Assembly (NCBI GenBank): GCA_010015585.1
Contig: ML975151.1
Origin: Eremomyces bilateralis CBS 781.70
Taxonomy: Eukaryota
Reading direction: 5' to 3' (one strand)
DNA: 40,617 nt
Part shown: positions 1 to 40,617 of the stretch, one piece after another
Layout of the letters: every line of letters starts with the position of its first letter
Position numbering within the stretch: position 1 is the stretch's first letter
The notes under the pieces: model-generated
Seen by the model: the letters and a program-made list of their open reading frames with translations, nothing else
Database searches by the model: none
What the model was told of the DNA's origin: nothing
Program-made: the position numbers and the translations under genes

Positions 1-1058
1 AGAACAATGACAACTTGGACCGATGTCTGGCCAAATGATCAATGCTTGCTGTGGTTTGGGCTTTTTGCTGCGAGATATTAGTCGACACCATTGTGAGCAT
101 GCTCAGCCTTTGAGTCCTTTCCCCAAAGCTCTTGCCAATCAGTTTCTTCAGGTTTCTTTTGAAACTCGTTACAGCAATCGCTACAGCATCCCTCAAATGC
201 TCACTTAGGACCGTTGTTATGTTCAGATGCACCTCTTAGAAACCGGGACTGACTGACAATCTAAACCATGAATATCTGGGAAGCATAGAATCAGTCCTTA
301 GCCGGTGCTCAAATGGGATACCTATGAGGTCCATAAGGATATCATTAGCATAATTGCCGCAGAATGAGCATGGATTGTCTACTGGAGTTATATCAGTTCC
401 GATAGTTGTCAGTATAACCAGTCCCTAAATAACCATTACGGCCCTCCGCTTCCTGACTAAATGAAACGCAGTAGGGATTCAGACATATCTTGCCGTATTT
501 CGAACTTCATGTACCTCCCAAGAACTAGATCTCCCTCTAGGACCATTTTGATCGGAGATGAACGGGCCTGGAGGCGACAGTACGGTAGGCCCAAGGCCAG
601 GAGGACGAAGTATCATGGACTCTCCTGCTGCTTCATGGCCATAGATGATGATATCCAATTCCATACTCACGTGCCTTCAGCATGAATTCATTGCATGTGC
701 TCGGGAGTAACCGATACCGTTCAGTTCACTCGACACGTGGATAGCTGCATTCCGTTTGTTTGTCATTTTCTCTTGCCGGTAAATTAGGTGATATCATTAT
801 CACTAAGATGCAGCAGCGCCATCACTGATCGTGTGATTCTTCATAAAAGGTCACGCACTCACCTTGAATGTCAACTTCTTTCTTTTTCTTCTGCCAGTGT
901 TTATTTATCTCTCTTCCTCACGTACTTCGCACTTCGCACTCGGTTAGCATATTCCGAGTGTACTCCCTCGTTTAACTCTTTCAACCAGAGTTTAGTTATC
1001 AAAATTATCCACTCTGCTCTCACTCCTTTCACTGGTAACTTCCCAACTCACCTTCTGC

Positions 1059-3512
1059 ATGAAGTCGCTCAATGCCCTCCTGGGTCTCTTGGCCCTCAGA
1101 GCTACCCTCGCGGAGGCACTTCCGAAAGATCCAGCGTCCAATGCAATCACTGTCGTTGAACATGATGCCATGCTTCAAAATGCCTACTCGGTCGACCGCC
1201 ATCTCAGCCCCGGGCCCTCGGTGAGCTGCAGCAGTGGCTATACCTTCCCCGAAATCCTCCGCACCCCATTCAAGGAGGCATTCTGTGACCGCATGTCCAA
1301 CCAACAAGGATATCAGGGTGAGGGCGATAACACGAAATCATGGCTCTCGGTCCTGCATATCCCCGAGACGGGCGATCACACCGATGCCTCGTTCATCGTT
1401 GTCGCGCTAGTGGACCGACCTGGCGCCACCTTCGACTTCTCCACCTGCATGGCCGCTTTCGAACACTTGATCTATAGTTGCCCGGCCACTGGGGGGAGAT
1501 TCTATGGCGGAACTTATCTCGACAATAGCTTTGCCTGGATGATCAGTGTCCAGTCATACGCATCGTCACTTACGCCGGATGAGGGAAAGGTGGAGGTAGA
1601 GCTACCTAGCACCACCATCAGTCCTCGCGGTCAAGTTGAGCTGTCATCAGATGATCCACACATTGTCGGTAACTTGCCTCTCACCCCCGACGATTTTGAC
1701 ATATCACGTTACGGCCTAGACGTTTTCAAGTGCGACCCACCGACAAGCCGAGCCCTTCAGCGAACAGAGGCCTACAAATATGCATTCGAGTTCTGCAATT
1801 CCACGGCATTGACCAAGGCTTACTCTGTCATCGATGGGCGCCAGTACTGGGCTTGGCAAACAGAACAAGAGAGCGCTTCTGACGACAGCTATTTGGTCTA
1901 TTTCCTCGCATCGGGACCAGTGAACCACACGGTTGGGTATCACATCGACGAATGCCACGTTGCCGTGTATTCTCTGTTCCAGAAGTGTGGAGATTCGCAT
2001 CGACCGACGTACTACCCTGGAACGTTTGCCGATGACTTCGGCTTCATATGGTTCCTCCGAATAATCCAACGAAAGTCGGCTGCTCACAAGGTCTCGGCAA
2101 AGCAGGCGGAGGCAATCCTAGACGATACATTTGAGTCTGTCGAATTCGAAACCCATAAGCGTCTCGCATCAAAGGATATTGATGCTGGATCCACACCTGG
2201 TGAGAAGCGGACGTTGGATTCCTCCTCTACTGGCCTCGGACCTGGAATCATGACGAACACAGTCGACCTCAGCGATGTGGCACCCCCTTTATTTGCACAT
2301 GACGCTTATATCCAAGCCATGGTTGTGGAAGCGAGCGAAGGATGGCTTTCGTGCCAACCCACTTCTTCCCCAGTCGCAGCGACCGCTTTCGTCGGCAGGA
2401 TTATCACAGATTTCTGTACCGCCTCCACATCGTCATCTGGGGTCAAGGCAGGACCATCCACGTCATGGACCTCCTCGTTCCAACTTGTCGAGCGACATAA
2501 GGATATCCGTGTCGATATGAGCATCCAAACAGACTTTGACGACGGCAAATTCGACAGAGCCAAGTGTACCTCGACATACTGGAATAAAGTGATGGATGCA
2601 TGCGCACAGAAGAACGGTGATAGCTGGCTGTATCATGGTGGCGCCTACTTCGATGGGGAATTCGAGTGGAGCTTCACGATGACGAATCTCAACCCCGGCG
2701 CCGCCAATGTCAAGAACCTCGAATCCAGAGCTGTAGACACTAACGAGGATGCAAAGATCGCTCCCCGCGACACGACCGCCACCCAGGGCATCATCCACTG
2801 CAATAACAACGATGATCAAGCCGTCAGCTCCGATGAAATGAGCGGCGCAGTCACCAACTTCTGCGAGCGGACCTCCGACACGAGGCTTTTTGGGATCGCA
2901 TCGACGACGTACTCTTTCCCGAACTTCTCGGTCGAGCTGTCTTCTACGGTGCCTGCGACTGGAAACTGGTCGTATGATGTGACCAAGTGCACAGACAGCT
3001 TCTGGCAAATCCTTCATAGTTGTCAAGCTAGCAGTATCGATCCTATCAAGCATCACGGAGGATCGAATGACGAACTCAATCATATCTGGAAAGTCAGCAT
3101 CCAAAAGAAGGCGACAGATGGTCAAGACGCCGTATCTCTTGCGGATCACGAAGATGTGGACGCGACCGCAGCTCAGAGGCGTATTGTATGCAAAGGTATC
3201 AACTCACCCGAAGAGATTACCAACTATTTGAACCCGGCCATCGGGGATTTCTGCAGATCCAAGGCTGGGGGGCAGAATCAAGGAAGATGGGTTGGGTGGT
3301 TCAAACCTGCAAATCAGAAGATTCGTCTCTCCGTCGAAGGCCCGGAAGTCGGGACTTTTACTCCGGGTGAATGCGAGGAGGGGTTTTTCACCGTGAGGGA
3401 TGCCTGTCATGGGACGGTAGGACCAGGATGGTCGAAAGGCGGAGTTAACTTTGACGGAGACTGGCACTGGTACACCGATATCTGGGACTCCTGGGGAGAC
3501 ATGAAGTCATGA
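1059..3512 (+). CDS. Secreted cysteine-rich protein with five tandem ~105-115 aa 4-Cys modules (fungal lectin-2/LDL-like), probable polyprotein
   Basis: Single 817-aa ORF. Signal peptide MKSLNALLGLLALRATLA. Five modules share C-x(18-20)-FC...C-x(10-11)-C...GG...W (PG in module 2). Linkers are acidic and contain KR/RR/PR sites. Confidence 0.85.
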   Translation: MKSLNALLGLLALRATLAEALPKDPASNAITVVEHDAMLQNAYSVDRHLSPGPSVSCSSGYTFPEILRTPFKEAFCDRMSNQQGYQGEGDNTKSWLSVLHIPETGDHTDASFIVVALVDRPGATFDFSTCMAAFEHLIYSCPATGGRFYGGTYLDNSFAWMISVQSYASSLTPDEGKVEVELPSTTISPRGQVELSSDDPHIVGNLPLTPDDFDISRYGLDVFKCDPPTSRALQRTEAYKYAFEFCNSTALTKAYSVIDGRQYWAWQTEQESASDDSYLVYFLASGPVNHTVGYHIDECHVAVYSLFQKCGDSHRPTYYPGTFADDFGFIWFLRIIQRKSAAHKVSAKQAEAILDDTFESVEFETHKRLASKDIDAGSTPGEKRTLDSSSTGLGPGIMTNTVDLSDVAPPLFAHDAYIQAMVVEASEGWLSCQPTSSPVAATAFVGRIITDFCTASTSSSGVKAGPSTSWTSSFQLVERHKDIRVDMSIQTDFDDGKFDRAKCTSTYWNKVMDACAQKNGDSWLYHGGAYFDGEFEWSFTMTNLNPGAANVKNLESRAVDTNEDAKIAPRDTTATQGIIHCNNNDDQAVSSDEMSGAVTNFCERTSDTRLFGIASTTYSFPNFSVELSSTVPATGNWSYDVTKCTDSFWQILHSCQASSIDPIKHHGGSNDELNHIWKVSIQKKATDGQDAVSLADHEDVDATAAQRRIVCKGINSPEEITNYLNPAIGDFCRSKAGGQNQGRWVGWFKPANQKIRLSVEGPEVGTFTPGECEEGFFTVRDACHGTVGPGWSKGGVNFDGDWHWYTDIWDSWGDMKS

Positions 3513-3783
3513 AGCATCGTTGAAAGGGTTGACGTGGCGACTTCTCGGGAGGCAGCAGCAAGCAAGCAAGCAACGATGGGGCGGATGTAGGAGATGATAA
3601 TGGAATGGCATAACGGACCGACTGTTTTCATGATTCATAGGAAGAGGTAGATTCAGTTCGAAAGTAGAACAATCAAATGCTCCATTCATTCAACCTCCAT
3701 CTTCTCTGACCAACATGAACTCGCCCTTAACTTCGACAATCCCATAGAACTCCATCCATAATGCACCACCCCACACCTACCAC

Positions 3784-4266
3784 CTACGCCTTCCCCTCCC
3801 CCGCCCCCTTCTCCTCCCCTTCCGCCAACTTCAACGCCAACTCCCCCGCCGTCGGCGTCCCCGGTATATCCACCAACACCGCCGGATCCTTCTTCCGCTG
3901 CTCCAGCAACTGCGCCCACTTCTCCCGCCCCGACCCCTCCGTCATCTCCTCGAAGCCTGTGCCATGGGTGTCCGGGCGTCCGCCGGGCGCGCCGGCGGCC
4001 GCGTCGCTACCTGCTTGAGATACGGCGGCGTTTCTGCCCACGGGGGATATGGGTGTGCTGTCGAGCTCGGCGGGTTCGGGATTGATGGGGGGTTGGGAGG
4101 TGTGGATGGGGTTGGAGGAGGTGGAGGTGGTGGGGTTGTGGGAGGTGGAGGTGGAGGGGGAGATGGGGGTGGATGAGAGGGGTGGGTTGGTGGCGGCGGA
4201 GGTCATTCCGGGAACGGGCTTGGATGGTGGGACGGAATATGGCGGCTCCGCGGGATGGGGATGCAC
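3784..4266 (-). CDS. Hypothetical Pro/Ser/Thr-rich protein (160 aa)
   Basis: ATG-initiated ORF with a low-complexity N-half and PAELDSTP and DPAVLVDIPGTP motifs that resemble fungal hypothetical proteins. It shows the same C-rich to G-rich gradient as neighbouring real genes. Confidence 0.65.
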   Translation of the reverse strand: MHPHPAEPPYSVPPSKPVPGMTSAATNPPLSSTPISPSTSTSHNPTTSTSSNPIHTSQPPINPEPAELDSTPISPVGRNAAVSQAGSDAAAGAPGGRPDTHGTGFEEMTEGSGREKWAQLLEQRKKDPAVLVDIPGTPTAGELALKLAEGEEKGAGEGKA

Positions 4267-5178
4267 CGGTTAAGATTTGGGCCGGGTGGGAACCGTCTCT
4301 TATCTCTAATCTTTGCTGGTTTCTGGGATATTGGATGATGTCGGAGTTCGGAGGGTTGAGTTATGTGGTGGTGGGGCCTAATGGAGGCTTGAGGTTCTGG
4401 AGACACCGGAATGATATACCGGTGCACGTGATGCGATATCGTCCGGTACGTACCTCGACTTCCTTTCTGGTTCACATGAGATTCTCATTCTCATTCCCCA
4501 GCGTCTGTAGGCCGAAAACTACCATTTCCGAAAGCTGATCGAGGCTATGCATGATCAGTGTGCCATTCCCGAGATTTCAACGCTTGTTTCAACGTCATGG
4601 CGAAGGATTGGCGCTGACTGGCGATCATTCGGATTGCGACAGAAGTCCTCATAAGTCGCCTCAGACCAAAGTCAACAGAACGGTTATCAGCGATTCCTCG
4701 CCAATGGTAGGGACTGGGGAAGCCTAAAGTCGCCTCTCGTACGGAGTATCACAGGACCCAGCCTGGCCCGGATGCATATCAATCGAAAATTCGAAATGAG
4801 GGATCCTGGCCTGGGTGTTTCCACGGATCGACTACCGTAGCGTATCCCTATCCTCGGCGTGTCGCAACTGCAGCCCATCATCGACCTACGGGACGGGGGC
4901 TTCCCGGATCCGAGACCAGCATCCCGCAATACCGCCTAACAGGTATCCTGCAATAAGGTAATGACCCAAATGGCTTGTGACCATAACCCATGAGCCGTTA
5001 TTACTACCGTCATTCATTTCTTTTTCGTTTAACCGAGTCTTCTTATATATCTAGTCCTTGTCTGTTCAGAAATCCCTTAGATGTGCATAAGTTCTAGAAA
5101 TTAAGTCCGTTGGGGAATACTTGACTGATGCCATCTGCTTGAGAAGATTCACCGGTTTTGACTTCCCTTTTATCAAAT

Positions 5179-6326
5179 ATGTTGTCGGAGTTAGTCGCCG
5201 CCAAGTTGACTTGGCTGGCGGTGGTCACTGGCAAGGCGGTCTTATGGATCGCTGTGATTTATCCCTCACTATTCCTGGTTGGACCTATTATCGCAGGTAC
5301 ATCTTGAAGGTTACCAAGCGCCCTATGACATGCTAATTTGATATAGCGTCCGTTATGCGAATATCCTACCTTGTTCGTGGTATTCCGCCTGGTGGCACGC
5401 CTCTTGCAGGCAAGAAAGAGATCACTTCGTTTATCTCCGAAGATGATGCGGCTGAGATGAAGAGGAGAAACATCGACCCGGATCTCCCGATCCTCAAGCG
5501 CATCGCCGCAGAGTCTGTCACATACACCGGTGGACTCCCTGCCGTACTGCTCCAGATCGCCCAGGAAGGGGTTGGAAAAGGCGTGGGTCGCCACAGCAAC
5601 TTCTCGACCCGTCTCCTCGAACGCACGCAGAACACGGCCATCTTCATCTACGTCATGGTCTTCGGCAACAATACCGAGCGACAGATGTTCCGCACCTTCG
5701 TAACCATGGCCCACAAGAAGATCAACGACAAACGTACGAAGAATACCTACGATGCGATGGATCCCAGACTGCAGCTGTGGGTCGCCGCCACCATGTACGC
5801 CACCATGCTAGACAGCTACGAGAAAGTATTCGGCCGCCTTCCAGAACACGAGCAAGAGCAAGCCTTCCAGGAATTCTCCATCTTCGGCACCTCCCTGCAG
5901 GTGCCCCTGACCATGTGGCCGCAAGACCGCGCGGCCTTCCAAGCCTACTGGGACGACATGGTCGCGAACCTCCACGTCCCCGCCGAGGCCTACAAGACGA
6001 CACGCGATCTCTTCCAGCCGAAGTATAGCAAGCTCCCCCTCGGACTCGCCGTGCTCCTCGCCTTCACGCGACCGCTGACCCTCGCCGTGGCGACCGAGGA
6101 GCTGCCGCCGCACGTGGCAGTGCAGTTCGGGCTGACAAGCTCGTGGCGGACGAAGTTGCTGCACGGTGCGTTGCAGGGGTTCCATAAGCTGACATTCCCG
6201 TATTATCCGGCGTTTGTGCGGCAGTGGCAGAAGAATTATTATTTGTGGATGATGAGGGAGCGGATGACGAAGAAGGGGATGACGAGGAATGGGCGGCATA
6301 TCTCTACGGAGCTGTTGGGGGCATAG
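5179..6326 (+). CDS. MpaB/DUF2236 (ER-bound oxygenase / rubber-oxygenase-like) protein with N-terminal membrane anchor
   Basis: Exon 1 (5179-5296) encodes the hydrophobic MLSELVAAKLTWLAVVTGKAVLWIAVIYPSLFLVGPIIA. Intron 5297-5346 (GTACAT...GCTAAT...TAG) joins in frame to the 5355 ORF. Motifs: GGLPAVLLQIA, RLLERTQNT, AHKKIN, YDAMDPRLQLWVAAT, WPQDRAAFQAYW. Confidence 0.88.
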
Positions 6327-6978
6327 AGACGTGCGAATGGCATGGCATGGATAGATGTATGTTTTTTATGCGATACATAGGAGGGATAAGCGACAGGTGC
6401 AGTATGAACCTTAAACTGTGGGGGGCCGCAGGATGATTCGGTCGATGTTTGTTTAGCTTTCGCAATAGATTGCATTGTATGGTATCCAAGATCGCTCATC
6501 TGACATCCTATCTACCTCCATTTCCGTGACAGTACCGTCATATCCATGAACGGTAGGTCGGATACAAACCCAACCGGTTGCATCCCCGAACTGTACCGAG
6601 GACCGCCGCTAATAAACATCATATCATGCAAGCAGCCAAACAGTGACAGGCCATACATGACTGTACATGTATTCCAATATGCCAATATAGTGTGCTGTGT
6701 TAAAGGAGCATTCCTAGGTAATCTAACACCATCATGCCTTCATGACCGGCGCTAGAAGTTTCGTATGCATCTGGAGACGCGAACATCCGAGATCCCGGAA
6801 CCCAACTGCTTGGTTGGGGGATGCAGTGACCGCAAGCGAGTGGCTCAGCGCTTTATACTCTTGACATGTATCGTTCCACTGAAACGGAACGGTCCAGGCA
6901 AACAGACCTGAAGCCTGTCATTAGTAGGGAGAATATCTCATGGGCAACCAATGCCAACGGCGATTCGCACCATGCGCT

Positions 6979-8202
6979 TCAGAACCCATCTCCCGCCTTA
7001 TATTCCCTCCCTGAGACCTCCGCTCTGATGCGCGGATCCATCCCCCGCTCAAGCGCGACCCTCCTCCCCGAACCGAGCTCATTCCGAAGCCGTCCCACCT
7101 CGTCCTTCAACCACCGTTCCCGACTTTCCGCCGGGAACTCCAGATCCTCCCAGCGCGTCACCGCACCATTCATCCCACCTTCCCACACCTCCCTATTCTC
7201 CCGAAACCACCCCGCCAACTCCCGCTCCAACCCCTGCATCCGCCACCTTACCTCAAACCACCTCCCAAACTCCTCGTCGTCCTCGAAACACACCCCGTAC
7301 CCGTCGCAGTAGCACGCGTGCATCGCCGGACACACCTCGCTCTCCCCCGCAAACACCACCTGCCACAGATACTCCCAGATGCGCCCGCTCATCGAGTCGC
7401 GGATGCTCGTGCGCAGCAGCCAGTCGCGGAAGAAGATCCATCGGCCGCGCGGCGTGCGCTGGATCACCTCCCGCGTCACCGCCATCTGGCTGCAACACGG
7501 CTGGGCTAGCGTTTGCGGGATGTCGGTAAGGGGGAATAGCTCGCTAAAGGCGCGGGCGATGAAGAGTTCCTCTTTGCGGTCGGGGACTTCAGCGGTGGCG
7601 CCCGGGTGCAGCCAGGCCGGGCAGCCGGGGTCCCAGTGGCAGCGGAGGTTCATGTAGCCGTGGGAGCGGGCGAGGCGGTGGTAGTTGAGGCGGCGGAGGG
7701 ACTCGGCGATGTCGTGGTTGAGGAGGTCATTGTTGTGCCAGGCGGTGCGGTGGTTGTGGAGGAAGAGGATGACGGCGGGGAGGGTGTCGTAGTGGTCGAT
7801 TATGTAGGTCAAGTAGATCATGGCTTCGTTGCCTTTGTTTTTGGGTGGGTGGAGCGGCGCGGAGAGGTCGTCGGCGACGTAGATGGCGGTGGAGACCGGG
7901 TGGGGCAGGTCGTCGAGCCAGGTCGTATTCTCTTTCTTGAGGCGCGGGATCACGAGGACCATGCTATCTGGCTGTCCCAGCGCTTCTCGATCGGGAGCAG
8001 GTTGCGACTCCAGGCTGGGAAGGCTCCACATGAGCTCCGGTGGCAGCGTTGGGGGGTCCTCGGGTTTCGGTGTCGGCTTCGGGCGCAGCCCCGCCAGCCA
8101 TGTTTGCCATGGTTTCTGGAGATCATGGCTAAAATGAAGAAATATGACACAGCCTATTATGAGGAATATAACCAGTTCGATATACCGGCGGAGTCGGGGC
8201 AT
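6979..8202 (-). CDS. DUF3431 family type II membrane protein
   Basis: True ATG is at 8202 (the ORF-track start at 8298 is TTG). N-terminal TM segment YIELVIFLIIGCVIFLHF. Motifs NKGNEAMIYLTYIIDHYDTLP, AWHNND, GYMNLRCHWDPGCP, QPCCSQ and SGRIWEYLWQ are typical of DUF3431. Confidence 0.9.
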   Translation of the reverse strand: MPRLRRYIELVIFLIIGCVIFLHFSHDLQKPWQTWLAGLRPKPTPKPEDPPTLPPELMWSLPSLESQPAPDREALGQPDSMVLVIPRLKKENTTWLDDLPHPVSTAIYVADDLSAPLHPPKNKGNEAMIYLTYIIDHYDTLPAVILFLHNHRTAWHNNDLLNHDIAESLRRLNYHRLARSHGYMNLRCHWDPGCPAWLHPGATAEVPDRKEELFIARAFSELFPLTDIPQTLAQPCCSQMAVTREVIQRTPRGRWIFFRDWLLRTSIRDSMSGRIWEYLWQVVFAGESEVCPAMHACYCDGYGVCFEDDEEFGRWFEVRWRMQGLERELAGWFRENREVWEGGMNGAVTRWEDLEFPAESRERWLKDEVGRLRNELGSGRRVALERGMDPRIRAEVSGREYKAGDGF

Positions 8203-9218
8203 GGTTCGGTAGCGTGCTCGGCGAGTCGTTCGTGCTACGGGACTTCGCGCGGGTCTCTTGAATGGCGCATGGATCGTGGCACCGCCTGCGCAAATCAACA
8301 GTCAGCTTCATGGAGTCTCGGAAGCGCGTCGAAGAGATTCAGACATACTAGGTATGATATAAATTTCCAAGGATAAATGTTCCGGGATGTAGTGGGGGGT
8401 TCGCGACTCAATATATGCTGGATCCAAAAGGTGACGAGTCGTCTGGGCTCCACGAGAGAGTTCCGTCGTTTCCTACATAAAGACGATTCTCGCCTCCAAA
8501 ATATAATATTTGGGAGGTCGGGGAAGGTAGAATGTGTAACCACGGATGTGTAAGATTCAGGAACACACCGACGCGGGCAGGTGCTGGAATCAACTATGGT
8601 TTGGGGCGGAGTTTTGGGATCCTTCAAGAGGTATTCTTTGCGAAGGAGCAGGAAACGTGAATATGGAAACCAATGGGATAATAGGCTCCTTGTTTGTGAT
8701 AGTGATTACTTATTCCATTATCATATCAATCGATAAGAAGGAATACCTATCATAGTTCACAGGCGTGTCCTCCCAATGTGAAAGAGAAGGGGATTATCAA
8801 ACCTCCATCGTGGCGAATCTTTATGCAGGGACATGGCTTAGCGTCCCATCACCGCCATGCTTCACCAAATGTGCCCCTAAAAAAGTGCAATACCTATCAA
8901 GAAGTTCCATTTTTGGAAAGCCGCTACAGGCATATTTATGGCATACTATTTATACACAAGCCTGTTTGAAGCGTTCTGCACCTGTAACTCACCACTTGGG
9001 AGCAATGACATGAAGCGTATCTGTACCAACACGATCCCGAATCCCATGACCGGCATCCGTGACCCGTCAAATGCCGCGACTTCTCCAGAGTCCAGCAATC
9101 TCTCTTCCAAGTTCTAAGGATATAGCGCTCACCCACTATTCACCCAAGGACATGCAATCGGCGATCCTGTTCATGAAATGCCGGAAGTGAAGGGTTGCAA
9201 AACCCCTACATATCGCCC

Positions 9219-10573
9219 TCAATCGCGACGTCGGTGATAATAGTCGTCGCCATACCCATAATCCTCATTGCGGTACTCCCCTCCACCGCGGCGATGGCGT
9301 CTCTCGTAATCATAGTCATCCCACTCATTTCGCCGACCATAGTTGCGCTCTTCTCGATATACATATCGATGACGTTGAGACCGATGATGGCCGACTTCAG
9401 TTCGGAGCCCTTCTTGTCCCTCAGGCAGGTATCGATCATACCGCCCCTTCCTAGATCCATCGGACGCATGGGATCCACCATACTCATAGCCATCCGACCT
9501 GTACCGCTCGATGTTGCGCGGTGTCCTGTACGAGCGCACCGGCCTCCCGTAGTAGGGTTGGTGTTGATACCCGAGATACCGCCCGGGCGTCGGCTTCCGC
9601 CCATAGGCGCGGAACGCCTTCTCGAGGTGGAGCGACTTGCCGGCGAGGGTCTGGCCGTCGATGGTGGCGATGGCGCGGTCAGCCTCGTCAGCTGTGGCCA
9701 TGGTGACGAAGGCGAAGATGCGGCGGGGAGGGCCGATCTTCGGGGATGGGACGATGTTGCAGGTGCGAACGGTGCCGCAGGTAGCGAAGAGGGTGATCAG
9801 GTCATGGGCGGTGGCGCTGGCGGCGACATCGCTGATGTAGATATTCGTGCCATTGTTGTGGGCTTCGTCATCGTCGTTGATAGGTTCGTAGCTTGACGAC
9901 GGAGGTCTGATGTGAGGTGGTTAGAGATGTTTATGTGTTTGGTGTAGACTGCTGGGTTCGAGCGATCCAGGGCTTCTGACGCGACTGGTGGATACGGTTG
10001 TAATTGCGGGGATTTTGTTTATTCTTTGCGACGAGAGCAATAGGAGTATAGAGAGCGACTTGTCGGTCATAGCATACCTAGTATCACGGCGTTCATTTCC
10101 ACGAGTGGAGCACTGCCCCTCAGACTCATTCCAGTTTCCACCATTGGTAGAGATCCTGCCAGAGTCCCCAGCCGTGCTTCTCAAAGCCAAGTCCCCGGGA
10201 GAATGGGTCTCGCTTCGCACAGGGCGAGTTTTCCCATCAACTTGATCTCTCACCTTACCATCGCCATCGCCGACCTCTGGGTTGTAGACGCTGGAGTTCC
10301 CGGCCCAGGAGGTAGGAAGCGTCTCAGCCGCATCAGATCTCGCCCCGCAGCCATTGTTGGTGCCATGACCATCCGGCCGACCACGAGACTGAGGCTCAGG
10401 TTGAACTGTACGGAAAGTGTTGGTTAGTATGTTGGGGAAATGGATGAGAAATTGAAGAATTCCTTACAGGTTCCAGATCTCCATCGGGGACTGCGGCTCG
10501 GGCTGCGGGAGCGGGAGCGACCAGGGACGGAAAGACTGGGGCTGCGGCTGTCCCTTCCCGTTTTGGCCGCCAT
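9219..10573 (-). CDS. Divergent Tra2-like SR/RRM RNA-binding protein
   Basis: Exons 10573-10468 (MAAKTGRDSRSPSLSVPGRSRSRSPSRSPR), 10405-10078 and 9906-9219 join in frame across GT-AG introns with CTAAC branch sites. The RRM (NIYISDV...IFAFVTM) is followed by KPTPGRYLG, the Tra2 linker motif, and an R/Y/D-rich tail. Confidence 0.78.
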
Positions 10574-11089
10574 CACGATAACAAGGGTATGATTGGTCAA
10601 ATGCTCCTCTAACGCTTGTCAACCGAAAAAGGGAAATCTCGCGATGTTGAAGCTGGCGTCGTTCAACGGAATTGAATGAGAAAAAAGGTGTAACAAAATT
10701 TGTTTTGATGACATTCCCAAGCTGAGGATAAAGTAGAAAATTCGAGTGCGCTTTCAGTGAACTGTGACTTAAAAGTGTGTAAACACATTGCTCGTTGGAT
10801 GGGTAGGGAGAATATACGCCTTGTCGCCTTGTCGCCTTAGTCCAGCAGCAGCAGTGCAGCAGGGAGGCAGATTGATCCACAATTGAGCAGGAATCATGAT
10901 TGAGGCCGCAATCCCAGTTGATATCCAATCATCCAGGCGGATCTGAGTAGATGCGAGTAACTTTCTCCAAGTTTTTGATGAACGAATTTGTACTATTAAA
11001 CCAGGCGTTACCCGAATCCCCTAATTGAGCCTTTCATTTCCTGTCATCTCTTGCATCTTAATGTAGACGTTCAGCGTCGTTTGAATCCG

Positions 11090-11958
11090 ATGAATCTCTC
11101 AGGCACCTTCAACGCGTTCCGCCTGCTGAGAGAGCCGTCAATATGTCTCCCGCATCATACTATACCAACATTTGAGCACCTCTCCCTACCCCTGGGCGCC
11201 GACTTTGCAAGGCGTGCAGGGCAGAGCAAACCGAGCATCAAGGCGGTTGTGCTCGATAAGGATAACTGCTTTGCGATTCCGCATACAAATGAGATCTATC
11301 CTCCGTATAAGGTAGGGATTGGCGAATGGGGTGGATTTCGCCACGTCGCGGAGCCTGTAAGTTCGGAATGCTGACGGGAACGAATGTAGGCGAAATTCGA
11401 GGAGCTTCGCAAAGCCTATCCAGGTCGTCGGCTCCTGATCGTCTCCAACACGGCCGGAACGCTCTCCGACCCGGGAAATCGCGAAGCCGAAGAGCTGGAG
11501 AAGAACACCGGCGTCCATGTCTTGCGGCATGCGGTCAAGGTAACCAACCATTGAAAGCCCCCTGAAAATCGCCGAGAGAAGTCATGCTGACGACGCGGCA
11601 GAAACCCGGATGCCACCAGGAGGTTCTGGATTATTTCCGAAAGAATCCAGAAGCGCAGGTGACATCGCCCGCGGAGATCGCGGTGGTGGGCGATCGGTTG
11701 CTCACGGATATGATGTTGGCGAATATGATGGGGTCCTATGGGGTGTATGTTCGGGATGGGGTGACGAGCGAGCGAAGCATAGTAAGTCTATTGTCTAATC
11801 ACCGCCGGGATGATGGTGAAGCGTCACACTGGACGACATACATTGCGTTTCATGTGGTAACGATTGATGAATAGTTCTCAAGCATGGAACTGCGCCTGAG
11901 TGCGTTCCTGCAGAAGCGTGGGGTTGTGGCACCGCACCCTGTGAGCGATTTCGAATGA
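11090..11958 (+). CDS. GEP4: Mitochondrial phosphatidylglycerophosphatase (HAD superfamily)
   Basis: Exons 11090-11311, 11390-11539, 11602-11781 and 11875-11958 are in frame. Motifs VVLDKDNC, LLIVSNTAG, KKPGC, VVGDRLLTD. Confidence 0.93.
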
Positions 11959-12541
11959 TCCCAGATTCTGAGGACGTCGAGCCTCGGTTGAGTCGTGTCG
12001 AGCTCGACTGGTCGAGACCTGTTGCTTGGAACATCTACCAAGTACTAAAGTACTTCCGGCAACATATTCTGTCAGAGATCAACCATTTCATTGCAGCCAG
12101 CCCGCAATTATGTGCAATGTAGATCGTACACGCTGGCGGAATTAATAGCATAAAGTGGTAACTCCGTGAACTTAGGTTTCAGACCTCGTCCCCCCTGTCG
12201 AGATGCACCAGAACCCAGAACAACAAATATTGAGCGAAACGTTCTCGAACACCAACAATTGTCAAACCTTATTTATCGTTACGTTAGGCGATGGACGATA
12301 ATTGCCAAGGCGGCCTCTGTATCAGTGCCTGTCGCTCTGCTGCGTGCGATGCTTGACGCCCAGAACCGTTTCGGAAGTATGCGCTGCTTTTTGAGGCAAT
12401 TTAATCTAATCCATACGATGGCGATGATGACAGGCTGTCGCGATGTTTTTCCCGTTCAAATATGTCTATAACTATTTTTTCAAAACTCATTCATGTTCGT
12501 TCTTTGCTAGTAATAGATTATTTCTATGGGTTTCATCCAAC

Positions 12542-13996
12542 ATGCGTTGTCCACCCGTTCTGCAGTGTGTTACTGTGCTACTAGGATTCGGTACAATAGC
12601 CAAGGGCGAAGGCTGGTTCGGAAGCGGTTCTCAGAATGCGGTAACGGTATGTGTTAAGAGCTTTTGAGCGAGAATTCAAGCTAAGCCGACGCTGACTCCA
12701 GTATGAGGACGATTTCCCGACTCCGCGGCATCAACAAGCCAAAGAAGCCTTACTCAATCATATCCAACGAGATAGGTGGGTGTGGAACCGAAGTCATCCC
12801 CGCTACGCCTTGTTAAATGCACTGTATGGATATCTGCGATACCGCGAGAGTAATATTGAAGAGGTCTTAAAATGGAAGGAACTATACGAAAGACTTCCTT
12901 TTGCACAGAAAAAGGTTCGTGATGGAGAGGAGCAGACGTAAGCCGAGCTGACGCAACAAAGGTTGCGCGAGACGTAATACACTATGACAAGAGCTTAGAC
13001 CGGGTGGAGCGGCTATACGAAGAGAACGCGCAAGTGGCCGATGCCATTCTAAACCACGGGCTCCAGTACTATCAAGTGGACCGGAAGGAGCTCGAGCAAT
13101 TTGCTCAGGAGGCCGAAGCGGACAAACGAGAACCGGATCGTAAGGAAGTTCTACAGGCAATGCGCCATTTCGTTCGAGACTGGTCGGATGATGGCACGCA
13201 TGAGCGCATGGAGACATTTCCATGGGTCCTTGAGACAATTGATGGACTGTTTCCATCGCGCCATGACAATCCCGACAATCCGATCAAGGTGATCATCCCA
13301 GGATCTGGACTGGGGAAGTTAGCGCACGAAATCGGAGACCTAGGAGGTAAGCAAAACATCTACAGAATCATGTCAGCAGCATTAACCCCCGCAGGTTTCG
13401 AAGTGACCTCCAACGAGTGGTCAATGTACATGAGCGTCGCATACCGATACATGCAAACGCTCAAAGAGAAGGAATCCGTCACATACTACCCGTACATTCC
13501 CCGCTGGTCCCACCAAATCAACCGCGCGAACCTCGAACGCGGCGTCAAGATGCCCAATACCGCCATCGACAACACAGCTATCGTGCACGTCGAAGGCGAC
13601 TTCACCCACATCTTCAAAGCCCAAGCCGGCCAATTTGACGTCGTCGTCACGCTCTTCTTCATCGACACTGCCTGGAACCTGCTGACGTACATGGACAGCA
13701 TCAAGGCGATGCTGAAGCCAGGTGGGTACTGGCTGAACCTGGGGCCGCTGCTCTACCGCGCGCAACCGTACGTGCAGCTCACTCTAGAGGAGATCCTAGA
13801 CGTGTCGGAGCACATGGGGTTCGAGTTCCTGGACATCGATCCGAAGTGGGGGAACCTGACGGTCGAGGGGAGGAAGGCGAGGGGGGTGGAGGCGCGGTAT
13901 AGTTTCGACCTGGAGGCGTTGATTAAGCATGCGTATTACGCACAGATGTGGGTCGCAAGGAAGACGGAGGATGACCTGTTTCATTCAGAGCTGTAG
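12542..13996 (+). CDS. N2227/CARNMT1-family SAM-dependent methyltransferase with predicted signal peptide and C-terminal HSEL
   Basis: Exons 12542-12646, 12702-12914, 12962-13346 and 13395-13996 are in frame. Motifs HFVRDWS, VIIPGSGLGKLA, NEWSMYM, EGDF, TLFFIDTA, GGYWLNLGPLLY. Confidence 0.88.
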
Positions 13997-14396
13997 ATGT
14001 AGCGTTCCAAGGGATTTCCTGTCACTGTCTGGCATGAACCGACGATCGATTGCTGGAGCCGACCCTAGCTACCGAAGTGGATGAGGTGAGACGCGAGATG
14101 TGATGAGAAATATATTATCCATAGCCAAATACGTCTCCTCGGAACTAGCCGTTAAGGAAATGATACAGCGGTATCGGTACCGCGTTAAATCATCTGGGGG
14201 CGAAAAGTACGATGCTTGTCATGCACATGAAGATCTAAATTCTATTATTCTAATGCGCTTATGGAGAATCAAGGATTATTAATATGCGCGCGACGAGCGA
14301 ATAGTGACAAATTCTGTAACCAAGACTCAGGGGTCTGACTCAGGAGACATCAATAAGCAGAGAGACTGAGAGAGGAAATAGAACCGAATATGACGA

Positions 14397-14695
14397 CAGG
14401 GCTTCCGTGGGGGAAGAAATTGATGGCCCGTACCATAGAGGCCTTCAGGTCTGAGGTCAGAGCCTTAAACCCGTACTCCATACCACACAGAAATCTAAGT
14501 TTTGAATCGAGCTGCGACGACGCACCCTTACATTTAAAGGCGGATTTAAAGGCGGATTTAAAGGTCAAATTATATTTTAAGAGCTATATCTACCTACCGT
14601 ATGAGTCTGAATTAAATTATCCTTTTTGATGGTTATGATTTTTCGAGAAGAAAACGATATTATGGGCCATCAACTTCTTCCCCACGGAGCTTACT
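14397..14695. mobile_element. Possible MITE / degenerate DNA-transposon relic bounded by imperfect ~35-bp inverted repeats
   Basis: Left arm gcttccgtgggggaagaaattgatggcccgtaccat (14401-14436) matches the reverse complement of 14658-14689 (gctccgtgggaagaagttgatggcccataatat). The interior is AT/TpA-rich. No clear target-site duplication. Confidence 0.4.
14532..14564. repeat. 12-bp tandem repeat (atttaaaggcgg) x2.75
   Basis: Read directly: atttaaaggcgg atttaaaggcgg atttaaagg. Confidence 0.85.
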
Positions 14696-15754
14696 GCCTC
14701 AGCGCCTTCTCCCTATTTTGATATTGAAAGTTTGGAACCCGTGACCCTGGACTCATAACAACATGACAAAGCAAAAGCCACGTCAAAAATCATATCACAT
14801 ACCAGATCAGATGCAATTCATGCAATGCAAATTACAAATGTCCATGATTTCTTTGAACACTGAATTCTTAGTTTCTTACCAAGCCTATTGCCACGCAGTG
14901 TGCCGGGAATGCCTGCCTGCCGTACCTCAAGAGTGCATTCTAGACTTGCATCGGTTCTCGAGTACCTCTACTTGGACTTCAGCAGCATGGAGAGTAGATG
15001 ATGTGATCACGCCTATCCATATGGTCTTTCCACCATGTTTTGTCACATCTCGGGTCAAGCCTTTTAGGCTATTGCTCATGCCTCATGGTCCAGAATCGAA
15101 GCACTGATATCTGAAACGTAAGCATCTACAGCGTATTGCAGCATGGAGATCCAGTAATATTGCGTGGTCAGATTTATCAGCTACGGCCCTCGGAGTTAGG
15201 CAGTCAGACGGTTTTTACACCTACGGTGAGTTTCTACCAAGACCTGTTGGTTCACTAAACCTGTATTGTTGCGAATTGCGAGGTCACCGTTGCTAGCTTT
15301 GTAACTTGTAGTGACGTTCAATAAGTCAAATTTCACTAATTAATTAACCCTATCGACTAACTAATGGTTTAAAGTCCATCCAACTGGGACGTTTGGACTG
15401 CATCACCGGCCTTAACAGCTTTGTCACCCGGAGTTAGAACCATCCCCTTGATGGATTCCTTCATCCTTTCACATTCCTGAACCAGAGGATTTGGTTCTAT
15501 GTTATATTATAAATGTTGATTATGTATTCACATTGTTATGCTGCCCTCCAGGAATATATTTATATACTTCTTACTCGAGTTTGCTGTCCCTTCAATTCAC
15601 TAAGATACAACCTTTACTCCTTTCTCACCACTCTCTCACTACTCTCACTTCCCCCACGACCGTTACACTCGGTTCAGTCCGTTTACGCACCTCCCCATCA
15701 TCCTACTCCAATACCATACTCAGCCGAAGAAAAAATCAGCACTTGCGAAATACC

Positions 15755-17574
15755 ATGACTTCATCGACAACCTCAGAGAAGGGCGATCTCAAAGCCGAAT
15801 CTGGAACGACAACTCCTGCCCCTGGACGAAAGTCGCCAAGCATTCTAGAAGATCCTGAAAAGGATGCTGGGATCCTGTCTCCCAGTGTTCCGAACGATTC
15901 TGCTCCTCAAGAAGAGTGGACACGACCATACACACCCTGGCGATGGGTTCTAGTGCTGGTAGCCCTTTACCTGGCGGCGTTCCTCTACGGGCTTGACAAT
16001 ACCATCGTTGCCGACGTCCAGGGCCCCGTCATCGAAACGTTCGGAAATGTGGACAAGATTGGTTGGCTTGGGATCGGCTTTCCCTTAGGATCCATCGCGA
16101 CGCTTGCTACCTTCGGCAAGGCCTACTCCATCTTTGACATTAAGTGGCTGTTCAATGGTAGCCTGATCATGTTCATTGCCGGCAGTGCGCTTTGTGGCGG
16201 TGCGCCGTCCATGACCGCTTTGATCATTGGACGCGTTTGGGCCGGAGCTGGCGGTTCTGGGATGTACCTGGGGTAAGTCGAGGTCCGAGTCGCTAGAAGT
16301 TCTCGTACTGACCAGTGTCACAGAATCTTGAATATTCTCACAATAAACACCAACTCAATCGAGCGGTCCATGTATATGTCCGGATGTGGCCTGGTATGGG
16401 GTATCGGCTGTATATTGGGACCAGTCATCGGCGGGAGCTTCGCCGACAGCTCCGCAACTTGGCGCTGGGTATGTTAAGCTTTCTCCATGTGTTGCATGCA
16501 TCTACTAATGCTCCATAGGCGTTTTATATCAATCTCATCCTATATGGCATTCTTTGCCCGGTGGGAATTTTCTTCATCAGATCCATCAACCCCCAGCCGG
16601 ATAAGACTTTCTTCAATAAGCTGCGACATATTGACTGGGTAGGATCCTTCCTCAATGCTGGCCTGTACACGTTCTTCGCCTCCGCGTTTACTTTTGGGGG
16701 TGCGGTCTATGCATGGAACGATGGCAAGACGATCGCCTTTATTGTCCTATTCGCCGTGTTCCTCATTGCCTTCGCCCTTCAGCAGACCTACATGGTGTTC
16801 ACCACGTTCGAGACGCGAATCTTCCCGATCGACTTCATCAAAGACCGCACGCTCGTCCTGCTCTATATCGCTCAGTCCGCGGCAGCGACTTCACTATTCA
16901 TCCCGATCTACTACACCCCTCTCTTCTTCCAGTTCACCCGAGGCGACTCCGGTACCGACTCTGCAGTCCGACTCCTACCATTCATCTTTCTCGTCATTGC
17001 CGCGATCCTTTTGAACGGATTCCTCATGCCTCGATTTGGATACTACATGCCCTGGTTCCTCGTCGCACCGATCTTTACCTTAGTTGGTTCGGCGTCTTAC
17101 TACGCACTCGTCGATGCGTCGATCAGCGCAGGAAAAATCTACGGATTCGGCGTCCTCATGGGCATCGGCGCCGGCCTCTCCCAGCAGTCATCGTACTCCG
17201 TAGCTCCCACGCAAGTCGAACCGCACCGGATCTCGGACGCCCTCAATTTCATCAACAGCGCCCAGATCGGCGGCTTCGTCATCGCCCTCACGCTCACCTC
17301 GTCGATCTTCCAGAACATCGGCTTCTCGCACGTGAGCGCCGCGCTCGCTGGACGGGGTTTCACGCCCGCCGACATTCATCTGGCGCTGGCGGGAGCGAAG
17401 AGCGATCTGTTCGCCGACGTGCCGGACAGTGTTCGTCAGGCGGTAATTGATGGCATCGTCAAATCCATCGGCAATGGGTATATCCTGGTCATCACTGCTG
17501 CTGCGGTTGGGCTTATCGCGGCTCTTTGTATGAAGAGGGAAAAGTTGTTCATGGAAGTCGGAGCTGGCGGTTGA
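15755..17574 (+). CDS. MFS drug:H+ antiporter, DHA2 (14-TMS) efflux pump
   Basis: Exons 15755-16272, 16324-16468 and 16519-17574. Motifs LYGLDNTIVA, GSALCGGAPSMTALIIGRVWAGAGG, LGPVIGG, WRWAFYINL, IDWVG, plus many TM segments. Confidence 0.93.
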
Positions 17575-18193
17575 GCTGGGGAGGAAAAGCAGTGATCATT
17601 GATTATCCACTGTTTTGGATCCTTAGTTACTAAAGGAACAAATGGGGGTTGGTCCCGTTAATACCCAATAGAAGGCCTGGCTAGAAATAACGCTATAGAA
17701 ATAGAAATATCCAAGAATATAATTATTTAACTCGTCTGATGTTATCGCGAGGAGAGGGGTTCTAGAACCTGTGTTGCTGGCAAATTACCAGTCGTCAAAC
17801 TCAGTTCGCATGATAATATTGCCCTCGTTTGGATTAAATTCTCCGATTCGGAGTTCGTGCATCAAACGGAGTTGAGCGAGTCCATCCCTTGACCGACTGT
17901 AGCAGTGGAGCAGGGGGTCGTTGCTTGAGATGGTGACCTCAGGTTGTTTTCCGATCAGCCCACCAACCTCCAATATAATTGTTTCGCCAGAATCTCCTTG
18001 TCTGTCACGAGTGAACTCAAAACCATGAATTTTGGCTGTGCCAATCATTGTCCAGAAGAATATCTGATACCTCCACCCTGTAGGATTTCGTTGATTTTCT
18101 CATGGCGTGATACCCTTCCGCTGTTGGCTGCTGATTCCACCTCATTCGATCGTAGATATGCAATGCCATATATCCGCATCAGCGGGTAACCAG

Positions 18194-18200
18194 TATATAA
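18194..18200 (+). promoter_or_regulatory. TATA box of the Hsp20 gene
   Basis: TATATAA about 130 nt upstream of the ATG at 18328, followed by an A/C-rich leader. Confidence 0.55.
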
Positions 18201-18327
18201 GGATTGGGTCGGAGAGAACAGTTACGATGGAGTCGGACGGATCACGGCAAACATATTTACCACAACTACTAAAGTCAACCCAAATCAGTTACTGCATCAG
18301 CCAAACCCTCAACACCTCACCATCGAC

Positions 18328-18843
18328 ATGGCATACTACTACATCTATCCGCCACCTGACCCATACACGGTCTATCTCAACCACACCTTCCCCGAACACC
18401 ACCTCCCCTTAGAAGGCCTGCGTCACAAAATCGCCGCACCCTTCCACCACAACCGCGACCAAGACCTCCACCTCCCCAAGACCGACGTCCGCGAGACCGC
18501 AACCCACTTCTACATCGAAGTCGAGCTCCCAGGCCTCGACAACGTCGAGCAGATGCACCTGAAGTGGAAGAACTCTCGGACGCTGGTGCTGGCGGCGCAC
18601 ATCGGGCGGCCGGCGACGGAGGAGGAGGCGGCAGCGGAGGGCGACGTGAGGCATCTGGTGCACCAGGTTGTTAAGGAGCGGTTAGTCGGGGAGTTTGAGC
18701 GGTCATTTCATTTTCCTGTGGAAGTGGATGCGGAGAAGATGACGGCGAAGTTGCATGCGGGGTTGGTGAGGATTGTGTTAGCTAAGATGAATCCCGAGGA
18801 GATCACGCCGCAGCCGGTTGAAGTGGAGCATAGTGGACATTGA
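18328..18843 (+). CDS. Small heat-shock protein (Hsp20/alpha-crystallin domain)
   Basis: Intronless ORF with PKTDVRET, IEVELPGL, ERLVGEFERSFHFP and AKLHAGLVRIVLAK motifs. Confidence 0.92.
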   Translation: MAYYYIYPPPDPYTVYLNHTFPEHHLPLEGLRHKIAAPFHHNRDQDLHLPKTDVRETATHFYIEVELPGLDNVEQMHLKWKNSRTLVLAAHIGRPATEEEAAAEGDVRHLVHQVVKERLVGEFERSFHFPVEVDAEKMTAKLHAGLVRIVLAKMNPEEITPQPVEVEHSGH

Positions 18844-19686
18844 GGGGAGGTTTGGGTCTTCTTCGTATGGGTGAGCGTTGGTTGGAATAGCGCTTGGGAT
18901 CTGAGTATTTGTTCTTGTGTCGGGATATGATGCAAGCAGTCGTCGTCGTTACCATTCTGCTTGGGAGGATTGTGGAATTTATGATACCTATGGTTAGTGT
19001 AATGAAACTGTTGTTTAGCAATTGTCATCCAATGAATAGAGCGTGTTGGTATGGTGTTGAATCCTGCTTTGGTGTGATACAAGACCGCTCTTATCGATAA
19101 CCGCCTGTTTCTGCAGTGCAACAGCCTATCTATGCTAAATTGCTAATCCATCAACGCATCAACACGAGGGGGTTTGGTTGAACCAAGTGCTATATATTGG
19201 TTGAGATGCCTTCTCTCAATCGAGCTCAATTGGATTCTTAGGACTATCAAGTATCGCGAATCTGTTGAATCGTGACTTTGTGAGACAGCTGTTGAGCACA
19301 GGGCAGGACGGCAAGGGTGTGAACCGGGAATTATTCGTCCGGCCCCTATGACTTCATGATACGATGATCCTGAATCGCGACTTTCATGATCTTCACCAAA
19401 TATCTCTCGAGTTCGATTATCAATTGATCGCCCGGTCGACTTTAAAACTATCCGCGCGTTGGAAATCGCGGTGCTATCCGGGTCTACCACGTTTATTGCG
19501 GTTCCTCGACACGGTTCACGACAGGTCCCCGAAGTCGATGGCTTACGCATTCAACTCAAATGGTGAATGCAATCGCAATGGCGGCCAGGAGCGGATAAGC
19601 TTTTGGTGGGCACATATCGTTCGCATTATGAGCTCACTCTTGATCTATACTGACATATCGTCGTGTAGAGGCCGTATCTCGAACGA

Positions 19687-22600
19687 ATGATGTCCCACGC
19701 CACATCGTAATATCCGTACCCCTTGCGTGCATTTATCGCAATGGATAGAAAGACACCACACTCCGCCTCGTCGAATGGCACGACCGACGGGCCGGCTTCC
19801 ACCGATTCTACTCGAGAAGTAGTAGAAGGGTATGCTGGGGCTGATAGTGCGGTCAATGTATGGGAGCATGGTTCGGTTGAATAATAGACACACAAGGCTG
19901 ACGAAAAGGTGCACACCAAAGGGGACCACACGACCTACGACACATAATTCCGGAGATGGAAGCCCGGCAGACTCGACGACGACGAAATCGGGCTCTATGC
20001 AGCGGACAAACACCGATGCGACGCTTTCCGCAGTGAGCCGGATCAATGACATCCCCAGTTCACTCAAGGATCGAGACAAGGACAAGAAGTAAGCCTGAGA
20101 TCTTTCGTTCCCAACGCAGCACGTTTACGCGACTGCGGTCATTTTACCGTCTGAATAATCGATTTGCAACCTTCATATTTGCGTTTCGTCGATTGCGCGT
20201 GGCTTAGCGCGCGTAAGCATCCGAGACAAAGCCCCCAACGAGGCTGACTGCGATCTACACCGACAGAAAAGGTGTTTCGTTCCTGAGCCGAATCATTGGC
20301 AATAAAAAACGCGGCGCCCTCCCGACCCATGGCCAAGATGCTTCCGACCCGGGTGATGGCAGGCCGGAAGGCATGGACGCCCACCTATTTTCCCATTCCA
20401 CAGACAACGTGGGATTCAGTCCGCAGTACCCGCAACCGCCCCAATATATCAAGGTTCGATCGAAATTCAAGCGGGAGAAGGAGATCGATCATCTGTTCCT
20501 ATCGCAGCAGTTGCGAGGTGGCCATCAGAAGGCGACGACGTTTCCGTTGGTAAGTCGGACCGCCACCGAAATCGCCTCGCATACGCAGGCGCGAGAGGAT
20601 CCGGTATGGGCGCTGGAGTTCAGCAAAGATGGGAAATATCTGGCCGCCGCCGGACATGATAAAACAGTCCGAGTGTGGGCAGTTATATCGTCACCGGAGG
20701 AAAGACGAGATTTCGAGGATGCAGGATCTCCGCAGGGCGGACAAGGAGCGTCGCCTAGCCCTCTCCGCGCACCGGTCTTTCATCCTACACCATTCCGATT
20801 ATATGAAGGCCATGAATCTACTGTCATTGATCTGAGTTGGAGCAAGGTATGCGATTGAACGCAGACATGTAGGTCACGAAGCGATGCTAACTGCTTTGAT
20901 ACAGAACAATTTCCTGTTATCTTCGTCGTTCGACAAGACGGTGCGGTTATGGCATATATCTCGCAATGAATGTCTTTGCACCTTCAAACATGCTGAGTAT
21001 GTCCCGTCTATCCAATTTCATCCGCGAGATGACCGGTTCTTCCTCGCCGGCTCCCTGGACTTAAAATTACGGCTTTGGAGTATTCCAGACAAAAGCGTAG
21101 CATTCTGGGCGCAGCTACCGGAGATGATCACAGCCGTTGCATTTACCCCTGACGGAAAATCCTGCATTGCCGGGACTCTCGGTGGCCAACTCCATTTCTA
21201 TGAGACCGACAACTTGAAATATTCGACCCATATCCACGTCCGCTCCAACCGCGGGAAAAAATCCCGGGGCAGCAAGATAACCAACATCCAAGCAATGAAC
21301 TTTCCTCCGGACAAGCCATACGGAAATTTAAAGATCCTGGTTTCTAGCAACGATTCGAGGGTGCGGCTGTACAACATGCGCGACAAGAGCCTTCAGGCCA
21401 AGTTCAAGGGACACGTGAACAACGAGACGCAGATCCGAGCAACATTTAGTGACGACGGGAGATATGTGGTATCTGGGAGCGAAGACAAGAAAACTCACAT
21501 TTGGTCAATCGACCCTGGCGATGCGGAGAAGGGCGAACAGCCCCTGGAAGTGTTCGAGTCGAACTCATCGATGACCATCGCATCGCTACTTGCCCCCACA
21601 AAAACGCGACAAGCTCTCAGTGCTTCGGAAGATCCTATATATGATCTCTGTAACCCTCCACCCGTTACCCTTGTTTCCCGGACCGAGTCCATTCATTCAT
21701 CACGGCCACCGACAGAGAGCGAAAACGGCCAGGAGATTCCATCCGGAGAGACCACCACCAACCGCACCGCAGGGTCACCTGCGTACGTCGCGCGCAATGT
21801 ACATCCCGGCGGTCACATCATAGTGACCGCCGAATACTCCGGCAGCATCCGCGTCTATCGTCAAGACTGCGCCTACATGAAACGGCGCCAAGCCGAAGCG
21901 TGGGACGCCAGCTCCGCATTCGGCAAACGCAACGCCGGCTCCACGAAAGGCACGAGCCCGCGCATCGGATTCGGCGGGCTCAATCGTTCCGGCTCCGTCA
22001 CCACGCGTGCGAGTGCCGGGACGAACAGCGGAGCACGAAGCATGACGGCGCTCGCACTAACGAGGAGTCGTGAGCGGCGAGACTCGAGTTCGACGCAGCC
22101 GTCGAGCGATCGAATCTTGAGCTGGCGGCAGGGTATCGATACGAACAGCAGCACGAGCGTGGATAGCCCTCAGTTGGGTCGCAGAAGTGCCAGTCTTCGC
22201 AAAGGTCGGAGTGTTAGCCCGCGCAAGAGTTCTGGGCAGGTTTCTCACGCCTCGTCGGCCGGCGGGACGGGGTCGATGCCGAAGGCTCAACCTACGAAGT
22301 CGGACCCTACGCGGTCGCAATCGCGGCTTCAGCAGGACAAACAGAAAATCACGACCGAATCACCAGGGGGGAATGGCGGCGCGAGCAGACAAGCCACCCC
22401 CAAAGAACAGAAAGCACCGGACCGTATTCCTACAGACAGGGATAGCAGTCCCGACCCGCTTACGCAGCGAGGGAGTCAAAATCACACATTCTGGAACCCG
22501 CAAGCCTGGCGACGCGATCAAATGAACGCAGCCATGAACCCCTCATCCCGCCCTAAACCCCCGCAGACTTCCCCCAACCACGACTCCAACCTCCTAATGC

Positions 22601-22845
22601 CCGACCTCGCCGCGTTAAACAAGAAACTCAGCAACGTCAGCACGCTGAGCAGCGAGGGGAGCACCGCGGGGAGTGGACAGCAGCGGCTGTCGGCGGAATA
22701 CAGTTCGGTAGGGGGAAAGGAGAACGAAGAGGCGGAGGTAAGGTGTCGGAGGTGTTCGGGCACGTCGTTCAAGGCGAAGATGATCGATCGGGCGACGGGG
22801 AAACAAAAGTGCTTTGTATGCTCAAGGTGCGGCACGCCTCTATAA
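19687..22845 (+). CDS. WDR44-like WD40 repeat protein (5' end uncertain)
   Basis: Firm exons 20267-20846 and 20905-22845, plus upstream exons ending at 20088 (intron 20089-20266 gives KKKGVSFLSRIIG). WD repeats [47 protein letters not shown] and FHPRDDRFFLAGSLD. C-terminal CxxC...CxxC. Confidence 0.88.
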
Positions 22846-22968
22846 TGTTGGTAATTTAATGCGAAGTACACAACTCTACTTGAACAGTCGTGAGCGTTTT
22901 CCCGCTTATCGCATCCACATATCTATCACTTCGACGAGTGGTTGGTAGATTCCTATCAAAGCCCCTAA

Positions 22969-24858
22969 TCACAACCCCTCCGCAGCGATCTTCAACACTT
23001 CCTTTTCCATCATATCAAACCCCTCCAACGCCTCGCCATACCGTTCCCACACCCCTTCTTTATACCCATCCGCCACGCGCTTCACAAACCCATCCTCATG
23101 CCATCGCTTCTCCACATACTCCTCAAACGTCTCCTTCCCTCCTTCCACGCCCCACGTGGCTTTATACGCCGCCCCAAGCGCGCACGCATTGCCGCCGATA
23201 TCCAACTTGAACACCCCTTCCGAACCACCTAGCACTTCGCCAGCGATGCGCGCGATCGCGGGGTTCTGAGAGCCGCCGCCAACTAAGTATACACGACGCG
23301 GTTGTGGGGGAAGTGCCTGTCCCTGTGAGGACTTTTGCGGGGTGACGAGGGATTGGGACCGTAGCCTGAGCGATAAGAACTGCGACTCGATGATGGCGCG
23401 CACGTCGGCGGTGGGCTCGGGCCACGCTGAGGAGCCGGAGGAGGGGCTGGCGGGGTGGAGGGTTTGGGGTTTCGGGTAGTATAGATAGCGCCAGGTGCCG
23501 GCTTTTACGTTTGGCACGATCTCGGGACGTGGGAAGAAGAGGCCGAGTTTCATGGGGTCGGAGGCACTGCTTTGGCCTAGCGGAGGCGTCGCTGTCGCGG
23601 TGTCGTTGAACCGATCCCATGACCCCGACTCGTCTCCATTGACCGCATCACGGATCTGCTCCCGCGCTAGCCCGCCGTTCTTATAACACAGCATGAACAT
23701 ATACAACCCCGCCGCCGCTGGATGGTTCATGAAATGATACGCCGGATCCGGCCGGTAGTTCGGCGTCGACATGAGGAACGTCGTCGACGTGCCGAGCGAT
23801 ACCATCGCGTCCGACGGCTGCAGCGGGAGAGCGAGGATCGTCGATGGGTTGTCGCCCGTGAACGGGATGACGCTGCAGTGCGCAGGGAAGCCGAAGCGCG
23901 AGCGGAAGTAGCTCGCGACGGGGCCGAAGGACCGGCCGCCGGATTTCGGGACATGGCCGAGGCGTTGGCGGAGGTCCGCGACGCTGGTGCCGCCGGCGGT
24001 GAGCTGGAGAAGTTGGTCGTGCCATTGAGCTTTTTGGATGTCCCAGAGGTTCATGCCGGTGACGTCGCCGATGTCGATGGGGGCGACCTTTCCAAGGAAT
24101 ATCGACGCGAGGAACGAGGATACTAGGGAGATTCGTGCGGTGGCTTTGTATGCCTCTGGATACTTCTCTCGGAATCGAAGGATCTGTGGACCGCTGAAAC
24201 GCTGCTCTCGGGTCAGTACTCGCAGTGGTTAGAGAGGCTTGAGAACCACATACATGATGAGCCTTGCTTCCAGTAATTGCAGCGAGCTTCTCCGGGCCCC
24301 CTAGATAGCTGTCAAACGCCTCACACTGTTTCTGCGTGCTCGCATCCTGCCAATTCGGACTAAACGGGTGACTAAACGCTCCGCGACTCTCCCCCTCCCC
24401 TCCACTCTCCAACTGCTCCAGCAACGTCTTCGCCGGATCCAACCCTTTCAGCAGCTCCTCCGCATCGTGGCTCCAGAACACCGTGCCATGTTGCATGCCT
24501 GCCCCGGAAATACCCTTCACTTTCGAGAAATCCAGGCCCGCGTCTTTCAGGCGCTGCAGGACCAGCTCGATGGCGTCAAGCCACATGGCGACGGGAGCGA
24601 AGATCTCGCCTTTAGAGGGGTTGGCGAGGACGCCTTTTTCGATGCCATATTTGGCGAGGTCAGCGTCGAAGTCGACTTTTGCCTCGTGGACGAGTTGGAG
24701 GTCGGAGCGGACGACGAGGCCTGTGAAGGGGTTTGTCGTCAGCGCGGGAGGACTTCGTCTGGACGGATTGCGGGACCTTAGGTACCTTTCAGTTGTTGGG
24801 TGCTCAGGTCAAAGCCCAGATAGAGTGATTCAACCATTGTCGAGGTATGTGTTGACAT
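22969..24858 (-). CDS. XKS1: D-xylulose kinase (FGGY family)
   Basis: Exons 24858-24786, 24720-24254 and 24201-22969. Motifs [61 protein letters not shown]. An alternative in-frame ATG lies at 24837. Confidence 0.95.
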
Positions 24859-25459
24859 GAGCTCGAGGAAATTTCTCTCGCGATGCCATGATGTTTATTA
24901 ACGGATCTTTGGCTTCTGATATGTGGGGATTTCTTGACAACGGAGCTCAGAGTGAGGTCATTCAGCCTAAAATGATCGGCGGAACTCCCATCACATTCAG
25001 GATCAGATCCGAGAGACCATCGAGATCCGAGACTTGCAAGGAATGTATTTTGACATATTGAGTTTGTACAATCTGCAGGAAACTATTGTCCATTGTTGTA
25101 GGTATATACCCCTATTATACAAACTGCCGGTGGTTTGATTTGTTTTAGACTGGATCCCTAAATTCCGGTCTAACTTAGACTATTAACACAGGAGAATCCG
25201 AATATCCAGAAGATGTTTCGCAGCGTATTTAACAATGGATTATCTATCCGAGTAAACATATTCGACGTAGAATAGTGACCCATTTCCGAGACCAATTTGC
25301 CATATATGAAGCAACCAGATGACTTCGGTGGACGAATATCCAACCCGTCTTCTAAACGCCATTGCTGATGCAAATCCCCATCCATATTGATAAACGAAAC
25401 GCCTTCTCTTGCTTTACACGCGCTTCCCGGCGCGGATATGCTGTACATGCGTTTCCGCT

Positions 25460-25987
25460 CTATAGTTCCACCCCTTCCATGTCTCTCATTAAGCACGCTA
25501 TCTGCGCCCGCTTCGCCGCCTCAGCCACAAGTCCGTAATCTTCCAAGAATGCCGCCGTCTCTGCAGCCGTGGTGCCCGCGTTCGGTGGGTATGTTGGTGG
25601 TCGTGCTGCATGCGGATTCGACTGTGACTGCGGCATCTGTTGCGCAGCGGGTGCAGGCGCTGGAGCGGACGAGGCGCTCATCTGCTGGTGCGGCATTTGT
25701 TGGTATTGCCCCGTCGGATACCCGTTCGTATATGCCGGCTGCTGATGAGGATGGCTGGAAGTCGGGAGAGGTGGCGATGTCGAATGCACGCCGGGAGGTA
25801 TCCGTCCTTGTGAGTCTATCGAGTAGAAGTGATGACTTTGTTGTGTCTGCGCTCTGGTTGGCGAGGGAAGAGGTGCGGAGGCATTTCCTGAGGAGTAGGC
25901 GGTTTGTGATGTTGTGGCGTAGGGCGTCTGGGGATTATAGGAGTGCGGATGAGGCTGGTGTGTATGTTGCCGACCCGGTGTCGACAT
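25460..25987 (-). CDS. Uncharacterised Q/P/H-rich protein with conserved-looking C-terminal helix
   Basis: First ATG is at 25987 (26008 is TTG). Low-complexity body ends in FLEDYGLVAEAAKRAQIACLMRDMEGVEL, a motif I recall from hypothetical proteins of filamentous ascomycetes. Confidence 0.8.
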   Translation of the reverse strand: MSTPGRQHTHQPHPHSYNPQTPYATTSQTAYSSGNASAPLPSPTRAQTQQSHHFYSIDSQGRIPPGVHSTSPPLPTSSHPHQQPAYTNGYPTGQYQQMPHQQMSASSAPAPAPAAQQMPQSQSNPHAARPPTYPPNAGTTAAETAAFLEDYGLVAEAAKRAQIACLMRDMEGVEL

Positions 25988-27636
25988 GGTGGCGACCGGG
26001 AAATTCAATCAGTCGGTTTCCAGAACAGAGGGGGTTTGATGTCCCGGCAGGCCGAAACAACCCTGAAATGACAACGACAACGGTTCGATTCGCTATGAGC
26101 GATGCGGTCGCTGTCCTCGATGCTGTACCAACTTCGGATTAATCGTATATGTAGCGGGCCATTTGCCGCCTTGATAGAGTGAGGTAGATTCGTATGCGCG
26201 CATAAGATCGTTCTATTGTCGGATAGGGAGTATCGGGAGTATCGATTTCTTATCTAGCCTTGGTGCTTGGGTTGACTTAGTCCGGGGATGTCGGGGTAGA
26301 GAACTAAGCGCATGTGAGATCTGAACGGTGATCCGCGATTAGATATGGACAACGAAAAGTAGTATCGTACAATGCGATGCCAACTCACCTCAAAGTTACC
26401 ACCTGATAGATTATTTAATCGAGTACGCGACCTGATTAATAGACCCGGGTAATGAATAGTGGTACAAGATCGAAGATCTTCAGTTCCATTCAATGCAGTC
26501 CCACATAGATCGGGGAGTCTAAACCCGACAGCATAGCGGGAAATGAAATTCTATCCGGACCCGGAGAAGTACCAACCGATTGGACGAAAGAGCGACAATC
26601 GACGCGCCGTTTGAAAAAGATGATGAGAGGTGTAGATGGATAGAAGATGGCGGCAGAGCTGAGAAGTACATAGTACAACCTCGGCGGAGAACCCGAGAAG
26701 ATGTTCGGGGATATCATTTATCATATGGCATGAGACACCCAAATCCCCGGGAGCCCCGCAATAATACCGGTTCATACCTGATACATCTCCAACTCCTGTA
26801 ACCTCCCCCACGGACTCGAGCCTCTCGGAGGCTTGGGAACATTTCCTGTTTCAGGTGTCTAGCACCAACGAGGCGTAGTTACTACCTGCCCTTGTATAAT
26901 AGTTTTGTAGGATCTGTAAATCAAGCATACCATGCACCTGCTGCATGTGGACTAGGAACAATTATAGAGGATAGTTTTGTCTTGGATCATACAATCATCA
27001 GAGAGTTTTCTGCTAGGAATCCCCTTTAGTTACCTGTATCCCGTTCGCCGCTGACGGAGTGATTCATTTGACTGAACGAAAGGTGGCGGTATACATGCGC
27101 GTGAGCGTCATGAAATCGAAAATCACGAGATTTCGCGTTTTTAATACCGGTCTAACCGAGTAGGGTTAAACCGAATCATACTTCAACGACGAAAGCGCCG
27201 GGCGGGCAGGTATTCGATCTGTAGAGCCATAGCTCATAAGGGCGTGGACTACGTGGATGAGTTACACCTGAACTTTTGGATTGGTTTGGCAGAATCCCTG
27301 ACTGGCCTGCCATCGTAGGGGCATGTATAGAAATACAGAGGGCACAACTTCGATAGCCTAGGGGCCCATACCAGACGTCAATTGATCAACCTGGCTGGTA
27401 TTCACTGAAGTTGGGGTGAAGAGGAGTGAAGTCAGAATAGATTACCATAATGTACCAAATACCTACCAATGTTGACAGTTATCGGCTAATCCGATCTAAA
27501 TTGGCGTCCCCACATCGTATTCCCATACATCGTACATGATACATCCCACCCACGTGCAAGTCTCTGTCTCTTGGTCTGTCTATTAGCCGTACGGAAGTAT
27601 ATCACCAGTTGTAGGTATCTTCCATACCATTTCACT

Positions 27637-28760
27637 ATGCCAGTAAGTATTGCGGCGTCGTTGCTTAACTCAGACCAATCCATCCAGACCAATCCATCTG
27701 GATGCACTGACTCTTGCGAAGTTGATACTCATCTCCGGGTATCCTTGTTCGGGGAAGACACACCGCGCAACCCAACTCCTCGAAGCCATACAAACCCGAG
27801 TAAAGCAAGCTCCGACCTCTTCGTTCGTCGCGAATCTCAAGGTACATCTAGTCAATGATGAAACCCTCGGACTCTCCCATGACATATACGGCAACACCCG
27901 CGCCGAGAAGGATGGACGAGCCGCAGAGATGAGCGCCATCAAACGCCTGCTGAGCAAAGACGCCATCGTTATTGCCGATGGATTGAATTATATCAAGGGA
28001 TACCGATACCAGCTCTTCTGCGAGGCCAAGGCTGTAGGGACAACCAGCTGTGTTGTATGTATGCGCAATGGACGTTCGATTCCCAAACTGACCCTCCAGA
28101 GGTCCACGTAGGCGTGCCCGCTGATGAGTGTCGAGCTGCCAATGCTCGTCGCATTGAAGATCCTAATGCGACCAATGAGTATGCGGAGGAGATCCTCGAA
28201 AACTTGATATTCCGGTATGAAGAACCGAACGGCATGACGAGATGGGATAGTCCCCTTTTCATCGTGATCAAGGAGGACGCGGAGCCGCCCGTCGATGCGA
28301 TCTGGGACGCATTGATCGGAGGCGAAGGCAAACCGAAGACGGTCAAACCGCACATGGCGACGGTGATGGTGAGATCATTTTGCATATTCCTGCGCGCCCG
28401 TCTGACGTCGTACAGAGCCCGACCACCCCGCAAGATGCGCTCCAAGCCCTCCATTCCCAAACCACCGCCGTCATCTCCGCCATCCAAACCTTCCAAGGCA
28501 ACGCCCCCGACTCCTCGGGTGCGGTGGTCACTATACCCGGGGTGGAGACTCCCGTTCAGTTGCCCATGAAGGCGGTCGGTCCGGCACAACTGCAAAGGTT
28601 CCGGCGGCAGTATGTGCAGATGAGGAGACAAGGGGGACTGGTGATGGGCGGAGGCGAGAAAAGTAATCAGGTCGGGCAGGTGGGGGGGCCAGAGGCGGCG
28701 GAAGGAGGATATAAATCTGGCTTCGTCGAGTACCTGAACGCGGAATTTGAGAGGCCATGA
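27637..28760 (+). CDS. KTI12: Elongator-associated P-loop protein Kti12
   Basis: 6-nt first coding exon ATGCCA (27637-27642), then exons 27722-28054, 28102-28368 and 28416-28760. Motifs LISGYPCSGKT, DGLNYIKGYRYQLFCEAK, RYEEPNGMTRWDSPLF, LQRFRRQY. Confidence 0.95.
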
Positions 28761-29277
28761 CCGCGACGGCACACAGCATTGGGATTTCGATAGAACCATA
28801 GCGCGGGCGTTTCGGGGAAGGGCAAGATATTGCGGGCCAACTTCTACGTGGTCAGCAAGTCTTGGAGGGGATATGATTTACTATCTGTGCTTCAGAAACG
28901 GCCGGAGGGAATCACGCACAATGACTTCATGAATAGATTTGGCTCCTAGAAGCATTGAAGTTGTCGATAATAAAGAAAATATCCATTCATCCATTTCTGT
29001 CATCTAGAATAAACACCGTTTTTATATATTGGAGTTCCGCCATGGTGCTACCCGCTCCTCGAAATCCTCGGAATTCGGGGTCTTAATACCTCTATTTACA
29101 ACACTAGAGATTTTTTCCACGACCTTGAGTTTGATTGTAAACGGACGGATCACATTTCTTTTACTTAAGTCTATCATAAAACCGAAGTCTTCCGTTTGAA
29201 AACATTCGAACCTTTAAATTCCTATCTTCTAAATCCCGTTGGCCTAGCCTCAATTCGCAGTTCTTGCTTCTACCGCA

Positions 29278-31149
29278 ATGATCAAATCAGGTCGTCGGGA
29301 GGGCTGGCTGTCCCTCCCTCCGCACACTTTTAAGTCATGGACCCAACTGAACGATATCGAGCTGAACGGGATCAAGTTCGCCGAGGTCAGCGGTCGAGGC
29401 ACAGGCGTCATCGCCTCGCGAAGCTTCAAATCTAAAGATGAACTCCGGCGTGGAAGTGTCGAGCTAGACAAGCTGATGACCTATGTTCCATTATACGAAC
29501 CGGAGATGTTAATGAAGGTACCCCAGGATATGGTTCTATCAAAGGAGACAGTTCGACGGTGGGCTGCTCATGATGCTCGCTTCAAAGAGCTGTTGAATGC
29601 TTGCCCAGAATTGATTGAGGTTGGGATGCCAGGCGCGATTCTTTGTATTGATTCGCGGGATGGGATTGCTGACCATGATATACTTTGACAGAGGAAAGCT
29701 CGTGGATGGATTCTCTTGTTCCTATTATATCAAGTCACGTCTTGCAATCCTTCCACCCAATTACCTTGCTCACGGAATCCGTTCATGGAGTGAGATTTCA
29801 CTGTTCCGACCATACGAGAAACCAGACTAATGCTGCCATGAAGCTATATAAAATTCCTCCCTGAAGTCTCGCTGCCGACTTTCTGGAGCCGCGAGGAGCA
29901 GAAATTACTGGCGGGAACCACCCTCCTCCCTGCTCTCAACGCGAAACTAGACTCTCTGAAACGAGAATTTGAAATATTACATTCGGGGACCGCGAATATC
30001 CCTTGGTGTGCGGATAATTGGTGGAGTCGCTCCGCTCCGCCCGGTTTCGACGATTTCCTGGTTATAGGATCTCCAGTACCGGAGGCCCGCTACTGGTCTG
30101 GGACGGCATTAACGTTCGAGGACTGGCTCCATCTGGATGCGGCGTATCGATCCCGCGCTTTGGAGATGCCAAATATTGGCGATGTGATGGTTCCGGCACT
30201 GGATATGGCGAATCATGCTAGCGAGGAGGATATCACGGCTCGGTACGATGTGGACGCTGATGGCAATGTGATGCTGGTGATGAAGGAGGAGAAGACTGGT
30301 GCTGAAGGGGACGAGATTTTCATCACGTATGTTACGGCCTTCCCCGGATATCTAACCCTTTGCTGAGAATGATTGGGGTAGGTACGGTGAGAAGGGTGCA
30401 TGTGAAATGTTGTTCTCGTACGGCTTTCTCGAATCGTCCAGGACTACAGCAAGCGAACTATTCCTTGATCTGAGCATTCCAGACGACGATCCCTTGAAGT
30501 TCGTCAAAAAAACCGTAGCCACCTGTGCTCCTAGGGTCCGAATCTTTGACTCCGAGACAGAACACCGGGATGGTGGTCGAAAGGATGAAACCCAATGGGA
30601 AAGCGACTACGTCTGGTGGTCATGCGTCAATGAAGAGGACGGATTGGAATTCCGCGTCTTGCAACAGACGGACGGGGAAAGAGAGCTCGCTGTGATTTGG
30701 AAAGGGGCTCGGGTAGAAGATCCCAATATGATTGGCCAGCATCTGAAGGAGGATGAGCTGCGAGAACTTTTCGAGTTACGAGCGGTGGTCATGGTCCAAG
30801 AGCGTGTGGAGGCACAGTTGATCAAGCTCAAGGAGAATGGTCCGTCGGATGCGACCGACGATACAGAGATACGGCCAGAGGTGAAGGCTTCCATAACGAG
30901 ACTGAGAGAATTGGAGGGAGAGCTTCTTGAAAGGGCACATGCAGACCTTGAGCACCAGGTAACGAGCACCGACCTTCCTGCAATGATTCCGTCTATGGAT
31001 GCTGACATGATGATATTCAGAAACTCCGACTCGCCAACAGCGATACCGTCGAGCACTTCCTCAGTAATCAAGCACAACAAGCAGCGGCCCAAACAGTCGA
31101 GACGGTGAACGACGAAGAGGAAGATGACGATACCGAAGACTTTTCCTAA
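29278..31149 (+). CDS. SET-domain protein-lysine methyltransferase (Rubisco-LSMT/Rkm/Ctm1-like, non-histone class)
   Basis: Exons 29278-29619, 29692-29789, 29844-30326, 30382-30958 and 31021-31149. Motifs GRGTGVIA, YIKFLP, LPTFWS, MVPALDMANH, EIFITYGEKG, LFSYGF. Confidence 0.9.
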
Positions 31150-32535
31150 ACTAGTAATATCGCAACATTCTCTCTACCGGTCCAGCCACCGATAGGTTGA
31201 GATGCAAGGCGGAACATTTGTGGCTTGCAGCCCAGGCACCTGGGATGCGGGACGCGGGAGCGATACGGGTTTCGATCAGTCCATCCTCTCCTGACTACAA
31301 GTTCACCCTCCTGATCGCGGTCTGGGCCAGGGTCAAAGATCTTGGTCCCACGTAGATTTTCCCCAGCTCTTGGAATCTGGGGAAGTGGAATTTCATCTAG
31401 AACGGAAAACGCTACGGTACTAACGGTCAACGGATCTCATACGACCTCAACAGAATCATGATCGTATATCTCTCAACTTTGGGTTCGGCGCTCGTATCTG
31501 ATAATCCGAGGGAATTTTCCATCGGCGTCCACTCCAAATCCGTCAGGACCAAGCATAGCGTAGAGAGATAAAATCCTTCATTTGACGGCCGAACCGTACA
31601 TACGGGATTGGCACCAACTCAGAAATGAAAATCAACTGATCGAAATGGAATCAACATCATGAACTAGCGAATACGGCGCATTCTGACCATCTCATCTCCC
31701 CACGAGGCAATATCTCACCTCAACAACCGGGATATTTTGCCTATATCGACAATGGCCGGAGGAAGACGGGCCAACCGCCATGACGAATCGACGAAGGAAT
31801 AACTCGTCCGGGCCAGTGGAGCTGAAGGAATTATTCAACGATTATTGGCTCGTATTACGGTAAGCGCCGATATTCCGCGGTAAACCCCGCAGTATTAGGA
31901 GTCTTAAGTTGTTCGTCTCGTCTTCTACGGTTCTACCGGGAGCTATCCGTAATAACCGTTTTATTTTTTGGTTTTTATCTAGCCCTATTATTTGGGCCCC
32001 GTTTCTCCAAGTCCCCAGATTTTGCCTCCTGTTTTTCCCCAAAGTGGGCTCCTCAAGTCCCCTGCTGTGCTTGTTTAAGTCTACAGAAGAGTGGGATAAT
32101 TATTTCATACAGCGGACATTGTTCGGGTAGCGATCGGATTCCCTGTCATCAATTGCATGCTGTTTGGCTCCGTGGCTGCACTCATATCGTGGTCGCGCCT
32201 CGTAGTCATTGCTTTCCTCTGCAACAATTTCGTTGTCACCATCAATCTATCCCCCCCTCCGGAATACATCTTACATATTTCATAAACCATATACCTCCTA
32301 CTCCGCCGATACCCGCTTTTACGCTGAACCTTGCAGTCGAGCAGATTTCCTGGCCGTACATAATCACTTGCCGTGGTCCTTATTCAAAGTTCGTCATGGC
32401 TTAGCCCATGGCGGATACCTCGTAGCGGGACCACCCACCCCCATCATTTCGACCGTGTGGTCTTGACATCGAACTCCATAACCTTATCCTACCCCGAAGC
32501 GACATTTACATACGATTTGAATCGAAGTCGCCGAT

Positions 32536-35500
32536 ATGCCGGGCATTCTGCCTATGAAAGTTATTAAGATCGGGTCGGCAGCACAGCAGCGTATTGCGCA
32601 AGCCTGGTTCGTCACAATCGCCACTATCCCGATGACGTACGCTAATAGTCCCTCAGTGACCGATGCCGATCGAAGAAAATCCGATGCGATGGCATGAGAC
32701 CGTATGTAGCACGCCGTTCTCGGGATCGCTTCCCGCCTGACATCGTCGATACAGGAGCTGTACCCAGTGCGTCAATGTCGGTTTCGAATGTAAGACGAGC
32801 GACAAGCTCAGTCGACGCGCATTCCCTCGAGGGTACACCGAGTCCCTGGAAGATCGCGTACGCAGCCTCGAAACCGAAGTCCGGGACCTGAAGATCCTCC
32901 TCGACGAGAAAGATGAAAAGATCGATATGCTGTCCCGAATACACTCGCATTCGCACTCCCCACACATTAAGCCAATTCAGATACGGTCGAGTTCAACGCC
33001 ATCGGCTGCTGGTCAGAATACGGATGAAGAGCGTGCCGTAGAAAAGGAAGGCACCTTCAAAGTGAACCAGTCGCCGGTGCTCGTTGAAGATGAACATTGC
33101 GAATCCTACTTTAGCGGCACGTCGAATAGCCGAACACTGATCGGTAAAGGAATAAACCAGCCTAGACGAAATCGCTGGCTGACTTTGCTTCTAGATGCAT
33201 TCAAAATGAAACTCCAAAGTTCGGGCAAATTCTGTGTCGATATCCACAGCAAAACCTTCTTTCCAGGAACCTCAAACCCCTCCACAATATCAGCAGAGGC
33301 TATGGATCCTCCACCACGACTAGTTTCGGATCAACTAGTCAATATCTTCTTCCAGGAATGGGCTCCGTTGTTCCCCATTTTACATCGCCCGACGTTTCTG
33401 AGCGTCTATGAACGTTTCGTCGCAGGATCCGAGGAAGATCTGGATGAGAAGTCGATCGCTCAATTGTACCTGGTGTTTGCAATTGCTGCTTTGGCGAGCG
33501 AGGTGAGCTCGACGTGCGCATCTTTCTATACGTGGCCTGTCTAATTCTAGTCAGAATGATCTGGACTTAAGTTCATTCGAAAAGCAGTGGCAGGACTCGC
33601 TCGAGTCCTTTATCATGGACAACGATATGGCTACGCTGCAGTGCCTGTCCCTTGCTCAGATCTACTGTTTGCAGACATCCGATCAATCCAGGCTCTTCAA
33701 ATACAAGGGTCTATCCGTTTCTCTTGCCCAAAGATTAGGCCTCCACCAGTCTCAGAAACGATTTGCGCTGGGTGCATTGAGCAGCGAGACCAGAAAGAAG
33801 GTGTTCTGGACGATATATACCCTCGATTGGTAAGGACTCCTGAATGTCACGCAACCAATGTATTGTTCTCTAATCCGTCCGCAGTATCGCCGCTGCCCAA
33901 TTGGGCCTACCACGTGCGCTCAATGATGTCGACGTGTTCTGCGAGTACCCGGTCGACGCGGATGATGAGTATATCACCGAAAAAGGCTTTCTGCCAACGT
34001 TGCCTGGAGAGTACACGAAGCTTTCAAGCGCTCTCGCCCTCTTCCGACTCTCTAGGGTCCTTGCCAAGATTCTGGCAGAAGTATATCCAGCTACCACAAG
34101 CTATGAAATTTCACTCAAGACCATCGCCAGACTTTCCGATGAATTGGAAGCCTGGCTCAGTGACCTAGCACCGCATCTCCGATTGCAATTTGTGCAGGAT
34201 AAGCCGAGTACCCACATGATCAGCAGCCGATCGCCGATCTTAGTATGTCCCCACGTTTGTCGCCCCGAAGCCATTGCTGATGTCAATAGTCACTTGCCTA
34301 CAATTACATGCGGTTCCTATTGTTCCGCCCAGTAGCATGCTCTCATGCCACACTCGGAGGCCGGACATCATCAGCCCTCGTGTCGTTGGGCAGCGCGTCG
34401 AAGCGCATGATACAGATCATCCAGCTTCTCGAGGAGCGTAACCTCAGTTTCTCTTTCTGCCTGAACAAGTCTGATGTTCTCGTGTCGTGCGCTTTCGGAT
34501 TACTTTTCCAGGCCGTGGACCTGGATCCGGAGGGAATGCTTCTAAGGGACAGCCATCGTCTCATTTTGAGCTCTATCGAAATACTCGAACACCAGACCAT
34601 TCCGCTTGCTATTGAGCTGCGCCGGATTCTGTATACGACCTTCGGATCGAGACTTTCACAGCCACCACCTGCTCCGAACCAGCAGATCCCTATCCGATCT
34701 GACAGTGGCTCAAAGTCTCAAGAGGCCTTGCTGGCAACTCAACGACATCTGAAAGCGATTTCTGCGCGATTTTGCTCCCCCAATAGCAGCAACAGTGAGG
34801 ACGATGCTTTCAATCCAACCGAATTTCGTCGAGCAATCGCGCCCACTTCTTCGGATCGGCCGTCCTCGAGCTACCACAGGAATATGTCACAGACCTCACT
34901 CTCGTCGACAACATCCGACCTGAAGCAGTCACCAGTTTACCAATCCTCTTCGACCATCATCCAACCATGTAAATCGCCCGATTCGCAGGGAACGCCCAAT
35001 AGCCACCTCAACCTGGACTACATGGCATTTACCTCCCCACCGGGACTCAGTACCAGCATCGCTTACTCTCCGAATACCTCCACCTCCGAAACCGATGTGT
35101 CCCCCGATGAATGGGAACGCATCATCAGCACCATGGACAACGGTGCCATTACCATCTACGACACGATCTACGGCGGTCCTGGCATCGGTCCTGGCATCGA
35201 TCCTGGGCATTTTGACTCTAACGATCAGCCTCCCGTTCCTGTTTCTCCCGCAAAGAAGCAGCGTCCGGGTGTTCCAGCTCACACCTTCGCGCGGCCACGA
35301 CTCCCTATAGCGACTACGTCAACGCCATCCGTACCGACGCCGCACCTTACGTCGAGGGATTCACATGGAACGGCACCCGAGGCGCTCGACTGGTCCATGA
35401 TGCTGCCGGTGGCACCGCTCCCATCGAAGAGCGTTCTGAGCTTGAGTGACGAGAGCACCTCGAGCGGAGTGGATGAATGGGGAATCTTGATGCCGGAGCT

Positions 35501-35579
35501 TAATGATGAAGGATTTGTGTTTGGGGATGGCGGTCTAAATGTGTCGGACTTTCATGTTAGCGGGAATGGGAGGGTCTGA
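32536..35579 (+). CDS. facB: Zn(II)2Cys6 acetate-utilisation transcription factor (FacB/Acu-15; Cat8/Sip4 family)
   Basis: The spliced N-terminus (introns 32607-32656 and 32702-32754) reads [71 protein letters not shown], the FacB signature. A fungal TF middle domain follows ([34 protein letters not shown]). Confidence 0.93.
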
Positions 35580-36132
35580 TGTGGCCTTGCTTGGAGAAAA
35601 AAAGGGTCGCCGATTTTCACCGTCTATATGGTTTTCCTTTTGCTATTTTCCGTCCGATACCCTTTGCCACCTCTTGTTCCTCATTGTTGCAGTCCCTTTT
35701 GTCTGTCATTATCCATCGGCCGAACAAAGTTGCGCTGGGTACCTGGAAAGATCGACTGGGCGGCATGCGCTGGGAAAGCTTCGTATGCCGCATTATTTTA
35801 CAGTACATCTACAGGTTTACAATGCAGCGATATGATGAGATCAAAGCGTTGTAATTACAGAAAGTTCGATATAGGTTCAGCCACAGGCCGTTTGAAATGA
35901 ATTCAAATGAACAGAGCGGATGGCACATCGGGTCTCTACATTGAGCATCCTACACAGTAGCAGAATTCACCTCGGTATATCCGGTTACGGCCTAACGGAC
36001 GTCAGAGACCTCCCTCCGACCATTGTATAAGTATTCGATGCGGCTCGTTAACCCTTGCGAATGTGGTATGCATCCACGAGTTCTCCCTACGGTGATAAGC
36101 CATCCTTAGGTCCATCCGAGCGCTCTTACCGC

Positions 36133-38017
36133 CTACCGATCGAAGTTCTCCAACCCCATGCCATCCGCAATCTTCTTGATGAGTACCTTCTTTAGGAACT
36201 GTTCCCGAGCCAAGCTTCGCGTTTGCTGAGCATGGACCGTTAGCCACGTGGCACCCCAGGAGATGAAGAAATCGCCACACACTTACCTTGATGAACAGAT
36301 CAACACTGACTCTCCCGGCATCCAATGCACGGCTCAGCACGGCCCTCGCCTCATCCAGCGCGCTATCCTCGGCGCAAAGATTGTACAGCTGCCCACCCAC
36401 GACGGTCGGAGCGACTAATACGTGGTCGATTTCCGGCGGCGGCTTCCGCTTCGCGTCTTCCATAACACGGTCGGCCTCTCTCATCGCATCTCGCAGGATC
36501 TGCTCGTTCGATGATAGCGCCGCATCTAGCTGCTGTAGCTGATCGAGCTCGCCCTGGAGCCTCGCTTGCGCTTCCAGGAGGGCGGTCTGCTGCGCTTGCA
36601 GCGGGGGAATGGCGGAGGCATTGGAAGCGATGGTCTGGTTGATTTGGGAGACGAGGGCTTGGGAGATGGCGCGGAGGAGGGAGTCCTTTTCGGGGTTGGG
36701 TGGGATTGGAGGGGCGGGCGTATTATCCGGCTGCTCACCCTTTTGCGAGGGCAATGTAACGTCCAAAGGGGATGAAAGAAGATCAACTGAGGGCTTTAGT
36801 TGGGGTGCGATTTGAGGAGGCGGTTGCGCCCATTGCATCCCAGGCTGGGGAGCAGTCGTATATTGTGGTACTCCGTGAGGAGGCAGAGGAGCGATGGGAG
36901 GATGTTGCTGCCTAGCTGCGGGTGGAATACGACCAGGGTAGTGGTCACCTGGTGATAGTGGACTTATTGGGCTGGATAGATCAGTGGGTGCAGGACCGTA
37001 TGCCGGGCGAGGCGGCTGTCCTGGATGAGGTACCGGACGCCCACCCATAGATTTCTGGGCGGTATACGGAGCCGCATTCGTACGATTGAAATGTTGAGGC
37101 TGGGCACCTGAGATACGGGCATCGTGAGGTAACGGAGGCAGAGGGGGTGGAGGACCGTATCGTGAAGATCTTGGTGGGGGTTCTTGGATCGTTTCACCAG
37201 GTTTGGGAGGCTTCGGTGGAGGTTGCGGCGGTGTGGATATAGATCCCTGGGGTCCGGCACCTGCAGTAGTCACGGGGCTCTGGCGCAATTCCGCCGGAGG
37301 AGGCGGTACTGGAGGAGGGGGAGGATTTGAGGATGCTACAGGCGGGTATTGTTGCTGCTGTCTTGAAATGACAGGGGGTTCTTTTGCGAAAACACCGCGT
37401 AGTATGCCCAAGAAATCCATTAGGCTTGACCTCTGTAAGAAGTTAGCTTGAATCCGGTTTCGGGACTATGATATTGGTGACTAGAACGAAGTCCTAGTCT
37501 TTCATATTTAAATCGGAAGGCTTACCTCCCAATATTGTGCCCATTGAGCGAGGTACGGGTGGTAGATTCTCCCATCAACATCAACATGTTGTCCTCGCCT
37601 CACCGCCATATCGCCTGTTGGAGTAACATATGCGAACGGTGGCTCCCGAGGATAGGCGTAAGGCACCCATAACGCGACAGGAAACCTATACGTCGTCCCG
37701 CGGAAGAGAACCGGTAAGGTCCCGCTCACGAGGAGCAACACGGATGAAGAGCCATCTTCGAAAGCTGGGCGAGCATGTGAGTCTTAGAGCTCATACCATA
37801 GACTTTGGAAGGGACATCTTACTGTAGATTTCTGTCCGCGGAGTCAGGGAGGGATAGTGCGACAAGGTCTCCGCAACGTCGGAGTATGTTCGATTGGCAT
37901 CATGATATTTCTTGTAGAGATTAGCACGATGACCACACATACTGGTTAAAGCGTTTATCTTACACTCAGCAACACACTGTACAGCCAGTTTAGGACTTTA
38001 TCCGGTACGGCAGACAT
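36133..38017 (-). CDS. VPS23: ESCRT-I subunit Vps23/Stp22/TSG101
   Basis: Start MSAVPDKVLNWLYSVL. UEV domain (GTLPVLFRGTTYRFPVALWVPYAYPREPP, GRIYHPYL), Pro-rich linker and coiled coil. The last exon (36225-36133) gives the steadiness box TRSLAREQFLKK. Confidence 0.95.
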
Positions 38018-38832
38018 ACTCCGTTGCGTGATTGGCCTTATCTACCTAGATGGGAGGCCTGGCGATGGAAGAATTTGACGAGGTGCTTCATTTGGAGCGT
38101 CCAATGTTATTCAATTCTCGGCGGCGCGTTATGAAGTACCATTCAAGAGCCTCCATCAATCACTCATGAATTGTGGCGACCGCATATACGGACAAGTGAA
38201 CGGATGGGAGTCAACGACGTGCGAAGCCGGGATTCCACAACGGGAAGCGAAATGAAGCACCGCCAAAGGCCAGCGAATGGAAATCGTAACCAAAATCTGT
38301 CCGCAACAGGCTTCTCGCTATTCAGTGAAACTGATTGTCAATTCGTTAACAAGAAGCAGGCACTATTGTATTCGTTGGTCCGGAGATGCAGACAACACGA
38401 GCGACAGAATGGCAAAGACGTCAATCAAGGCCAAGTTTTGTTGCCTCAGGCCTCAACCCTATTCGCCGTCCAGATCGTGCCTTGCTTCTCCAAGTGACCG
38501 ACAACGCCCTCAGAAATAATTTAATTCTAGGGGGGTATAGGGATTATCTATGGCTATGAGATGCGAGTGCAGGGCTTTTGTATGTTGATGGCGAGGGGAT
38601 GATTCATTGCAGAACTATTTGGCATGCTCGGGCCGGTCAAGGCGCTTACATATAATGCCCTCAGCACCAGACTTTCAGATATTCGAATCAGTCCAGGTTC
38701 CATAAACGGCGTTCTTGCGTTGTACGGCCTTCAGGTTAATTTAATACCTGAAATGCTATTCTAAGAGCAATATGGACACACAATTCGGGCATCCTCCAAC
38801 CTCTACTGGAGCAATCCTATCCAAAACCCTGG

Positions 38833-40233
38833 CTAGTAGACACCAAGGACTTGATCCAAGACTTTGACCAAGGCAGCCATCTCGTCCACTATCATCGATT
38901 TAGCTGATGACCCTTCTGGCCTGCTTCGATGTACTCACCTGTGTTGTAATGGACAGCACTGACCCGAACAACACCCTCTGGTCCAGCATCAAGCATCTGC
39001 TCGACCAGCCGTTTAGAATAGAAATGACCCCAACGGAACCCGAAGCCAGAAATCGCCTCAACTGACTCCACAATTTCCTTCGAACTTCTTCCTTTGACGA
39101 TGAAGCTGATCGTGGGAAAGCGTATAGATGGGTCTGGCATCGTCTCACCGTAGATAGTGACACCTTCTTTGCTGGACAGGTAGTCAAGCAGAACACTTTG
39201 AAGCTTCCTTTCATGCTCCGCGATGCCATCGTACAGAGTCTGCCAGGAGTCACCTCCAAGATACTCCACTATGTGAGGGATGGATTGCGTAAGCTCGTAA
39301 TTCGATGCAGCCAGCCCGAGCTTGTACTCCAGGGTGTCTGTCGGATCGAAGAAATGTCCCAGGGACAGCAGGTCCTTCTGAGCTTCCCTGCTTGCATATA
39401 GCATCCCAATGTGCGGTCCGTAGACCTGAAATAATCAGCTTCCATTTGCCAAAAAGGGGCAGTCTCCTACCTTATACCACGAGAAGCAATAGAAGTCCAC
39501 CCCAAGGTCTCGGACATCAATACGCCTATGAGGCAGAAACGCGACACCATCGACACACAATCTTGCGCCTTGAACAGTATGAACCTTCTCGGCAATCGCT
39601 TTTATATCATGGATGGTTCCGAGAACGTTACTAGAGTGAGTACAGGAGACCAGTCTGGTCTTTGGAGTCAATAGAGCATCGAGTTGCTCCGCTTCGAGTT
39701 TTGGATTGGTGGAATTTGGGGGAGCCCACCACTTCAAAGTCAACTTCAAGCGGTCTGCAATCGAAATCCACGATGAAATATTGGCTTCGTGGTCGACCTT
39801 GGAGACGATCAACTCATCCCCGCTCTTGAACTCGAGTGCCTCCGACAGGTTCCGGAGCAGCTGAGTTGTCGATCCGCCAATTACTAGTTGGCATAAGCTG
39901 TTTGTTAATCTCATCTGACATCTGAATTTCGGTTACCGATCTCGTCAACATCGGCGTTGATGAAAGATGCCGCAGCACGATATCCATCCGTATACCGCTT
40001 GGTCGATTCCTGCCCGATGGCATACGTCGATCCCATCTGGACATTCGAACTCGACAGGTATTTGGAGATTCTGTCTATGTTACTCTGATCCTCTTTACCA
40101 TACGAGAGACGTCATACGAGTCTATGACCTCCCTAAGTACTTGACTTCCCCCAGCATTGTCCAGATAAGTCTGGCTGGCGCTAAGAGCGGGGAAGTGGCT
40201 ACGAACTTCGTCTATGTCGAAGGTTTGCACCAT
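38833..40233 (-). CDS. Class-V PLP-dependent enzyme, cysteine-desulfurase-like (no catalytic-loop Cys)
   Basis: Start MVQTFDIDEVRSHFPAL...YLDNAGGSQ. Motifs DHEANI, HSSNVLG, CVDGVAFLPHR, PLP lysine in FSWYK|VYGPH, VRVSAVHYNT. Last exon stop is at 38833. Confidence 0.9.
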
Positions 40234-40617
40234 TTTGGAGATCGTCGGTCCTGAATGATGATGAGATGTATGTGTATCAATAGATCTAATTTCAGATGAA
40301 TTTGAAGCATTAAATTTCTTTTTTGATCGGGATAGAAGCGATAGATCTTACTATCACGTCACGGTGGTCGATGTTTCCTGTCAGAGATCCGTGGCTATCC
40401 GCGCCCCTGGTTCGTCAGCTGAAGCTTACCTCATCCACACTGTGGACGGCGGCTCACTGGACGCTATATCCCTAATCTAGCGCCAACCTTCTAAACGATA
40501 ATGCGGTCTAAACGATAACTTAATACATACTCCGCGCTATGAAGTTTGTAGATACCAAATTTCCACCACCAGCACTACTATTCATCTCCAAATCGACATC
40601 GCCACGTAGGATCATGC

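Follow-up and report, generated by a model that had tools for sequence, protein, structure and literature searches.

A CARNMT1-family paralogue of Eremomyces bilateralis with a signal-peptide-like N-terminus and an HSEL tail: a candidate methyltransferase of the ER lumen

Canonical CARNMT1 methylates carnosine and C3H zinc-finger proteins (PMC11514484), and its Aspergillus nidulans representative, Q5BF15, carries a cytosolic/nuclear GO annotation in the supplement of a study of fungal histidine methylation, which also counts three proteins with the Pfam domain PF07942 in that species (PMC10349129). Methylation of histidine inside the secretory pathway has been described for enzymes of other kinds. 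NHMT (A. nidulans AN4663) is presented as a fungal ER-resident SAM-dependent histidine methyltransferase acting on secretory proteins, and it combines a seven-transmembrane region with a SpdS/METTL13-like catalytic domain (PMC10349129). Mammalian METTL9, a seven-beta-strand histidine N1/N-pi methyltransferase of HxH motifs, is reported to have a signal peptide, to localize to the ER, to be N-glycosylated in a signal-peptide-dependent manner and to be secreted (bioRxiv 10.64898/2025.12.23.696137), and among precedents for methylating histidine within the secretory pathway it is the clearest. A further point of comparison is offered by the soluble ER residents retrieved by Erd2, which carry a signal peptide together with a flexible C-terminal tetrapeptide ending in EL.

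The gene considered here shares its Pfam family with the first of these systems and its apparent addressing signals with the last. It lies in a window of 40,617 nucleotides, the whole stretch of E. bilateralis CBS 781.70 DNA that was analyzed, and in the coordinates of that window its features are the following.

12443..12541, + strand: possible N-terminal extension; from an upstream ATG at 12443 the frame stays open as far as 12542, which would add 33 residues (MFFPFKYVYNYFF...)
12542..12646, + strand: exon 1, 35 codons, of which codons 1-22 (12542-12607) encode the signal-peptide-like MRCPPVLQCVTVLLGFGTIAKG; matches the N-terminus of the database protein P0001
12647..12701, + strand: intron 1, 55 nt, GTATGT...GCTGAC...CAG, phase 0
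12702..12914, + strand: exon 2, 71 codons, encoding a linker and the start of the conserved N-terminal helical domain (HPRYALLNALYGYLRY)
12915..12961, + strand: intron 2, 47 nt, GTTCGT...GCTGAC...AAG; the junction sequence agrees with homologues
12962..13346, + strand: exon 3, encoding the helical domain, the FVRDWS motif and SAM motif I (PGSGLGKLA)
13136..13966, + strand: match to Pfam CARME (PF07942), spanning intron 3; residues 59-335 of translated 12962-13993
13347..13394, + strand: intron 3, 48 nt, GTAAGC...TTAAC...CAG, in frame and stop-free
13395..13996, + strand: exon 4, encoding the catalytic core (NEWS, GDF, FFIDTA, GPLLYR, Y403, Y415) and the tail TEDDLFHSEL, with a TAG stop
13997..14227, + strand: probable 3' untranslated region; an RNA-like contig stops at 14227, a contig end being a mere hint

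Joined, the four exons (12542-13996) form a 1305-nt coding sequence for 434 amino acids with a single terminal stop, and the spliced translation is letter for letter that of P0001, a 434-aa database entry named 'N2227-domain-containing protein [Eremomyces bilateralis CBS 781.70]'. The initial annotation had proposed that two upstream exons splice in frame and supply a signal-peptide-like start, and this is borne out. All three introns are of the GT..AG type with CTGAC or TTAAC branch-like motifs. The frame of exon 2 lacks an ATG and is closed on its upstream side by a stop at 12693-12695, so that translation must begin in an exon further upstream; exon 2 carries a HPR..LL.AL.G motif common to homologues. 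Homology also demands introns 2 and 3, the excision of intron 3 restoring GDLGGFEVTSNEW, as in all homologues. Transcript evidence comes from one run guessed to be RNA (X1), whose contigs are uninformative about starts, strand and rare isoforms. The RNA-like contig has three introns of the upstream gene removed, yet continues unspliced over 11875-14227 across all three predicted introns, so this contig does not bear out the junction of exons 1 and 2, the spliced mRNA or the start exon.

The neighboring genes encode an mpaB-like oxygenase, a DUF3431 protein, a PGP phosphatase, an MFS transporter, HSP20, a WD40 protein, an FGGY kinase, a fungal transcription factor, Vps23 and an aminotransferase, and no biosynthetic cluster signature is seen among them in the window. 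The MFS gene lies downstream of the CARME gene, and CARME-MFS_1 fusions exist in some database models (P0125; A. nidulans Q5AS01). We considered a conserved MFS neighbor and set it aside as coincidence, since the MFS protein of the window and the MFS portion of P0125 show no similarity (E 0.45 and 0.52) and the gene downstream of the related environmental locus L002, described below, does not encode one.

The family assignment is firm. The CARME match (E 3.3e-56; 191 bits against a curated cut-off of 27) covers profile positions 11-267 of 268, and the AlphaFold2 model (mean pLDDT 90.8, pTM 0.87) has a CARNMT1-like fold whose six best matches in the PDB are all human CARNMT1 chains (5yf0/5yf1/5yf2; E about 1e-27, target-normalized TM-score 0.85-0.87), followed by the yeast structure 5x62 and then by the OvoA/OvoM imidazole N-methyltransferases. 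The SAM-binding motifs had been described as intact, and they hold up: FVRDWS, PGSGLGKLA, NEWS, GDF, FFIDTA and KPGGYWLNLGPLLY align with human CARNMT1 chain 5yf0_A, and across 66 members of the clade defined below G220, G222, E242 and G302 are invariant and D303 is nearly so (at least 90%).

The imidazole pocket of CARNMT1 is formed by Phe313, Asp316, His347, Tyr386, Tyr396 and Tyr398 (bioRxiv 10.1101/2024.07.18.604158). The equivalents of Phe313 and Asp316 are retained within FFIDTA in the alignment to 5yf0. The position of His347, which in the human enzyme stacks on the substrate imidazole, is occupied here by Arg and in the 66 clade members by Gly (49), His (12), Tyr (3) or Ser (1). The C-terminal tyrosines were placed by the Y-x9-[Y]-x-Y spacing of one animal CARNMT (Lingula P0357), and two of the three are kept, with Y403 invariant and Y415 nearly invariant across the 66 members and a His at the equivalent of Tyr396. 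We take Y403 and Y415 to be the equivalents of human Tyr386 and Tyr398. On this placement, the Eremomyces protein shares its Pfam family, fold, SAM motifs, the Phe313/Asp316 equivalents and the presumed Tyr386/Tyr398 equivalents with human CARNMT1 and yeast YNL092W, whereas the replacements of His347 by Arg and of Tyr396 by His, the signal-peptide-like N-terminus and the HSEL tail set it apart from them.

The substrate of the Eremomyces enzyme is probably an imidazole. Glycans, one of the substrates that the initial annotation had entertained, are less likely, given that the enzyme retains the Phe313/Asp316 equivalents along with two of the three tyrosines near its C-terminus. The methyl group on His1 of LPMOs sits on the other ring nitrogen than that of CARNMT1 products. 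A role in methylating these LPMOs, which the initial annotation had cited to show that such chemistry exists, is not supported, as NHMT is described as solely responsible for methylation of their His1 (PMC10349129).

Two other patterns in the clade alignment are weak hints in favor of the luminal reading set out below. The columns of W194 and W386 hold a Cys/Cys pair in 33 of the 66 members and a non-Cys/Trp combination in 22, the remaining 11 rows having other combinations (4 with a single Cys) or gaps, and an N-x-S/T sequon occurs at one column in 28 of the 66.

The N-terminus reads MRCPPVLQCVTVLLGFGTIAKG followed by EGW. Residues 3-20 form an uncharged hydrophobic run of 18 residues (best 10-residue Kyte-Doolittle mean 2.19), the flank on its N-terminal side is positive, and A-K-G or T-I-A satisfy the -3/-1 rule; this is a signal-peptide assessment by a crude heuristic of hydrophobicity and charge. 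Residues 1-33 of the structural model have low pLDDT (about 38-56). The same heuristic finds one short hydrophobic segment in the whole protein, which together with the CARME domain distinguishes it from NHMT; the N-terminal seven-transmembrane region and SpdS-like domain that define the NHMT type are both missing.

Similar starts are common among relatives. Our first homologue list contains 94 full-length proteins (at least 400 aa, beginning with M), of which 74 have an uncharged hydrophobic run at the N-terminus; among the 20 that fail the heuristic, some resemble truncated models or near misses. In 68 of the 74 the N-flank carries the more positive charge of the two flanks (equal in 5, opposite in 1), an orientation that places the C-terminal domain in the lumen. 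At L002, an environmental locus whose product shares 89% identity across 83 residues with a protein of Penicillium hetheringtonii, the gene begins with a signal-peptide exon of 27 codons, followed by a phase-0 intron and by introns at the same two later positions as in Eremomyces (one after ...KKQK). Phylogenetically, the Eremomyces protein falls within a 51-row ascomycete clade (support 100) that is split from 8 canonical rows (95), and it lies outside the canonical CARNMT1 clade, whose members are expected to group with the animal, yeast and early-fungal proteins and to lack an N-terminal hydrophobic segment. By this tree it is a member of a paralogue clade of filamentous ascomycetes, apart from canonical cytosolic CARNMT1. 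Our literature search for an N2227/carnosine N-methyltransferase with a signal peptide in fungi found no paper on this signal-peptide clade.

At the other end, the protein finishes ...TEDDLFHSEL, with the HSEL codons at 13982-13993 directly before the stop, and so has the DDLFHSEL terminus first claimed for it. The last ten residues have a pLDDT of 54, meaning that the tail is not packed in the AlphaFold2 model. ER-retrieval tetrapeptides follow a C-terminal pattern of the [KRHQSA]-[DENQ]-E-L type, from which HSEL departs at the second position, with Ser for the usual Asp or Glu. Among the 439 family proteins collected, 13 end in x[DENQST]EL, namely the Eremomyces protein and 12 environmental ones (7 KDEL, 3 HDEL, 1 RDEL and 1 REEL), and none of the others ends in HSEL, so the co-conservation of a signal peptide with xDEL or xSEL that had been proposed as a check failed for HSEL itself. 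A signal peptide and an xDEL tail were never seen together in one relative, all 12 of these relatives being gene calls with truncated N-termini; a profile search aimed at complete xDEL members returned just one further truncated KDEL protein (P0372), and a metagenome scan with a profile of the xDEL subclade gave 2 confirmed loci from 130 pattern matches, neither of them of that subclade. On a 65-row tree the xDEL-type tails need at least 3 changes (gains or losses), and placing them all in one clade is rejected (p-AU 1.4e-5, for a group named after the tree had been seen). ER-retrieval tails thus appear to have been gained or lost repeatedly, which is sensible only for a luminal protein.

Taken with the fold, these features lead us to give a probability of roughly 0.55 to the reading that the Eremomyces protein is an ER-luminal SAM-dependent N-methyltransferase, a CARNMT1 paralogue that is translocated into the ER and retrieved via HSEL. 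That a CARNMT1/N2227 enzyme is sent to the ER lumen or secretory pathway was the core of the initial annotation, and comparison supports it through the 74 of 94 N-termini, the 12 tails and L002. If this is how the protein is deployed, then the signal peptide (about residues 1-22) would direct co-translational translocation and would be cleaved probably after A20 or G22, leaving a cysteine-free mature enzyme of about 410 residues that would fold in the lumen into a CARNMT1-like helical domain and a seven-beta-strand SAM-binding domain. The enzyme would use SAM to methylate a nitrogen of some substrate in the lumen, most likely the imidazole of a histidine residue or of a histidine-containing small molecule, and its flexible HSEL tail would be bound by the HDEL receptor (Erd2), so that enzyme escaping to the Golgi would be brought back. 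We infer from the gene and its relatives that the signal peptide is cleaved, that the protein resides in the lumen and that HSEL functions, and likewise catalysis, the substrate and SAM import into the lumen. A broader version, in which the clade constitutes a conserved ER-luminal imidazole N-pi methyltransferase of filamentous ascomycetes, derived from CARNMT1, analogous to METTL9 and acting on secretory or ER histidines or on a luminal histidine-derived metabolite, is a tentative extension that we consider doubtful. METTL9 belongs to another methyltransferase family, for which the Eremomyces protein has no Pfam match; its signal peptide is reported to be conserved in mammals only, with no mention of an xDEL tail (bioRxiv 10.64898/2025.12.23.696137).

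Entry into the secretory pathway could also occur without a working HSEL, in which case the protein would move onward into the Golgi, the vacuole or the medium, or be retained by other means, acting, if at all, in transit. Most clade members, including those with signal-peptide-like N-termini, end in a basic ...WVARK(K/R) or in other tails without a retrieval signal; HSEL itself is off the canonical pattern and unique in the family, and an N2227-like protein of Fusarium oxysporum (FOXY_07065) appears in a predicted secretome list (PMC12943516). On the other hand, the canonical KDEL, HDEL, RDEL or REEL of twelve relatives indicates that ER retention has been selected in part of the family, and an extracellular SAM-dependent enzyme would have no obvious cofactor supply. 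HSEL also has functional precedents: deletion of a C-terminal HSEL abolished the retrograde-traffic-dependent toxicity of Coprinopsis CCTX2 (bioRxiv 10.1101/2025.08.11.669643), and GRP94/ENPL-1 of Caenorhabditis elegans, described as ER-resident, ends in HSEL (PMC3670465). Erd2 clients usually have Asp or Glu where HSEL has Ser, and both of these precedents involve nematodes, one being a toxin active in their cells and the other a chaperone of theirs. On balance we regard an idle HSEL as unlikely.

No more probable is an uncleaved hydrophobic N-terminus that anchors the protein in the ER membrane with its catalytic domain facing the cytosol, in the manner of a P450, so that it would use cytosolic SAM and substrates and would end in HSEL by chance. 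Such an arrangement would avoid the need for SAM in the lumen, and we know of no luminal supply or import of SAM in the fungal ER. In distant anchored relatives with longer hydrophobic segments (weaker representatives, the few checked by name being mostly basidiomycetes), the flank charges are mixed, with 10 one way, 3 equal and 10 of 23 having the more positive C-flank of the opposite orientation, which leaves the ancestral topology unclear. Proteins of the Cordyceps group have two hydrophobic segments. An apparent second transmembrane segment in some Fusarium models is missing from others of that gene (P0040, P0042, P0025) and looks like a translated in-frame intron (VC = GTATGT, LT = CTAAC), and we gave it no weight in judging topology. 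Within the ascomycete clade, however, the signal-peptide-type charge polarity of the 68 proteins argues against an anchor, as does a core run in the Eremomyces protein of just about 15-18 residues that contains proline, and the xDEL tails of relatives would be useless on a cytosolic domain. The SAM supply that a luminal enzyme would need counts against the luminal reading.

A mis-modeled first exon or poor splicing, in which case the product would be an ordinary enzyme of the cytosol or functional mRNA would be scarce, would fit the unspliced RNA-like contig. Eleven ATGs lie between 12203 and 12526, and the last of these, with a donor GTGTGT at 12565, would make a weaker alternative first exon of 13 aa, in frame and free of a signal peptide; the N-terminal regions of homologues, moreover, are not alignable with one another. 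Nevertheless, the best splice set combines GTATGT at 12647 with GCTGAC and CAG, the database model agrees with it, homology requires introns 2 and 3, and signal-peptide-like starts recur in homologues from three fungal classes, with a short first exon alike at L002, all of which makes this explanation quite improbable. Least probable of all is a luminal or membrane-proximal protein that binds or senses SAM without methylating anything, as the putative Drosophila CARNMT1 orthologue is reported to do as a SAM sensor in the mTORC1 pathway (PMC11514484), a role with which the unconserved His347 position would agree but which leaves unexplained the conservation across 66 members of Asp316, Phe313 and two of the three C-terminal tyrosine equivalents, as expected of an active enzyme.

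Characterized enzymes of the CARNMT1 family have been treated as cytosolic or nuclear, and what emerges here is a widespread, uncharacterized fungal paralogue clade with secretion signals, in some lineages of which ER-retrieval tails are found as well. If the catalytic domain is luminal, as its predicted signals suggest, then methylation inside the fungal secretory pathway may include a second histidine-type system beside NHMT, and the clade would be a candidate source of internal methyl-histidines in secreted or ER proteins, a matter of relevance when fungal proteins are produced in heterologous hosts without this enzyme. Transport of SAM into the fungal ER would then become a directly testable question, and a true luminal imidazole N-pi methyltransferase would imply a dedicated route for SAM into this compartment.

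Comparison with its relatives favours a secretory-pathway, probably ER-luminal, location for the query, the CARNMT1-like methyltransferase of this locus, and we would give the ER-luminal reading a probability of roughly 0.55. The initial annotation, which had proposed addressing to the ER lumen, holds up when relatives are compared as far as a secretory-pathway CARNMT1-like enzyme is concerned, but not in the conservation of its HSEL ending or in the suggested LPMO-histidine and glycan substrates. The gene model is as follows:

12542-13996, + strand: methyltransferase gene, four exons (12542-12646, 12702-12914, 12962-13346, 13395-13996)

Joined by coordinates, the exons give 1305 nt with one stop, at the end, and the 434-residue product is exactly P0001, the query's database entry, named 'N2227-domain-containing protein [Eremomyces bilateralis CBS 781.70]' by NCBI. 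The two additional upstream exons called from sequence by the initial annotation are therefore correct, as are the N-terminus MRCPPVLQCVTVLLGFGTIAKG/EGW in the spliced translation and the terminal DDLFHSEL before the stop.

The closest relatives besides P0001 share just 43-47% identity with the query, but hydrophobic N-termini are common among them. Of 120 homologues in our first list, 94 were both at least 400 aa and Met-initiated, and 74 of these 94 carry an uncharged hydrophobic N-terminal run (median 20 residues), the other 20 including near misses and models that begin within the conserved linker. The N-flank is more positive than the next 15 residues in 68 of the 74 (equal in 5, opposite in 1), a polarity that, judged from sequence, signal peptides share with type II anchors whose C-terminal domain is luminal. 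A metagenome locus closest to a Penicillium hetheringtonii protein (89% identity over 83 residues) begins with a 27-codon exon for MYFRFCIAVLFILVSLVFG..., followed by a phase-0 intron, and its two later introns sit at the same positions as in the query gene. If the query were instead an anchored protein facing the cytosol, which we consider unlikely, this polarity would be unexpected; the weaker-matching, more distant anchored relatives, mostly basidiomycetes among the few looked up by name, do have mixed flank charges (positive N-flank 10, equal 3, positive C-flank 10).

Several other N-terminal arrangements were seen in the family. A separate, mostly basidiomycete clade (database proteins P0157-P0260 and P0407-P0439) has a longer hydrophobic segment, e.g., ...SDVWLALFLPFAIAFVGWR..., often preceded by an acidic residue and followed by basic ones; the anchoring of these proteins may have the opposite orientation. 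The Fusarium proteins P0003 and P0015, like many Fusarium models, contain about 33 extra hydrophobic residues (IPNLVCLLLF...LTRESQ) absent from P0040, P0042, and P0025; this stretch resembles an in-frame intron that has been translated, and it makes a false second membrane segment. In some database models, CARME is fused to Fungal_trans_2 (P0121) or MFS_1 (P0125 and A. nidulans Q5AS01), probably through merging of neighbouring genes.

Most family proteins end in ...WVARK(K/R), and among the 439 collected no protein but the query ends in HSEL, which on these sequences is lineage-specific. Searching with a 316-residue fragment that ends in HDEL, and then with a profile, uncovered an environmental subclade of 12 proteins with related tails (KDEL 7, HDEL 3, RDEL 1, REEL 1), so that 13 of the 439, the query included, have x-EL-type endings. 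Because each of the 12 gene calls is truncated at its N-terminus, a signal peptide and such a tail are not visible together in one relative; a search of homologues for the two signals conserved jointly thus returned them separately, as hydrophobic N-termini in 74 of 94 and xDEL in 12 relatives, with HSEL, and joint occurrence, in none. Microthyrium P0128, the closest named full-length relative of the xDEL subclade, has a signal-peptide-like start. Other lineage-specific tails are ...PGSHF/PGSKF/PGNHF in Tothia, Trichodelitschia, and environmental proteins, ...KGWW/GWIGW/KEKWI in Zasmidium, Cercospora, and others, and ...EHTFNS in Venturia.

In a quick maximum-likelihood tree with 65 rows, 8 canonical sequences (from animals, early-diverging fungi, one polypore, and one yeast) are split from 57 that mostly have N-terminal hydrophobic segments (support 95), and within the latter lies a filamentous-ascomycete clade of 51 rows (support 100). 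The query, a Rhinocladiella protein, and a 29-row clade (99) make up a 31-row set (95). Venturia, Tothia, Microthyrium, and all xDEL sequences belong to the 29-row clade, and the query is not a member of the xDEL subclade. Placing the x[DES]EL state on the tree takes a minimum of 3 changes, and a tree forcing the 12 x[DES]EL rows together was rejected (p-AU 1.4e-5), although the group was named after the tree was seen. That such retrieval tails were gained or lost more than once fits a luminal protein; on a cytosolic domain they would be useless.

By analogy, HSEL is plausible as a retrieval signal in the query. Coprinopsis CCTX2 has a conserved C-terminal HSEL whose deletion is reported to abolish toxicity, which its authors take to mean that the KDEL receptor is used (bioRxiv 10.1101/2025.08.11.669643), and in the C. 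elegans GRP94 homologue ENPL-1 a C-terminal HSEL is described as important for ER retention (PMC3670465); the two precedents thus concern a toxin acting in nematode cells and a nematode chaperone. In the AlphaFold2 model of the query, confidence is low for residues 1-33 and for the last ten residues, and the HSEL tail is therefore free in the model, a weak hint. Should retrieval not work, the query would simply be in secretory transit, a doubtful alternative that accommodates the solitary HSEL but makes less of the recurring tails in its relatives.

As another weak hint, the predicted mature protein is cysteine-free, both cysteines lying within the signal segment, and has sequons at N64 and N388. 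In the 66-sequence clade alignment, columns W194 and W386 (P0001 numbering) covary (Cys/Cys 33, non-Cys/Trp 22, mixed 4; n = 66) and could, weakly, mark a disulfide in many clade members, with much of the pattern following the tree. A sequon at one column in 28 of the 66, the query not among them, is a further weak hint.

A mis-modelled start would remove the signal segment from the argument, and we consider this improbable. In exon 2 there is no ATG in frame, and a stop closes the frame upstream, so a start exon is needed. An in-frame ATG lies at 12443, 99 nt before the modelled start, and the one other in-frame pairing of a start with a strong donor (ATG 12526, GTGTGT at 12565) would give a first exon of 13 residues that lacks a hydrophobic segment. 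The introns (55, 47, and 48 nt) are each GT..AG, with donors GTATGT, GTTCGT, and GTAAGC and branch-like motifs CTGAC/TTAAC; homology calls for introns 2 and 3, whose excision restores ...AQKK/VARDVIHY... and ...GDLG/GFEVTSNEW..., as in all relatives and human CARNMT1. The transcript data bring in the neighbouring genes of the window:

996-3509: 838-residue ORF with a Fungal_lectin_2 domain
5337-6323: mpaB/Lcp-type 'ER-bound oxygenase' domain protein
6982-8301, − strand: DUF3431 protein
14523-14563: short tandem repeat between the methyltransferase and MFS genes, TTTAAAGGCGGA in three copies, the last of them partial
14868-17600, + strand: downstream MFS transporter gene (Pfam MFS_1 on ORFs 15452-16273 and 16519-17571)

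This MFS gene is unrelated to the MFS part of the fused CARME models. The sequencing run at the locus is RNA-like, since its contigs skip the GT..AG introns of both neighbour genes and leave two intergenic stretches uncovered. The MFS introns 15225-15373 and 16272-16322 are removed, and a contig spanning 11013-14227 covers both the upstream PGP-phosphatase gene and the entire methyltransferase gene. It lacks the PGP-phosphatase introns 11310-11387, 11538-11599, and 11782-11874 but is colinear with the genome over 11875-14227 and still contains the three introns predicted for the methyltransferase. This could represent read-through, overlapping transcripts, or intron retention. The contigs of this one RNA-like run, which retain the more frequent form and do not prove a missing one absent, give no support to the spliced methyltransferase mRNA or to the exon 1-exon 2 junction.

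Translated, exons 3-4 score 191 bits against the Pfam CARME profile (PF07942; cut-off 27). The AlphaFold2 model, built on the 66-sequence alignment (mean pLDDT 90.8, pTM 0.87), is closest in the PDB to human CARNMT1 (5yf0/5yf1/5yf2), with target-normalised TM-scores of 0.85-0.87, and to yeast 5x62, followed by the OvoA/OvoM imidazole N-methyltransferases. Alignment to 5yf0 bears out the earlier description of the SAM motifs as intact: FVRDWS, the glycine-rich SAM motif, NEWS, GDF, and FFIDTA are kept, the last containing the Phe313 and Asp316 equivalents. Across the 66 sequences, Y403 is invariant and Y415 nearly so; by spacing against animal CARNMT (Lingula) they correspond to Tyr386 and Tyr398, with His at the Tyr396 position, in human CARNMT1 numbering. 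The equivalent of CARNMT1 His347 is Arg in the query, in a column holding Gly 49, His 12, Tyr 3, Arg 1, and Ser 1. This variability across the clade might suit a non-catalytic SAM binder, the least probable of the readings, with the Phe313, Asp316, Tyr386, and Tyr398 equivalents kept. Phe313 and Asp316 are reported among the residues positioning the substrate imidazole (bioRxiv 10.1101/2024.07.18.604158); with these and the tyrosines present, an imidazole-type substrate would be the most economical guess, and glycan methylation, as first suggested, seems less likely and is not favoured.

Nor is the suggested LPMO link, a role already held by NHMT (AN4663), an ER-resident, seven-transmembrane protein described as solely responsible for LPMO His1 methylation (PMC10349129). 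According to supplements of that study, A. nidulans has three PF07942 proteins, one with nucleus/cytosol GO terms and another, C8VLH9, detected by 5 peptides. The activity described for CARNMT1 itself is N1-methylation of carnosine and of protein histidines, with C3H zinc fingers as targets, and its putative Drosophila orthologue is described as a SAM sensor (PMC11514484). The closest functional precedent for the query, although from a different family, is mammalian METTL9, for which a signal peptide, ER localisation, secretion, signal-peptide-dependent N-glycosylation, and N-pi methylation of plasma proteins are reported (bioRxiv 10.64898/2025.12.23.696137). Our literature search found no paper describing signal-peptide-bearing CARNMT1-family proteins, its sole match being a predicted-secretome listing of an N2227-like protein from Fusarium oxysporum (PMC12943516). 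The query belongs to a widespread, uncharacterised clade of filamentous ascomycetes.
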